NCBI GenBank assembly: GCA_963665295.1
Contig: OY762209.1
Coordinates: 992,001-1,056,000 of the forward strand
From: Syntrophorhabdaceae bacterium
GTDB lineage: Bacteria; Desulfobacterota; Syntrophorhabdia; Syntrophorhabdales; Syntrophorhabdaceae
DNA length: 64,000 nt
Reading direction: 5' to 3'
Made by a program: the position numbers and the translations under genes. Below are positions 1-64,000 of this stretch, in pieces. Under the pieces are notes generated by a model, which was not told where the DNA came from, did not search any database, and saw only the letters and a program-made list of their open reading frames with translations. Positions within the stretch are counted from its first letter, which is position 1, and the number at the start of each line of letters is the position of its first letter.

Positions 1-550
1 CCGAAACCGCCTCCACGGTCATGGCCGGGGTACGGAAAAGGGTGGTGAGGGCTCCAAGATAAAGGGAGAAGAGGAAAGCGGCCACCATGACGGGGTCGGC
101 TTCCCGGCTCATGACGCCCCGGGCCCGCTCCTCCTCCGCCATGGCCGCGATGAACTCCATATATTGGCCGGCCTGTCCCGTCATTCTAGGAGTCTCCTCC
201 GAAGGCTCGAATATGGTGCTCCGGATAAGGACCCTGTAAAGGTCCCTGTTCCGGTCATAGAACCTGAACATGCCTGTGGACAGATGCATGAAGCGGGCGA
301 GAAGGCCGGGGCCTTTCGGCATGGACGCCATGAGACCGGACAGGGCGTCTTCGATATCGCCCGCGAGGGCCTCTTCGAGCAACGCGGTCTTGCTCCTGAA
401 ATGGACTACCACCGAGGCGGCGGATACGCCCGCCCGCGCCGCGATGTCCCTCATGGTGCACTCATCCATGCCCTTTTCGTTGAACAGGTCCCGGGCAGCC
501 TCCAGTATGAGGCCCCTGGTCTCTATTTTCGATGATTCACGTCGGTTCAT
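1..550 (-). CDS. TetR/AcrR family transcriptional regulator (3' end outside the window; absent from the ORF track)
   Basis: Manual minus-strand translation from ATG at 550 gives MNRRESSKIETRGLILEAARDLFNEKGMDECTMRDIAARAGVSAASVVVHFRSKTALLEE, a typical TetR N-terminal HTH. Confidence 0.85.
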   Translation of the reverse strand, partial: MNRRESSKIETRGLILEAARDLFNEKGMDECTMRDIAARAGVSAASVVVHFRSKTALLEEALAGDIEDALSGLMASMPKGPGLLARFMHLSTGMFRFYDRNRDLYRVLIRSTIFEPSEETPRMTGQAGQYMEFIAAMAEEERARGVMSREADPVMVAAFLFSLYLGALTTLFRTPAMTVEAVS

Positions 551-563
551 TGTTTAGTGTCCA

Positions 564-580
564 TGTTTAGTAATTGAACA
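564..580. promoter_or_regulatory. Candidate TetR operator (imperfect palindrome)
   Basis: TGTTTAGTAATTGAACA lies just upstream of the TetR start; TGTTTAGT also occurs at 551-558. Confidence 0.35.
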
Positions 581-786
581 AGTTTAATATGGATGCGATA
601 TTCTGTCAAGGAACATTATCGCCAACTCCTGAATATCTTCATGGGGCAGGGATTGCCTGGTTTCCGGCATGATGGGTGAAATTACTATCGATGACCGGCA
701 TGGAACCTTATGCCGGGAACCCGCGGACAAGGCCGGGAAGCAAGGAGGGGCGCCCCCTGATTCCCGGCTGCCTGTCATGGAAACTG

Positions 787-1491
787 CTATTCTTCCTTGA
801 GGAGCATTACCTTCACCTTGCCCCTCAGTTCCTCTTCAAAAAGCTCGGCGTTCATCTTTGTGCCGATTATTCTGCCATAATGCATGGGAATGGCGATCTC
901 CGGCCTGATTTCGAGGGCCGCCTTCGCCGCCTCTCTCGCGGTCATTACATAGGTCCCTGAGACGGGGAGAAAGGCGATGCCGATGTTCCGGAAGGTTTTC
1001 ATCTCGGGGATGTGGTCCGTGTCCCCCGCGAAATAGAGCCGCACGCCTTTCACGGTAATGATATACCCCACGCCCCCCTTCTCTTTGGGGTGATACTTCT
1101 TGTCCACGTTATACGCGGGAACGGCCTCGATGTGAATATTCCCTACATCCATCACGTCTCCCGGTTTTACCGTCTTCACGTCTCCCGTCAGGCTTGGCGC
1201 GCAGCTCGGCGTGGTGATCACCACCGTTTTGGGGCCCTGCAGCTTCTTCACGTCCTCAGGAGAACAATGGTCGAAGTGCTCGTGAGATATGAGTATTATG
1301 TCGGCGGAGTCGCCTTTTTTCAATTTGAAGGGGTCGGTGAATATAACCTTCTCTCCTGTAATCTTGAAAGTATCATGACCGAGCCAGTGGATATCCTTGA
1401 GGAGCGCCCCGGCATCCTCCGCGAAGGAGTTCGCGGCAGCAGCGCTATAGACAAAAAGAACGGCAAGACATACGAGACAGAACCTTTTCAT
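787..1491 (-). CDS. Secreted metallo-beta-lactamase-fold hydrolase
   Basis: Signal peptide; WLGH, SHEHFDH (HxHxDH), GDT and PMHYG motifs. Confidence 0.85.
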   Translation of the reverse strand: MKRFCLVCLAVLFVYSAAAANSFAEDAGALLKDIHWLGHDTFKITGEKVIFTDPFKLKKGDSADIILISHEHFDHCSPEDVKKLQGPKTVVITTPSCAPSLTGDVKTVKPGDVMDVGNIHIEAVPAYNVDKKYHPKEKGGVGYIITVKGVRLYFAGDTDHIPEMKTFRNIGIAFLPVSGTYVMTAREAAKAALEIRPEIAIPMHYGRIIGTKMNAELFEEELRGKVKVMLLKEE

Positions 1492-1732
1492 TGAACCCTC
1501 CCTGGATTGCGTTTTGGGGGCGATCCGGCGCTACCCATTGCCGCCTCGCCGGCCTGACGTCACCGGATCGCGAGCCCGCCCTCTCAAATGTCCTATACCA
1601 TCGATCCCCGGAAGTTACAAGAACAAAAAAGAGAGGCCGCGGCGGGGATCCGCCCTTGCCTCTTTACGGAAATGGAATTACTTGTTGTAATAGTGGAAGA
1701 TTTCCAACAGGTCTTTTTGCTATAGTGAGACT

Positions 1733-2347
1733 ATGGAGAAACCCTTGGATGATTGTCCGGTGGATTGCGCGGATCAGGAAGACCCATCTCCTTTGACGGA
1801 CGATGTCAGGTGGGCTGCCATGGCGGCCTGCGACAAGACCTATGACGGTCGCTTTGTGGGCGCCGTAAAGACAACGGGGATATGCTGCCGCCCTTCCTGC
1901 ACCGCCAGGAAACCGCTCAGGAAGAACGTCCTCTTTTTCGACACCCTTGCCGACGCCCTGAAGGCCGGTTTTCGCCCCTGCAAAAGATGCCGCCCTGACC
2001 TGCTCGTATACGAGCCGGAGCGGGAGCTCGTTGAAAGGGCCAAGGAGGCTTACGACTTGAACTTCGACGACCCGGAAAGACTGGGCGACGTGATAAAGGG
2101 CCTGAGCGTCAGCCCCAATCACCTGATGCGCCTCTTCAAGCAATACGAAGGCGTCACCCGGAGCCAATACCTTGGCCGGCTGAGGATAACGAAGGCCCGG
2201 GAACTTCTCGACGCGGGGGCAGCGGATATCCTCCAGGTGGCCCTGGACTGCGGTTTTGAGAGCGTGTCGAATTTTTACAAAAGTTTCAAGGAGCAGACCG
2301 GCACGACGCCGGCACGATATCGACGCAAGGGAGGCGCAAGGCAGTGA
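1733..2347 (+). CDS. adaA: Ada-type methylphosphotriester-DNA alkyltransferase / AraC-family activator
   Basis: Ada Zn site GICCRPSC...GFRPCKRCRP plus a C-terminal AraC HTH (VALDCGFESVSNFYKSFK). Confidence 0.9.
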   Translation: MEKPLDDCPVDCADQEDPSPLTDDVRWAAMAACDKTYDGRFVGAVKTTGICCRPSCTARKPLRKNVLFFDTLADALKAGFRPCKRCRPDLLVYEPERELVERAKEAYDLNFDDPERLGDVIKGLSVSPNHLMRLFKQYEGVTRSQYLGRLRITKARELLDAGAADILQVALDCGFESVSNFYKSFKEQTGTTPARYRRKGGARQ

Positions 2348-2814
2348 AGGTATATTATTATTACACGGACATGGGAAAGATAGGCATTGCGGAAGAAGGG
2401 GGCAACATAAGGAACGTCTATTTCGAAACGGACGCCCTTCCCCGGACCGCGGAAATCAGTGAAACCGAGGCTATCAAAGAGGCGTCCCGGCAACTGAGGG
2501 CGTACCTTGCGGGTGGTCTGGAGGAGTTTTCTCTGCCCCTCGCCCCTTCCGGCACGGCATTCCTGCAAAGCGTATGGAGGGCCCTGCGCGCCGTGCCCTA
2601 CGGAGAGACCCGTTCCTACAAGGATATCGCCGCGGCAGTGGGAAATCCGAAGGCCCATCGCGCGGTAGGCCTTGCAAACAACAGAAACCCTATCCCCATC
2701 TTCATCCCGTGCCACAGGATTATCGGCAGCAACGGGAAACTTACCGGCTATCGCGGCGGGCTGCCCCTCAAAAAGCGGCTCCTCGAACTGGAAGAACGGC
2801 GTGGACGTATTTGA
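2344..2814 (+). CDS. ogt: Methylated-DNA-protein-cysteine methyltransferase
   Basis: Active-site PCHRI motif, VPYGETRSY and AHRAVG; start overlaps the adaA stop (GTGA). Confidence 0.93.
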   Translation: MKVYYYYTDMGKIGIAEEGGNIRNVYFETDALPRTAEISETEAIKEASRQLRAYLAGGLEEFSLPLAPSGTAFLQSVWRALRAVPYGETRSYKDIAAAVGNPKAHRAVGLANNRNPIPIFIPCHRIIGSNGKLTGYRGGLPLKKRLLELEERRGRI

Positions 2815-3403
2815 ATACGGAGACACCGAAATCGAATACCTGAAAAGACGGGACAAATCCCTCGGCGCGGCGATCGACAGGATCGGTGCGATCAAACGGA
2901 CAATATTGCCCGACCCCTTTCGCTCCCTCGTCATGAGCATGGTAAGCCAGCAGATTTCCCGCAAGGCGGCCAACGCCATATGGCTGAGGCTCGCGGGGCG
3001 GTTCCCGGGATTTGAACCCTCCTCAATAGGGAACGCGGAAATTTCAGACCTCCGGAAGTGTGGCCTCTCCCTCAACAAGGCGGAATATATCAAGGGGATC
3101 GGGGCTGCGGTGATGCGGGGCGAAATTGACTTTTCACGCCTTCGTGAAATGGCGGATGACGAAGTGATAAAGAAGCTGACGGCCTTTCCCGGCATCGGCC
3201 TCTGGACCGCGGAGATGTTCCTCATCTTTTCCTTGAACCGGCCGGACGTGGTAAGCTGGAACGATCTCGCCATACGACGGGGCATGATGAACCTTTACGG
3301 GTTGAAGAAACTGACGAAAGCGCGGTTCGACCGGTACCGCAAACGGTACTCGCCCCATGGTTCCGTGGCGTCCCTCTACCTCTGGGCGCTGTCGGTCATG
3401 TAA
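2801..3403 (+). CDS. DNA-3-methyladenine glycosylase II (AlkA-like, HhH-GPD)
   Basis: SQQISRKAA and HhH motif LTAFPGIGLWTAEMFL...DLAIR; likely start is GTG 2801 (MDVFEYG). Confidence 0.88.
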   Translation: MDVFEYGDTEIEYLKRRDKSLGAAIDRIGAIKRTILPDPFRSLVMSMVSQQISRKAANAIWLRLAGRFPGFEPSSIGNAEISDLRKCGLSLNKAEYIKGIGAAVMRGEIDFSRLREMADDEVIKKLTAFPGIGLWTAEMFLIFSLNRPDVVSWNDLAIRRGMMNLYGLKKLTKARFDRYRKRYSPHGSVASLYLWALSVM

Positions 3404-3458
3404 CCCACGGGAAGGTTGCGGGGAGGACCGGCCGGGCTTCCCTGCCCGATGACCTCTC

Positions 3459-3920
3459 TCACGTTCCCGGAAGCTGCACCATCACCACCTCGCCCCTTGC
3501 GCAGACCTCGCCCCCCGCAGCCAGGGTTATGGCCACCGTCACCTTTCTCTCTTTGATCTCCATCGCTTTCCCCCTCAACTCGAGGACCTTCCCCATGGGC
3601 GTGGGCTTCAGAAAATCGACCTTCAGCGACGCGGTGACAAACCGGGAAAGGGGGTGATCGTCCGGAGAAAAACCGTCCGCCCTCAATCTGGCCGCCGATG
3701 CGGTGGCAGCGCCGTGACAGTCTATAAGAGAGCTTATAAGCCCCCCATAGACATTCCCGGGGTACCCTCCCGTCTGGTAAGGCCTGGGTGTGTAATGACA
3801 CACGCTTTCCTCGCCGTCCCAATAGCTCTTCAACTGCCAGCCCTGTTCATTGAGCCGCCCGCACCCGTAGCAGTGCGAGAATTCTTCGAGATAGTAATCC
3901 TGAAAGGCTTTCCCTGTCAT
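3459..3920 (-). CDS. PaaI/hotdog-fold thioesterase
   Basis: HCYGCG N-terminus, YGGLISSLIDCH, VTASLKVDFLKPTP. Confidence 0.8.
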   Translation of the reverse strand: MTGKAFQDYYLEEFSHCYGCGRLNEQGWQLKSYWDGEESVCHYTPRPYQTGGYPGNVYGGLISSLIDCHGAATASAARLRADGFSPDDHPLSRFVTASLKVDFLKPTPMGKVLELRGKAMEIKERKVTVAITLAAGGEVCARGEVVMVQLPGT

Positions 3921-3946
3921 AGGCCGCTCCTTTTTTAGTATCAGGT

Positions 3947-4759
3947 TTACAGGTACTCTCTCCTCAACTGCTCTATCATTTCATCCGTCAGTTTTTCGGA
4001 TTTTCTCAGCTCCGCGAACTTCGCGAGAAGGTCGTCCACCGTAAGCCGGCCCTTCTCTTCTTTGGAAATGTCGTCGATAATCCTCCCCTGGTGCATCATC
4101 ACGGTGCGGTCGCCCAACTCCAGGGCCTGCTGCATGCTGTGGGTCACCATGAGGGTGGTGAGGTTGCCCCGCTCGATAAAGGTCTTGGTGAGCTTTACGA
4201 TCTGGGCTGCGGATTTGGGGTCGAGGGCGGCCGTGTGCTCGTCCAGGAGGAGCACCTCCGGCTCACGGATTACCGCCATAAGAAGGCTTATGGCCTGCCT
4301 CTGCCCGCCGGAAAGGGTCCCTATGACCGTGCCCAGCCTGTCTTCGAGTTGCATCTCAAGCTCTGTCACGCGGTCCCTGAAGAAGTCGAGGCGCTGCCTG
4401 CTCAAGCCCCTCGTAAGCCGGCGTCTTTGGCCCCTGTGATAGGCAATGAGGAGGTTCTCGGCAATGGTCATGCCCGGAGCCGTTCCCATGAAGGGGTTCT
4501 GAAACACCCGAGCCACAGAATGGGCCCTTTCGAAGTCTTTCCTTTTTGTCACGTCCTCCCCGGCAATGGATATCACACCGGAATCGGGCAGCACCGTTCC
4601 CGCCACCACGTTAAGAAGGGTCGATTTCCCCGATCCGTTCGTGCCTATGAGAGTGACGAATTCGCCCTTCCCGATCCGAAGGCTTACGTCCCTCAGCACA
4701 TAGACCTCGTTTACCGTGTGGGGGTTGAAGGTTTTATGTATATGGTTGAGTTCGATCAT
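3947..4759 (-). CDS. ABC transporter ATP-binding protein
   Basis: Walker A GTNGSGKST, signature LSGGQRQ, Walker B LLLDEHTAALD, H-loop. Confidence 0.95.
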   Translation of the reverse strand: MIELNHIHKTFNPHTVNEVYVLRDVSLRIGKGEFVTLIGTNGSGKSTLLNVVAGTVLPDSGVISIAGEDVTKRKDFERAHSVARVFQNPFMGTAPGMTIAENLLIAYHRGQRRRLTRGLSRQRLDFFRDRVTELEMQLEDRLGTVIGTLSGGQRQAISLLMAVIREPEVLLLDEHTAALDPKSAAQIVKLTKTFIERGNLTTLMVTHSMQQALELGDRTVMMHQGRIIDDISKEEKGRLTVDDLLAKFAELRKSEKLTDEMIEQLRREYL

Positions 4760-7582
4760 CTATCGCCCCTTCACAATGGCCGCCTTTTTGAGCATGCCCG
4801 CGGGAACCGCAACCCCGTAGAGAGCGGCAAGCTCCTTGTTCACGCCGATCCGCTCGGGAACGAAATCCTTGATGGGGATATCCTGCGGCCGCTCCCCCCG
4901 CATCACCCTCTCCGCCACCTTTGCCGTCTCGGCGCCCACCTCGAAGTAATCGGCGCCTATGGAGAGGAACGCGCCCCGCTCAATGTCGCTCGGGTCATTG
5001 GTAAAATACGGAACTTTATGGGTTTTCAAAATGTCCGCCACCGTGGAAACGGCGAGGATCACCGTATTGTCGCCCGAGGTAAAGAATATGTCGATTCCCT
5101 TGCCGAGGAGGGCCTGAAGGGCGTCCTTTACCTCGTCGGTGGAAGTCACTGTCCGCTCCATGAGCTCGAAACGGTACTTCTTTGCCATTTCCCGCGCTTT
5201 AAGGGTGCATGCCTCCGAATTGGCTTCCGAGGGGTTCCAGACGATACCCACCCGTTTCGCTTTGGGGAACACGGCGCGCATGGCCTTCATGCTCGCCTCC
5301 ACGGGCTGGAATGTGGCCACACCGGTGATATTGGGGATATGGTCCTTCGAGTTCCGCGCGACCCCCATCCGGTACGGGTCCGTCACCGCCCCGAAGATGT
5401 GGGGTATTTTCTTGTTGCCGTTTGCCGTTACCTGCATGGCGAGGGACGACACGGTGATGATGTAATCGTAATCCAGCCTCACCATATCCTGCACCACGGC
5501 CTGGGCGGTCCCGTAGTCGTTATGGGAGTTCTTCATGCTCACGGTGATGTTGCGCACCTTCAATATGCCGCTCTTGTCCAGTTCATCCGTAATCCCCCTG
5601 ATGGTCTCGGCGAGGAGGGGGCTGTCGGAGAAGGAAAAGATGACGAGCCGCTTTGGAGCCGCGGCCTTCTTTTCCGCGCTGTAAAGGAGGGTGGCCTCGG
5701 CGAGAACGGCCGGCGACAGGGTGAAACCAAGTTTCTTCGCCACATCCAGGTTCACACCGAAGGTGGCCTTGCGGTATTTTTCAAAGGGCATGGCCGCGGG
5801 TTTTTCACCCTTGATAATCCGGTCCACCAGGTGCGCCGCCTGGACGCCGCTCAACGTGTAGTCGTATCCGTACGCACCAAGGGCGCCGTCCTTAAGGCGC
5901 TCCACATCGCTCAGGAAAATGGGGATCTTTTTTGCACCCGCCGCCTTTACCACGGAGTCGAAGGCGGAAAAAACGATGTTGTCCGTGGTGAGGACAAAGG
6001 CGTCTATGTGCTTGCCCGTTAAGGAGATTGCCGCCTCGTAGACCTCCGACGAACCTGCAACCGTAGCACCCGCAAAGGTAATGTCGGGGTTCTTCGCTAT
6101 GGTCTCTCTCAATTTCTTCACATTGTAGGCGGCATTTTCCTGAGAAGGGTCCCAGATGGTGCCGACCCGTATCTTTCCGGGCAGGAATTTCGTCACAAGG
6201 CCCAGGAGCTTATCGGGCGGCACGGCCCCGTATACCCCTGTCACGTTGGCAACGTGGTCCGTGTCCGTCTTGCCCGCGCCCACGATAAAGGGGTTGGCCA
6301 CGGTGGCGAACACCACGGGACGGTCCTTAACCTTATTGACGGCCGCCTGGGTGCACCCGCTAGATATGGCAACCACCACGTCCGCCTTGTCATGGAGGAA
6401 CTTGTCGATGATGGAATTTACCGTCGTCATCTCGCCGTTGGCGTTTTGAAGGTCGATGACGGCGTTCACGCCGTCAATGTAGCCGAGTTTCTTCATCTCT
6501 TCCGCGAAGCCGTCACGGGTGGCATTGAGGAGACCGTTGTCGCTCAGTTGCACCACGCCGATGCGGACCGCCTTCGGGTCAAGAGGCGTCCGTGACGCGA
6601 GGAGTTTGTAGGCAATGCCCGAACCCGCCGCCATCACCGCAAGGACAGTGAGGCCCGCCCACACCTTGCGCGTAAAAAGGGCCCCCACAAGGGAAGCGGG
6701 GCCGCCCCTCTCCTTCAGTCCCCCTTTTGCGAAAATCCGGGGGGCGATAAGGATGATGAGCACGAAACCCGCGGTCACAAGTTTGAGGTCGATGGGGTCC
6801 AAACCCACATAAAGGGCGAGGGCCACCATGAGACGGAACATGATGGAGCCGATGATGACGGAGAGTATCATACCGTATATGGATCTTGTCCTCACCACCG
6901 ACTCTCCGATGATGACCGCCGCAAGGCCGAAGACGATGGAACCGATGCCCATCCCCACGTCCGCAAAACCCTGGTACTGGGCCACGAGGCTCCCCGATAC
7001 ACCCACGAGCCCGTTGGCGAGGGCAATGCCGATAGTCTTCATGGCGTTCACGTTTACTCCCAAGGCGCTCGCCATGGCGGGATTGTTGCCCACGGCCCTC
7101 ATGGTGATCCCGAAGTCGGTCCTGAAGAAAAGGGAAACCCCGATCCAGAAGAGGAGGATGGCGGCGCAAAAGACCATGGAGAACCATATTTCATCGGGCA
7201 GGCCCGGATTGATGCCCCTCAGGGAGGTAATGACCCCCGGCTTGGCGAGAAGCGGTATATTGGACCTTCCCATGATGTGGAGGTTGATTGAATAGAGGCC
7301 CGTCATGACCAGTATGCCCGCAAGGAGACCGTTGATATTGAAGCGGGTATGGATAAAGGCCGTCACGACCCCGGCCAGCGCCCCCGCGAAAAAGGAGAGG
7401 ATAAGGGCGATAAAGGGGTTCACCCCCGCGAGAATCAGGACGGCCGTTACCGCCGCCCCGGTGACGAAACTCCCGTCAACCGTAATGTCGGGGAAATCAT
7501 GGACGCGGAAGGTGATAAAGACGCCCATGGCCATGAAGGCGTACAAGAAACCCAGGTTTATCGCGCCGATCCAGAGCTCCAT
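4760..7582 (-). CDS. ABC permease fused to two tandem substrate-binding domains (aromatic amino acid-type family)
   Basis: Hydrophobic N-terminal ~300 aa (FPDITVDGSF, QYQGFADVGMGIG), then two similar soluble SBP domains (FATVANPF / FGAVTDPY; WDPSQEN / WNPSEAN). Confidence 0.85.
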   Translation of the reverse strand: MELWIGAINLGFLYAFMAMGVFITFRVHDFPDITVDGSFVTGAAVTAVLILAGVNPFIALILSFFAGALAGVVTAFIHTRFNINGLLAGILVMTGLYSINLHIMGRSNIPLLAKPGVITSLRGINPGLPDEIWFSMVFCAAILLFWIGVSLFFRTDFGITMRAVGNNPAMASALGVNVNAMKTIGIALANGLVGVSGSLVAQYQGFADVGMGIGSIVFGLAAVIIGESVVRTRSIYGMILSVIIGSIMFRLMVALALYVGLDPIDLKLVTAGFVLIILIAPRIFAKGGLKERGGPASLVGALFTRKVWAGLTVLAVMAAGSGIAYKLLASRTPLDPKAVRIGVVQLSDNGLLNATRDGFAEEMKKLGYIDGVNAVIDLQNANGEMTTVNSIIDKFLHDKADVVVAISSGCTQAAVNKVKDRPVVFATVANPFIVGAGKTDTDHVANVTGVYGAVPPDKLLGLVTKFLPGKIRVGTIWDPSQENAAYNVKKLRETIAKNPDITFAGATVAGSSEVYEAAISLTGKHIDAFVLTTDNIVFSAFDSVVKAAGAKKIPIFLSDVERLKDGALGAYGYDYTLSGVQAAHLVDRIIKGEKPAAMPFEKYRKATFGVNLDVAKKLGFTLSPAVLAEATLLYSAEKKAAAPKRLVIFSFSDSPLLAETIRGITDELDKSGILKVRNITVSMKNSHNDYGTAQAVVQDMVRLDYDYIITVSSLAMQVTANGNKKIPHIFGAVTDPYRMGVARNSKDHIPNITGVATFQPVEASMKAMRAVFPKAKRVGIVWNPSEANSEACTLKAREMAKKYRFELMERTVTSTDEVKDALQALLGKGIDIFFTSGDNTVILAVSTVADILKTHKVPYFTNDPSDIERGAFLSIGADYFEVGAETAKVAERVMRGERPQDIPIKDFVPERIGVNKELAALYGVAVPAGMLKKAAIVKGR

Positions 7583-7585
7583 CCC

Positions 7586-8806
7586 TTAGTCCTCCAACTC
7601 TATGAGGGCCGCCATGCCCGCTGAAAACCTCGATCTGCCGAGGAGGTGCTGCACCTTGTACACGGAGAGTTCGTCGAAGACGCGGGCCAGTTCGTCGTCA
7701 AACTCATCGATACAGGTCCCTATGGGGGCCTTGTCGAAGATGCCGCAGTGGAGGTGGAAGGCGCTTCCCTCCGAGATATGGGCCTGTTTTTCAGGGCCCG
7801 CCCCTGCCCGGTCCCTTACCGCGATGCCCGTTGCCACGATTACGTGGTTGGTATAGGCGGGCTCCACAGGGAAATCGATCCAACGGGTAAAATTCTCGCT
7901 GTCGAAGATGCCTTTGCCGTTTGCGGGCTTACGCTCCTCGATGGGCGTCCGTTTTATGTGCATGCCCCAAAGGCCCTTGCTCTCCGCCACCATGGAAATT
8001 CCGAGGGCCTTGGCAGAGGAGATTTCGAAAAAACTGTTGATAAGGGACGGGAGGTCCGCCGCGCCTTCATTCCCTGCCTGAAACGAAAGGACGTATCGAT
8101 ACTCACCGTTAAACCCGAAACCGTGGAGCACCTTATAAGTGATTCCGGGGTCTTTGTGGGCGTTAAGGACAAAGTCGACGGAAGGTTGTTTCACGGCAGG
8201 ATAGAAGAAGAAATTGTTCTTCACCACCATGGCCTCGCCAAAAAGGTCCTTGTACTCCCCGTAGGAAGACCCGAGGGCAGCGAGGCCGCAGCCGAAGACC
8301 ATGTCCGACGGCCTGACGGCAGTCACATCCTCTTCCCTGAAAGAGGCGTTCTCGGCCCTGGACTGGTCTCCCACGGGCAGGAACGACCCTTTTTCCGCCT
8401 TCCTTTCCATGTATTCCAGGGAAATGCCGAAGGTCTCCCTCTTCACGATGCCGACCCCGGAAGAACGGGCCCCGAGCAGCTCCTCGATCTCCCCTGCCTC
8501 TTTGATGGTGCGGAAAACCTGGGTGAAACCGCTCATCCTGAAGATTTCGAACACCGGATCGGTAATGCCCGCAAGGACCACCTCTCCCCCAACTTTCCTC
8601 AGCTCTTTCTGGGCAACGATGAATACCCGGAGTCCCGCGCTGCTCACATAATTGACTCCTGCCATGTCGACAACGAGGGTGCGCTCCCCCGCGAGGATAA
8701 GGTCCTCGAAGACCTTCTGGATATTCGAATAGCTGAGGGCGTCGATGCGCCCGGCCATGGTAATGCACTTAACGGAAGACAGGTCTCTCAATGTATACTC
8801 GAACAC
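7586..8806 (-). CDS. STAS (anti-sigma-factor antagonist) domain fused to a ~290 aa unknown domain
   Basis: GRIDA...VVDMAGVNYVSSAGLRVF...VFEIFRMSGF is a STAS domain; the C-terminal part is not recognised. Confidence 0.75.
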   Translation of the reverse strand: MFEYTLRDLSSVKCITMAGRIDALSYSNIQKVFEDLILAGERTLVVDMAGVNYVSSAGLRVFIVAQKELRKVGGEVVLAGITDPVFEIFRMSGFTQVFRTIKEAGEIEELLGARSSGVGIVKRETFGISLEYMERKAEKGSFLPVGDQSRAENASFREEDVTAVRPSDMVFGCGLAALGSSYGEYKDLFGEAMVVKNNFFFYPAVKQPSVDFVLNAHKDPGITYKVLHGFGFNGEYRYVLSFQAGNEGAADLPSLINSFFEISSAKALGISMVAESKGLWGMHIKRTPIEERKPANGKGIFDSENFTRWIDFPVEPAYTNHVIVATGIAVRDRAGAGPEKQAHISEGSAFHLHCGIFDKAPIGTCIDEFDDELARVFDELSVYKVQHLLGRSRFSAGMAALIELED

Positions 8807-8919
8807 GGCGCTCGTCCTTAGTGTTTAATGGTGATTCTCAATTATCAACAGTTTACCACAGTCTGAAACCGGGATCGAACAAATATCTCCGCCCGGGGCA
8901 GCCTTAGGGTCCGGCCGCC

Positions 8920-10769
8920 CTAATGTGGGTTCTCGTCCCTCACCGTCACCAGGACCGGGTCTCCCCACGTGTCCGCCACCGTGCCTTTAAGACACAAAAG
9001 GTTTACTATTTTTATGCCCGCGGCAGCAATTATAATTACGATAAGGACCATCACGAAAGCGCAGAGGAACGCGAGGAGATAGAGTTTGTTCGGCAGATAA
9101 TTCACCGTTATGTTGATAAAGCCCGCCCAGAGCGTGATTATTGCCACCCCTATTCCGGGCAGAAGGGTTATCCATATATATTTCTTCTCCCGAGACGGAT
9201 AAGCATTGCGGTTACAATAATCAGGGCGCACGCGGCAAGGAGCTGGTTGCTCACCCCGAACAGGGGCCAGATGGTGGCGATGGTGGCCGTGTAATGCAGG
9301 TATCCCCACGCAAAGGTAAAGACCGATCCCGTGATGAGCATCCCGGGGAGCCAGCGATGGTCGTTGAATTTCGGAAAAACTTTGCCGATCATCTCCTGGA
9401 GGAGAAATCTTCCCGCCCTGGTTCCCGCGTCGATAAGGGTAAGTATGAACACGGCCTCGAACATTATGGCGAAATGATACCAGTATGACATCAGCTTTTC
9501 CATGGACGGAATTTTTGAAAACACATAGGCCATGCCCACCGCAAGAGAAACCGCCCCACCGGGCCTTCCCTGAAGGTTCTCCTGGACCATGGCGGAAAGC
9601 CGGGGAAGGTCGAGGGGCTTCATGCCCAATGCCGCGAACGCTTCGGGCGATGAATTGATAGCGAAGTAATCGGCGGGAACAAGAACGGACGCGGCCACGA
9701 GGGCCATCATGGCCACAAGCCCCTCGAACAGCATGGCTCCGTATCCCACGAAGAGAATATCCTTTTCGCCGGCGATCATCTTTGGCGTGGTACCGGAAGA
9801 GATGGTCGCATGGAACCCGGAGATTGCGCCGCATGCGATAGTAATAAAGATGAACGGGAAGACACCGCCCGGGACAACGGGTCCGCCTCCATGGGCAAAC
9901 TGCGTGACAGGGGGCATTTGAAGGGCGGGCTGCACAAAGATGATGCCCGTGCCGAGGGCAACGATTGTCAGGATCTTCAGGAATGTGGACAGGTAATCTC
10001 TCGGGGCAAGGAGCAGCCACACGGGGAGCACCGAGGCGATAAACGCATAGGCAGGGAGCAACAAAGATATTTGTCTCTTGCTCAGACTGAAAAACGACCT
10101 GAGCATGGGGATTTCCGTAATGGAATTACCAAAAAACACGGCGAGAAACAGAAGGACCACACCGAAAATACTCGCTATGGCAATGGACCTGTTTCCCGGT
10201 CTCCTCATGATAACACCCGTGATCAGGGCGGCAGGCAGGGTAGTCTCCACCACGAGCATCCCCCATGGACTTTCCGCAATGGCGTTTGTCATGGACATGG
10301 ATCCCCCGGCAATGGTCAGAACGAGGATAAGGAGAAAGGCGATGGAAGAAACCGTACCCGCTGTTTCTCCGATCTCGCTTCTCGCGATGTTTGCAAGGCT
10401 CTCGCCCCTGTGCCGGACCGACGCGAAGAGGACGACGATGTCGTGAACCGCACCCCCCAGCACTGCCCCGATCAGAATCCAGAGCGCGCCCGGCAGAAAA
10501 CCGAACTGGGCGGCAAGGACCGGCCCCGTAAGCGGGCCCGCCCCTGCTATGGCCGCAAAATGATGGCCGAAAAGGACAAAACGGTTGGTCTTGTGGTAAT
10601 CCAGGCCATCGGCCATGGTCTCGGCGGGCGTCGGCCGTGCCGGGTCCACCCTGAGGACCTCTGTCGCGATAAAAAGGCCGTAAAAACGGTACGCTATGGC
10701 GAAGACACACAAAGCGGCAAACACGAGCACCGCTGAATTCATTCCCGTCGACAACACTTTGCTCTCCAT
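8920..10769 (-). pseudogene. cstA: Carbon starvation protein A (peptide/pyruvate transporter), frameshifted near 9185
   Basis: FGHHFAAIAGAGP, ITIACGAISGFH and IWPLFGVSNQLLA are in ORF 9168..10769; the last TM helices (KKYIWITLLPG...) continue in another frame to 8920. Confidence 0.85.
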
Positions 10770-10828
10770 AAGAGTTGCATCCCCTGCGACTGTTTTTGTG
10801 TTCTGTAAGACCGTCCCGGCTTTCAGGC

Positions 10829-10876
10829 AAGAATATCCGCCCTCTGACCATTCATCGTCACGGGGCGGATATTCTT
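10829..10876. other. Strong inverted repeat upstream of cstA
   Basis: AAGAATATCCGCCC / GGGCGGATATTCTT form a perfect 14-bp stem, with a further inner TGAC/GTCA pairing. Confidence 0.6.
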
Positions 10877-10943
10877 AACCCGACTTCATGAAAGCAATAT
10901 AACAGATTTGCACAAAAATCGAGGGCTATCTGCCCTCCCCTCC

Positions 10944-10972
10944 GTATCCTTTTCATTGCCTGTTTCGTCTAA
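10944..10972 (+). promoter_or_regulatory. Candidate ECF-sigma promoter
   Basis: GTATCCTTTT...CGTCTAA. CGTC is a typical ECF -10 motif, and it precedes an operon that ends in an ECF sigma gene. Confidence 0.45.
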
Positions 10973-11041
10973 CAGGTAAAGGGCGTGGATTTCGAGGGTT
11001 CGGCGCCTATGGCGCTCCCTCGGTGGAAGGAGGCGAGGCAA

Positions 11042-11236
11042 ATGTGGTTCTGGTGTGGTACATGTTACAGCCTGTGGTGGATGTTCCCCATCATGTTCAT
11101 CCTGTGGGCGATAGTGATGTTTCTCGCCATGAGGGCCTTTTTCGCCGGTCGGCGCTCCTGCTGCACACCCTGGAAGGGATGCGGAATCAAGGATGACGGT
11201 TACGGGCATGAAAGACGGGCATCAAAGGAGGAGTGA
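11042..11236 (+). CDS. Small Cys-rich membrane protein
   Basis: AAGGAGG SD; MWFWCGTCYSLWWMFPIMFILWAIVMFLAMRAFF...RSCCTPWKGC has a CxxC, one TM helix and a CC pair. Confidence 0.6.
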   Translation: MWFWCGTCYSLWWMFPIMFILWAIVMFLAMRAFFAGRRSCCTPWKGCGIKDDGYGHERRASKEE

Positions 11237-11237
11237 A

Positions 11238-11540
11238 ATGAAGGACATGATGAAGATGATGGCGAACGGGTGAGGCGCCCCGGCATCGACGGCAGGCGCC
11301 GTCCCTGAAGGAGCACCGGAGACCTCCGATACAGGGGGCCTCTTTGATGAGTTGTTGAAATGTGTGGAGAAGAGGATCATGGAGTCGCTCAGGGAGCAGC
11401 GCGCGCCCGCGGAGATAGCCCGCCTACTCGGAATCTCCGAAAAGGCCATGGTCACGCTGGTTTACAGGATGGCGCAAAAAGGCAGTATCCGTATTACGGA
11501 AATAGAACCGGTGAAAGGAGATGGAAAGAATGAACGATGA
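11238..11540 (+). CDS. Small winged-helix-like protein with in-frame TGA at codon 12 (candidate selenocysteine)
   Basis: AAGGAGGAG SD then ATG 11238: MKDMMKMMANG-TGA(11271-11273)-GAPAST..., in frame with ORF 11352..11540 (PAEIARLLGISEKAMVTLVYRMAQKGSIRI, HTH-like). Confidence 0.6.
11274..11303 (+). promoter_or_regulatory. SECIS-like hairpin
   Basis: GACGGC-AGGC-GCCGTC perfect 6-bp stem (11288-11303); the loop starts 20 nt after the TGA and has G at its second position. Confidence 0.5.
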
Positions 11541-12033
11541 AGCGATCTGCGGAAAACAGGAAGCGTGTGCCGGGCCGGCCGGCTACGAGACGGTAAGGAT
11601 TGAAAAGACGAAGAACGTATGCCCCATGTGTGAGGACTATGCCCGGCAGCAGGCGTCGAAGGCAGTAGTGGTGATGTGCTGTGAAGGGGCATGTCTCAGG
11701 GGCGAGATTGCGAGACAGGCCGCGAACATCCTCTGCCACAGGCTCGCGCCCGAGAAGACCGTGAGGCTCTGCCTGGGCGGCGCTTTCACAAAAGACACAG
11801 GCCAGAGAAGCCTCGCGAGAAACGGCGCAAGGGTAATAGCCATCGAAGGTTGCTTTCTCGAATGCGCAAGCCGCATGATGAAAGGGGTGATCCCCGGCCT
11901 GGCCCCTGAAGTGGTGATCGCAGACAGGCTCTATGAGTTCGACCGCACCCTCTTCGGCATCGATCAAATGCCCGAAGACCGGATAAAGGTCCACGCCGGG
12001 GAAGTGGCAGCCAAGGTGCTCACTCTGTTATAA
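11521..12033 (+). CDS. Putative zinc-binding protein (DGC-domain family)
   Basis: CPMC, MCCEGACLRGEIARQAA, RLCLGG and IAIEGCFLECA motifs. Confidence 0.75.
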   Translation: MERMNDEAICGKQEACAGPAGYETVRIEKTKNVCPMCEDYARQQASKAVVVMCCEGACLRGEIARQAANILCHRLAPEKTVRLCLGGAFTKDTGQRSLARNGARVIAIEGCFLECASRMMKGVIPGLAPEVVIADRLYEFDRTLFGIDQMPEDRIKVHAGEVAAKVLTLL

Positions 12034-12043
12034 TGGTAGGTTA

Positions 12044-12604
12044 ATGGAGACGAAGCCGAGTTTCGAAGAGATTTACGAAACCCTTCACGTCAAGGTCCTC
12101 CGCTACCTGACAAAGCTCGTCGGGGAGGCGGAGGCCGAAGACGTAACCTAGGAGACTTTCGCAAAGATAAGCCGGTCCCTCGAAGGTTTCCGTGGACAAT
12201 CACAGCTCAACACATGGGTCTACAAGGTAGCCACCAACACGGCCCTGGACCGTCTCCGCAGCCGCGCCTTCAAGGACCCCGCAATAGTGAACATCGAAGA
12301 AATACCCGCAAGGACACCCACTGCCGAGCAACAGGCCATCCGCGAGGAAATGAACGCCTGCGTCCGCGGAGTGATCGACCAACTCCCCGACGACTACCGA
12401 ACCGCGATAGTCTTAAGCGACCTGGAAGGCTTCAAAGACGCCGAAATCGCCAAAATCCTGGGCCTCACCCTATCAACAACGAAAATCCGCCTCCACCGGG
12501 CAAGAACCCGCCTGAAACAGGAACTCTCCACCCGCTGCGTCTTCTACCGAAACGAAGAAAATGAGCTATCCTGCGACGTTAAGCCGGGAGCAGGTGAGAA
12601 ATAA
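12044..12604 (+). pseudogene. ECF RNA polymerase sigma factor with in-frame TAG at 12149-12151
   Basis: METKPSFEEIYETLHVKVLRYLTKLVGEAEAEDVT*ETFAKISRSLEGFRGQSQLNTWVYKVATNTALDRLR (region 2), in frame with region 4 in ORF 12287..12604 (LPDDYRTAIVL...EIAKILGLTLSTTKIRLHRAR). Confidence 0.85.
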
Positions 12605-12667
12605 CGGGAGCACAACAAGGCAATCAACCCTCCCCCATGACCCGTTATCCGGTCGGAAGGTTTTCTC

Positions 12668-12696
12668 TTGACTGGATCAAGTTCCATTGATATCAT
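12668..12696 (+). promoter_or_regulatory. Sigma70-type promoter upstream of the ATPase pair
   Basis: TTGACT-17 nt-TATCAT. Confidence 0.55.
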
Positions 12697-12850
12697 TCGA
12701 CTGTGTCACGGGTGTTTAGTGTTATTTTACGATGTTAGACTGACGCTCTATTCTCAAAAGGACACGGCGTTTGTCCATACTTGAGTTCTCTCATGTGGCG
12801 CCGGCAAATAACGTGCAACCGGACTTCAATTCAATCTGGAGGCAACGGTA

Positions 12851-14143
12851 ATGGCTAAGATAGATGGAATACGAATACAGAACTTTAGAGTCCTCAAAGA
12901 CGTAACCCTCGGAAAGCTTTGGAGTTTGCAACAGGCGGAGCCTCTAACCGCGATGACAGCCGTCATAGGAAAGAATGGAGTTGGTAAGAGTACGCTTTTT
13001 GACGCGTTTGGCTTTTTGTCCGATTGTCTCAAAAGTGGCGTAGAAGAAGCATGCGATCTGCGAGGGCGTGGCGGGTTCGACAAAATTCGTTCTCAAGGGC
13101 AGGACGGCCCCATTAAATTTGAGCTTTACTATAAAGAGGATGGCAATGCCCGTCCAATAACCTATGAGCTTTCCATAGACCTTGACCACATGCATCGCCC
13201 CTATGTTCAAGGAGAGCGACTGAGGCAACGGCGAAAGGGGCAAAAACACGGTTGGCCCTTTTCGTTCCTTATGCTTGACAATGGCCGTGGGGTCGCTTGG
13301 AAGGGAGAGGAGGAAGGTCGTCAGATTGATGAGGGCAAGGGCGATTTTGATCCGTCAGAGTTCATTAGAACAATCATAGAAGAATATGGCAAGGAAGAGA
13401 GCAGGGAAACCGAGGTAGTGGAATTGGAGGACATGAGGAAACTTGGCATCGCTACCCTCGGGTCGCTGAAACAACACCCCCGTATCTCAGCTTTTCGACG
13501 CTTTATGGAAGGTTGGTACCTCAGTTATTTTACCCCGGACGCTGCCCGAAGTCTACCTCTCGCTGGCCCACAAAGGCATCTCAACATTCACGGCGATAAT
13601 TTGGGAAATGTGGTTCAGTTTATGGAGAGGGAACATCCTAAAAAATTCAGAGCGATCTTGGATCAGATTGCAGCGAAAATCCCCGGCATCAATAAGATAG
13701 ATACCGAGAAGACGCCCGATGGGCGACTCCTTCTTCGCTTCAACGATAAGGGATTTTCAGATCCATTCTATGCGCAACAAATGTCCGATGGGACTTTAAA
13801 GGTGTTTGCGTATTATTTGCTGCTTGAAGACCCTACGCCTCCACCATTTTTATGCATTGAGGAGCCGGAAAATGGCCTTTATCACAAGCTGTTGGAATCG
13901 TTAGCAAAAGAATTCCGAGACCATGCCACTGGCCAAAAAGGCGGTTCGCAGATTTTCATCACTACTCACCAACCGTACTTCGTCAACGCTCTCGCCCCCG
14001 AGGAGGTGTGGATTCTAGACAAAATCGGTGATGGTTTTTCAACAATCCGTAGAGCAAGTGCCGACGCCCTTGTGTCCAACATGGTTAACGAGGGATTGCC
14101 GCTAGGTGGTCTATGGTATAGTGATTACTTGGATATACGGTGA
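12851..14143 (+). CDS. ABC-type ATPase (AAA_21/AAA_15-like), non-transport
   Basis: IQNFRVL, Walker A GKNGVGKST, signature MSDGTLK, Walker B IEEPENGL, ITTHQP; no TM segments. Confidence 0.9.
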   Translation: MAKIDGIRIQNFRVLKDVTLGKLWSLQQAEPLTAMTAVIGKNGVGKSTLFDAFGFLSDCLKSGVEEACDLRGRGGFDKIRSQGQDGPIKFELYYKEDGNARPITYELSIDLDHMHRPYVQGERLRQRRKGQKHGWPFSFLMLDNGRGVAWKGEEEGRQIDEGKGDFDPSEFIRTIIEEYGKEESRETEVVELEDMRKLGIATLGSLKQHPRISAFRRFMEGWYLSYFTPDAARSLPLAGPQRHLNIHGDNLGNVVQFMEREHPKKFRAILDQIAAKIPGINKIDTEKTPDGRLLLRFNDKGFSDPFYAQQMSDGTLKVFAYYLLLEDPTPPPFLCIEEPENGLYHKLLESLAKEFRDHATGQKGGSQIFITTHQPYFVNALAPEEVWILDKIGDGFSTIRRASADALVSNMVNEGLPLGGLWYSDYLDIR

Positions 14144-14147
14144 TATT

Positions 14148-14840
14148 GTGCACTTTGAAATCCTCGTTGAAGATACTTCGGGAAAAAGACTTCTTGAGGC
14201 GCTGGTCCCAAAGATACTAGGCGCGAACGGTGGACCTCATACATGGCGCATCATTTCATACAAAGGCATTGGACACATACCGAAGGATTTGCGGGGCAAA
14301 CTTGATCCGTCAAAAAGGGTACTACTCGACCAACTGCCAAGATTGCTGGCAGGCTATGGGAATACGTATCCGAACGGTCTACATGATACAGTTGTGGTCG
14401 TGGTTATAGACTGTGACGACAAGAAGTGCGATACTTTTCTCTCTGATCTGAATCAAATTTTGAACATCTCCATCTCTAAACCTGAGACATTATTTAGACT
14501 GGCGATTGAGGAATGTGAAGCGTGGTTGTTAGGAGACAGGGCAGCGGTTACACAAGCGTATCCTCGAGCAAAGAAGACAGTCCTTGATGGATACATTCAG
14601 GATTCGATCTGTGGCACGTGGGAGAAGCTGGCCGATGCCATTTATCCAGGTGGAGCAAAGGCCCTCGAGGGAAGGCCTTATTTTGAGGTTGGTACCGTAA
14701 AATGCGAGTGGGCTGAACGAATCGGTCAATACATTAACGTTGAAACGAACGCATCATATAGTTTCGGTAAACTCCGTGATGGCTTGAGGAAGCTTGCCGG
14801 GAAAGCAAGGGACACGAACCGAGAACTGCAAAGGACATAG
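14148..14840 (+). CDS. DUF4276-like / TOPRIM-like protein
   Basis: GTG 4 nt after the ATPase stop; ILVED, VIDCDD (DxD), IEECEAWLLGD and C-terminal SYSF motifs. Confidence 0.7.
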   Translation: MHFEILVEDTSGKRLLEALVPKILGANGGPHTWRIISYKGIGHIPKDLRGKLDPSKRVLLDQLPRLLAGYGNTYPNGLHDTVVVVVIDCDDKKCDTFLSDLNQILNISISKPETLFRLAIEECEAWLLGDRAAVTQAYPRAKKTVLDGYIQDSICGTWEKLADAIYPGGAKALEGRPYFEVGTVKCEWAERIGQYINVETNASYSFGKLRDGLRKLAGKARDTNRELQRT

Positions 14841-15204
14841 TCAGGGATTGAACTGGACAGACTGATCCGCCGAAGTATTGTCACAAACCTTGCCAAGCCG
14901 GCCTTTATTTCCGGCATCGATCAATTGAAAATAAATAAGATGTGCCGGGTGGTGTAGGCGGGGGCATGGGACGGGGACTTCAGATTCGTTGTTCTGTGAG
15001 GGTTCGCAGGGCGTCGTCGTACTCAAGTACGACAGAGCACGCGTACCCTTGCAGAGCGGCGGAGATGGAGTTTCCGTTCTATGCCCCCACCTGCCCACTG
15101 AAACTAAACGACTAAACAGACTTAAACCAAACAAATCACGCCCATCGCTCCAAGCCGCTGCCGCTCTTCTAACCTGCCTCTCCCGCCGCTGCGCTCGTGC
15201 TGCC

Positions 15205-16332
15205 TTAGAAGGGCTTTTCTTCGGTTTCCAGCTTGAACTGGGACTGCTTCTTTTCTACCTCGTCTTTCTTTACCTCGGACATCTTTATCCTCAGCCTTAC
15301 GTCGTTCGGGCTGTCCGCGTAGGCTATGGCGGCGTCGTAGTCTATTCTGCCCGCCATGTAGAGGTCGAAGATATGCTGGTCGAAGGTCTGCATGCCCTCA
15401 TGGTAGGCAAGGGCCATGGCTTCCTTCAGGAGGTCTATCTCGCCCTTCAGGATGAGGTCCTTGACCCTCGGCGTGTCGAGGAGCACTTCTATGGCCGCCA
15501 CCCTCTTCCGGTCCACCGTGGGTATCAGCCTCTGGGAGATAATGGCCCTCAGGTTGAGGGAAAGCTGCATATATATCTGCAGGTGCCGCTCTATGGGGAA
15601 AAAATTGAGTATCCTCTCCATGGCCTGGTTCGCGTTATTCGAGTGGAGGGTCGCAAGGGCAAGGTGGCCCGTTTCCGCGAAGGTTATGGCATGCTCCATG
15701 GTCTCTGCGTCCCTTATCTCCCCTATGAGTATCACGTCCGGCGCCTGGCGCAGCATGTTCTTCAGGGCGTTGGCGAAGGAGTGGGTATCGAAGCCCACTT
15801 CACGCTGGGTGACCACGCTCATCTTATGGGGGTGGACGAACTCTATGGGGTCCTCTATGGTGATGATATGGCCGCTCTCAGTGGAATTCCTGTGGTCGAG
15901 CATGGCCGCGAGACTCGTCGACTTTCCGCTCCCCGTGGCGCCCACCACAAGGACCAGGCCTCGCTTGGTCATCACTATATCCTTCATGATATTAGGCAGA
16001 CCCAACTCATCGACGGTCTGGATGCGTATCTTTATCTGCCTGATGACGAGGCCCGTAAAGCTCCTCTGCCGGAATATGTTGACCCTGAACCGTCCCATGT
16101 CAGGATAATAGAGGGCAAGGTTCATTTCAAGATCTTCCTCGTAGGCCTTCCTCTGCCGCTCGCTCATGATGCCTACGGCGATGGCCTCCGTCTCCTCACG
16201 GGTCAGCGCTTCGCCGCCGTACGGCCCGACCCTCCCTTCGATACGGAACATGGGCGGGGCGCCCACGGTAAGGTAGATATCGGACGCGTCATTGTCCACC
16301 ATGTGCTTCAGGTAGTCTTTAAGGGTTGCCAC
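15205..16332 (-). CDS. pilU: Type IV pilus retraction ATPase PilU
   Basis: GATGSGKSTSLAAM, TIEDPIEF, LRQAPDVILIGEIRD, ATLHSNNANQ. Confidence 0.92.
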   Translation of the reverse strand: MATLKDYLKHMVDNDASDIYLTVGAPPMFRIEGRVGPYGGEALTREETEAIAVGIMSERQRKAYEEDLEMNLALYYPDMGRFRVNIFRQRSFTGLVIRQIKIRIQTVDELGLPNIMKDIVMTKRGLVLVVGATGSGKSTSLAAMLDHRNSTESGHIITIEDPIEFVHPHKMSVVTQREVGFDTHSFANALKNMLRQAPDVILIGEIRDAETMEHAITFAETGHLALATLHSNNANQAMERILNFFPIERHLQIYMQLSLNLRAIISQRLIPTVDRKRVAAIEVLLDTPRVKDLILKGEIDLLKEAMALAYHEGMQTFDQHIFDLYMAGRIDYDAAIAYADSPNDVRLRIKMSEVKKDEVEKKQSQFKLETEEKPF

Positions 16333-16335
16333 GGG

Positions 16336-17370
16336 TCACCTCAACGCCTTCGACAGGTAGAAAGAGACCTCTTCCCTGGTCACGAGGTTCCTCGCCATGA
16401 GGTCCTGCACCGAGGACTCCATGGTCTGCATCCCCTGGGCCTTGCTCGTCTGCATGCTGGAGAGGATCTGGAAGATCTTGCCCTCCCTTATGAGGTTTCT
16501 CACCGCGGGACTCCCGAGGAGTATCTCGAAGGCCGCAATCCTGCCCCTGCCGTCTTTCCTCTTGAAAAGGGCCTGGGTGATGACGGCCTGCATGGACTCG
16601 GCGAACATGGACCTCACCTGGTTCTGCTGGGCTGCGGGGAAAACATCGATCACCCTGTCCACCGTGCTCGGCGCGCCGCTCGTATGGAGGGTCCCGAAAA
16701 CGAGGTGCCCTGTTTCCGCCGCGGTCAGGGCGAGAGAGATGGTCTCCAGGTCCCTGAGTTCACCCACGAGGATCACGTCCGGGTCCTCCCGGAGCGCGCT
16801 TCTCAGGGCATTGGCAAAGCTCCTTGTATGGGGGCCGAGTTCCCTCTGGTTCATGAGACAGCTCTTCGACTGGTGGACAAACTCTATGGGGTCTTCTATG
16901 GTGATGATATGGCCCTTGCTCTCCGTATTAATGAGGTCTATCATGGTGGCGAGGGTCGTCGATTTTCCACTGCCCGTGGGGCCCGTAACAAGGACAAGGC
17001 CCTTTTCGAGACGGGCGATATCCATCATGACCTTGGGAAGGCCCAGATCCTCGAAAGAGGGGATGTGGTTGGGTATGGACCTGAAAACGGCCGCATCCCC
17101 GCGCTCCTGCTTGAAAACGTTTCCCCTGAACCTGCCGTATTCGCCGAGGGCGAAGGAGAAGTCCAGCTCCAGGTGCTCCTCGTACGCCTTCCGCTGCTGA
17201 TCGTTCAGGATACCGTATATCATGTTATGGACCGTCTCCCTGTCGAGGTTCGGCATGTCGACCTTCCGCATCTCGCCGTTTATCCTCACAAAGGGCTGCT
17301 CGCCCGCGCTCACATGGAGATCCGATCCATGATTTTCCACTGCAAAGATCAATAATTCCGAAATATCCAC
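16336..17370 (-). CDS. pilT: Type IV pilus retraction ATPase PilT
   Basis: GPTGSGKSTT, ALREDPDVILVGELRD, GTLHT, AVRNLIRE. Confidence 0.95.
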   Translation of the reverse strand: MDISELLIFAVENHGSDLHVSAGEQPFVRINGEMRKVDMPNLDRETVHNMIYGILNDQQRKAYEEHLELDFSFALGEYGRFRGNVFKQERGDAAVFRSIPNHIPSFEDLGLPKVMMDIARLEKGLVLVTGPTGSGKSTTLATMIDLINTESKGHIITIEDPIEFVHQSKSCLMNQRELGPHTRSFANALRSALREDPDVILVGELRDLETISLALTAAETGHLVFGTLHTSGAPSTVDRVIDVFPAAQQNQVRSMFAESMQAVITQALFKRKDGRGRIAAFEILLGSPAVRNLIREGKIFQILSSMQTSKAQGMQTMESSVQDLMARNLVTREEVSFYLSKALR

Positions 17371-17379
17371 ACAGGCCTC

Positions 17380-18462
17380 CTAGTGTAGTGTCTCAGTAAC
17401 GCCTTTACAGCGATTCACTTTTTCAAGTATCTCCTCGGCCTTCCTGGTCCATACGAAGGGTTTGGGGTCTTCGTTGTTGCAGCGAATATATTCTTCGATG
17501 GCGGTCACCAGTTCCTGAACGCTTTTGAAGATGCCGCGACGAATTCTCTTTCGTGTGATCTCCCCGAACCAGCGCTCCACCAGGTTAAGCCACGACGAGC
17601 TTGTGGGTGTAAAGTGGGGAACGAAACGGGGGTGTTTTTCGAGCCATGCTTTCACATTGGGGTGGGTATGAGTTCCGTAGTTGTCGAGAATCATATGGAC
17701 ATCGAGGCCCTTTGGCACCTGACGGTCTATGGTACGCAGGAACTTAAGAAATTCGGTATTTCTGTGGCGGGGATAGCAGGAGCCTATGACTTTTCCTTCC
17801 AGAACATTGAGGGCGGCAAAAAGACAGGTAGTGCCGTTCCTTTTGTAGTCGTGGGTCATCGTGCCGCAGCGCCCCTTCTTCATCGGTAATCCCGGCTGGG
17901 TCCGGTCCAGGGCCTGCACCTGGCTTTTCTCATCCACACAGAGTACCACCGCTTTGTCGGGAGGATTGAGATAGACGCCCACCACATCGGTCAGTTTCTC
18001 CACGAACTTCTTGTCTCTGGACAGCTTGAAAGTTTCTACCCGATGGGGCTGTAGTCCATGGGCATCCCAGATGCGCTGCACGGTGGCATGGCTCACGCCC
18101 TTCTCCTTTGCCATGGTGCGGGTGGACCACTGAGTAGCATCTTTGGGAGTTGTATGGAGCGTGGCTTCCACGATGGTGCGCACTATCTCCGGGTTAAGGC
18201 GCCTTGAACTCGGCCCATGGGGTGCGTCCTCCGACAAACCGGAGGGGCCCTGTTCTCTGAAGCGGCCTACCCACAATATCACCGTAGGGCGGGAGGTATT
18301 GAGCCTCTTCGCTATGGCGTTATGGGACATCCCTTCTGCCGCGAGCAGGCAGATGCGGGAGCGTAGAACCACCCTTTGGGGAGTCTTCTTTGCTTTGACC
18401 CATGTTTCCAATGTCTTTCTCTGCTCTTCCGTCATGTCTAGCGTACTGGCTGGATTCCACAT
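17380..18462 (-). CDS. IS630 transposase
   Basis: N-terminal HTH; DDE motifs CVDEKSQ, ILDNYGTH, WLNLVERWF; single uninterrupted ORF. Confidence 0.95.
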   Translation of the reverse strand: MWNPASTLDMTEEQRKTLETWVKAKKTPQRVVLRSRICLLAAEGMSHNAIAKRLNTSRPTVILWVGRFREQGPSGLSEDAPHGPSSRRLNPEIVRTIVEATLHTTPKDATQWSTRTMAKEKGVSHATVQRIWDAHGLQPHRVETFKLSRDKKFVEKLTDVVGVYLNPPDKAVVLCVDEKSQVQALDRTQPGLPMKKGRCGTMTHDYKRNGTTCLFAALNVLEGKVIGSCYPRHRNTEFLKFLRTIDRQVPKGLDVHMILDNYGTHTHPNVKAWLEKHPRFVPHFTPTSSSWLNLVERWFGEITRKRIRRGIFKSVQELVTAIEEYIRCNNEDPKPFVWTRKAEEILEKVNRCKGVTETLH

Positions 18463-18517
18463 GCACTATGATAGCATAGCCAAGGGTAATTGTAAAGCTA
18501 TTAGTGAGACAGTACAC
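17383..18517 (-). mobile_element. IS630-family insertion sequence
   Basis: Imperfect terminal inverted repeats GTGTAGTGTCTCAGTAACGCCTTTACA and (reverse complement) GTGTACTGTCTCACTAATAGCTTTACA, flanked by duplicated TA (17381-17382, 18518-18519) within a CTAG target. Confidence 0.92.
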
Positions 18518-19035
18518 TAGCTTTCCAGCGCTGCCACCTCTTTAACTGTCGGCAGGTCGGCGATATTCTTTAGGCCATAGGTCTCAAGAAATATCTTCGT
18601 CGTCCTGAACACCATGGGTGCGCCCGCGTCTTCGAGTCTCCCCCCAAGCTCGATCAGCCTCCTTTCAAGGAGGTGCTTGATGGTGCGGGCCGAGTCCACG
18701 CCCCTCACCCGGTCAATATCCCGTTTCGAGACAGGCTGCTTGTACGCGATAATAGCGAGGGTCTCGAGGAGGGACCTTGTGAGCCCGGCTTCCTTTTCCC
18801 TCACGAACCTCTTTACCCAGTCCCTGTAATCGACCTTCGTCCTCATCTGGTATCCGCCCGAGACCTCCGAAATGGCGACCGCCCTGTCTGACCGGTTGTA
18901 TTCGTCAATGAGACTTTCCAGCGCACCGGCCACGTCGTCCGGAGGGAAATCATTCAATTTTTTCGTGAGATACCGGAGCGTAACGGGGCGCGCCGAAGAG
19001 AAGAGCACTGCTTCTATAATCCTTTTCAGTTCCAT
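18517..19035 (-). CDS. scpB: SMC-Scp complex subunit ScpB
   Basis: IIEAVLF, GGYQMRTK, LETLAIIAYKQPV, IDRVRGVDS, FLETYGL...LP. Confidence 0.93.
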   Translation of the reverse strand: MELKRIIEAVLFSSARPVTLRYLTKKLNDFPPDDVAGALESLIDEYNRSDRAVAISEVSGGYQMRTKVDYRDWVKRFVREKEAGLTRSLLETLAIIAYKQPVSKRDIDRVRGVDSARTIKHLLERRLIELGGRLEDAGAPMVFRTTKIFLETYGLKNIADLPTVKEVAALES

Positions 19036-19039
19036 CTGT

Positions 19040-19963
19040 CTAGCGGTCCAGGAACTGAGCCATTTCGACCCTCACGGCCTCAATCTCCTCGGGATACCTG
19101 AACAGGTGCACGTCCTTCTCCTTTGCAAACCAGGTAAACTGCCTTTTCGCATAATGCCTTGTCTGTTTCTTAATATCTTCTACCATATCCTTATAGGGAA
19201 TTAAACCCTTGAGATAGAGGACGATTTCCCGGTAGCCGATGCCTGAGAAAGGCTTCGAGGTCTCGTCGTAACCCATGGATAAGAGGCCTTTTACCTCGTC
19301 CACCCATCCGGCTTCGAGCATTTCCTCCACCCGCCTGTTGATCCTCAGGTAAAGCTCCTCCCTTTCCCTGTCGAGGCCGATCTTGAGCACATTGTACCGC
19401 GCTTCCCGGAACCCGTGGGCCGCAACCAGCTCGGACATGGGCTTGCCCGTGAGAAGGAAAACCTCCTTTGCCCTTACCGCCCTCACTTTGTCCCGGAAGC
19501 TTATCTTCATGGCGTACCCGTGGTCGATGCGCTTCAGGTCTTCATAGAACGCCAGGGGGTCCTCGTCGTAGGCCTTTCTCAATGCTTCTCTCAACGCCCT
19601 GTCCGTGGGGGCTTCGAAGAGGCCGTAAGTGAGGGCCTTCAGATAAAGGCCCGTGCCGCCCACGAGGATGGGGACCATATTGCGCCCGAGGACCTCGTTG
19701 ATTGCCGCGTCCGCCCTCTCTTTGAACATGGCCGCGTTGAAATCCTCCCCGGGGCCCACGATGTCGATCAGGTGGTGGGGGCATTGCCCGAGGGTGGCGG
19801 CGTCAGGCTTCGCGGTGCCGATATTGAAGTGGGTGTAGACCTGCATGGAGTCGGCGTTTATGATCTCTCCGCCGAACCTTTCCGCCGCATCGAGGGCAAG
19901 AGCCGACTTCCCCGTACACGTGGGACCCACTATGGCTATGATTTTCTTATCGTTTGATAACAT
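19040..19963 (-). CDS. miaA: tRNA dimethylallyltransferase
   Basis: GPTCTGKS, INADSMQVY, IGTAKP, VGGTGLY, TRHYAKRQFTW; likely start ATG 19963. Confidence 0.96.
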   Translation of the reverse strand: MLSNDKKIIAIVGPTCTGKSALALDAAERFGGEIINADSMQVYTHFNIGTAKPDAATLGQCPHHLIDIVGPGEDFNAAMFKERADAAINEVLGRNMVPILVGGTGLYLKALTYGLFEAPTDRALREALRKAYDEDPLAFYEDLKRIDHGYAMKISFRDKVRAVRAKEVFLLTGKPMSELVAAHGFREARYNVLKIGLDREREELYLRINRRVEEMLEAGWVDEVKGLLSMGYDETSKPFSGIGYREIVLYLKGLIPYKDMVEDIKKQTRHYAKRQFTWFAKEKDVHLFRYPEEIEAVRVEMAQFLDR

Positions 19964-20002
19964 GGATGCATATAAAGTATAATATGCAGGCCATGTATTC
20001 AA
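19954..20002. promoter_or_regulatory. Overlapping divergent promoters for miaA and PBP1A
   Basis: Plus strand TTGATA-18-TATAAT (19978-19983); minus strand TTGAAT-17-TACTTT; TGCATAT/ATATGCA inverted repeat. Confidence 0.45.
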
Positions 20003-21864
20003 GGGTTATAAAGCTCACCATCATGCTCCTCCTCCTCCCTGCCATGTTCGGGGCGGGGTTCGGGTACGCCCTTGTCAACTACCTTGAAATCCCTGATGTA
20101 AAACAGCTTGAAAGCTACAAGCCGAAATCGGCCACCCGCCTCTACTCGGACGACGGCACCCTGTTTGCGGAGCTTTTTGTGGAGAAGCGTGTGCCCATAC
20201 CCATAACGGAGATGCCCTACAACCTGAAATATGCCTTTATCGCCATCGAGGATGTGAGGTTTTACAGCCATTTCGGCGTGGACGTAAGGGGCATAGGCAG
20301 GGCGGCGTTCAAGAACGTCTTGAAAGGAGGCTTGAGCGAAGGAGCCTCGACCATTACCCAGCAATTGGCCCGGAACCTCTACCTCAGCCAGCAGAAGACC
20401 TTCAAGAGAAAGATCGAGGAAGCGGTCCTGGCGATCCAGATAGAACGGTCCTATTCCAAGGACGAGATACTGAACATGTACCTCAACCTTATCTACCTGG
20501 GCGAGGGCGCCCACGGGGTTGAAGCGGCGGCCTACACCTATTTCCACAAGAGGGCGAAAGAGCTCACCCTGGAAGAGTGCGCCACCCTTGCGGCGCTCAC
20601 GAAATCGCCTTCAAGACTCTCCCCCTTCAAGGCGCCCGCGAAGGCCCTGGAACGGAGAAACATCGTCCTCTATAAGATGTATGACGCGGGGTTCATCCCG
20701 AAGACCTCCTATACGAAGGCGGTGAAGACGGCCCTCACCGTGGCCCCCTTAAGGATGTACGAGAAGAAGAACGGCTATTATATCGAATATGCGAAGCAGG
20801 TGCTCGAAGATTATGTGACGGAACCCCTCGAAGTCTACACCCGCGGCCTCAACGTGAAGACAACGGTAAACCTCAAGATGACCCAGTATGCCTACGAAGC
20901 GATCCAGAAAGGCATCGACGGGTACAGGAAGAGGAACCCGAACTCCACCGAGGTCCCCGAGGTCGCCCTTGTCGCCATCGAGGTGAAGACGGGCGAACTG
21001 AAGGTCCTTATCGGAGGCACCGATTTCTCCGTCTCGCCCTTTAACAGGGCCGTTCAGGCCAAGAGGCAGCCGGGGTCTTCCTTTAAGCCCATCATTTACG
21101 GCGCCGCCCTGGAAAAGGGCATGAAGCCCGACACCATGCTCCGGGATGCGCCTATATCCTTCACCAACCCTTACACCCACACAGTGTGGCACCCGAAGAA
21201 CTACAAGAATGAGTACCTCGGGGACGTCACCATGAGAAGGGCCCTGGAGAATTCCCTCAACACGGCAACGGTGCGCCTCCTTGAGAGGACCGGCATAGAC
21301 AACGTAATCGACCTTGCGAAAAGGCTCCACATCGACGCCAACTTCCAGCCCAACCTCTCCCTCGCCCTCGGGACCACGGAGATCGCTCCTCTCGACCTCG
21401 CCAATGCATATGCGGCCTTTGCGAGAGGCGGAGTCTACATGCCCCCGGTGGCGGTGAAGAACGTGACCACCACCGAAGGTGAGGAGAAATTCGCCGAAGA
21501 GGTCCACGGCGAGACGGTAGTCCCCCCGGCCGTGGCATACGCCCTGGTGGACATCATGAAAGGCGTGATCAAGAGGGGCACGGGCAGGTCCGCGGCGGGC
21601 ATGCCTTACATGCTTGCGGGCAAGACAGGGACCACGGATGAGTTCCGGGACGCCTGGTTCATCGGTTTTTCTCCCAATCTCCTCTGTGCGGTATGGGTCG
21701 GATTCGACAAGAGGGCCTATCTCGGGAACAAGGAAACAGGCGGGACCGCGGCGCTTCCCATCTGGATCGACTTCATGTCGAAGGCCCTGCCCTCGTATCC
21801 CAATGACGATTTCTCATTCCTGCCCGAAGAGGCCAAAGGGGGTTCAAACGGGGAAACGCCCTGA
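19993..21864 (+). CDS. Penicillin-binding protein 1A family (transglycosylase-transpeptidase)
   Basis: EDVRFYSHFG, GASTITQQ, RKIEE; SSFK, SLN and KTG motifs. Start is 19984 or 19993. Confidence 0.93.
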   Translation: MYSRVIKLTIMLLLLPAMFGAGFGYALVNYLEIPDVKQLESYKPKSATRLYSDDGTLFAELFVEKRVPIPITEMPYNLKYAFIAIEDVRFYSHFGVDVRGIGRAAFKNVLKGGLSEGASTITQQLARNLYLSQQKTFKRKIEEAVLAIQIERSYSKDEILNMYLNLIYLGEGAHGVEAAAYTYFHKRAKELTLEECATLAALTKSPSRLSPFKAPAKALERRNIVLYKMYDAGFIPKTSYTKAVKTALTVAPLRMYEKKNGYYIEYAKQVLEDYVTEPLEVYTRGLNVKTTVNLKMTQYAYEAIQKGIDGYRKRNPNSTEVPEVALVAIEVKTGELKVLIGGTDFSVSPFNRAVQAKRQPGSSFKPIIYGAALEKGMKPDTMLRDAPISFTNPYTHTVWHPKNYKNEYLGDVTMRRALENSLNTATVRLLERTGIDNVIDLAKRLHIDANFQPNLSLALGTTEIAPLDLANAYAAFARGGVYMPPVAVKNVTTTEGEEKFAEEVHGETVVPPAVAYALVDIMKGVIKRGTGRSAAGMPYMLAGKTGTTDEFRDAWFIGFSPNLLCAVWVGFDKRAYLGNKETGGTAALPIWIDFMSKALPSYPNDDFSFLPEEAKGGSNGETP

Positions 21865-21953
21865 TCATGGGGTCGCCGCGCCGCGCCGGCCCATATGCCT
21901 GATATGCCCCGGATTCGTTTCCGCGCCGGCCGGAGCCCGGCTTCCGGCCTGTA

Positions 21954-21981
21954 TTGACAAATACCTGAAACTCGTTATACT
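21954..21981 (+). promoter_or_regulatory. Sigma70-type promoter of gspG
   Basis: TTGACA-16 nt-TATACT upstream of a GGAGG SD. Confidence 0.5.
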
Positions 21982-22005
21982 TATTCAGAACGGAGGGCTA
22001 TTATT

Positions 22006-22434
22006 ATGCGCTTAAGGCAACTCAAACGGTCCGACAGGCGGGGCTTCACCCTCGTCGAACTCCTCGTCGTTATGGTGATCATAGGTCTTCTCGCCGCCCT
22101 GGTGGGACCGAAACTCTTCCCGAAACTCGGAAAAGGCAAACAATCCGCGGCAAAGGCGCAAATCGAACTGCTCGGTCAGGCCCTGGACCAGTTCCGTCTC
22201 GACGTGGGCAGATACCCCACCACACAGGAAGGTCTCGCGGCCCTGGTCACGAACCCCGGAATAGATAACTGGGATGGGCCATACCTGAAGAAGGCGCTGC
22301 CCAGTGACCCCTGGGGGAAACCCTATAATTATCAGTGTCCCGGCACCCACGGCGAGTTCGATATATTTTCCTACGGAAGGGATGGCGCCGCCGGCGGAGA
22401 AGGCGAGGACAAGGACGTGGCGAGTTGGGAATAA
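22006..22434 (+). CDS. gspG: Type II secretion major pseudopilin GspG
   Basis: Prepilin motif RGFTLVELLVV; GRYPTT, WDGPYL, DPWG, SYGRDG. Confidence 0.95.
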   Translation: MRLRQLKRSDRRGFTLVELLVVMVIIGLLAALVGPKLFPKLGKGKQSAAKAQIELLGQALDQFRLDVGRYPTTQEGLAALVTNPGIDNWDGPYLKKALPSDPWGKPYNYQCPGTHGEFDIFSYGRDGAAGGEGEDKDVASWE

Positions 22435-22500
22435 TGACGCCCCTGCTGCGCCGAGGGGCATAGCCTGCCATTGTGACGGAAAAAGACCATCTCACGCTTG

Positions 22501-22527
22501 AGGACCCCGGATGCCCGGGGTCCTTTA
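22501..22527 (+). terminator. GC-rich hairpin after gspG
   Basis: AGGACCCCGG-ATGC-CCGGGGTCCT perfect stem with a short T tail. Confidence 0.5.
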
Positions 22528-22564
22528 CCGCAATTGACATACTCGAAGGGATGCATTATTGTAA

Positions 22565-25093
22565 TTGTACGTACTGGGGGTTCGTCTGCGAAGGTTGAGG
22601 TTCATCGCTGTTTGTTGTGCAATCGCTGTAGGGGCGGGAATAATCATGGCCCCCTGCGGCATCGGTGCGGCCGAATCAGCGCCGGACCGGGGGGCGTCCG
22701 TCGCACCCGCGCAAAGCCAAACCTCCCCTACCCAGCCCGCGCCGCAGGGCGCGACCGCCGCCCAGGTGAACAGCGAAAAGACTGCGCCCCCTTCACCCGC
22801 AGCGCCGACTCCGGCAGCACCGGTTAAACAAACCGCAGCGCCTAAGCCCGAGGCGGCTCAGCCCGCAAAACCCATAGTTTCCCCGGCAGACCAGGCACAG
22901 GGCGCCCAGGCACCCGTAGTGAAGCCCCCTCAGACGGCAGCGCCCGCCCAGGTTTCACCCCAGGTACCTCCCCCGGGACCGACCCCGGCAGGACAAGCTT
23001 TTCCCGGAAGACAGGCCCCCATGAGGCCCGCCCCTTCCCAGGCAGCGCCCGGTGTGCAGGGACCGGCCGGCCAGATCAGGGGCCCGCAGCCCCCTATGCC
23101 CGCAGGAACCCCGTCCCCTATGCCCGCACCGAGAAGACCGGCCCCGATCGGAGGAGGCGGCGGCATGATCAGCCTTAACTTCGATGACGCCGACGTGTTT
23201 TCCGTAATCCAGACCATCTTCGGCGATATACTCCGGGTCAATTACGTGGTTGATCCCCGCATCAAAGGACGGGTTACCTTCAGGTCCGTCGCGCCCATAA
23301 GCAAGGACCAGGTCCTTCCCGTTATGGAAGTCATCCTGAGGCTCAATGCCATAGGAATCGTGGAAGATAACAGCCTCTACAGGATAGTGCCCCTCGCCGA
23401 AGTATCGAGAGAGCCGTCTCCTGTCTCCTTCGGGCGGGACGCGTCCGCCATACCCGTAACAGGCAAGTCGATGATCCAGGTGGTGCCCGTGGTCTACCTC
23501 CAGTCCACGGAGGTGGTGAAGCTCATTACGCCTTTCCTGTCGGCAAACGCGGTGGTCCTCGATGTGCCGAAGAGCAACCAGATCATCGTCGTCGATACGG
23601 ACGCGAGCGTAAGAAGGGTGCTCCAGCTCATCGAAACCTTCGACAACGAAAAACAGAAAAAGAAGAGGGCAACCGTATATGTATATCCCGTTCAGAACGG
23701 GAAAGCGAAGGATATTGCAAACCTCCTGAACCAGATATTCCTCGGCGCCAGGCCCGGAATGACCGGGGCCCTGGGGACGACGGGGCAGATGGGGATGTCG
23801 GGATTGTCGGCCGGCGGGTTAGGCGCCTCGACAGCGGGGAGACCGGGCAGCACCCCCACGCCGACCCCTGCCATGTCATCGGGCTCCAGCCTGCCCACCC
23901 AGTCCATGGTCCAGCCCATGCAGACGGGGTATGGGGTACAGGGCGTGGGCGGGGAAAGGCTCGTCTCCGAGATAACACGAATATTCTTTGACGACATCAT
24001 AAATTCCATCATCGTCCTCGCCACACCCGAAGACTATGAAACGATTAAAGAGACCATAGCAAAGATAGACGTGGTGCCGAGACAGGTCGTGATCGAAGGC
24101 GTGATCGCCCAGATATCGATGCAGGACGAACTCAGCCTGGGCCTCGCCTATTCCATGAACCTCCAGTTCAAGGTCGGGGGCGGGAGCATCGGCGGGCCCA
24201 TCGGCCTTAACCAGGCGACGCTGCAAGGCCTGGATGCAACCAAACAGTCGGGAACGGGGTTCAGCTTTGTGGGCGTGGACAGCAACGGGCTGGTGAGGGC
24301 CTACATCAATGCCCTTGCCACCGAATCAAAGGCAAAGCTCCTCGCGGCCCCCCACGTGCTGGTGACGGACAACCGCGAAGCGCGGATACAGGTTGGTCAG
24401 CAGGTCCCCATCCTCACCTCCGAGACCTACGGCTCGTCAACGGTTGCGCCGCAGAGAACGATCCAGTACAAAGACATCGGCATCATCCTCAAGGTAAAGC
24501 CCCAGATCAATGCGAGCGGCCTCGTGGCCCTCGAGATGTCCCAGGAAGTCTCCACCTACGAGACTATTACCCTTTTCGCGAACGAAACCCAGATCATCCT
24601 CGACAAGACCGAGGCGTCGTCAAGCCTCGTGGTTCAGGACGGCCAGACGATCATCATAGGCGGCCTTATCAGGGAAGATCTCACCTCATCGGGTTCGGGC
24701 ATCCCGTTTCTCCGGAGCATTCCCATCCTCGGGTACCTCTTCGGGAATGTCAACAAGAAGAAGAACCGCGTGGAGATCATCATCCTTCTCACCCCCCACG
24801 TGATCAAGAACCAGAGGGAAGCGGCAGGCATAACCGGCGAATATGTCGATAACATTACGGGGAAAGAAAGCTCGAAGGGCGGCTTGAAGAAAGACGAACT
24901 GCTGAAGGGCGGCGTCCAGGTGAAAAAGGGCCTCCGGGAGCCCACCGGACCTGAAATGCCTTACAACGATAACCTTCCGCCTGACATAATTGTTCCCCTT
25001 CCCGGCGTCCTTCCCGAACCGGGAAGCGGGGTCACCATACCCGCGAGTCCAGGGTTCATAGGCGGCCCGCTGAGGGTCCCGGCCAACCCGTAA
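22565..25093 (+). CDS. gspD: Type II secretion secretin GspD with Pro/Ala/Gln-rich N-terminus
   Basis: ISLNFDDAD N0 domain, IDVVPRQVVIE, DNREARIQVGQQVP, DGQTIIIGGLI, IPFLRSIPILGYLF; start uncertain. Confidence 0.9.
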   Translation: MYVLGVRLRRLRFIAVCCAIAVGAGIIMAPCGIGAAESAPDRGASVAPAQSQTSPTQPAPQGATAAQVNSEKTAPPSPAAPTPAAPVKQTAAPKPEAAQPAKPIVSPADQAQGAQAPVVKPPQTAAPAQVSPQVPPPGPTPAGQAFPGRQAPMRPAPSQAAPGVQGPAGQIRGPQPPMPAGTPSPMPAPRRPAPIGGGGGMISLNFDDADVFSVIQTIFGDILRVNYVVDPRIKGRVTFRSVAPISKDQVLPVMEVILRLNAIGIVEDNSLYRIVPLAEVSREPSPVSFGRDASAIPVTGKSMIQVVPVVYLQSTEVVKLITPFLSANAVVLDVPKSNQIIVVDTDASVRRVLQLIETFDNEKQKKKRATVYVYPVQNGKAKDIANLLNQIFLGARPGMTGALGTTGQMGMSGLSAGGLGASTAGRPGSTPTPTPAMSSGSSLPTQSMVQPMQTGYGVQGVGGERLVSEITRIFFDDIINSIIVLATPEDYETIKETIAKIDVVPRQVVIEGVIAQISMQDELSLGLAYSMNLQFKVGGGSIGGPIGLNQATLQGLDATKQSGTGFSFVGVDSNGLVRAYINALATESKAKLLAAPHVLVTDNREARIQVGQQVPILTSETYGSSTVAPQRTIQYKDIGIILKVKPQINASGLVALEMSQEVSTYETITLFANETQIILDKTEASSSLVVQDGQTIIIGGLIREDLTSSGSGIPFLRSIPILGYLFGNVNKKKNRVEIIILLTPHVIKNQREAAGITGEYVDNITGKESSKGGLKKDELLKGGVQVKKGLREPTGPEMPYNDNLPPDIIVPLPGVLPEPGSGVTIPASPGFIGGPLRVPANP

Positions 25094-25126
25094 CCGCGTT
25101 ACCCCGTGAGGCCCGGCCCGCGGCGG

Positions 25127-26308
25127 CTAAAAATCCTCATAAAGCTCCCCGAACCTTATGCCCGCCACGGTCTTCTCTCTGTATTCTTCAAGGAATTTCT
25201 TCTTCGCCTCGTGGAGGTACTTCGAGTTAACCCCGTTCTCGACGGCGGTGTACGCTTCCACAAAGGCCCCGAGATCGTCGGCGGCCTTCACGATCGCGCC
25301 GTCCCTCGGGTTGTACCCGTCTGCATTGTATTCGGCCGAGATCACATCGGACGTGGTCCCGAGGACCCGGCCGTCCACCGTCACCCTGCTCGAAAACTCG
25401 TCATCCGTGAACATCCGCATCTCTTCATGCCACCCGGAAGGTATGAGGTTGTAGACCTCGAGCTCCATCTGCTCCCGCTCATAGCTCTTTATCAGTTCCT
25501 CAAGCCCCTCTATGGACCGTTTTACCGGGGAGATGATGTCCCTCGTGAGCACCTCCGGCAGATCGTGGAACAATCCGGTGAAATAATTATTCGCGCATCT
25601 TTTGGGGCAGGCGTCGATCTCCTTTGAAAAGAGGTAGGACAGGAGGGCCACCACAAGCATATGACCCAAGACCGCGGTGCGGGGGATCATATTCACGTGA
25701 CCCCACCTCAACTGGAACCTCAACTGACCGCAAAGGTCGATGAAATTCCTGTACTTTTCCCGTAGGGCAAGCTGCTGGATCCCCGTGAGGTCGTAATATC
25801 CCTCCTGTTTTTCCCTGAGAAGGCGCTTTATCCGTTGTATCTCATGCCCTTCGGGGTTGGCCCGTTCAATGATGTTGAATTCCCACTGGGTAGCGTAGAA
25901 ATGGGCGGCGCTCAATATCCTCTTGTTGATGGTGTCGTCCCTTTGAGCAAAATAACCCCTGAACCTCTCGTTCAGTTGCTCTCCCAGGGGCGAGAGGGTC
26001 GGCTCCAGACGCGCGAACACCCATTCGTTGAGCCGGTCGTACTTGACGCGGTCTTCCCTGATCCTGTCGAAGACCTGGGGCTTCAGGTCCGTAATGACGA
26101 GGCGCTGGAGAAACTCGAAAAGCCCCCCTTCTATTACCTCCTGCCAGTCGAACCCGTCCCTCCCTTCCTCGAATTTCCCGAGGAAGTAAGCGATGATCAT
26201 CTTGTGGGCCTGCTTGTCGAGCTCTCTCAGCTCCACGGGGCGGATCTTGTCGTTCCACCTCTGCATGCTCGCCGCATCCTGTATCTTCAGTATGAATGCT
26301 TTTCTCAT
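25127..26308 (-). CDS. HD-domain phosphohydrolase (tandem YfbR-like)
   Basis: MQRWND, AVLGHML, LFHDLPEVLTRDIISPVK, KAADDL. Confidence 0.8.
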   Translation of the reverse strand: MRKAFILKIQDAASMQRWNDKIRPVELRELDKQAHKMIIAYFLGKFEEGRDGFDWQEVIEGGLFEFLQRLVITDLKPQVFDRIREDRVKYDRLNEWVFARLEPTLSPLGEQLNERFRGYFAQRDDTINKRILSAAHFYATQWEFNIIERANPEGHEIQRIKRLLREKQEGYYDLTGIQQLALREKYRNFIDLCGQLRFQLRWGHVNMIPRTAVLGHMLVVALLSYLFSKEIDACPKRCANNYFTGLFHDLPEVLTRDIISPVKRSIEGLEELIKSYEREQMELEVYNLIPSGWHEEMRMFTDDEFSSRVTVDGRVLGTTSDVISAEYNADGYNPRDGAIVKAADDLGAFVEAYTAVENGVNSKYLHEAKKKFLEEYREKTVAGIRFGELYEDF

Positions 26309-26588
26309 GGATATCTTATACCAGCCCCGCCCTTAACATTCAAGCTCTGTATCGCGCCCCGTTTCTCGTCTTACGTGTTGCCTCCCGTGCGGTTTCTTCC
26401 GTTGCCGCCGGTCCGAATACAAAGTATTTTCCTCGGAGGGGAATGCTTGAGTTCCCAGACTTAGATCTCCCCATGTCTGATATGCAATTTTGATTCTTGG
26501 ATCGCAGTAGACTCAACTGAGAAATTTGTTGACATTTGTCTGATAAAATACAAGAATAGGATTGATCCAATACAAAGATGCCCAGAGG

Positions 26589-27566
26589 ATGAATCAGATG
26601 GAGAAAATGCCCCGGTCTGCAATCTTGCTACTTCTTACCCTTCCTTTCGTATTCCTGACAGGATGCGCCACGGTTCACAACCCGGACATACAGGTCGTTC
26701 CGACGGAAAAACCCCACGTGAGCAAAACAGTTGCTGCTGAACAGCCCGGCAAGAAATATCTCAAGAGAAAAGTGGCTATAGCCCGGTTTTCAAATGAGAC
26801 AGTTTATGGGCAAGGATTTTGGGTGGACGAAAACAAAGACCGCATCGGTAAACAGGCCTCGGACATCCTGTCGGCAAAGCTGGCGACAACGGAAAGGTTC
26901 ATACTGCTGGAACGAAGCGACATCGACAAAATATACAAAGAGTTGCAGCTGAATAACCTGTCGAGTCTCAACATTCCGGCGGATTACCTGATCGTCGGTT
27001 CCGTTTCTGAATTCGGCCGAAGCACCGTGAGCGATGTGGGAGTCTTCAGCCGCGTGAAGAAGCAACAGGCCCGGGCGAAGGTAAACATACGCCTTGTCGA
27101 GGTGGCGACGGGGCGGATCGTGTATTCGGAGGAAGGGGAAGGGGAGGCATTCTCCGAGGCAGGGTCCATGATGGGCGTGGGCGGTCGTGCGGGGTACGAT
27201 TCAACTCTCAATGACAAGGCAATAGGGGCCGCTATCTCGAAACTTGTAAGTAATGTCATAGAGAACCTGCTCCACAATCCGTGGCGATCATACATTCTCG
27301 CCTACGAGAATGACAGTTACATTATTGCCGGCGGAAAATCGCAGGGTATAAACATCAACGATACCTTTGGGATCTACAAAAGGGGCAAATCAATCCGGAA
27401 TCCGCAAACCGGGATGATGATCGAACTTCCGGCCCAGTTGATGGGAAATATCAGGGTTGCCTCGTTGGCCGGGACCGATCCCAACAACGAGATCAGTGTC
27501 TGTGTCGTCGAGTCGGGAAGCGCACCCAAGGCAAATTTTGAAGAATATTTCGTTCAGGAGCGGTGA
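26589..27566 (+). CDS. CsgG/HfaB-like lipoprotein
   Basis: Lipobox LTGC; LKRKVAIARFSNET, RFILLERSD, ADYLIVGSVSEFGR; start approximate. Confidence 0.75.
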   Translation: MNQMEKMPRSAILLLLTLPFVFLTGCATVHNPDIQVVPTEKPHVSKTVAAEQPGKKYLKRKVAIARFSNETVYGQGFWVDENKDRIGKQASDILSAKLATTERFILLERSDIDKIYKELQLNNLSSLNIPADYLIVGSVSEFGRSTVSDVGVFSRVKKQQARAKVNIRLVEVATGRIVYSEEGEGEAFSEAGSMMGVGGRAGYDSTLNDKAIGAAISKLVSNVIENLLHNPWRSYILAYENDSYIIAGGKSQGININDTFGIYKRGKSIRNPQTGMMIELPAQLMGNIRVASLAGTDPNNEISVCVVESGSAPKANFEEYFVQER

Positions 27567-27582
27567 ACCGGAAGCGGGAGAT

Positions 27583-27891
27583 ATGATGAAGAAATTTTGT
27601 TTGCTTATTTGTTGCACAATGTTGTTATGTTCATGTGGCTACCAGACGGGGGTGGTTCAAAAAGCAGACAAAGCGTACCTCCGGTTTTCCGGCATATGGG
27701 AGCGCTACGAGATTACGGTCAGGGTCGACGAAAGGGAGCCTTTTCAGCTGAAACCTTCCGACGCCGACGACACACTGTTCGAGATAACGTCAGGCAAACA
27801 TTTGATCAAGGTGTCCAGGAACGACAAAATCGTCGTGGACCGTGTTGTTTTTCTGGAAGGTCAGACAACGTTCGAGGTGAAAATCCCATGA
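27583..27891 (+). CDS. Small lipoprotein of unknown function
   Basis: MMKKFCLLICCTMLLCSC signal/lipobox; beta-rich; overlaps the next gene (ATGA). Confidence 0.7.
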   Translation: MMKKFCLLICCTMLLCSCGYQTGVVQKADKAYLRFSGIWERYEITVRVDEREPFQLKPSDADDTLFEITSGKHLIKVSRNDKIVVDRVVFLEGQTTFEVKIP

Positions 27892-28334
27892 AAAGGCATA
27901 TCACGCTAATTATACTCCTATTATCGGTGTCGCTTGGCGGATGCGCGACCCAGAACAGGCCGCAATATATATGGAAGGATTATTCAGCTTCTCTCTATAC
28001 CGTAAAGAAGAACCCCTCCGACGAAAGTCTGAAAACTCACAAGGACCTTCTCCTTTCCATTATAGAGGAGTCGAAGAGCACGAACTACAGGGTGCCGCCC
28101 GGCGTTTATTGCGAATACGGCTACATTTTGATGAAGGAAGGGAAGAAGGAAGAGGCCCTAGTATATTTTGACCTGGAGGAAAAAACCTATCCGGAATCGA
28201 GGGTGTTCATCCAAAACCTGAAAAAATATCAAAAGAAAGGTGCCTCAAAGGAAAACGACGGGGGGGTCACAGACACGAAGGGGAGTAAGGATAAGCCGTC
28301 GGACACAGATAGCAGGAAAGAGGGGGACACGTGA
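27888..28334 (+). CDS. DUF4810-like lipoprotein
   Basis: Lipobox LGGC; YIWKDY, VPPGVYCEYG, EEKTYPES. Confidence 0.75.
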   Translation: MKRHITLIILLLSVSLGGCATQNRPQYIWKDYSASLYTVKKNPSDESLKTHKDLLLSIIEESKSTNYRVPPGVYCEYGYILMKEGKKEEALVYFDLEEKTYPESRVFIQNLKKYQKKGASKENDGGVTDTKGSKDKPSDTDSRKEGDT

Positions 28335-29020
28335 AAAGAGATGTAGGATTCATCTTTCTATTTGTCATGGTCATGCTGATAAGCGCGTGCGCTCCGGCCA
28401 AGGTTGCAAAAAAAACTGCCTTCCCCGAGATGTATAGCGAGCGCCCCCACTCCATCCTGGTTTTACCCCCTATCAACGAGACCACGGCGGCAGAAGCCAG
28501 AGAATACTACCTCACCACGGTCGCGGAGCCGGTATCTTACGCGGGCTATTATGTCTTCCCCATAGAAGTGACTAACGACATCCTGTCAACGGTGGGTCTG
28601 CACGACACAGAAATGATAGACGACTCACAGCTTGGAAAATTCAAAGAGTTCTTCGGCGCAGATGCGGTTCTCTATGTGAGAATCGTGAAGTGGAACACGA
28701 GCTATGCCGTTTTGGCTGCCAATGTCTCTGTAGGAGTAGAGTGCGTACTTAAATCCACCACAACCCACAAGGCTTTGTGGCGATACAAGGGCACCGTTGT
28801 GGTTGATACATCCGGCGGCTCAAGCGGCGGGGGAATCGCGGGCTTGATTGCCAAAGCCATAGTAACCGCCATTGCCACCGCTTCGACGGACTATGTCCCG
28901 ATTGCCCGCAGGGTCAATTACATGGTCGTCGGGAGCATGCCTTATGGAAAATATCATCCGGGCTTTGACACAGACGGAGAGATAGAAATAATCCAGGGCA
29001 ATATGTATGGTTTCAAATAG
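28331..29020 (+). CDS. DUF799 (GNA1162-like) lipoprotein
   Basis: Lipobox ISAC; PHSILVLPPINET, GYYVFP, FGADAVLY, PYGKYHP. Confidence 0.8.
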   Translation: MKRDVGFIFLFVMVMLISACAPAKVAKKTAFPEMYSERPHSILVLPPINETTAAEAREYYLTTVAEPVSYAGYYVFPIEVTNDILSTVGLHDTEMIDDSQLGKFKEFFGADAVLYVRIVKWNTSYAVLAANVSVGVECVLKSTTTHKALWRYKGTVVVDTSGGSSGGGIAGLIAKAIVTAIATASTDYVPIARRVNYMVVGSMPYGKYHPGFDTDGEIEIIQGNMYGFK

Positions 29021-29276
29021 CAGAGGTATATTATGTCTTCAGTGAGTATGGCGTTTCATTCTTAAATATCCCCATACCTGTACAGCTCTAATTTCAGGAT
29101 CGCATGTCTCCCTTGCATCTTGACACGGACATACCAAGTTCTCAGGTTCGCAAGAAAAGGTCGTGAGAGTTCCGACGGCGGCTTTTTCCCCTTTATTGAT
29201 CCGGAGAATCTGAATTTAATGGCAATAAACGTGCCTTTTATGTTATACAAAGGATCGGAGGTCGTTGAGATAACAC

Positions 29277-30152
29277 ATGTATTTTCAGGATTTGATCTTC
29301 GCACTGCAGAAATACTGGGCTGACAAGGGATGCGTCATTGTCCAGCCTTACGATATGGAAGTCGGCGCGGGCACTTTTCATCCCGCCACCTTCCTCCGGT
29401 CCCTGGGGCCGGACCACTGGAATGCCGCATACGTGCAGCCTTCGCGACGTCCCGCAGACGGGCGCTATGGAGAAAACCCCAACAGACTTCAGCATTACTA
29501 CCAGTTTCAGGTGGTGATGAAGCCCTCGCCCAAGGACATCCAGAACCTCTACATCGAAAGCCTCAGAAGTTTCGGCATTGACCCGTCCAACCATGACATA
29601 CGCTTTGTGGAAGACGACTGGGAATCGCCCACCCTGGGCGCCTGGGGTCTCGGCTGGGAGGTATGGCTCGACGGCATGGAGATCACCCAGTTCACCTATT
29701 TTCAGCAGGTGGGCGGCATAAGCCTTTCCCCTGTCACGGTGGAGATCACCTACGGGACGGAGAGGATCGCCATGTACCTCCAGGACGTGGATAACGTATT
29801 CCACATAAAATGGAACAAGGACGTGCTCTATAGGGATATCTTCCTGGAGCCCGAGAAGGAATACTCCATTTATAACTTTGAGGAGTCCGACGCGGCCATG
29901 CTGAGAGGCATGTTCGACGTGTGCGAGAGGGAAGGCGAAAAACTCGCCACAGGAAGGGAGCTTGTCTATCCTTCCTATGACTATTGCCTGAAGTGCTCCC
30001 ACATATTCAACCTCCTCGATGCAAGGGGCGCGATCAGCGTCACCGAAAGGGCGAATTACATCGGACGGGTGAGGAATCTGGCGAAACTCTGCGCCGAGCT
30101 TTATATTAAGAAGAAGGGGCAGGCAGGGCTTTCTCCCTCCGAAAAGACCTAA
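29277..30152 (+). CDS. glyQ: Glycine-tRNA ligase alpha subunit
   Basis: [41 protein letters not shown]. Confidence 0.98.
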
Positions 30153-30159
30153 GTATTAT

Positions 30160-30246
30160 GGATTGCCGGGGTGCGCCCCGGATGCAGCAGATCATCCCGC
30201 GTCAGGCCCGGGATGATGAAACACGCTCCGGGGACTTCTTCCGGAG
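30160..30246. repeat. Palindromic REP-like element between glyQ and glyS
   Basis: Tandem hairpins CCGGGG-TGCG-CCCCGG, CATCCCG...CGGGATG and CTCCGG...CCGGAG. Confidence 0.35.
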
Positions 30247-30265
30247 AATTTCAAAAAGGAGCGTT

Positions 30266-32338
30266 ATGAGCGACTTTTTGCTTGAAGTCGGTACAGAAGA
30301 GATACCTGCGCGGTTTCTTGAACCCGCAAAGGAAGGTCTCACCAGATTATTGAAAGACGCACTCGCTGCGGCATGGATATCCGCCGGCGGGTTTGAGATC
30401 TATGCGACCCCGAGAAGGATCGCGGTCATGATCAAGGATGTGGCGGAAACACAGGCGGAGAGTGTTTCGGTCAAGTTCGGCCCTCCCTATAACCGCGCCT
30501 TCAGCCCTGAAGGAAAGCCCACCCCCGCCGCAACAGGGTTTGCAAAATCCCAGGGAGTTACCCTTGAAGACCTGAAGAAAGGCACAAAAGACGGTGTCGA
30601 CTTCGTCACAGTGGAGAAAAAGGAAGGCGGCAAGCCCACCAGGGACGTCCTTCCCGAGTTGCTCAAAGACGCGATCTCCCGCATCCCCTTTCAAAAGAGG
30701 ATGAGATGGGGCACGGAAACCTTTGAATTTGCGCGGCCCATTCAGTGGATCGTCGCCCTTTTCGGTGAGTCGGTCATTGAATTCGCCCTGGCGGACGTGA
30801 AGAGCGGCAGCACCAGCCTCGGCCACAGGTTTCTCTCAAAAGGACCGGTCACCATCACTGATCCCTCCCAATACATGGAAAAGCTCAAAGAGGCCTTCAT
30901 CATCCTCAAGGAAGAGGAAAGGCTCGACACTATACAGCGGGGCATCAAGAAGATAGAGGAAGAGACAGGAGGCCGCGCGGTAAGAGACGACGACCTCGTG
31001 AAAGAAATAGTCTACATTACGGAATACCCCTACCCCCTGCGCGGGTCTTTCGATGAGCGGTTTCTCGCCCTCCCGAAAGAGGTGCTCGTCAATGTCATGA
31101 AGTCCCACCAGAGGTATATCCCTCTGCTCACCGCGGACAACAGGCTCATGCCTTATTTCATCTTCTTCGCGAACACGGTCCCTGTGGAAGACAAGAACGT
31201 GATCCGGGGCAACGAGAAGGTCCTCCGGGCCCGCCTCGCGGACGCACAGTTCTTCTTTGACGACGACCGCAAGGTAAAGGTCTACGACCTCTACGACCGG
31301 CTGTCCTCCATCGTGTGGCACGTGAAACTCGGCACCCTTAAGGATAAGACGGAAAGGGTCAAGGATATCGCGGGCTACCTCGCATCGGTCCTCGAGTATA
31401 AGGATACCCGAAAGATCGAGAGGGCAGTGAGACTGATGAAGTCGGACCTCCTTACCCACATGGTAGGCGAGTTTCCCGAACTCCAGGGCGTCATGGGCCG
31501 GATTTACGCGGAGGCCCAGGGAGAAGACCCGGAGACGGCCCGGGCCATTGAAGAGCATTACCTCCCGAGCGGCGGAAACGGGGCCCTCCCCGAGACACCC
31601 TTGGGCGCGCTCCTCGCCATCGCGGACAAGATGGACAGCCTCGCGGCCTTTTTCTCCGTGGGAATAAGCCCGACAGGGAACCTTGACCCCTTCGCCCTGA
31701 GAAGGCAGGCCCTCGGCATGATGAAGATCATCATGGAGAAGAGACTCCATATCCCTCTCAAAAAGGTCATTGCAAAGGCTTACGAAAGCGGGTCAAACAT
31801 CAGGAAACGGATAAGCGCCGAAGAGACGGAGGCCTCCCTCCTCGAGTTCATCGCCACACGGTTCAAGTTCTCCATGATAGAGGAGGACCACAACCAGGAA
31901 TTCGTGGAGAGCGTGCTGCCCTGTGTATCGGAAGACATTTATGACGGCTATTTGAGGCTTACCGCCCTCGAGACCCAGGAATCCATCCAGGATTTCCAGA
32001 GGCTCATGGTGGGCTTCAAGCGGGTATACAACATCACCAAGGCCCTGAAGGAAGCAGGCGAACCGGACAGGTCCCTCTTCAACCAGCCTGAGGAAGAAGC
32101 CCTTTTCAACCTCTACGAGGCAACGAAGGATGCCTTTTTCTCCGCGGTTCAGGAGAGAAGGTATGCGGAAGCCCTCACGGCCCTCGTAGGTTTCAAGGAG
32201 ACAATCGACAATTTCTTTGACAAGGTCTTTGTCATGGATAAAGACGATGCAGTAAAGAACAACAGACTCGCCCTCCTCACCAAAATCAGGGACATGTTCC
32301 TGCGCTTCGGAGATTTTTCCAAAATTCGCATAGACTAA
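30266..32338 (+). CDS. glyS: Glycine-tRNA ligase beta subunit
   Basis: [42 protein letters not shown]; start ATG 30266 after AAGGAG. Confidence 0.97.
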
Positions 32339-32348
32339 GGAGACCCTC

Positions 32349-35099
32349 ATGACCAAGTACGTGTACCTCTTTGCGGGCAAAAAGGCGGAGGCAGGGGAAA
32401 GACTTAGGAATCTCGTGGGCGGCAAGGGCGCGGGCCTCGCCGATATGGTCAACCTCGGAATTCCCGTCCCTCCCGGCTTCACCATAACCACGGAAGCGTG
32501 CGTTTATTTCTATCAGCACGACATGGCCTTCCCCGAGGGCTTGAAGGAACAGGCAATTGACAACCTGAAGAAGGTGGAGGAGGCCATGGGCATGACCTTC
32601 GGCGACCCCAAAAACCCCCTTCTTTTCTCTGTCCGGTCAGGCGCCAGGGTCAGTATGCCGGGGATGATGGATACGGTGCTCAACCTGGGTCTCAATGACA
32701 AGACCGTGAAAGGCCTCGCAAAACTTACAGGGGACGAACGTTTCGCTTATGACTGTTACAGGCGCTTTGTCCAGATGTACGGAGACGTGGTCCTCGGACT
32801 CAAACCCGCAGGAAAGGAAGAGCGCGACCCCTTCGAAGACGTGATCGAAGCGAAGAAGAAGGAAAAGAAGGTCACCCTCGATACGGATTTGACGGTGCGC
32901 GACCTGAAGGACCTCGTGGCAAGCTTCAAGAAGCTCATAAAGACAGGGCTGAAAGTGAATTTCCCCGAAGACCCCTATGAACAGTTATGGGGCGCCATCG
33001 GCGCGGTCTTCAAATCGTGGAACACCGAGAGGGCCATCACTTACAGAGAGCTTAACAACATACCCGACACGTGGGGGACGGCGGTCAACGTCCAGTGCAT
33101 GGTCTTCGGAAACATGGGCGAAGGCTCAGGCACGGGCGTGGCTTTCACGAGAAACCCCGCCACGGGAGAAAACGCGTTCTACGGGGAATACCTCCTGAAC
33201 GCCCAGGGCGAAGACGTGGTGGCAGGCATAAGGACCCCCCTTCCCATCAATAAGAAACAGAAGACCGACGACTCCATCCGGTCCCTTGAGGAGGCCATGC
33301 CGGACATATACGGCCAACTCATGGATATCCGGAAGAAGCTTGAAGAACGGTACCGGGATATGCAGGACATCGAGTTTACCATACAGAGGGGAAAGCTCTG
33401 GATGCTCCAGACAAGGACGGGCAAGAGGACGGCCTTTGCCGAGTTCAAGATCGCCATCGACATGGTAAAGGAGAAGCTCATCGAAAAGGAGGAGGCCCTC
33501 CTCCGGGTGAAACCCGACCAGCTAAACCAGTTGATGCGGCCCATGTTCGATCCCGAGGAGAAGGTAAAGGCTCTGAAGGAAGGCCGCCTGGTGGCCCGGG
33601 GGCTCAACGCGGGGCCGGGCGCGGCCACGGGAAGGGTCGTGTTTAACGCGGATGACGCGGAAACATGGGCAAGCCGCGAGGAGAAGGTCATCCTCGTCCG
33701 GATAGAGACATCCCCCGAAGACTTACGGGGCATGAATGCTGCCCTGGGCATCCTCACCTCCACGGGCGGCGTGTCGAGTCATGCCGCGCTTGTGGCGCGC
33801 CAGATGGGAAAGATCTGTGTCGCGGGATGCGGAGAACTGGGAATAGACTACAAGAAAAAGACCATCACCTCCAGGGGCCGGGTCATAAAGGAAGGCGATT
33901 TCATCTCCCTTGACGGCACCACGGGCGAGGTCTTTGCAGGTCCCATAATGACCATACCTTCAGAGATATTGAGGGTCCTCGTCGACAAGAGCCTCAAGCC
34001 CGAGGATTCCCCCATTTACCGGGATTTCAGCCTTCTCATGAAATGGGCGGACAAGGCGCGGAAGCTCGGTATCAGGACCAACGCGGATGAGCCGGAGCAG
34101 GCGGAAGTGGCGGTCGCCTTCGGCGCGGAAGGGATCGGCCTTTGCAGGACGGAGCACATGTTCTTTGCAGGAGACCGGATCGACGCGGTGCGGGAGATGA
34201 TCGTGGCAGGCGACATGGAAGGAAGGGTAAAGGCCCTGGCCAAGATCCTCCCCATGCAGAAGAAGGATTTTATCGGCCTCTTCAAGGTCATGAACGGCCT
34301 TCCCGTCACCATCAGAACCCTCGACCCACCCCTGCACGAGTTCCTGCCCCACACGGAAAAGGAGATAACCGACCTCGCGGAGAAGACCGGCACCCCCTAT
34401 GAGACCATCACCGCAAAGATACAGAGCCTCCACGAGGAAAACCCCATGCTCGGCCACAGGGGCTGCAGGCTCGGGATCGTCTTCCCCGAGATCACCGAGA
34501 TGCAGGCGCGGGCCATCTTTGAGGCAGCCTGTGAAGTAAAACAGTCCGGCATTGCGGTCAAGCCCGAGGTCATGATACCCCTTGTCGGCCACGTGGCGGA
34601 GCTTATCCTTCAGAAAGAGGTAGTCGACAAGGCGGCAAAAGAGGTCTTTGCCCGGTACGGCATGGAGATAGAATACATGGTGGGCACCATGATCGAGATA
34701 CCGAGGGCCGCCATCACGGCAGACGAGATCGCGAAGGTTGCCGAATTCTTCTCCTTCGGCACCAATGACCTTACCCAGACGACCATGGGGATGAGCCGGG
34801 ACGACGCGGTGAAATTCCTCAAGTTTTACATTGAGCATTCCATTCTCCCCTACGACCCGTTCCAGCGAATCGACGAGGACGGGGTGGGCAAACTGATGAA
34901 GATAGGCGTGGACCTGGGCAGGAAATCGCGAAAAACCCTCAAGATAGGCATATGCGGTGAGCACGGCGGAGAGCCCAACTCCGTGGAGTTCTGCCATCGT
35001 CTCGGGCTCAATTACGTGAGCTGTTCCCCCTACAGGGTAACCATCGCCAAGCTTGCAGCCGCGAGGGCGGCGATCCAGGACAAGAGGAAGGCGAAGTAA
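32349..35099 (+). CDS. ppdK: Pyruvate, phosphate dikinase
   Basis: [15 protein letters not shown], phospho-His motif [37 protein letters not shown]. Confidence 0.98.
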
Positions 35100-35100
35100 G

Positions 35101-35640
35101 ATGCCCCCCGAAAAGGTCCTCCTCCATATATGCTGCGCCCCATGCAGCATATATGTCCTGAGACGGCTCAGGGAGGAAGAGAAGGAGGTCACGGGGTACT
35201 TCTTCAACCCCAATATCCACCCTTACACTGAATTCCTGAAGAGGCTTGCCACCCTGGAAAACTACGCGAAAATATCGCTCCTCCCCCTCATAACGGACAA
35301 AGAGTATGATCTCGAAGGCTTTCTCAAGGGTACCCTCGCGCGGGGCAAGGACCGGTGCCTCTTCTGCTACTCCATGAGACTCGAAAAAGCCTTCGCCAAA
35401 GGAGCCGAACTGGGAGTGGACGCGGTCACCACAACCCTCCTCTACAGCAGGCACCAGCGTCACGCCGATATAAAGGCGATCGCCGGGTATCTTTCCCGCG
35501 CGTATGGCATCCCCTTCCTTTACAGGGACTTCCGGGAGGGCTGGAAAGAGGGGATCGACGCGTCGAAGGCGATCAACATGTACCGTCAGCCCTATTGCGG
35601 GTGCATTTTCAGCGAAAAAGAGCGTTTCGGAGGGAAATAG
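35101..35640 (+). CDS. queH: Epoxyqueuosine reductase QueH (DUF208)
   Basis: LLHICCAPCS, FNPNIHP, RCLFCY, YRQPYCGCIFS. Confidence 0.9.
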   Translation: MPPEKVLLHICCAPCSIYVLRRLREEEKEVTGYFFNPNIHPYTEFLKRLATLENYAKISLLPLITDKEYDLEGFLKGTLARGKDRCLFCYSMRLEKAFAKGAELGVDAVTTTLLYSRHQRHADIKAIAGYLSRAYGIPFLYRDFREGWKEGIDASKAINMYRQPYCGCIFSEKERFGGK

Positions 35641-35643
35641 CCG

Positions 35644-35856
35644 GTGCAGGGCATAGGAAAATTACTCGTAGTCCTCGGCATCGTCATGGTCCTCCTGGGT
35701 CTTGCCTTCATGTTCGGCGACAGGATCCCTTATATCGGGAGGCTCCCCGGCGACATTTTCATCAAAAAGGAGCGATTCAGTCTTTACTTCCCCATCACCA
35801 CGAGCATCGTGATAAGTATTATACTCACCGTACTGTTTTCCATTTTCAGAAAATAA
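35644..35856 (+). CDS. DUF2905-family small membrane protein
   Basis: GRLPGDI...YFPITTSI between two hydrophobic segments. Confidence 0.85.
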   Translation: MQGIGKLLVVLGIVMVLLGLAFMFGDRIPYIGRLPGDIFIKKERFSLYFPITTSIVISIILTVLFSIFRK

Positions 35857-35867
35857 GGAGGATTTAA

Positions 35868-36671
35868 GTGAAGAATAAGGTTCTGTCCGCATTGTTTATG
35901 GTTCTGATCATCGGCTTCGTCCTTGGAGGAGCGGCTGACCCCGCGAGAGGGGCGGCTCCCGCCAAAGGCAAAAAGGCAACGAAGGCAGTGAAAGAAGAAG
36001 CCCCGTCCACCCCGACGGCGGAGGAGGAGTTCAAGAAGAGCTTCCCCAACATAAAGTTCGACTCCATGAACCCCACGGCCATAAAGGGCGTCTACGAGGT
36101 AGTGGTGGGCGACAAAGTCGCATACTTTGCCCCGGACCCTGGATACCTCATCGTGGGGGAGATACGGGACAAAAACGGGGTGAGCATCACCGCAAAGAGA
36201 AGGGAACAGCTTACGGCGATAAAGAATGAGGCCGTAGCCGCCAGGGCAAAGAACCTCCCCCTCGACAAGGCCGTCAAGATCGGGGATGGCAAGAACACGG
36301 TCATCGAGTTCACCGATCCCGATTGCCCATACTGCCGGAAGGCGTCGGAGTTCTTGGCGAAGAAGGCCGACCTGACGAGATATATCTTCTTCATGCCCCT
36401 GCCCATGCATCCCGATGCCGCGAATAAGGCAAAATATGTGCTCTGCCAGGAAGACCGGGGCAAGGCGTATGAGGAGGCCATGACAGGCAAACTCGACAGC
36501 AAGAAATACGAGCAGTGCAAGAAGCCCGAGGTGGATGACCTCATGAAACTCTACAAGGAGCAGGCCATGAAGATGGAGATAAACAGCACGCCTTTCTTCA
36601 TAGTGAACGGTAAGGTAATCTCTGGCTTCGACACGCCCCGCATCGAAGAGGCCCTGAAACCAAAACCTTAA
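35868..36671 (+). CDS. dsbC: DsbC-like thiol:disulfide isomerase
   Basis: Signal peptide, GVYEV dimerisation region, FTDPDCPYC, STP cis-Pro loop. Confidence 0.88.
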   Translation: MKNKVLSALFMVLIIGFVLGGAADPARGAAPAKGKKATKAVKEEAPSTPTAEEEFKKSFPNIKFDSMNPTAIKGVYEVVVGDKVAYFAPDPGYLIVGEIRDKNGVSITAKRREQLTAIKNEAVAARAKNLPLDKAVKIGDGKNTVIEFTDPDCPYCRKASEFLAKKADLTRYIFFMPLPMHPDAANKAKYVLCQEDRGKAYEEAMTGKLDSKKYEQCKKPEVDDLMKLYKEQAMKMEINSTPFFIVNGKVISGFDTPRIEEALKPKP

Positions 36672-36689
36672 ACCACAGGGTGAATTCCG

Positions 36690-36730
36690 AAAACCGGCGC
36701 CTCCCTTCCGGAGAAGCGCCGGTTTTTTAT
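36690..36730 (+). terminator. Rho-independent terminator
   Basis: AAAACCGGCGC...GCGCCGGTTTTTT after dsbC. Confidence 0.8.
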
Positions 36731-36856
36731 GGGTCCCCCGGTCCCGTGTCGTTTTGTCCGCGCAGGACCTTGACATTTCCCTTGTATCCGGTGTTTTTAG
36801 TCTGAGGCAGTCGCAATTCAACGCCGCCCGCTACGGGCTGGGAGGAGGTTATTTCC

Positions 36857-37684
36857 ATGGGTTTTCTCAGGATCGACGAGGAGAAGTGCAGGAAGGACGG
36901 AATGTGTGCGCGGACGTGCCCGGGAGGCGTCATTCATCTCAAGACGGAGAAAGGCTATCCCGACATGGTCCCGTGGGGCGAAAGCGCATGCACGCGGTGC
37001 GGTCATTGCGTGGCCGTCTGTCCCGAGGGCGCCTTGAGCCATACGAAGATCCCCATGAAGAACTTCCCCGCCATCAGGAACGAGCTTCTTATCAGCGCGG
37101 ACCAGGCCGTGCAGTTCCTGCGGTCCCGCCGCTCGATCCGTCTCTATGAAGACAGGCCCGTGGAAAAGGAGAAGATCCAGGCCCTCATCGAGGTTGCCCG
37201 GTACGCCCCCACCGGGGGCAACACCCAACTCGTGGAATGGGTGGTGCTGAGCGGCAAACCCGCCATCCGCCGCATAGCCGGCCTCGCGGCGGACTGGATC
37301 AGGGACGCCCTGAAAACGGACCCCCAACTGCTCGTCGCCTCCCCATACCTCCCCATGATCGTCAAGGCCTGGGACGAGGGCTCTGACTCCATACTCAGGG
37401 ATGCGCCCGCCCTCGTCGTGGCCTCGGCCCCGAAACAGGCGATAAACGGCATGGTGGACCTCACCCTCGCCCTGTCTTATCTCGATCTCGCGGCCCCTCA
37501 CATGGGCCTCGGCACCTGCTGGGCGGGCTTGCTCCAGAGGGCCCTCCTTAACTCGCCCGACCTCAGGGAGGCCGTGGGCATACCCGTGGACCATCCCCAC
37601 CATTATCCCATGATGTTGGGATACCCCCGGGTGAAATACCACCGTCTCGCTGCCCGGAAGCCTCCGAAGATCACCTTCAGATAG
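36857..37684 (+). CDS. Ferredoxin-nitroreductase fusion
   Basis: CRKDGMCARTCP and CTRCGHCVAVCP; RRSIR, APTGGN, GLGTCWAG. Confidence 0.9.
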   Translation: MGFLRIDEEKCRKDGMCARTCPGGVIHLKTEKGYPDMVPWGESACTRCGHCVAVCPEGALSHTKIPMKNFPAIRNELLISADQAVQFLRSRRSIRLYEDRPVEKEKIQALIEVARYAPTGGNTQLVEWVVLSGKPAIRRIAGLAADWIRDALKTDPQLLVASPYLPMIVKAWDEGSDSILRDAPALVVASAPKQAINGMVDLTLALSYLDLAAPHMGLGTCWAGLLQRALLNSPDLREAVGIPVDHPHHYPMMLGYPRVKYHRLAARKPPKITFR

Positions 37685-37702
37685 GAAAGGGCGGACCCAA
37701 GG

Positions 37703-37945
37703 TCACGCCGGGGTCTGCTTCGAGGCTTTCTTCCTGTACCTCAGGTAAAGGTCTTCGACCTTCTTTCTCGCCCAGGCCGTTCTCCTCAAGAACCGGAGGC
37801 TGGACTTGATGCTCGGGTCATTGGTGAAACACCTGATATTGATGATCCTGCCCATTTCACTCCACCCGTAATATTCCACAAGCTCGGTGAGGAGCTTTTC
37901 CAGAGTAATGCCGTGAAGGGGGTCGTTGGTATGTTGACTCTCCAT
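37703..37945 (-). CDS. VF530-like (DUF2132) small DNA-binding protein
   Basis: [10 protein letters not shown]...YGW...[26 protein letters not shown]. Confidence 0.85.
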
Positions 37946-38180
37946 ATCTGTCCTGTCGGGATTTTCTCTTATTGTATCACGGCGCGCCCGAAAGGCGGCG
38001 CTTTTGCGCGGCAGGGTAACAAGGCGGAGGGTGACCGTCGGGTCACCCTCTTTTTCATCATCACCACGGGGTTTTGTCAAAAGAATACATAAGTGGCCAT
38101 GATGTCCCTTGTCCTTTCAATCTCACAAATTCACTCCACACTCCCGTGCCTCGCGGGCCGGTTTCGCGCCGAAAGGCCTT

Positions 38181-41100
38181 TCAAGGCTTAACCTTGAACA
38201 CCTTCCCCGGGGACGTTCCCACGGATGTGGTTACCGTTACCGCGCCGGTGGTGGCGCCTGCGGGGACCGTGCACTTGATCGCCGTCTCCGACCACGAGGT
38301 ATAGGCGGTCACGGCCACGCCGTTGAAACTTACCGTCGATGCGCCCTGGGCCGATCCGAAGTATTTGCCCTTCAAGGTCACCACTGTTCCCACCGTTCCC
38401 GAAGAGGGGGAGACGGAAGAGAGGACGGGAAGGTTCACGGTAAACGTCTTCCCGGGGGACGTTCCCACGGACGTGGTTACCGTTACCGCGCCGGTGGTGG
38501 CGCCTGCGGGGACCGTGCACTTGATCGCCGTCTCCGACCACGAGGTATAGGCGGTCACGGGCACGCCGTTGAAACTTACCGTCGATGCGCCCTGGGCCGA
38601 TCCGAAGTATTTGCCCTTCAAGGTGACCACTGCTCCCACCGTTCCCGAAGAGGGGGAGATGGAAGAGAGGACGGGAAGGTTCACGGTAAACGTCTTCCCG
38701 GGGGATGTTCCCACGGACGTCGTTACCGTTACCGCGCCGGTGGTGGCGCCTGCGGGGACCGTGCACTTGATCGCCGTCTCCGACCACGAGGTATAGGCGG
38801 TCACGGGCACACTGTTGAAACTTACCGTCGATGCGCCCTGGGCCGATCCGAAGTATTTGCCCTTCAAGGTCACCACTGTTCCCACCGTTCCCGAAGAGGG
38901 GGAGACGGAAGAGAGGACGGGGGACTTGGGCACTGCAACGACATCGAACTGCACCTTGACCGATTTGGCCGTCGACAGACTGGTGAGGCACGTGTTGCCC
39001 GAAACCTCGTCGCAGCCTGTCCACCCGGCAACGGCTGAACCTGAATCGGGGATGGCCACGAGGGTTACCGTATTGTCCGAGGTGAAACTGCCGCTACAGA
39101 AAGTGCCGCAATTGATGCCGAGGGGCGTGCTTGCCGCCAAACCCGAGCCTTTGCCTGTCTTTCCTACGGTGAGGGTATTCCACGATACGGGACTGAATTT
39201 TACTACCGCACTATCAGTTGTTCCGTAAATGCTGTTGTAACCGTCCACCGCGAGCCCGTAGATCTTTTGGGACGCATTGCCGGAACGGTATGACCTCCAT
39301 TCAGTAATAAAAGTGCCGTCGGACTTGAATCTGAGAATCCTTCCCTCAATGGTGCTTACAAGAAGGTTGTCGGCCGTATCCACTGAAATCCCCGTGAGGT
39401 AACTATAAAACTGACCCTGTGCCGGAGAGACGGTCCATTTTCCGAGAAAATTGCCGTTCCTATCGAATTTCTGAACGTTGCCCCTCGCGCTGTCAAGGAT
39501 ATACACGCCATTTTTGGAGTCTATGGCGATACCGGTGGGCCAGTAAAATTCGCCGTCGCCTTCACCATACTGGCCCCATGCGAGATAGCTCGAATCGCCG
39601 CCGAATTTTTGTATGCGCGTATTACCGGAGTCGACAACGAAAACGTCCTCCAGGGTGTTCACCGCCACGCCCATGGGATTGGAAAACTGTCCTTCTTCCC
39701 AGCCGTAGCTCCCAAATTCCTCCAGAAACCCGCCCGCAGCGTCAAACACCTGTACACGGCTGTTTCCATAATCGATTGCGTACACATTCCCGGAAGGCCT
39801 CGTCGATATTGCCCAGGGATTGATGAATTCTCCAGGTCCGCTTCCATATTGACCCCACATTCTCACGTAAGCCCCATTATTGTAAAGCACCTGGATCCTG
39901 TGATTGCCCGAATCGGCGACAAAAATCTCGTTGCCTTTTGCCGCAATGCCGAGGGGAGTATAGAACTGCCCGTTTCCCTGTCCGGAGGAACCGGTCTGCC
40001 AGGTTTTCTTGTACCGTGTCACCGGGAATCTCGAATAGTCGGTCTGGACGCCTGTCTTGTTATCTTTTGCACGCCACCGGTACACGCCCTCGCCCTTTGC
40101 CGACGCCGGGGTGAAGACATAATTGAACTGGCCCAGGGTGTCGGCGTTCATCGTAACGCCGGGAGCGCCTGTCCCGTCCGGGTAGAGCATGGAAACGGTA
40201 ACGCTGCCTTTCTGTGAAAACCCTACGCCCGACAGAATGACCGATTGACCCAGATAGCAGCCTGACTGACTCTGGGAAATCTCTGGAGTGGAAGCGTTGA
40301 TAAGCTGACTGAGGCCATAGGGCGCCACGCCCTTCGCCGTATCATCCGTAACATAGAGGCGGCCGTCGCTCGTAAGGGCCATCTGTCTGAAATTGAGGGC
40401 AGCGCCGGAGTTGAAGAACTTCGAAAGATCGAAAGTCCGCTGTTCCTTCGGCTTGTCGGGAAAGGTGTTTTGCCACTCCCGTACGCCGTCGAGGGACGCC
40501 CTTACGTCGGCAAGGACCTGCAACATGCGCTCCTGCTCGGCGCTGGTGGATTGAACAGGCTCGTTCGTGATCTGCTCGAGAGGCACATCGAGGACAAAGA
40601 GGTGGTTGGTCGCCGTGCCTCTTGCCCGGACGCGGTCGATGGCCGACACGTAGGTGTCTATGCTTGAAGCGAAGGCGCTTTTCGAGGAACCGAGGCGGGC
40701 AGGCTCCTTGGGAGTGAGAAGCTTGGGGTAATAGAGTATTATGTTCCTCAACGCCACCAGTTCATCCGCCTCCATCTGAAGACCGTACGCAGCCTGGGGA
40801 ATGTAGATATCGAGGTTGTAGGCAAGAAGCAGTTCGAGGCTTGCCTTCGCCCCGTACAGGGCCGCTCTTATGAGGAGCGCGTCTGCATAATCTATGTTGT
40901 AGGCGGGTCCCGTGGTCTTTAGAGCGTCAGGGTTCATGACGGAAACAAAGTCGATGCTGGTGACCTTGTTGAGGTTTTCTATGGCCCCGTTAATCTCCTT
41001 GAGCGCCTTGTTGTTCAGGAAGTCCAGAATATCGCCCGACTTCGGGGTGGTAGTCGCCAACTGCTCGGGGCTCTTCGAAATGACCGTATTGTACACGCCA

Positions 41101-41465
41101 TATTCGGAGAAGGTAAATCCCGAAAGCTCCGCGATCTCCCGGATGCTGTCGAGACCGGGCGTACTTTTTTCCTGCCCCTCTTCATAGACCGCCATAACCC
41201 TTGTGACGCCGTAGAGCATCTGGGCCTCCTGGCTGGTCGGGTCCGTTGTTACCGCTTCCAGGAATTTCGCCTTGGCGGTGAGCACATCATGGTTGTAAAG
41301 GGCGATCTTCCCTTCATTGATAAGCGAAGAGACGTCCGCCGACCTGGAAGGAGCCCGCTTTCCCTGGGAAATGAATCCAAGGGGCTTTGTAAAAACGAAA
41401 GTGGAGATGCCGAAAATTCCTAGAATGAGGATGCCGATGAATAACCCTGCCCTTTTCCTGTTCAC
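38181..41465 (-). CDS. Large exported protein: helical N-terminal region, NHL-repeat propeller, InlB-B-like repeat, 3 IPT/TIG domains
   Basis: N-terminal signal/anchor; repeated GQF..P.GIA...VADSGNHRIQ (NHL); GINCG...GWTGC module; three SPSSGTVG-VVTLKGKYFG repeats. Confidence 0.85.
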   Translation of the reverse strand: MNRKRAGLFIGILILGIFGISTFVFTKPLGFISQGKRAPSRSADVSSLINEGKIALYNHDVLTAKAKFLEAVTTDPTSQEAQMLYGVTRVMAVYEEGQEKSTPGLDSIREIAELSGFTFSEYGVYNTVISKSPEQLATTTPKSGDILDFLNNKALKEINGAIENLNKVTSIDFVSVMNPDALKTTGPAYNIDYADALLIRAALYGAKASLELLLAYNLDIYIPQAAYGLQMEADELVALRNIILYYPKLLTPKEPARLGSSKSAFASSIDTYVSAIDRVRARGTATNHLFVLDVPLEQITNEPVQSTSAEQERMLQVLADVRASLDGVREWQNTFPDKPKEQRTFDLSKFFNSGAALNFRQMALTSDGRLYVTDDTAKGVAPYGLSQLINASTPEISQSQSGCYLGQSVILSGVGFSQKGSVTVSMLYPDGTGAPGVTMNADTLGQFNYVFTPASAKGEGVYRWRAKDNKTGVQTDYSRFPVTRYKKTWQTGSSGQGNGQFYTPLGIAAKGNEIFVADSGNHRIQVLYNNGAYVRMWGQYGSGPGEFINPWAISTRPSGNVYAIDYGNSRVQVFDAAGGFLEEFGSYGWEEGQFSNPMGVAVNTLEDVFVVDSGNTRIQKFGGDSSYLAWGQYGEGDGEFYWPTGIAIDSKNGVYILDSARGNVQKFDRNGNFLGKWTVSPAQGQFYSYLTGISVDTADNLLVSTIEGRILRFKSDGTFITEWRSYRSGNASQKIYGLAVDGYNSIYGTTDSAVVKFSPVSWNTLTVGKTGKGSGLAASTPLGINCGTFCSGSFTSDNTVTLVAIPDSGSAVAGWTGCDEVSGNTCLTSLSTAKSVKVQFDVVAVPKSPVLSSVSPSSGTVGTVVTLKGKYFGSAQGASTVSFNSVPVTAYTSWSETAIKCTVPAGATTGAVTVTTSVGTSPGKTFTVNLPVLSSISPSSGTVGAVVTLKGKYFGSAQGASTVSFNGVPVTAYTSWSETAIKCTVPAGATTGAVTVTTSVGTSPGKTFTVNLPVLSSVSPSSGTVGTVVTLKGKYFGSAQGASTVSFNGVAVTAYTSWSETAIKCTVPAGATTGAVTVTTSVGTSPGKVFKVKP
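38184..38921 (-). repeat. Three near-identical 246-bp tandem repeats encoding IPT/TIG domains
   Basis: The same sequence recurs with a 246-bp period (e.g. at 38323, 38569, 38815). Confidence 0.95.
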
Positions 41466-41482
41466 TTTATTTCCCCCCTTTA

Positions 41483-42046
41483 TTAAGTGTGGGAACCGGC
41501 GCCCCTGATAGGCAAAAGGTTCCCTTCCATTTCAACCACGCCGGTCTCAAGATGTATGAGCGCTCTTTGCGCCTGGTGAAGCCTTTTATCGTTAATGGTC
41601 ACTTCCACGTCTCCCTTCAGAAAGATCGGAGAAGCGTCCGTAAGCCCCCAGACCGCCTCCTTCGCGCTGAACTTCAGGACCCCTTCCCTGAAGGTGTATG
41701 TGCCTTTCACGTTCTCAAAACAATTGTCTTTCACCACGGTTGTGCGCACCCCCAGAAACTTCTTGCCCCTCCTGACCAGACGCTTACCCTCGAATCGAAG
41801 CGATTTCTCACCCGACTCCTGGTTTATGCGGTAATCGTCTATCACGGCCTCTACATCCAAAGGCAGGCTTATGGTGCGTGCGGCGTGAGGTTGACCGTGC
41901 ATCCCGCGGAAGGTGCAGAAGTATGCGACAGAGCAGATGAGGACGACGGCGAAACACCCGGACGAAATCAGCGCCGCTTTCCTGCCCGCCGGCAACCCTT
42001 TTACAAAGGCAGACAATCTTCGGAGTCCGGTTTCGGTCATTGCCAT
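41483..42046 (-). CDS. Membrane-anchored hypothetical protein (beta-rich, possibly LptC-like)
   Basis: One N-terminal TM segment then short beta-strand patterns; 17 nt upstream of the large exported protein. Confidence 0.55.
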   Translation of the reverse strand: MAMTETGLRRLSAFVKGLPAGRKAALISSGCFAVVLICSVAYFCTFRGMHGQPHAARTISLPLDVEAVIDDYRINQESGEKSLRFEGKRLVRRGKKFLGVRTTVVKDNCFENVKGTYTFREGVLKFSAKEAVWGLTDASPIFLKGDVEVTINDKRLHQAQRALIHLETGVVEMEGNLLPIRGAGSHT

Positions 42047-42218
42047 ATGATCTTCATATTCCCCTATAAAATACGGAGCGTACCTGGGTCAATAAAACCC
42101 TCTGGTGAGGCGTCAAAGATGCGAAATCATCAACAGAATAGAACATTTTGTTCGGGAAAGTAAACAGTTTTTCAAGGAGAACCTCTCTATGGCGGCCGGC
42201 GATGGCCGACAGTTTTCC

Positions 42219-43073
42219 TTACGGCAGGACGGCAAACACCCGGGCCGGAAAACCGGACCCGTCTTTGGGCTTCGGGAAAGCCGCTATTACCAGGGCGCCC
42301 GCCTCCGGCACCTCGTTCAAGTTCGCCAGAAGCTCAATTTGATAGCGGTTCTGATTCAGTATGTAGGCTTCCCGCGAGTAGTCGTTCTTCGAAACGGCAA
42401 TGCCGGGATCGGTGTCGGTTGTCTCGTGGCCGGAAGCGGTAATCTTACGTTGTTCGTACAAATATCGCAACACATCCAGGCTCCAACCGGGGTAGTGGGC
42501 AATCCCGTCGGCATCCCTGTTCTGCATAGCTTCCATGCTCGGCCACCGCCTGCACCAGTCTGTGCGCATTGCGACAAAAGCTCCTTCCGGGATGGGGCCA
42601 TGCCGTTTCTCCCAATCCTTGATATCTTCCATGGTTATGGTGTAATCCGGGTTCCCCGCGACCTTCTCATGAACATCGATTACCACTAAAGGAAGGATCA
42701 TCTCTTTTACGCTGATCTGGTCCACGGTTCGCAAACCCTTCACGAAGTGAGCGGGAGGGTCTACATGGGTTCCCCACTGGCCGACGTGAGTGAAGGATTG
42801 TGCATAAAAGCCGTTTCCCAATCGTCCGACGCCCGGTTCATACCAGTAGAGGGTCTCCCGTTTCTCGTCAGGAAAGCCCTTCCAATGGGGAACCCCGGGT
42901 GAGAAGGCATGGGTGAGATCGACGAACCTCTTTGTCTTTATCACTCGCCAGGCATCTTCGAGAGTGAGTTTTTCCGAGGCCGGGCAAAAGGATGCGAATG
43001 CGAACATCACACAGGCCATCACCAGCAACAGTGCCGTAGCGGTCCTGCCTAATTTCATAAGTCTACCCTCCAT
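42219..43073 (-). CDS. Secreted cyclase-family (kynurenine formamidase-like) metal hydrolase
   Basis: VDLTH, QWGTHVDPPAHF, YPGWS, IELLANL, GFPARVFA. Confidence 0.85.
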   Translation of the reverse strand: MEGRLMKLGRTATALLLVMACVMFAFASFCPASEKLTLEDAWRVIKTKRFVDLTHAFSPGVPHWKGFPDEKRETLYWYEPGVGRLGNGFYAQSFTHVGQWGTHVDPPAHFVKGLRTVDQISVKEMILPLVVIDVHEKVAGNPDYTITMEDIKDWEKRHGPIPEGAFVAMRTDWCRRWPSMEAMQNRDADGIAHYPGWSLDVLRYLYEQRKITASGHETTDTDPGIAVSKNDYSREAYILNQNRYQIELLANLNEVPEAGALVIAAFPKPKDGSGFPARVFAVLP

Positions 43074-43495
43074 GTTTCATGTGTAGCCGCCAAGCTTGTT
43101 TGAATTTCAATTTAGCACAAATTATTGCTTTCAAAAAGGTAAATGCGCCGGATCGGACGTCCCCCTCGCGCACAGGGGGCCTGTTTCCGGGCCGGCGGGG
43201 CATCTCGAAGGCTAGAGAGGAATCCCGGGACATCCGGGTGAACGGATTGCGTTGACGGTCCCCCTGGAACCGGGAATCAGCCGGAGACCATGAACCCATC
43301 CTGGGAGCGGCGGCGGTAATTGCAGGAAGGTGTCCGGATCCTTCACTTGCGCAGGAAGGCCACCCTATACGATAAACAAAGCAGAAATAGACGGATAAGA
43401 AGGATGTATAGTTCGCAACGCCCTGAAACAGAATTTCGGTGCTTCATCTGCTGTCATTCTCGGATCAGAATTGTCCTGCCGTGGAGCCTGCCCCG

Positions 43496-43921
43496 CTATT
43501 TCCCGAGAACGACCAGGTTCACGTGGTCCGGGCTACCGGCCTGGAAGCGAACCATCACGTGTTGTGCCGGCACATTATACACTTCCGTGGCATTGGCCCC
43601 GGTCGGGGAGCCGGGGTCAAGGGTGAATTCACCGAGGGTCCCCAGGCAATTCCCTTTTGAATCCGACGACAGCACCTGCACCTTTATGATGCCTGAGCCC
43701 GAGCTCACGGAGGCGTCGAGCTTTATTTGTGTGTAAGTCTTTACGTTAAGCGGACCTACCGACAGCTGGTAGACGCCGCGTACAGGAATCAACGGTTTGT
43801 CGAGTTCCTTACAGAGAGGAGATGTGGCGGAAGACAGGGAAGGAATGCCGGCCAGAAGGCCCAGGACAAGGAGCAGGAACAGGGCAGGCGATCCAGGTTT
43901 CCTATCGATTCTTCTTTTGAT
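43496..43921 (-). CDS. Small secreted beta-rich protein (start codon uncertain)
   Basis: The frame of ORF 43496..43792 stays open upstream and encodes a signal peptide (IKRRIDRKPGSPALFLLLVLGLLAGIPSLSSA), but has no ATG/GTG/TTG there. Confidence 0.5.
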   Translation of the reverse strand: MKRRIDRKPGSPALFLLLVLGLLAGIPSLSSATSPLCKELDKPLIPVRGVYQLSVGPLNVKTYTQIKLDASVSSGSGIIKVQVLSSDSKGNCLGTLGEFTLDPGSPTGANATEVYNVPAQHVMVRFQAGSPDHVNLVVLGK

Positions 43922-44188
43922 TTTCCATCCCCCTTCATCCCGGCATATTTCCGGGGCTCAGCCCCGAATGGGGTTATTGTAATCGGGAAAAACGAACATG
44001 ACAATGACATAGATCACACAATCGTCATCTTTTTCAATTTTGATCGGCGATTATGGCGGTTCAGTGAGGGCCGTGGGCAGGTTCCGGAAATACCCTGCGC
44101 GTGGATTTCTGAAAGGGGCGCCGGGGCCAGGGGTTCATCCCTGTCCGCGCGGCGCCGTGAAAAGCTTCCGGTCTGTATCGCTTCTTGT

Positions 44189-46669
44189 CTACTTCCCCTT
44201 GCCCGAGAGCTTCACTGTCGTCGGGGTAGCCGAGGCATTCGAGCCGATGGTGAAACTGCTCGATTTCGTTCCTGCCGTGGCGGGGTCAAAGGTCACGTTT
44301 ATGGTGCACGTGGCGTTCTGGGCAATGCTTCCGCTCGTGCAGCCGCTCGCGTCCACGGTGAAGGACGCGTCGGCGGGTGTCGATACGGGCCCCACGGTAA
44401 GGGCGGACAATCCCGTGTTCTTGATCTTGATGGGCTTCGTTGACGTGTCGTCTGTAGTGACCGTGCCGAAGTTAATGCTGGTGGGCGACACGGACATCTT
44501 GGGCGCAACGGCGGTGGCCGTGAGGCTCACAGAAACGGTCGGGTGCACCGGGTCGTTGGAGGCGATCTGAAGGGTTCCCGTTCTCTTGCCGTATGATGAG
44601 GCGAGGATGCTCACCGTGACCTGGCAGGTCTCGTTCTTGTCCATGCCGGAGGTGCAGTTGTTCGAAGCAATGAACTCCGTGGATCCCGTGATGGTCGTGG
44701 CGGTCACCCAGAGCTGGCCGACCCCGGTATTCTTTATGATCACTGTCTTGGTGGCGGAGGTGACGCCCTTCTTCACGTTGCCCAGGTTAATGCTCTTGGC
44801 GTTTACCGAGATGGATGGCGGCTTGTTGAAGGCGGCCGCCACGGTTGTGGTGCCGTTTATGACCACCGTGCAGGTCGTGCCCGAGGTAGACGTGCAACCC
44901 GACCAGTTATCAAAGGCGTATCCCTTACCCGCAACTGCGGTAAGCGTGACGGTGGCCCCTGCCGTGAACGAGGCGGAGCAGGTAGAGCCGCAATTTATGC
45001 CTGAGGGCGAGCTCGTCACCGTGCCCGTGCCTGTGCCTGTGGGGGTGACCGTCAATTTGTACGTTGAGGGTGCCGCGGTGGGGCAGAACGTGACATCATA
45101 GCCGAAGGCTCCCCCTGCATCGCCGAGGCAGGTCAGCAGGACTTTGTCGTCATAGGGGAAGCTGTACGCGGTGGGGCACGAGTTGTGGAAGAGCGCGGCA
45201 AAGGGCTCAGCCACGGCCGCCCATGTGGGGTTCACCGCCTGGCACTCGCCGTCCGCCTGTTGCCAGGAAGAGCAGCCGCAGCACCACGTCGCGCTGGTTC
45301 CGTAGGACCCTGTCCCCTTGCAGGACGTATGGTTTATGCCGTTACACGCATAGAGGCTCCAGGAACTCGGCTGGCATGTATTGATGGTGGGCGAGTTGGG
45401 GGTAAGGTCACACGCCTGAGGCTGTCCGTAGAGCGCCCCGAGGGGGCCCAGGCAGTCGTAGTTCCCCCGGGTGGGGTCGCACGGACCGCTCCCGTCCGAG
45501 CACTGCTTGGTTATTCCGTTGCATGTGGCCGTGCTCGGCGCGCAGTCGGCGTTCGTCGTACAGGGAAGGGCCTGGCACGTGTTGGTCTGAGGGTTGCAGT
45601 TCATCACGCAGAGCGCTTCGGTGTTGATGATCTGGCAGGTGGTGCCGGTGGGACAGGTATAATTGGGGTAGTCGCCGCAGAGATTCGCCCCTAAGACGGG
45701 GCAATCCGAATTCTGGGTGCAGGAGATCACGCCCATGCTGTGGGCCTTGTTACAGTCTATGGAGCTGCCCACGGCGCAGGTCCCCGATACGCAACTCCCG
45801 CTGCAGCAATCCGAATTCGCGGTACACGTCGGGTCGCCGCCGCTTTTGCAGTTCGGATTGCGGCTGCAATAATCCTGAGGGGCAAGACATCCTACCACGA
45901 CGGAGTTCGAAAGTATCTGGAGCTCGGGAGGACACTTGGAATTGGCGTCCCATACACACGGGGCAGGGCAGTTCGGTCCGGCCTGGACACATCCGAGATT
46001 ATTGCACGGAGCAGGAGTAGTGTTCGGTATGACGGCGATCTCCAGGGGGATGCCCGGCCCGTCCACGGTGCTCAGGTCGTAGTTGTCCACGGACGTTCCC
46101 GCAACGCCGGGCTGAAACTCGTTCAGGGTAGAGGGCGTGCTCCCCCCGGACTGACAGTTGAGCAGGCCGTTGCAGTCGCCAAGGTCGCAGGCGCTCGGGA
46201 GGAGACAGTAGCCGTTCGTGCACTGGGCGCTGTTATCGCCGATAAAGGGGATACAGTCGGTGTTAAACTGGCATCCCTGCTTCACGCAGACCCCCTGATA
46301 GCAGACGGGGTTTACCCCCTGATAGGGCGAGCAGTCGGCGCTGGTCGTGCAAGTTGGATAGTGGACGCTGGAACTGTCAAAGGCGCAGCCCGTCCGGGCC
46401 CAGAACCTGCCGCTGTTCCATGCCGCCTCGGGTATGCACATGGTCTGGGTGGTCCCCGAGTTCACCCTCCAGTTCCAGCTCGGGACCGGGGTCGGGTCCA
46501 GGATCGAGTGACCGCCCACCCATACGGTGAAGCCACAGTTATTGATAAAGTTGAAGGTGCGCTGCCCCGACACGCAGGTGTCGGCGTTGGACTGAGGCAC
46601 AAAGAGAAACGTGCACAAGATGAGGATCAGGAACATGGTGGCTGCTGCTGCATACGCTCGCTTAATCAT
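44189..46669 (-). CDS. Secreted thaumatin-like (PR-5) protein with Cys-rich insertions, an InlB-B-like repeat and two ASH/choice-of-anchor-D-like Ig domains
   Basis: NNCGFTVW, SGRFWARTGC, GDCNGLLNC, TLNEF, DNYDLSTVDG, CPPEL, CPTAYSFPYDD, YDVTFCP; C-terminal SINLGNV...IKNTG and SINFGTV...IKNTG domains. Confidence 0.85.
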   Translation of the reverse strand: MIKRAYAAAATMFLILILCTFLFVPQSNADTCVSGQRTFNFINNCGFTVWVGGHSILDPTPVPSWNWRVNSGTTQTMCIPEAAWNSGRFWARTGCAFDSSSVHYPTCTTSADCSPYQGVNPVCYQGVCVKQGCQFNTDCIPFIGDNSAQCTNGYCLLPSACDLGDCNGLLNCQSGGSTPSTLNEFQPGVAGTSVDNYDLSTVDGPGIPLEIAVIPNTTPAPCNNLGCVQAGPNCPAPCVWDANSKCPPELQILSNSVVVGCLAPQDYCSRNPNCKSGGDPTCTANSDCCSGSCVSGTCAVGSSIDCNKAHSMGVISCTQNSDCPVLGANLCGDYPNYTCPTGTTCQIINTEALCVMNCNPQTNTCQALPCTTNADCAPSTATCNGITKQCSDGSGPCDPTRGNYDCLGPLGALYGQPQACDLTPNSPTINTCQPSSWSLYACNGINHTSCKGTGSYGTSATWCCGCSSWQQADGECQAVNPTWAAVAEPFAALFHNSCPTAYSFPYDDKVLLTCLGDAGGAFGYDVTFCPTAAPSTYKLTVTPTGTGTGTVTSSPSGINCGSTCSASFTAGATVTLTAVAGKGYAFDNWSGCTSTSGTTCTVVINGTTTVAAAFNKPPSISVNAKSINLGNVKKGVTSATKTVIIKNTGVGQLWVTATTITGSTEFIASNNCTSGMDKNETCQVTVSILASSYGKRTGTLQIASNDPVHPTVSVSLTATAVAPKMSVSPTSINFGTVTTDDTSTKPIKIKNTGLSALTVGPVSTPADASFTVDASGCTSGSIAQNATCTINVTFDPATAGTKSSSFTIGSNASATPTTVKLSGKGK

Positions 46670-47225
46670 AATACCTCCGTGATGGATTAGTTGGTCGTGC
46701 TCCGGTTCGGGACCGGCCTCTCCCGGACGTACCCCAAAAGATGCGTGCAGGCGGTCTTTTCGTTACAGGGAGCAAAGTGTGCATGGGTGATCCCGGGCTT
46801 TTCAGGAAGGGGGCGGCGAAGACTGAGGTTTTCTTATTGTGAAGGCAACGCGGTCCCGTCCGGCGCAGAGGATTTCCACGCTGCTTCGGGTCTTGGGCTT
46901 CGGCGCCCGGGAGAGGGATTCTCCCGGCCCCAACCGGAAGCATAAACACCTCCTGATATGCGAGAAAAACGCTGCCCTGTTAGCGGTTGAGGCCCTTCAC
47001 GGTCTCTATGGCATCTTGCGCGTCACCAAAGAAGAAACGTGTGCAGGAATAGCGTGTCCCAATTGTCCTACTAATAAATGGGAATGTAAAGAGGGTCGTG
47101 AAAAAAAAAGGACAACCGGAAATCCGGTTTCTCTCTCCCTGGAATGTGGCCGACGCGGGCTTTGTTTGCTTCTGGCCCATGGGCTGAAAATATACTATAC
47201 TATTTTTTTTCACCAAGGAGGTACT

Positions 47226-47780
47226 ATGCATAGGGAGAGCCCGAAGAACATGATCAATCGTGATGACTGCCTTCTGGTCATCATCGACGCCCAGGAAAAA
47301 TTGACGCCCGCCTTGACGGAACCTGACGGGATGACCGCCAATATCGTCCGCCTCGCGCGGTTTGCCGGGATTGCGGGGATTCCCGTGATCGTCACCGAAC
47401 AGGAGAAGCTCGGCCCTACCGTCGCCTCCGTCAGGGACGCCCTGCCTTCCGCCGACCCCGTGAAGAAGGTCCACTTCAACTGCTTCTCGTGCCACGACTT
47501 CAGGGACCGGGTCCATGCCATGGGGCGGAAAACCCTTATCCTTACCGGCGCGGAGGCCCACATCTGCGTGACCCAGACGGCGCTTCACGCCCGGCCGGAA
47601 TACGACGTCCACGTGGTGGCCGACGCCATATCCTCCCGCGCGCCGGAGAACAAGCGGATCGCCCTTCAGAGAATGGCGAGCGTCGGTTCCGTGATAACCT
47701 CTACGGAGATGTTCATCTACGAGATACTCGAACGGGCCGGCACGGATGAGTTCAAGGCCACCCTTGCCCTCGTCAAGTAG
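47226..47780 (+). CDS. Isochorismatase-family hydrolase
   Basis: LLVIIDAQEKL, TEQ, GAEAHICVTQTA, DAISSR; start after AAGGAGG. Confidence 0.88.
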   Translation: MHRESPKNMINRDDCLLVIIDAQEKLTPALTEPDGMTANIVRLARFAGIAGIPVIVTEQEKLGPTVASVRDALPSADPVKKVHFNCFSCHDFRDRVHAMGRKTLILTGAEAHICVTQTALHARPEYDVHVVADAISSRAPENKRIALQRMASVGSVITSTEMFIYEILERAGTDEFKATLALVK

Positions 47781-47786
47781 GAGTGC

Positions 47787-48938
47787 GTGGAGAAACCGCG
47801 GTTCATCACCCTGTTTCTTGCCTTCCTGAGGCTCGGAACCACCGCCTTCGGCGGTCCCGCCATGGTGGTCTACATTAAAGACCTTGCCGTCAGGCGCGAG
47901 GCGTGGCTCGACGAGCCGGTCTTCAACGACGGTGTTGCCCTGTGCCAGTCCATACCGGGCGCCACGGCCATGCAGATGGCGGCATACGTGGGACTGAGGT
48001 CAAGGGGAATTCCCGGGGCGCTCCTCTCGTACGTGGGCTTCGGTCTGCCCGCCTTTATCTTCATGGTGACCCTCTCATCCCTCTACCTCCGCTATCACCA
48101 TCTTGCCGAGGTCGTCTCCCTTTTCGCCGTGCTTCAGGTTATCGTCGTAGCCCTCATCGCGAACGCAACCCTTCTGCTCGGCAGGGGCCTGGCGACAAAA
48201 CCCTTCAATGTAGCCATCGCCCTTCTCTCCGCGCTTCTTTTCGGCCTGGGCGTAAGCCCTTTCCTCGTGATCCTCTGCGGCGGCGTCCTGGGCGGTCTGG
48301 TCCTCAGACACAGGAAGGCCCCGGAGGCGGGGAAATCCCGGGGGGAATTGTTTCACGGGAAACCGGTTTTTATCATCCTTTTCTTCATCCTCGCGGGCCT
48401 CGCCGGGGCGTACCTCCTCGACACGGTGTTTTTCCGGCTTGCCCTCACCATGCTCAAGATCGATTGCTTCGCCTTTGGCGGCGGGTTCGCGGCGCTCCCC
48501 CTCATGCTCCACGAAGTCGTCAACGTAAGGGGCTGGATGGCGAGCACCACCTTCATGGACGGCATAGCCCTCGGTCAGGTTACCCCGGGCCCCATAGTCA
48601 TAACCGCCGCCTTTGTGGGATATATGGTGAAGGGGCTTGCGGGCGCACTGGTTGCCACGTGCGCGGTTTTCGCACCTTCTTTTCTGGCACTCATCATTTC
48701 CGCTCCCCTTTTCGACCGGCTCAAGGGTTCGTCTCTGTTCCTGAGCGCGACAAAGGGTGTTTTTGCCGGCTTTCTCGGACTTCTGCTTTATATGACCATA
48801 AAATTCGCCATTCTCGTCCCGTGGGACCTCGTGCGCATCGCCGTGGGCGCTCTCGCTTTTATCGCCCTTATAAGGAAGGTAGACACCTTTTATATCGTGC
48901 TTGCCGGGGCATTGCTCTCTCTCGTCATATTCAGGTAG
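47787..48938 (+). CDS. chrA: Chromate efflux transporter (long-chain CHR)
   Basis: Two homologous halves with AFGG and QSIPG / QVTPGP motifs. Confidence 0.9.
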   Translation: MEKPRFITLFLAFLRLGTTAFGGPAMVVYIKDLAVRREAWLDEPVFNDGVALCQSIPGATAMQMAAYVGLRSRGIPGALLSYVGFGLPAFIFMVTLSSLYLRYHHLAEVVSLFAVLQVIVVALIANATLLLGRGLATKPFNVAIALLSALLFGLGVSPFLVILCGGVLGGLVLRHRKAPEAGKSRGELFHGKPVFIILFFILAGLAGAYLLDTVFFRLALTMLKIDCFAFGGGFAALPLMLHEVVNVRGWMASTTFMDGIALGQVTPGPIVITAAFVGYMVKGLAGALVATCAVFAPSFLALIISAPLFDRLKGSSLFLSATKGVFAGFLGLLLYMTIKFAILVPWDLVRIAVGALAFIALIRKVDTFYIVLAGALLSLVIFR

Positions 48939-48966
48939 AAACCGGGGTTGCCGCCCCGCCGGGACC

Positions 48967-51900
48967 TTAACGATCGAGGACCTGCCTTACCTTCTTGAGT
49001 AATTCGATGGGGGTCACAGGCTTGGACAGAAAATCGAACCTCCTGTCTTCTATGCCCTTGTCGAGGATAATATCCTTTGTGTATCCGCTCATAAAGAAGA
49101 CCTTCACCTCGGGGTTTATGGTCGCTATCTCGTCGTAGGCGGCCCTCCCGTTCTTCCCCGGCATGACGGAGTCGAGGATGAGGAGGTCGATTACGCTCTT
49201 GTTGAGGCCGAACTTCTCCACTGCCTCGTTCCCGTCAGCCGCCTCGATCACGTTATATCCATACCTGGCGAGAACCTCTCTTATAAGCCGCCGCACCTCC
49301 TCGTTGTCCTCCGCGAGAAGGATGGTCTCTTTGCCATGGGCGATCTCCTCCGGGACGGGCAGTTCCACCGGGGCCGGGATGTCCACCACGGGGAAGTATA
49401 TGTGAAACGTGGTCCCCATGTTCGGCTCGCTGTACACGGTAATGTACCCGTCGTGCTGCGTAACGATGCCGTAAACAGTGGAAAGCCCGAGGCCCGTGCC
49501 TTTGCCCACCTCTTTCGTGGTGAAGAAGGGCTCGAAGACCCTGTTCCGCGTCTTTTTGTCCATGCCCACTCCCGTATCGGAAACCGAGAGGACGGCATAT
49601 TTCCCGGGCCTGTCGATCCCGTAAGTCCCCACGGATTCCCGGTCGAGGTCAATGGCCCTTGTCCTGATAGTCAGGGCGCCGCCCCGCGGCATGGCGTCCC
49701 GGGCGTTCGTGGCGAGATTGAAAAGGATCTGGTCCATCTGGGTGGTATCGGCCATTACGATAAGGTCTTCGTCGGAGAGCTCCGTCTTGAGCACCACGTC
49801 CTCGGTAAGCAGCCTCTTGAGGAGGCTCGTCGTTCCTCTCAGGACATCGTTTATGTTGACGGGGCTCAGGCTAAGGGGTTGCTGCCTGCTGAAGGCGAGG
49901 AGGCTCCCGGTAAGGCCTGCGGCCTTCTGGGAGGCGGACAGGATATGGGCAACGTAAGTCTGCAAAGGGTCCTCCTTGCCCATCTTCATCTGGAGCAAGG
50001 TCCCGTAACCCGTCATGGTGGTGAGGATATTATTGAAATCGTGGGCCACACCCCCTGCGAGCATTCCTATAGCCTCCATTTTCTGCGACTGGAGAAGCTG
50101 AAACTCGAGGCTTTTCTCCCTCGTAATGTCGATAACGGTTCCCGAGATGGCCGGCCGGCCGTTATAGGTTATGAAGCTCCCGAGTATCTTTAAGGTAATT
50201 ACCCTTCCGTCTTTTCTGATCGCTCTGTGCGAATACTCGATATTGGGCACTTCACCGGTGATGCGCTTTCTGATGTTATCTTCCACGAACTTCTTGTCTT
50301 CAGGATGGGTCAGATCAACGGGGCTTACCTTGTCCACAAGCTCCTCGAAGGCGTATCCGTAGATCTCGCAAAAACGCTTATTGAGGAAACGGAACAGGCG
50401 GTCCTGGATGATGTATACGCCGACGATGGAGTTTTCCACGACGGTACGGTATTTCTCCTCCGACTCCAGAAGGGCCTGCTCGGACCGCTTCTGGCTGGTC
50501 ACATCAACTGCGGTAAAGACCAGTCCCGCGGAAATGTCCTTCGGGTCGATGGCCGCCCCTCTCAGGTGTACATCCCTTGTTTCTCCGTTCTTGTGGACCC
50601 ACTTCGTGTCGGTAATACCCACGCCGCCCTTCCTGATCCCACCCCATACGGCCCTGCCGACGCGGGCATACTCCTCGTCCGAGGCATAGAAGAGCCGGGC
50701 GCCCTTCTCCTTCTGCTCCTGACTCGTGTAGCCCGTGATGGAGGTCATGCCCTCGTTCACCCATCCGGGCATCCTCTCTACGTTGGTAATGACGATGCCC
50801 ACCGGGGCGGCCGAGAAAACGGACCTCAGGGTGGCCTCGCTTCTTCTCAACGCCTGCTCCGCGTGTTTTCTCTCCGTAATGTCTTCCGCGGTGCCTTCGT
50901 AGCAGATAGTCTTCCCCTTCTCATCGGCAACCGCGTGGGCGTTCATGCTGATCCACATGGTGCTCCGGTCCTTTCGGTAGAGCTCTATCTCGAAATTCGA
51001 CACAAACCCGTTCTTCTCGTAAAGCTTCTTCAGCCTGATCCTGTCAACGGGATCGACGTACATCTGGCTCTCGATATCGGCGACGCTGTTCAACAGTTCC
51101 TCAGCCGAACCGTATCCGTACATCCTCGCAAGGGCGGGGTTCGCGCTCAGGAAACGTCCTTCCGGCGTGGATTGGAATATGCCCTCCACCGCGTTTTCGA
51201 AGATGTTGCGGTATTTTTCCTCGCTTTTCTTCAGCGCTTCCTCCGCGCGCTTGTGTTCGGTCACGTTCCTCAGGTACGCCAGGGTTGCGGGGGCCCGCCG
51301 GTATATGATGCTTGTCGCCGTCACCTCGATGTCGATGGGGGTCCCATCCCTCCTCCGCCCCCTGAAGGCGTATCCCTGAGGGTCCGAGTCGCCCCCCTGC
51401 CTCCGGGAGTCTATGTCCTTCACCCATGTCACGTCTTCAGCGCCCACCACCACGGAAAGGGGTATTCCTGTAATCTCCGCAGGGCTGCCGTATCCGAACA
51501 TTTCGACAAACCTCCGGTTTACGTAGAGCGGCTCTTCTCCCTTCAGCAGCACAATCCCATCGTTCGAACTTTCTATGGCGACCCGGTAACGTTCCTCGCT
51601 TTCCTTGAGGGCACGCTCCGTCCTCCTGCGCTCCGTAACGTCCTCCAGGGTACCCTCGTAGCGGACCACCCTTCCGCCAGGGGTCCGGACAGCCCGGGCA
51701 TTCACCCGGGCCCAGAAGATGCTCCCGTTCTTTCGCTGGAACCGGACCTCGAAGGTCCTCGCAAGGTCCTCCTCGAGAAGAAGCTTCTCGAAGACCTCCC
51801 GGTCTTCTTTCTCCACATAAAGCTGGGACGGAATATCGGTGATGGTGGAAACCATGTCTTCCGGAGAGGCGTATCCCGCCATTTGGGCGAAGGCGGCGTT

Positions 51901-52917
51901 TACCGTGGTGAACCGTCCTTCAGGGTTTGACTGGAACATGCCCAGGATCGAGTGGTCGAAAATGTTACGGTATTTCTCTTCACTCTGCCGGAGGGCCTCC
52001 TCCGCCTCCTTACGGGACGATATATCTTCCGCCGTCCCGTCGTAGTATATGATCTTCCCGTCCGCATCCTTCGCGGTACGGACGTTTATGGAGACCCACA
52101 CCTTGCTCCTGTCCTTCCTGTAGAACTGGGTCTCGAACCGTTCCACAAAACCTTCCCGTTCCATAAGTTCACGGACCCTCGCCCGGTCTTCGGGATTGAC
52201 ATAAAGTTGGGATCCCACGTGGCTGATGCTCTCCGTCAGTTCTCGGGCAGTGTCATATCCGTAAATCCTCGCAAGGGCAAGATTGGAACTCAACAGGGAC
52301 CCGTCCGGCGCGGTCCGGAAGATGCCGAGCACGGCGTTTTCGAAGATATTGCGGTATCTGGTCTCGCTCTCCGCCAGGGCCGCCTCCGCAGTCTTCTGCT
52401 CCGTTATATCTTCGAGGGTCTCGATGGCCCCTATTGTTTCCCCTGCGGGGTCCCTTATGGCCGCCGCGGTCAGGTAGAACCACTTCACCTCCCCGCCGGT
52501 CATGACGTAAGAGCCCACTCCCTCAAAAGCATCGTCCGTAAATCGTGATTTCTCGTACCGCTCGGTGTACTCCCCGGTAGTGGCCTTCCCCTTCCGGTCC
52601 ACGAGGAAGTCGGCAAGGCACGGGGTCTCTTCCCGGTAAAAGGGTTTCCAGTGATCCTTCGTTCCCATCACATCCCGGGCGCTCATGCCCGTGACCGCCT
52701 CCAGGGCCCTGTTCCAGAGGACCACCTTGTGGTCTTTGTCGATAATAAACTGGGGGATGGGCGATCGGTCTATCACCAGACGGTTGACCAGACGGTCTGC
52801 GCCGCCGGAGGAGACCGGCGCCTCCGCGCCTCCCTCGGTCGCCCTATTCCCCCGTTTCGCACGAAGTTCCATGAGTTCCGTGATAAGCTCTTCACGTGTT
52901 TTATCTTCGTCCCTCAT
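48967..52917 (-). CDS. Cytoplasmic multi-PAS hybrid histidine kinase / response regulator
   Basis: About 7 PAS/PAC modules, AGGVAHDFNN H-box, NARDAM, FFTTK, GTGLGL, C-terminal receiver domain. Confidence 0.93.
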   Translation of the reverse strand: MRDEDKTREELITELMELRAKRGNRATEGGAEAPVSSGGADRLVNRLVIDRSPIPQFIIDKDHKVVLWNRALEAVTGMSARDVMGTKDHWKPFYREETPCLADFLVDRKGKATTGEYTERYEKSRFTDDAFEGVGSYVMTGGEVKWFYLTAAAIRDPAGETIGAIETLEDITEQKTAEAALAESETRYRNIFENAVLGIFRTAPDGSLLSSNLALARIYGYDTARELTESISHVGSQLYVNPEDRARVRELMEREGFVERFETQFYRKDRSKVWVSINVRTAKDADGKIIYYDGTAEDISSRKEAEEALRQSEEKYRNIFDHSILGMFQSNPEGRFTTVNAAFAQMAGYASPEDMVSTITDIPSQLYVEKEDREVFEKLLLEEDLARTFEVRFQRKNGSIFWARVNARAVRTPGGRVVRYEGTLEDVTERRRTERALKESEERYRVAIESSNDGIVLLKGEEPLYVNRRFVEMFGYGSPAEITGIPLSVVVGAEDVTWVKDIDSRRQGGDSDPQGYAFRGRRRDGTPIDIEVTATSIIYRRAPATLAYLRNVTEHKRAEEALKKSEEKYRNIFENAVEGIFQSTPEGRFLSANPALARMYGYGSAEELLNSVADIESQMYVDPVDRIRLKKLYEKNGFVSNFEIELYRKDRSTMWISMNAHAVADEKGKTICYEGTAEDITERKHAEQALRRSEATLRSVFSAAPVGIVITNVERMPGWVNEGMTSITGYTSQEQKEKGARLFYASDEEYARVGRAVWGGIRKGGVGITDTKWVHKNGETRDVHLRGAAIDPKDISAGLVFTAVDVTSQKRSEQALLESEEKYRTVVENSIVGVYIIQDRLFRFLNKRFCEIYGYAFEELVDKVSPVDLTHPEDKKFVEDNIRKRITGEVPNIEYSHRAIRKDGRVITLKILGSFITYNGRPAISGTVIDITREKSLEFQLLQSQKMEAIGMLAGGVAHDFNNILTTMTGYGTLLQMKMGKEDPLQTYVAHILSASQKAAGLTGSLLAFSRQQPLSLSPVNINDVLRGTTSLLKRLLTEDVVLKTELSDEDLIVMADTTQMDQILFNLATNARDAMPRGGALTIRTRAIDLDRESVGTYGIDRPGKYAVLSVSDTGVGMDKKTRNRVFEPFFTTKEVGKGTGLGLSTVYGIVTQHDGYITVYSEPNMGTTFHIYFPVVDIPAPVELPVPEEIAHGKETILLAEDNEEVRRLIREVLARYGYNVIEAADGNEAVEKFGLNKSVIDLLILDSVMPGKNGRAAYDEIATINPEVKVFFMSGYTKDIILDKGIEDRRFDFLSKPVTPIELLKKVRQVLDR

Positions 52918-53086
52918 TGCCCGTCCCCTGTGCCTGCCATTAGACTTGATAAGATTATACTATATTTTTGGGATTTGTGGGACCTGACAAGGACCCTTTG
53001 CAGAATACCTTTGTTCCATGGTGCTTGCCGGAACGGGAGGCGGCACGACTGTGTCGCCCCTATTTGCCGAGGGATGAAATACATAA

Positions 53087-53117
53087 CGCCCCTGCGCGTT
53101 GCTGCCTCGCAGGGGCG
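53087..53117 (-). terminator. Hairpin after the lipoprotein gene
   Basis: CGCCCCTGCG...CGCAGGGGCG 10-bp stem. Confidence 0.5.
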
Positions 53118-53148
53118 GTTTCGTTTTGAACTGGGGAAGCCCCGCAGC

Positions 53149-54399
53149 CTAATCCTTTTTCAGATACACCAGGTCCGTGGGCGAGAAATTTCCCCCCTTG
53201 ACCGATGTAGCCCAGGACGCGTCGACTCCGAAGAGTTCCGATACCTTGAGTTCCCCTTTATAGGTCCCCTTGGTCTTGCCCAGAGGCATGCGGGTCTTTG
53301 AATCAATGATCTGCTCCCCGGGGGAGTAGACTTCGAGAATGGCGTCTTTATCGAGGCCCGACTGTCTGCCTGCGTTGATGTAAACCTTGCCGTTTTCCAG
53401 GGATGCGATCCTTGCATGCCAGTCGATGGTGAGGATGCTCTTAAGAAGGTCATCCGCAATAATCTCGATGGACAGGTCTATGGCCCTTATCTTCGCCTTC
53501 TCGGTGGAAAGGTCTCCCTTCTCCCTGGAGAGGAATACGGGATTTCTTCCGGAGAGCTGTTTAAGTATGGTCCCTGTCTCCGTATTGTAGACCTCGAGGC
53601 CCATCTTCGATATGGCGAATGAGGTCTCTCTGTCGTCTTTCCCTTCTATCTTGGAAGTGCTCGTGAAGATATCGGAGAGAGTACCCTTCAACACTGCCTG
53701 CACCCCGTAGACCTCGTTCAAAACCTTCATGTTCGCAGGGTCGGTGAGAGAACCCTTGAGGTTCGTGGTTCCGGGGTCGATGCAGATAATGGCGTTCGTA
53801 TTCTCCAGCCGAGAGATGAGTCTCCTTGTGGCGAGTTCTCCCAGGTGCTCTGTCTTGTAATTCGTCTGGTCCGTGATGGGAAGGACGATGACCCGCCTTT
53901 TCATCTTGGGTGACGGGTAGGTGAAGGAAAGCATGGGAGTAGGCATGTATCCCATTCCCGCGGGAAGGGAACCCATCTGCGCGGGGTAGGCCATCTGGGG
54001 GGCAATGCCCTTCTTCCTGTAGTCTTCTTCGAGTTTGGCGAGACGCGCTTCAAGTTCTTCCCTATCCTTCTTGGTGCTCCCTGTGACCGCCGACATGACC
54101 GTCTCTCCGAGACCCGGCACATACTGGTCTTTTCTGACCCATACATATTCCGGCTCGTAGGGGGTGAGCATGTACTTCTTGTTGCGGGTGTAGATGTATT
54201 CTATGCCGTCCAGGACCTTTATGTCGCCCGCCTTGGGTTCCGCCACATCGACGCGCTCAACCTTCTCTTCCTTTGTGGCAGAAGCCGCTTTTGTCGCCTC
54301 CGGCTTCTTCACCGTGGTATCTGTTTTCTTGTTCATGAAGGGTATGTAACTACACGAGAAAACGGAGAAAGCGAGGGAAATGATTATGAGTTTTTTCAT
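53149..54399 (-). CDS. Lipoprotein with CsgG/FlgT-like C-terminal domains
   Basis: Lipobox VFSC; KRRVIVLP; VYINAGRQSGL...LEVY...PLG resembles the tail of the 26589 protein. Confidence 0.6.
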   Translation of the reverse strand: MKKLIIISLAFSVFSCSYIPFMNKKTDTTVKKPEATKAASATKEEKVERVDVAEPKAGDIKVLDGIEYIYTRNKKYMLTPYEPEYVWVRKDQYVPGLGETVMSAVTGSTKKDREELEARLAKLEEDYRKKGIAPQMAYPAQMGSLPAGMGYMPTPMLSFTYPSPKMKRRVIVLPITDQTNYKTEHLGELATRRLISRLENTNAIICIDPGTTNLKGSLTDPANMKVLNEVYGVQAVLKGTLSDIFTSTSKIEGKDDRETSFAISKMGLEVYNTETGTILKQLSGRNPVFLSREKGDLSTEKAKIRAIDLSIEIIADDLLKSILTIDWHARIASLENGKVYINAGRQSGLDKDAILEVYSPGEQIIDSKTRMPLGKTKGTYKGELKVSELFGVDASWATSVKGGNFSPTDLVYLKKD

Positions 54400-54527
54400 C
54401 ACGTGATTATAATCCATATCGTTTCATAAAGTCAAACCACCTGTAATGGGTTATTTGTTCAGGTTCGCTAAGTTCCGCATTCGATTCACGGAGAGTTGGG
54501 CTTCCATCATCCTTGGATTGGGTTATC

Positions 54528-54599
54528 TGGAGGTGGCGGGAATCGAACCCGCGACCCCCTCGTTGCGAACGAGATGCTCTCCCTCTGAGCTACACCCCC
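54528..54599 (-). tRNA. tRNA-Ala(CGC)
   Basis: GGGGGTGTAGCTCAG...TCTCG-TTCGCAA-CGAGG...GGTTCGATTCC...CACCTCCA; G3:U70 pair; CCA not encoded. Confidence 0.95.
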
Positions 54600-54676
54600 T
54601 GATTAGCCACTATAATAGTATGTTCTCTATGCAAATGGCAAGGTTTTTCTTCAGTGCCCTTTTCACCGGCGCCTGT

Positions 54677-55036
54677 CTATAGGTTAAGTATATTCTTTAT
54701 TGTCTGTTTCAACTCTCCCGTATCGGCCGACTTCACCACATACCCATCCGAGACCCAGCTCGAAAAATCCTGCTTGAACTCCCCGTAAGCGGAGCAAAGG
54801 ATCACGGGTTGGTCTTTGTTCTTGTTCTTGATTTCGTTCAGGACCTGTATGCCGTTCATGCCCGGCATCTTTATGTCCAATATGATGAGATCGAAGGTCC
54901 CGGCTGCGGCCTTTTCTATGGCCTCGAGCCCGTTTGAGGCGAGGTCGACTTCGTAGCCCTCGTCTTCAAGTTCCTCCTTGAAAAGAATTCTTATGTTCTC
55001 CTCATCATCAACGACCAAAAGCCTTACAGTTTTCAT
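54677..55036 (-). CDS. Single-domain response regulator
   Basis: LVVDDE, LDIKMP, CSAY, VKS. Confidence 0.92.
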   Translation of the reverse strand: MKTVRLLVVDDEENIRILFKEELEDEGYEVDLASNGLEAIEKAAAGTFDLIILDIKMPGMNGIQVLNEIKNKNKDQPVILCSAYGEFKQDFSSWVSDGYVVKSADTGELKQTIKNILNL

Positions 55037-56763
55037 AAAAACTCCTCTGCTATTATATTATTTTGTATGGGGAGATACACCACAAATGTTACGCCCTTCC
55101 CGACCTCGTTCTTTATGTCGAGCCGGCCGTTGTGATTCATGACGATCTTGTTCGATATGGCAAGTCCCAGACCGGTGCCCCTTTCCTTTGTGGTGAAGAA
55201 GGGATTGAAGATGTTGTCCATAATGGCAGGGTCGATTCCTCCTCCCGTATCCGAGATGGAAGCGGACAGGAACCTTTTTCCGTCCACCGATGTCTCGCCC
55301 GTCTCTATGGCTATCTTTCCCTTTCCGTCCATCGCTTCGAAGGCGTTGATCAGGATGTTGATGAGAACCTGCTTGATCTGCTGGCTGTCGCACAATACGG
55401 CGGGCAGATTGTCCCCGTACTTCCTTTCTATCCTTATGTCCTTCCACGTGCTGTCCGGCGTGAAGAGGGAGAGCACTTCATCGAGGGAGGCGTTGATGTC
55501 GCAGGCCCCGGTGAGCACGGGGCTCTCCTTCACGTAACTCAGGATCTCGTTGAGAATTGCCTCGAGGCGCGTCACTTCCTTCAGGATGATCTCCACATAC
55601 CTGCTTTCCGGTTGGTCGAGGTGGGCTTTCTTGGCAAGCCTTTTTGTAAACCCCCCGATGATGACCAGGGGGTTCTTGATTTCGTGGGCGATATTCGCCG
55701 TCATCTCTCCCAGGCTTTTCAGTTTCTCCTGCTCGATGAGCCTTTTCTGGGCGTCGCTCAGCTCCCTGACCACGTCCCTCAGCCGCCTGTTGAGGAGCGT
55801 GTTTTCGAGCCCGTTGGACATGTAGTTGGATATGGTGTTGATGAGGGACCCTCCGTCCTCTTCCGCCACAAAGTACTGCACCTTTGTGGCGCCCATGGTG
55901 ATTGTTCCGATGACCCGGTTTCTCGACAGCATGGGTGAGGTGTGGAGGAAAAACTTGAGAGAGTCCTCTTCATCCTCGGAAAGGCTGTCCTTCAGGGACA
56001 GGGATTTCCTGCCCTTCGCGGAATCCAGCTCCAGGTTGTTGACATAGGCCATTGTCCTGGCGTCTATGGTCCCGTAGGTGAACCTCTGCGAGCCCAGCCT
56101 GAGAAAAGGATACTCCAGCTTGATCGTGACGAATCGGGCGTTAAGGGCCTTGGCGATAATGAGGACGATGGTCTTCAACAACTCCTGCGGCTCCACATCC
56201 GACGTGAGGACCTTGCCGATCTCCGACAGGGTGGCAAGCTCGCTGATCCTTTTCTTGGACTCGAGAATAAGGGAATAGGTGCGAAGGACCCCCCCTATCT
56301 CCCTCGAAAGTATGGCAAGGAGTATCTTGTCCTGGTCCCTGAGGGTATCGCTTGACGAAACCGCCACCAGGACGCCATGGAGGTAACTGTCGTCCGAGAG
56401 GGGCAGGAAGGCGAAGGTCTTGAACTTCGCGGCAAGGCCGTTGAGGTCCGGGTAGAAAAGACAGCCGAACCTCGGCGGGACGTCCCGGGACGTGAAGTAC
56501 TGGGGCGCTCTTCTCTGGGCCACTCCCCCTATGACACCCTCCCCTATGTGGCACCTGTATTTGCTCAGGATCTTGAAGAGGGCGCTTTTATCGTTCATGA
56601 AACGGCACGTAAGCCTTTTGTCCTGATCGAGGGTATAGACGATAACGTCCTCGAAACCCATCCGCTGGGATATGATGTTGAGAATGGCTTTAATCCGGGA
56701 AGATATCTCCAGGTTGGAGTGGGATATCTCTATTACCTTTCCGAAGAGGTCAATGTGGTTCAT
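55033..56763 (-). CDS. GAF-domain sensor histidine kinase
   Basis: GAF motif GEGVIGGVA; AHEIKNPL, NAFEAM, FFTTK, GTGLGL. Confidence 0.92.
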   Translation of the reverse strand: MNHIDLFGKVIEISHSNLEISSRIKAILNIISQRMGFEDVIVYTLDQDKRLTCRFMNDKSALFKILSKYRCHIGEGVIGGVAQRRAPQYFTSRDVPPRFGCLFYPDLNGLAAKFKTFAFLPLSDDSYLHGVLVAVSSSDTLRDQDKILLAILSREIGGVLRTYSLILESKKRISELATLSEIGKVLTSDVEPQELLKTIVLIIAKALNARFVTIKLEYPFLRLGSQRFTYGTIDARTMAYVNNLELDSAKGRKSLSLKDSLSEDEEDSLKFFLHTSPMLSRNRVIGTITMGATKVQYFVAEEDGGSLINTISNYMSNGLENTLLNRRLRDVVRELSDAQKRLIEQEKLKSLGEMTANIAHEIKNPLVIIGGFTKRLAKKAHLDQPESRYVEIILKEVTRLEAILNEILSYVKESPVLTGACDINASLDEVLSLFTPDSTWKDIRIERKYGDNLPAVLCDSQQIKQVLINILINAFEAMDGKGKIAIETGETSVDGKRFLSASISDTGGGIDPAIMDNIFNPFFTTKERGTGLGLAISNKIVMNHNGRLDIKNEVGKGVTFVVYLPIQNNIIAEEFL

Positions 56764-58207
56764 GGGCGCTCATGGCTCTATGGTAAAGTTCGAGGTACTC
56801 CTTCGCGGACCTTTCCCATGAGAAATCGGCTTCCATGCATCTTGCCATGAGAGACTTCCACTGGTCCCCGTTTCCGTACACCGTGAGGGCGCGGACAAGG
56901 GCGTCGAGCATGGCCTTCTTTGTATAATCGTAAAACTTGAAACCCGTTCCTCTGTCGGACTCCGAGGTATAATCGATTATTGTGTCTTCCAGGCCACCCA
57001 CACCCCTCACCACGGGAACAGTCCCGTACTTGAGGCTGTAAAGCTGGTTCAACCCGCACGGTTCGTACCTTGAAGGCATGAGGAACATATCCGCGCCCGC
57101 CTCGATCAGGTGGGCAAGGCTGTTGTCATAGGCGATCTTGATGGAGAAGGACCGCGGGAATGCCTTTGCCAGCTCGGTGAACAGTTCGTGGTACTTTCTT
57201 TCGCCGGTGCCGAGGATTATGTACTGGGCGCCGAGACCTACCATTTCCTCCAGGCTCGCGGCGATGAGGTCAAAACCCTTCTGGTCGGCAAGCCTCGATA
57301 TGGTGGCGATAAGGGGGGTCCCCTCCTCCTGGGGTAAGCCGAAGGCCTCCTGGAGCGCCCTCTTGCATACGGCCTTGTTCGCCGCGTCCCCGGCGCTGTA
57401 CTTCGCGGGGAGGAACTCGTCCCTTTCGGGGTTCCAGTCCTCGTAGTCTATCCCGTTTATGATCCCGAAGAGGTCCTTTTTCCGGGTACGCAGAATACCG
57501 TCCAGCCCGTAGCCGAACTCCTGGGTCTGTATCTCCTCGCTGTATTTTCTGCTGACCGTGCTTATGATGTCGGAAAAGATGATCCCGCCCTTGAGGAAAT
57601 TGATGTTGCCGAAGAACTCGAGGTAATCGGGGGTAAAGTATTCCCACCCTATATTGAGGAGGTGCATATCGTGGTGCCAGAATATGCCCTGGTAGCCGAG
57701 ATTGTGGATGGTGAATACGGTAGGGATGTTCGCAAGGATCGGGTCGTCTTTGTAGACGGTCTTGAGAAACACTGTTGCGAGGGCCGTTTCCCAGTCATTG
57801 CAGTGGAGCACGTCGGGTACGAACCCCGTGGCCTTTATGGCCTCAAGAATGCTCTTTGAGAAGAATATGAACCTCTCCGCGTTGTCCAGGTAGTCCCCGT
57901 CGGGGGTGCTGTAGAGATAGTCCCTGTAAAAATACTCGTCCTTCTCCACCAGATATGCGGTGACCCCGTCATACCGGCTCTCCACTATCTCGCCTTCCAC
58001 CATGGACTGGGATACCTGACACGAGACCTTGAGGTTCTTATATTCCATGGGGAACTTGTTTTCTTCGATCCCCTTGTGCTTCGGCAGTATTACCCGAACC
58101 TCCGCTCCCAGCTTATTGAGTGCCTTCGGGAGAGCGCCGGTAACGTCGGCAAGGCCGCCTGTCTTCACAAATGGGAATATCTCCGGAGACGCGATCAGCA
58201 CCTTCAT
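56750..58207 (-). CDS. glgA: Glycogen synthase
   Basis: KTGGLADV, HCNDW, TIHNLGYQG, SRLADQKG, PSRYEPCGL; start ATG 58207. Confidence 0.96.
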   Translation of the reverse strand: MKVLIASPEIFPFVKTGGLADVTGALPKALNKLGAEVRVILPKHKGIEENKFPMEYKNLKVSCQVSQSMVEGEIVESRYDGVTAYLVEKDEYFYRDYLYSTPDGDYLDNAERFIFFSKSILEAIKATGFVPDVLHCNDWETALATVFLKTVYKDDPILANIPTVFTIHNLGYQGIFWHHDMHLLNIGWEYFTPDYLEFFGNINFLKGGIIFSDIISTVSRKYSEEIQTQEFGYGLDGILRTRKKDLFGIINGIDYEDWNPERDEFLPAKYSAGDAANKAVCKRALQEAFGLPQEEGTPLIATISRLADQKGFDLIAASLEEMVGLGAQYIILGTGERKYHELFTELAKAFPRSFSIKIAYDNSLAHLIEAGADMFLMPSRYEPCGLNQLYSLKYGTVPVVRGVGGLEDTIIDYTSESDRGTGFKFYDYTKKAMLDALVRALTVYGNGDQWKSLMARCMEADFSWERSAKEYLELYHRAMSAHEPH

Positions 58208-58221
58208 GTGAACCCCCTTCT

Positions 58222-59223
58222 CTATATAGTTGTTTCCCTCAGATACTCGGTAGCTTCTTCGGGCGGAGTAGGATTTATGTAGAAACCGGTCCCCCATTCA
58301 AATCCCGCCATCTTGGTCAGTCTCGGGATGATCTCCATGTGCCAGTGGTAGTGCTGCATCTCGCCGTTCCCGAAGGGCGCCGTATGGATCATAAAGTTGT
58401 ACGGCGGCGAGTTAAGTACCTTGTTGTACTTCCTGAGGATGGTGGAAAGCGCCTCGGCGGCCGCATAGAAGTGGTCCTCCTTCTCTCTCGTCACGAAGTA
58501 AGGCTCATGTTTCTTCGGCAGGATCCAGGTTTCAAAGGGGAACCGGGACGCGTACGGCGAGATGGCCATGAAGTGTGCGTTTTCGAATACGACCCGCACG
58601 CCGTCTTCCTTCTCCTGGGCCATTATATCGCAAAAGATACAGCGGTCTTTATACCGGTAATACGAGAGGCCGCCGTTTATCTCCTCGAGCACCCTCTTGG
58701 GGACGATAGGAAGGGCTATCAACTGCGAGTGCGAGTGGTCAAGGGATGCCCCCGCGATGGAGCCGTGGTTTTTGAAAACCATGACGTACTTGAACCTTTT
58801 GTCTTTTGCGAGGTCGAGCACCCTCTCCTTGTAAGCCACAAACACATTCTCGATTGCTTCCGTCTCCATGCCCGACAGGGTTTCGCCATGGACCGGCGTC
58901 TCGACGATCACCTCGTGGGCGCCGACACCGTTCATCCTGTCATAGAGCCCTATGCCCTGCTTGTCCAACCCGCCCTCGATCCTGAGGGCCGGGAATTTGT
59001 TCGGCACCACCCGGAGCGTCCACCCCGGGGTGTTAGGCGGAGAAAAGTCCCTTCTCACCGCATACAATTCGCCGGGGGTCATATTCTCGTTGCCCGGGCA
59101 GAGAGGGCACATGCCCGCCTTGGGCGGCGGCGCCTCTTCCGTAAAGAACAGTGGTCTCTTTCCTCTTTCTGTGGAAATTATGACCCACCTGTCAATAATT
59201 GGGTCCTTTCTCAACTCAGGCAT
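58222..59223 (-). CDS. galT: GalT-family nucleotidyltransferase
   Basis: ELRKDP, CPLCPGNE, VPNKFPAL, GASLDHSHSQ, YHWHMEI. Confidence 0.9.
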   Translation of the reverse strand: MPELRKDPIIDRWVIISTERGKRPLFFTEEAPPPKAGMCPLCPGNENMTPGELYAVRRDFSPPNTPGWTLRVVPNKFPALRIEGGLDKQGIGLYDRMNGVGAHEVIVETPVHGETLSGMETEAIENVFVAYKERVLDLAKDKRFKYVMVFKNHGSIAGASLDHSHSQLIALPIVPKRVLEEINGGLSYYRYKDRCIFCDIMAQEKEDGVRVVFENAHFMAISPYASRFPFETWILPKKHEPYFVTREKEDHFYAAAEALSTILRKYNKVLNSPPYNFMIHTAPFGNGEMQHYHWHMEIIPRLTKMAGFEWGTGFYINPTPPEEATEYLRETTI

Positions 59224-59283
59224 GCGTCACTCCAAGAAACGATATTTTGACATGGTGCAAACCACGTGGTAAGACATTTCCCG

Positions 59284-59946
59284 ATGATACCGATCAGGGA
59301 CAACATCCCTACAAATACATATCCCATTATAACCACAACCATCATCGTTGTAAACACGTTAGTTTTTATCATGCAAAAACTATACCTTAATGTGCCCGAG
59401 GGTGAGGTGCTCTACCGGCACTATGGCTTGATCCCACGCGAATTCCTTCTCTCCGTGGTTTCGAGGTGGGACCTTATCCCCTATAATGTGCTTACCGTCT
59501 TCAGTTCCATGTTTCTCCATGGCGGATTTCTCCACATTATCGGCAACATGCTTTATCTGGCCATATTCGGCAACAACGTGGAAGACGTGCTGGGCCATGG
59601 ACGATTTCTCTTGTTCTACCTCGTTTCCGGCATGGTCGCCTCCGCCTTTCAGATCTTTTACGACCCCTTGTCCGGAATCCCCATCATCGGCGCAAGCGGT
59701 GCAGTGTCCGGCGTGCTCGGGGCCTACCTTGTCCTCTTCCCTTTCGCCCGGGTGAAGACGGTGCTCTTCATTTTAATCTTTATCAAAATAGTCGAGTTAC
59801 CTGCCATACTGCTGCTCACGGTTTGGTTTCTCATGCAGATACTTTTTTCCTATGGCGAGAGCGTTGCGTGGTATGCCCACATAGGCGGTTTCATCTTCGG
59901 GCTCGTGACGGTGAAAATCTTCAGCCTCGGGCGGAAGCGGAAATAG
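59284..59946 (+). CDS. Rhomboid intramembrane serine protease
   Basis: MFLHGGFLHIIGNM, GASGAVSG, AHIGGF. Confidence 0.93.
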   Translation: MIPIRDNIPTNTYPIITTTIIVVNTLVFIMQKLYLNVPEGEVLYRHYGLIPREFLLSVVSRWDLIPYNVLTVFSSMFLHGGFLHIIGNMLYLAIFGNNVEDVLGHGRFLLFYLVSGMVASAFQIFYDPLSGIPIIGASGAVSGVLGAYLVLFPFARVKTVLFILIFIKIVELPAILLLTVWFLMQILFSYGESVAWYAHIGGFIFGLVTVKIFSLGRKRK

Positions 59947-59952
59947 GGTGGA

Positions 59953-61299
59953 ATGTTTCACGTGAAACATTTAAAGGTCCTCCTCATCAACCCGCACATT
60001 TACGATTTCGCCGCCTACAGCTTCTGGTCAAGCCCCCTCGGTCTCCTCCAACTCGGGGCCGTACTCAGACAGAACGGTCTTCACGTCGCCTTCATCGACT
60101 GCATGAAGACCCTCGATGAAAAACGAAAACCCGACGGCCGGGCCCCTTTTCTCAAGGCGAAGAGCACCCTGCCCCTGCCTCCACCCCTCAAGGCCATAAA
60201 GAAACGCCTCAAAAGATACGGCATCTCCCCCGACCAACTCCGCGAGCGCCTCGCCCTCCTCGACCCGCCCGACCTCGTGCTCATCACCACCATAATGACC
60301 TACTGGTATGGCGGCGCCAGCGAGGCCGCCCGCACGGCCAGGGAAGCCTTCCCCCACGCCAAAATCATCATGGGCGGCATCTACCCATCCCTCTGTAGCG
60401 ACCACGCTCTCGCCCATATGAAAGATGCCGACCTCGTCCTCGGCCACCGCGAGACGGACACCCTATACCGTTACATCGAGGAGACCTTCTCAACTACCCT
60501 CCCCTTCAAACCCTCCATGTACGATCTCAACCACTTGCCCTATCCCGCTTTCGACCTCTCCGAATCCCTCCCCTTCATCCCCCTCCTCACCTCATACGGC
60601 TGCGCCTTCAACTGCACCTACTGTGCCACCCCCTATATGCATCCCCGCATTGTGCGGAGGGACCCTGCCCACGTCCTCGACGAGATCCGCCATTGGCACG
60701 AACGTGGCGTGAAACGTATCGTGATGTACGACGACAATCTCCTCTACCGAAGCGACCTCTACGCCGCGCCCCTCTTCGATGCCATCTCCCGCCTCCCTTT
60801 TTCCCTGGACATTTACAACCCCAACGCCGTCAACGCAGCCTTCCTTGACGACCGTACCGCCCGCCTCCTCGTCGCCGCAGGTTTCCGCGACATCCGTATC
60901 GGCCTCGAAACCGTGGACCCCGCCACCCAGCGGTCCACCGGCGGCAAGGTCAACCTCCAGGTCTTCGAGCGCGCCCTCGACAACCTGGCCCGGGCCGGCT
61001 TCCCCATCAACAAAGTGGGGGTCTACATACTTTCCGGCCTCCCTTTTCAACGATGGGAAACCGTCAGGGCCGCCATCGACTACCTCTCCTCCTTCGGCGT
61101 CCGAACCGAAATCGCAGAATACACGCCCATTCCCCATACCCCACTCTTCGACCAACACCACGCCGCCGCCCGTTACCCCGTCGCCCAAGACCCCATCTAC
61201 CAGAACAACGCCCTCTTTCCTTTCGCCTGGGAAGGATTCACCGAAGAAGACCTCTCCAACCTGAAGCGCTACCTCAAGGAGATAAACCCCAAACCCTGA
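59953..61299 (+). CDS. B12-binding-domain radical SAM protein
   Basis: LLINP...PLGL, IMGGIYPS, TSYGCAFNCTYC (CxxxCxxC), YDDN, IGLE. Confidence 0.9.
   Translation: MFHVKHLKVLLINPHIYDFAAYSFWSSPLGLLQLGAVLRQNGLHVAFIDCMKTLDEKRKPDGRAPFLKAKSTLPLPPPLKAIKKRLKRYGISPDQLRERLALLDPPDLVLITTIMTYWYGGASEAARTAREAFPHAKIIMGGIYPSLCSDHALAHMKDADLVLGHRETDTLYRYIEETFSTTLPFKPSMYDLNHLPYPAFDLSESLPFIPLLTSYGCAFNCTYCATPYMHPRIVRRDPAHVLDEIRHWHERGVKRIVMYDDNLLYRSDLYAAPLFDAISRLPFSLDIYNPNAVNAAFLDDRTARLLVAAGFRDIRIGLETVDPATQRSTGGKVNLQVFERALDNLARAGFPINKVGVYILSGLPFQRWETVRAAIDYLSSFGVRTEIAEYTPIPHTPLFDQHHAAARYPVAQDPIYQNNALFPFAWEGFTEEDLSNLKRYLKEINPKP
59954..59969. promoter_or_regulatory. parS: parS centromere-like site
   Basis: Perfect palindrome TGTTTCACGTGAAACA, matching the widely conserved ParB-binding consensus. 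Confidence 0.85.
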
Positions 61300-61555
61300 C
61301 CCCTACGCCTCCTTGACCCCAAGCCCCCCTTTACTCGACATCCCCCTGTCTCTGCAGTCCCTCCATTGACTGCGGCCCCGCGACACCAGGACACCGAAAA
61401 GCAATACAACACCCCCATTCCGGCATATGCAACGCCGCCTCTCGACCCAGCGGACACACTCTGCCCGCGCCGCCCCGGCGCAACGCACCATTGCCCCACA
61501 CCCCCGAGACTCATTTTATTGATATATTGTGCCAAATGGTGTTAAATAACTGGAC

Positions 61556-61637
61556 GCGAGAGTGGCGGAACTGGCAGACGCACTGGACTTAGGATCCAGC
61601 GGGTTAAACCGTAGGGGTTCAAATCCCCTCTCTCGCA
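61556..61637 (+). tRNA. tRNA-Leu(TAG)
   Basis: GCGAGAGTGGCGGAACTGGCAGACGC, CTGGA-CTTAGGA-TCCAG, long variable arm, GGTTCAAATCC, CTCTCGCA. Confidence 0.95.
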
Positions 61638-61651
61638 AATACCTTCTTCCT

Positions 61652-64000
61652 TCACTCCATGATACTTTTCAGCAACTCCTTCAATTCCTCCACCTTATAG
61701 GGCTTCGTGATGGCGCCCCTGAAACCGTATTCCCTGTGCCTCGCTATGACAGGGTCATCGGCATAGCCACTCGAAATGACACCCCTTACCCGACCATCCA
61801 ATACCCGCATCCTATCGAAGGCTTCCTTTCCGCCCATCCCCCTTTTCACCGTCAGGTCGAGAATCACCGCGTCAAATCCCCTGCCCCGGCTCAAAGCCTC
61901 CCCGTAAGCCGCCACCGCCTCCTCCCCGTTCCCGGACACTACTACCTCATATCCCAGATGGCTGATCAGCCTGCTCGCCACCTTCCGCACGTTTTCGTCG
62001 TCGTCCATAAAGAGCACCTTCTTCTGCGCCTTCACTCCGGACTCGGCCCCCTCGAAGCGCTCCACACTCTCCTTATATGCCGGCAGATAAATATGCACCG
62101 TGGTGCCTATGCCCACCGCAGACTCCACTTCCATGCGCCCCTTATGCCTCTCCACCGTAGAGTACGCCACTGCAAGACCGAGGCCCATGCCCCTCTCCGC
62201 ACCGAGACCCTTTGTCGTGAAATAGGGGTCAAATATCTTCGGAAGGTCCTCCCCTCTGATCCCTCTCCCCCGGTCCTCTATGGAAATCCTCACGAACTTT
62301 TCTCCACCAAGACCGCTGCTGCCCTTCTCCACCACGTTCTGGGCCCTTACCACTACCGCTCCCCCCTCCGGCATCGCCTCCATGGCGTTCAACACCACAT
62401 TCCCGATCACCTGGCCTATCTGCGTCTCGTCCGCCTCGATCGCTGCGAGGTCATCGGCCAGGGCAAAAAGGCACTCCACGTTAGAGCCCCTCACCGCCAG
62501 TTGAGCACTCCCCCTCACCACGCCCCCTACCTCCAGAACGCGCCTCACCGGCGCCCCTCCCTCGGAAAAGGTAATCAGTTTCCTCGTCAACTCCTTACCC
62601 GCGAGTGATATGCGCTCCGCCTCGGCCAGAAACCCGAACTCCTCGCTCCCCGACGGGAGGGCGATCTTCGCGATCGCGATATACCCCGTTACCGCCATGA
62701 GCAAATTGTTGAAATCATGCGCAATCCCCCCTGCCAGGGTCCCGATCGACTCCAACGTGCGCTTCCTTAAAAGCTCCGCTTCCATGTGCTTTCGGCCCGT
62801 AATATCCCTGCTCGAGCAATCGATCTCCTGCACCGTCCCCGATCCATCCCTTACAAGACGCCCCACCGTTTCCGCCCATATCTCCGCGCCGTCCTTCCGC
62901 CGCATCCGATGCTCCACCACATAACGCCCGTCCCCCCGCCGCGACGCCACCCTCATCAACTCCCGCACCCGCTTCATATCCTCGGCGGGCACAAACTTCT
63001 CCGGAAATTCACCCACCATCTCCTCGGGCAGATACCCCAGAACCGCCTCAGACGACGGTGTAACGTAGAGCGCCCGTCCGTCTCGAGCGTGCCGTGAAAT
63101 CATATCCGTCGCGTTCTCAGCGAGAAGCCGGTCAAGGCGTTCGCTCTCCCTCAGGGCCTCCTCCGTCCGCTTCCGTTCCGTAATGTCCTCCGTGGTACCC
63201 TCCAGGAACACGATCTCCCCCGACTCATCGCGAACCGCCCTCGCATTCAGGGACACCCACACCTTCTTGCCGTCCTTCCGGTAAAGCTCCACCTCGAACC
63301 TTTCCGCCACGCCGTCCCGACCGCACACCTCCAGAAGACTCATCCGATCGCCCCCGTTCACATACCGCTCCTCACCGAGATCCACCACCGACCCTATCAA
63401 TTCCTCTGCAGACGCGAAGCCGAAAGTCCTTGCAAGGGCGTTATTCGCACTCAAAATCCGCCCCTCCCGGGTGCTCCGGAATACCCCCATGATGGCGTCG
63501 TGAAAAATGGCCCGGTATTTCCCCTCCGCCTCTTTCAACCGGTTCTGTGCCTCAACTCTGTCAGTGACGTCCCGGTCAAATCCGAGATACCCCGAGAACC
63601 TTCCTTCCTCGTCAAAGACCGGCGCCCCGCTCGTTTCCACCACCACCGCACGCCCGTCTTTGCGAATCCCGCTCCTCTCCAGTCCCGCAAAGGGCTTCCG
63701 CGCAGCCAGAATGTCCGCCTCCACTCCCATGGCCCCCACTACTCCGAACTCCCTCTTACCCACGATCTCCCCAGGCTCATAGCCTAAAAGCTCCTTCACC
63801 TTCGAACTCGCGTATGTGTACACCCCCTCACTGTCAACTCTCCACACCCAGTCGCTCGTGGTCTCCACGAGCGAACGGAACCGCTTTTCGCTCTCACGCA
63901 ACGCACTTTCGACCCATTTTCTGTGGGACACCTCCCCCTCCAGTGCCGAGGATCTCTCCCTACTCTCCAGGTTCAGAAGGCCCAGATCCGCGATAAACAC
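61652..64000 (-). CDS. Multi-PAS hybrid histidine kinase (5' end outside the window)
   Basis: At least 3 PAS modules, AGGIAHDFNN, NAMEAM, YFTTK, receiver domain MDDD...LDLT...KPY. Confidence 0.92.
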   Translation of the reverse strand: MFIADLGLLNLESRERSSALEGEVSHRKWVESALRESEKRFRSLVETTSDWVWRVDSEGVYTYASSKVKELLGYEPGEIVGKREFGVVGAMGVEADILAARKPFAGLERSGIRKDGRAVVVETSGAPVFDEEGRFSGYLGFDRDVTDRVEAQNRLKEAEGKYRAIFHDAIMGVFRSTREGRILSANNALARTFGFASAEELIGSVVDLGEERYVNGGDRMSLLEVCGRDGVAERFEVELYRKDGKKVWVSLNARAVRDESGEIVFLEGTTEDITERKRTEEALRESERLDRLLAENATDMISRHARDGRALYVTPSSEAVLGYLPEEMVGEFPEKFVPAEDMKRVRELMRVASRRGDGRYVVEHRMRRKDGAEIWAETVGRLVRDGSGTVQEIDCSSRDITGRKHMEAELLRKRTLESIGTLAGGIAHDFNNLLMAVTGYIAIAKIALPSGSEEFGFLAEAERISLAGKELTRKLITFSEGGAPVRRVLEVGGVVRGSAQLAVRGSNVECLFALADDLAAIEADETQIGQVIGNVVLNAMEAMPEGGAVVVRAQNVVEKGSSGLGGEKFVRISIEDRGRGIRGEDLPKIFDPYFTTKGLGAERGMGLGLAVAYSTVERHKGRMEVESAVGIGTTVHIYLPAYKESVERFEGAESGVKAQKKVLFMDDDENVRKVASRLISHLGYEVVVSGNGEEAVAAYGEALSRGRGFDAVILDLTVKRGMGGKEAFDRMRVLDGRVRGVISSGYADDPVIARHREYGFRGAITKPYKVEELKELLKSIME

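Follow-up and report, generated by a model that had tools for sequence, protein, structure and literature searches.

Based on comparison with its homologs, the open reading frame at 11238–11540 of the window (the whole 64,000-nucleotide stretch of contig OY762209.1 analysed here) is very probably a genuine selenoprotein gene, in which the UGA at codon 12 would be decoded through SelB and tRNA-Sec with the help of a hairpin just downstream. Judged by its sequence, the encoded protein is a divergent, short relative of TsoA that forms a separately evolved branch. The same comparison reveals a conserved cassette around the gene, and we propose, with a probability of roughly 0.5, that this Sec-containing winged-helix-like protein (Sec-wHTH) is an accessory in an ECF-sigma cassette that senses soft-metal(loid) or thiol stress. 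The gene itself has the following parts:

11225..11233, + strand: Shine-Dalgarno sequence AAGGAGGAG of the Sec ORF, seen in the sequence
11238..11540, + strand: Sec ORF, encoding a probable 100-residue selenoprotein, a short TsoA relative with a Met-rich arm that carries Sec12
11271..11273, + strand: Sec codon UGA, codon 12; TGA in 11/11 close-clade loci read
11288..11303, + strand: upper stem-loop of the putative SECIS, 6 bp with loop AGGC, from its pairing and invariant stem wobble positions
Residues 32–52, and 57–64 with 68–81, of the Sec ORF product: long helix and HTH helices in the predicted model

On re-reading of the letters, the Shine-Dalgarno sequence, the ATG, the in-frame TGA, the frame open to 11540 and the 6-bp hairpin whose loop starts 20 nt past the TGA were all as the sequence-only reading had described them. 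The upstream gene's stop TGA is at 11234–11236, the start ATG at 11238 and the stop of the ORF at 11538–11540; the other close homologs compared likewise have a GGAGG-type Shine-Dalgarno sequence and an ATG 11–12 codons 5′ of the TGA. Short-read contigs from 4/4 runs, one of which may be the source of the window, carry the TGA and have no differing letters or indels over 8900–12700. Because these contigs agree, the TGA, a TAG in the neighbouring sigma gene (12149–12151) and a frameshift in cstA are not assembly errors.

The TGA lies at the same site, 24–28 codons before an invariant Phe, in 11/11 close-clade loci read, and the hairpin earlier proposed as a SECIS element is present in all 11, its loop always 20 nt after the TGA. 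Eight genomes, of which one has two copies, and two metagenome contigs supply these loci, one contig being near-identical to G053. Two families are represented among the 8 genomes, and amino-acid identity is about 40%. A search with the read-through protein gave matches in 11/61 related genomes, with one TGA in 8 of the 12 matches, and a profile search found loci in 13/96 genomes of the class and 42/401 of the phylum. The orders of G257 and G353 had loci in 1/17 and 2/10 genomes, all of them found previously. A word-indexed search that started from this one protein gave 14 candidates, none of them significant, and none of 251 stretches from a back-translated pattern scan of metagenomes was a relative.

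Taken by itself, the hairpin is at chance level: its folding z is −0.99, and 33 of 200 shuffles were equally stable. Genome-wide, TGA codons are not enriched before such hairpins (17 at 20 nt; other spacings give 10–21), and TCA, taken as a control codon, also precedes them at 20 nt 17 times. Since the hairpin alone is no more than chance would give, the Sec signal rests on conservation across homologs. Four of the six stem pairs are invariant across 10 sequences and 96.7% of stem cells pair, with one change of the G-U type and one pair altered on both sides. At four-fold sites the wobble base is invariant at 3/3 positions in the stem and at 0/7 elsewhere, in a comparison of 6 sequences, one of which was found via the hairpin pattern and is thus circular. 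When metagenomes were scanned for the hairpin pattern with the codon left free, the 67 matches comprised 4 homologs and 63 non-homologs; TGA occupied the free codon in 4/4 homologs (3 of them near-copies of one another) against 0/63 non-homologs.

The element also resembles known ones. The published bSECIS pattern has a loop of 3–9 nt with G in its first two positions, a stem of 4–16 bp, a spacing of 16–37 nt and an MFE of at most −7.5 (PMC13188914); the window element lies within these ranges, with the 4-nt loop AGGC, 6 bp, a spacing of 20 and −21.7 kcal/mol over 50 nt. Among this genome's MvhD, FdhA, SelD and HdrA genes, which were located by family searches as a broad motif scan was too noisy, 7/9 Sec codons have a G-led loop 17–22 nt downstream, a range that includes the window's 20.

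The genome encodes tRNA-Sec, together with selA, selB and two selD genes over cut-off, so that all four of selA, selB, selC and selD, whose presence had been left for confirmation, are there. Although selA and selB are over cut-off in 9/9 genomes of TGA-bearing relatives, their presence does not discriminate, because genomes with Cys forms have both genes too (selB in 6/6, selA over cut-off in 5/6). We also noted that selA seems split into pieces in G353 (G353:C16:161118-162382), a genome with a Cys form; that of the selD pair at G000:C1:639779 and 5230927 one has an in-frame TGA and the other does not; and that HdrA-MvhD selenogene blocks are duplicated near 4.70 and 5.39 Mb of genome G000.

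More distant relatives carry Cys or TGA in the same arm, which is what a Sec site leads one to look for in homologs. A profile search of the protein database gave 637 matches; among the 120 listed, Cys stands 28–29 residues ahead of the Phe in 64, the sequence starts directly past this −29/−28 site in 49, and 7 differ, one of them (P0091) with Trp at −29. The SECIS-encoded peptide is kept in 46/49 of the listed entries that start past the site and in 11/48 of those with Cys at −29 (kin, hence not independent, so that a p-value overstates the contrast), as expected if the late-starting entries are Sec genes that gene prediction has shortened. DNA was read for two loci, L011 and L022, and has TGA at the −29 site. 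Inside the close clade the only Cys form is P0010, known as a protein only, with its Cys at −21. MAFFT places Sec12 in the Cys/Sec column of the relatives, an alignment that requires gaps and whose precise register is uncertain.

The TGA is therefore inherited and not a product of decay, because the same-site TGA and hairpin recur in 11 loci, the stem is frozen and distant relatives have Cys or TGA. Sec coding, as first suggested from the window alone, is thus borne out by the conserved TGA and hairpin, the frozen stem wobble positions and the Sec machinery. Within the close clade, none of the outcomes that the sequence-only reading had named as telling against Sec (Trp, Arg or Gly at the site or a downstream start in homologs, missing Sec machinery, an unconserved hairpin) came out against it. 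Its caveat of simple decay fails as the origin of the TGA and survives in another form: the cassette sigma is broken in this strain.

The −29 relatives, hypothetical proteins of the MPEM-C and MEK-U kinds, form a Met-rich long clade with the same winged-helix-like domain and Met-rich arm as the window protein; a Cys or Sec precedes the Phe by 29 residues. Unlike the window protein, they have a longer helical arm, and in a model of a Cys-bearing member the Cys lies within the long helix. L022 shares a near-identical hairpin, which encodes AGAV. L011:1438-1776 and L022:1468-1827 would represent a second uncatalogued Sec form, with U 29 residues before the Phe; judged from Cys members, this form falls below every NCBIfam cut-off. 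A TsoR-like ArsR gene lies upstream in the long clade, and ArsP, ArsM-like, XdhC, P-type ATPase and CDF genes are neighbours. L022 precedes a gene for an ArsM-like methyltransferase, and L011 one for a C-GCAxxG-C-C protein.

The window protein matches no Pfam or NCBIfam model over cut-off (NCBIfam of June 2026). TsoA is listed as a selenoprotein with an LULAXC motif in Table 1 of PMC13188914, which cites Haft and Tolstoy 2025. Against the TsoA model NF045695 (cut-off 170 bits), the close-clade locus L004 scores 25 bits (E 1.8e-5), the window protein has no match at E≤1 and its genome none at E≤0.1. The LULAxC motif is absent: Sec12 stands in the context ANG-U-GAP, and the position four residues further along is not Cys. 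Homology is nevertheless clear in the C-terminal helix and HTH (close clade versus TsoA, hhalign 92%, E 5.5e-7, 57 columns), and in both cases a single Sec stands N-terminal to this domain and a SECIS with an AGGU loop follows about 20 nt past the UGA. A further link comes from the long-clade relatives, which follow an ArsR gene whose product has TsoR as its best or near-best model. The window protein differs in having neither the partner Cys nor the N-domain of about 55 residues (100 against about 150 residues), the close-clade Sec lies 24–28 residues before the conserved Phe against 40 in TsoA, and the close clade sits in a cassette with DGC and ECF sigma genes. The Tso operon consists of TsoR, TsoB and TsoC, as defined from part of a review and from model names, whereas the window gene has a membrane peptide, DGC, sigma and cstA as neighbours. 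Because it fails the motif and score tests of TsoA, we regard the window protein as a relative of TsoA and not a member. The view that it belongs to no recognised selenoprotein family thus stands in that no catalogued family scores over cut-off, and falls in that its C-terminal half is homologous to TsoA.

Of 30 phylum loci compared, 24 are TsoA-type, their U preceding the Phe by 40 residues, and the two that were scanned scored 227–228 bits on NF045695. All 24 (L023-L047) have the helix and HTH C-terminus, which the TsoA family name does not mention, and several lie directly behind an ArsR-type gene. In a tree of 70 sampled rows and 68 columns, with many forks unresolved, TsoA (support 96/89) separates from the close clade, which holds 16 rows at 100/99 support; the Met-rich long clade falls between the two, and L037 branches outside the close clade on a long branch. 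The position equivalent to Sec12 depends on the alignment: ungapped, it falls on TsoA's second Cys (−25); by hairpin sequence, on the −29 site of the long clade; and MAFFT joins it with TsoA's own Sec.

In the close clade, the order of the cassette is an ECF-type promoter, a membrane peptide, Sec-wHTH, DGC and a SigZ-like sigma. Its other members in the window are:

10944..10971, + strand: putative ECF-sigma promoter, GTATCCTTT-N13-CGTCTA; a looser motif lies upstream of close-clade loci
11042..11236, + strand: membrane peptide of 64 residues, single-pass, its hydrophobic stretch (peak hydropathy 2.32) flanked by Cys on either side
11521..12033, + strand: Cys-rich DGC-domain (PF08859) protein, intact (Pfam E 1.8e-17)
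12044..12604, + strand: SigZ-like ECF sigma with a two-Cys C-terminal tail (best NCBIfam model SigZ, under cut-off)

The looser promoter motif, GTATCC...CGTCT, precedes 9/9 close-clade loci, in contrast to 0/7 loci of the long clade, and we infer that the cassette's own sigma would read this conserved promoter. The membrane peptide, which has no Pfam or NCBIfam match, is encoded in 8/9 close-clade loci. It is in frame with Sec-wHTH in L004 and L006 (in L004 possibly by a one-base slip) and joined to the Cys form in P0010, a hint that the two act jointly. The DGC gene lies directly 3′ of Sec-wHTH in the close-clade loci read; in the window its likely start is 11530, overlapping the end of the Sec ORF. 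At E<1e-8 the sigma has no paralog in this genome, and its two-Cys tail is conserved in 5 relatives. Sigmas of group ECF238 such as CorE2 are reported to be activated by metals via a Cys tail, and SigZ belongs to ECF238 (PMC7826278). The cassette sigma recalls this group by its best model (SigZ or PRK11922) and its two-Cys tail, a likeness drawn from the NCBIfam model and the tail, and it scores below the SigZ cut-off. Within the text and one supplement of PMC7826278, an association of ECF238 with DGC was not found, and no Sec-wHTH partner was seen in the part of that paper covered.

The complete arsR-acr3-arsC trio occurs within about 4 kb in 3/7 close-clade regions, all from one family (genes of G057 were judged by likeness and the others by family scans), and is missing from the other 4/7 and from the window. 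The strict promoter pattern had 17 matches in 14/96 genomes, against 8 for a reversed control. Nine of the 17 precede the cassette, one a cut-off copy of it and one a UXX-star/HesB operon; the remaining 6 have no evident target, which is about the level of the reversed control. That operon (L188:170-1451, − strand, G057) has this second ECF promoter copy before genes for a small Met-rich protein and an unnamed Cys-Cys-Cys protein; it also holds a gene of UXX-star family 1, in which two TGA codons are in frame, and a HesB-family gene with a TGA.

Several features flank the cassette in the window. On the minus strand, cstA (PF02554, 8920–10769) has its frameshift near 9180–9190, and its C-terminal membrane segment continues in the other frame. 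Between the divergent cstA and cassette promoters, an inverted repeat with 14-bp arms (10829–10878, single copy in the genome) is possibly a terminator or an operator. Directly past the cassette, a pair of genes for an AAA_21 ATPase and a DUF4276 protein (12851–14840, + strand) resembles a defence or toxin-antitoxin-type module. Farther on, a transposase-like ORF (17380–18462, − strand), which we take to be of IS630 type, has a PilT-like gene pair on one side and an scpB-like gene on the other.

We suggest a plausible mechanism for the cassette, in which what Sec-wHTH binds, what it works with and how it regulates are all inferred. Soft-metal(loid) or thiol stress, for example As(III) or Cu(I), would switch the SigZ-like sigma through its Cys tail, and the activated sigma would start transcription of the cassette at the conserved promoter. 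In the flexible Met-rich arm, the exposed Sec could then bind or react with the stressor, a soft metal(loid) or an oxidant, and the arm may pass it to or from the Cys-rich partners, namely the membrane peptide, the DGC protein and the sigma tail. The helix and winged helix would serve as a docking or dimer module, and the protein would tune or buffer the response.

In this strain, the cassette copy may be silent, as suggested by the TAG that breaks the sigma gene where relatives have Gln. One alternative is therefore that the window gene is a Sec gene by descent that is now silent or decaying since its own sigma is dead. There is no paralog to replace the sigma, the adjoining cstA is frameshifted and both lesions are real; the loop, moreover, is AGGC in the window but AGGU in the other 10 close-clade loci. 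On the other hand, the promoter, Shine-Dalgarno sequence, ORF, stem, membrane peptide and DGC gene are all intact, and the loop is not out of place: two of this genome's MvhD selenogenes have GGC loops, and AGGC fits the bSECIS pattern as given in part of PMC13188914. We allow silence or decay a substantial minority chance. Such silence is compatible with our explanation for the family, whose reading it leaves unaffected.

A second alternative, the main rival of the proposed mechanism, assigns the wHTH to DNA: Sec-wHTH would be a sequence-specific DNA-binding regulator, whose affinity for an operator is altered by oxidation of, or metal binding to, Sec12. In the structure model, residues 1–30 form an arm of low confidence and residues 31–90 have a pLDDT of 85–96; the best structural matches of this confident part are the HTH domains of DeoR, Lrp/AsnC and Z-alpha proteins (Z 6.8–7.3), and Pfam HTH matches to the window protein are weak. 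The HTH half of the window protein is basic (pI 8.9), and the gene adjoins regulators, the sigma here and the TsoR-like ArsR in the long clade. However, the matches to Lrp/AsnC, DeoR/SorC and Z-alpha domains (Z 6–7.3) are generic ones to a common three-helix fold, and unlike those proteins the window protein has no effector domain but a short Sec/Met arm. No match reached Z 8 among 48,161 chains, Foldseek on both models gave none at E≤0.001, and no strands that could form a beta wing were called in either model. The family consensus of the recognition helix, SEESVLF, is acidic and hydrophobic, and the pI of the HTH half ranges from 4.8 to 9.3 across 6 proteins. Because of this recognition helix and the varying charge of the domain, we treat DNA binding as a resemblance of fold and consider such a regulator unlikely. 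The original description of a Met-rich, Sec-containing, metal- or redox-sensing DNA-binding protein is accordingly kept for the Sec and the winged-helix-like fold and reduced, for the DNA binding, to a likeness of fold.

It is far less probable that the UGA is a true stop, leaving a conserved leader of 11–12 residues, a hairpin with some other role and a wHTH started downstream. Most database representatives do start past the TGA, in many cases at a Met immediately ahead of LF, and 4/11 close-clade loci have ATG, GTG or TTG four codons before the Phe. Yet the 11 loci share no downstream start, and 5 of them, including the window, have no in-frame start before the Phe; in the window ORF there is no ATG, GTG or TTG from the TGA to F36, where the conserved helix starts. 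The stop at the site is always TGA and never TAA or TAG in the close-clade loci, leader and wHTH remain in frame despite 3-nt indels among homologs, and relatives have Cys in the same arm. A chance nonsense mutation in a decaying gene, which the real lesions of two neighbours might bring to mind, can be dismissed, as the same TGA and conserved hairpin occur in 8 genomes of two families.

Catalogued bacterial selenoproteins are mostly oxidoreductases or have redox motifs (PMC13188914); in that paper's table of 119 families, none is named HTH or DNA-binding, and the window protein is unrecognisable there. A TsoA entry was not found in the part of the PMC13326102 supplement covered. Searches by title or abstract start found no literature on Sec winged-helix proteins, and literature searches found no selenoprotein work tying helix-turn-helix to DGC and no relevant work on DGC and arsenic. 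The window gene thus probably adds an uncatalogued Sec subfamily to the selenoproteins, and there are probably two when the −29 form is counted. Among the 120 listed of the 637 database matches, 49 entries appear cut at the UGA, and their re-annotation is possible. TsoA relatives share a winged-helix-like domain and are tied to metal(loid) regulators, a TsoR-like ArsR in one branch and a Cys-tailed ECF sigma in the other, so TsoA gains a testable role in signalling. A bolder proposal, which we hold to be doubtful, is that Sec-wHTH directly regulates the metal(loid)-sensing ECF sigma, or else the promoter of this sigma, and that further selenoproteins belong to the sigma regulon. If such a Sec-switched control module were true, the whole TsoA family would be regulatory winged-helix selenoproteins with Sec at more than one site, and the supply of selenium would gate the response via UGA read-through.
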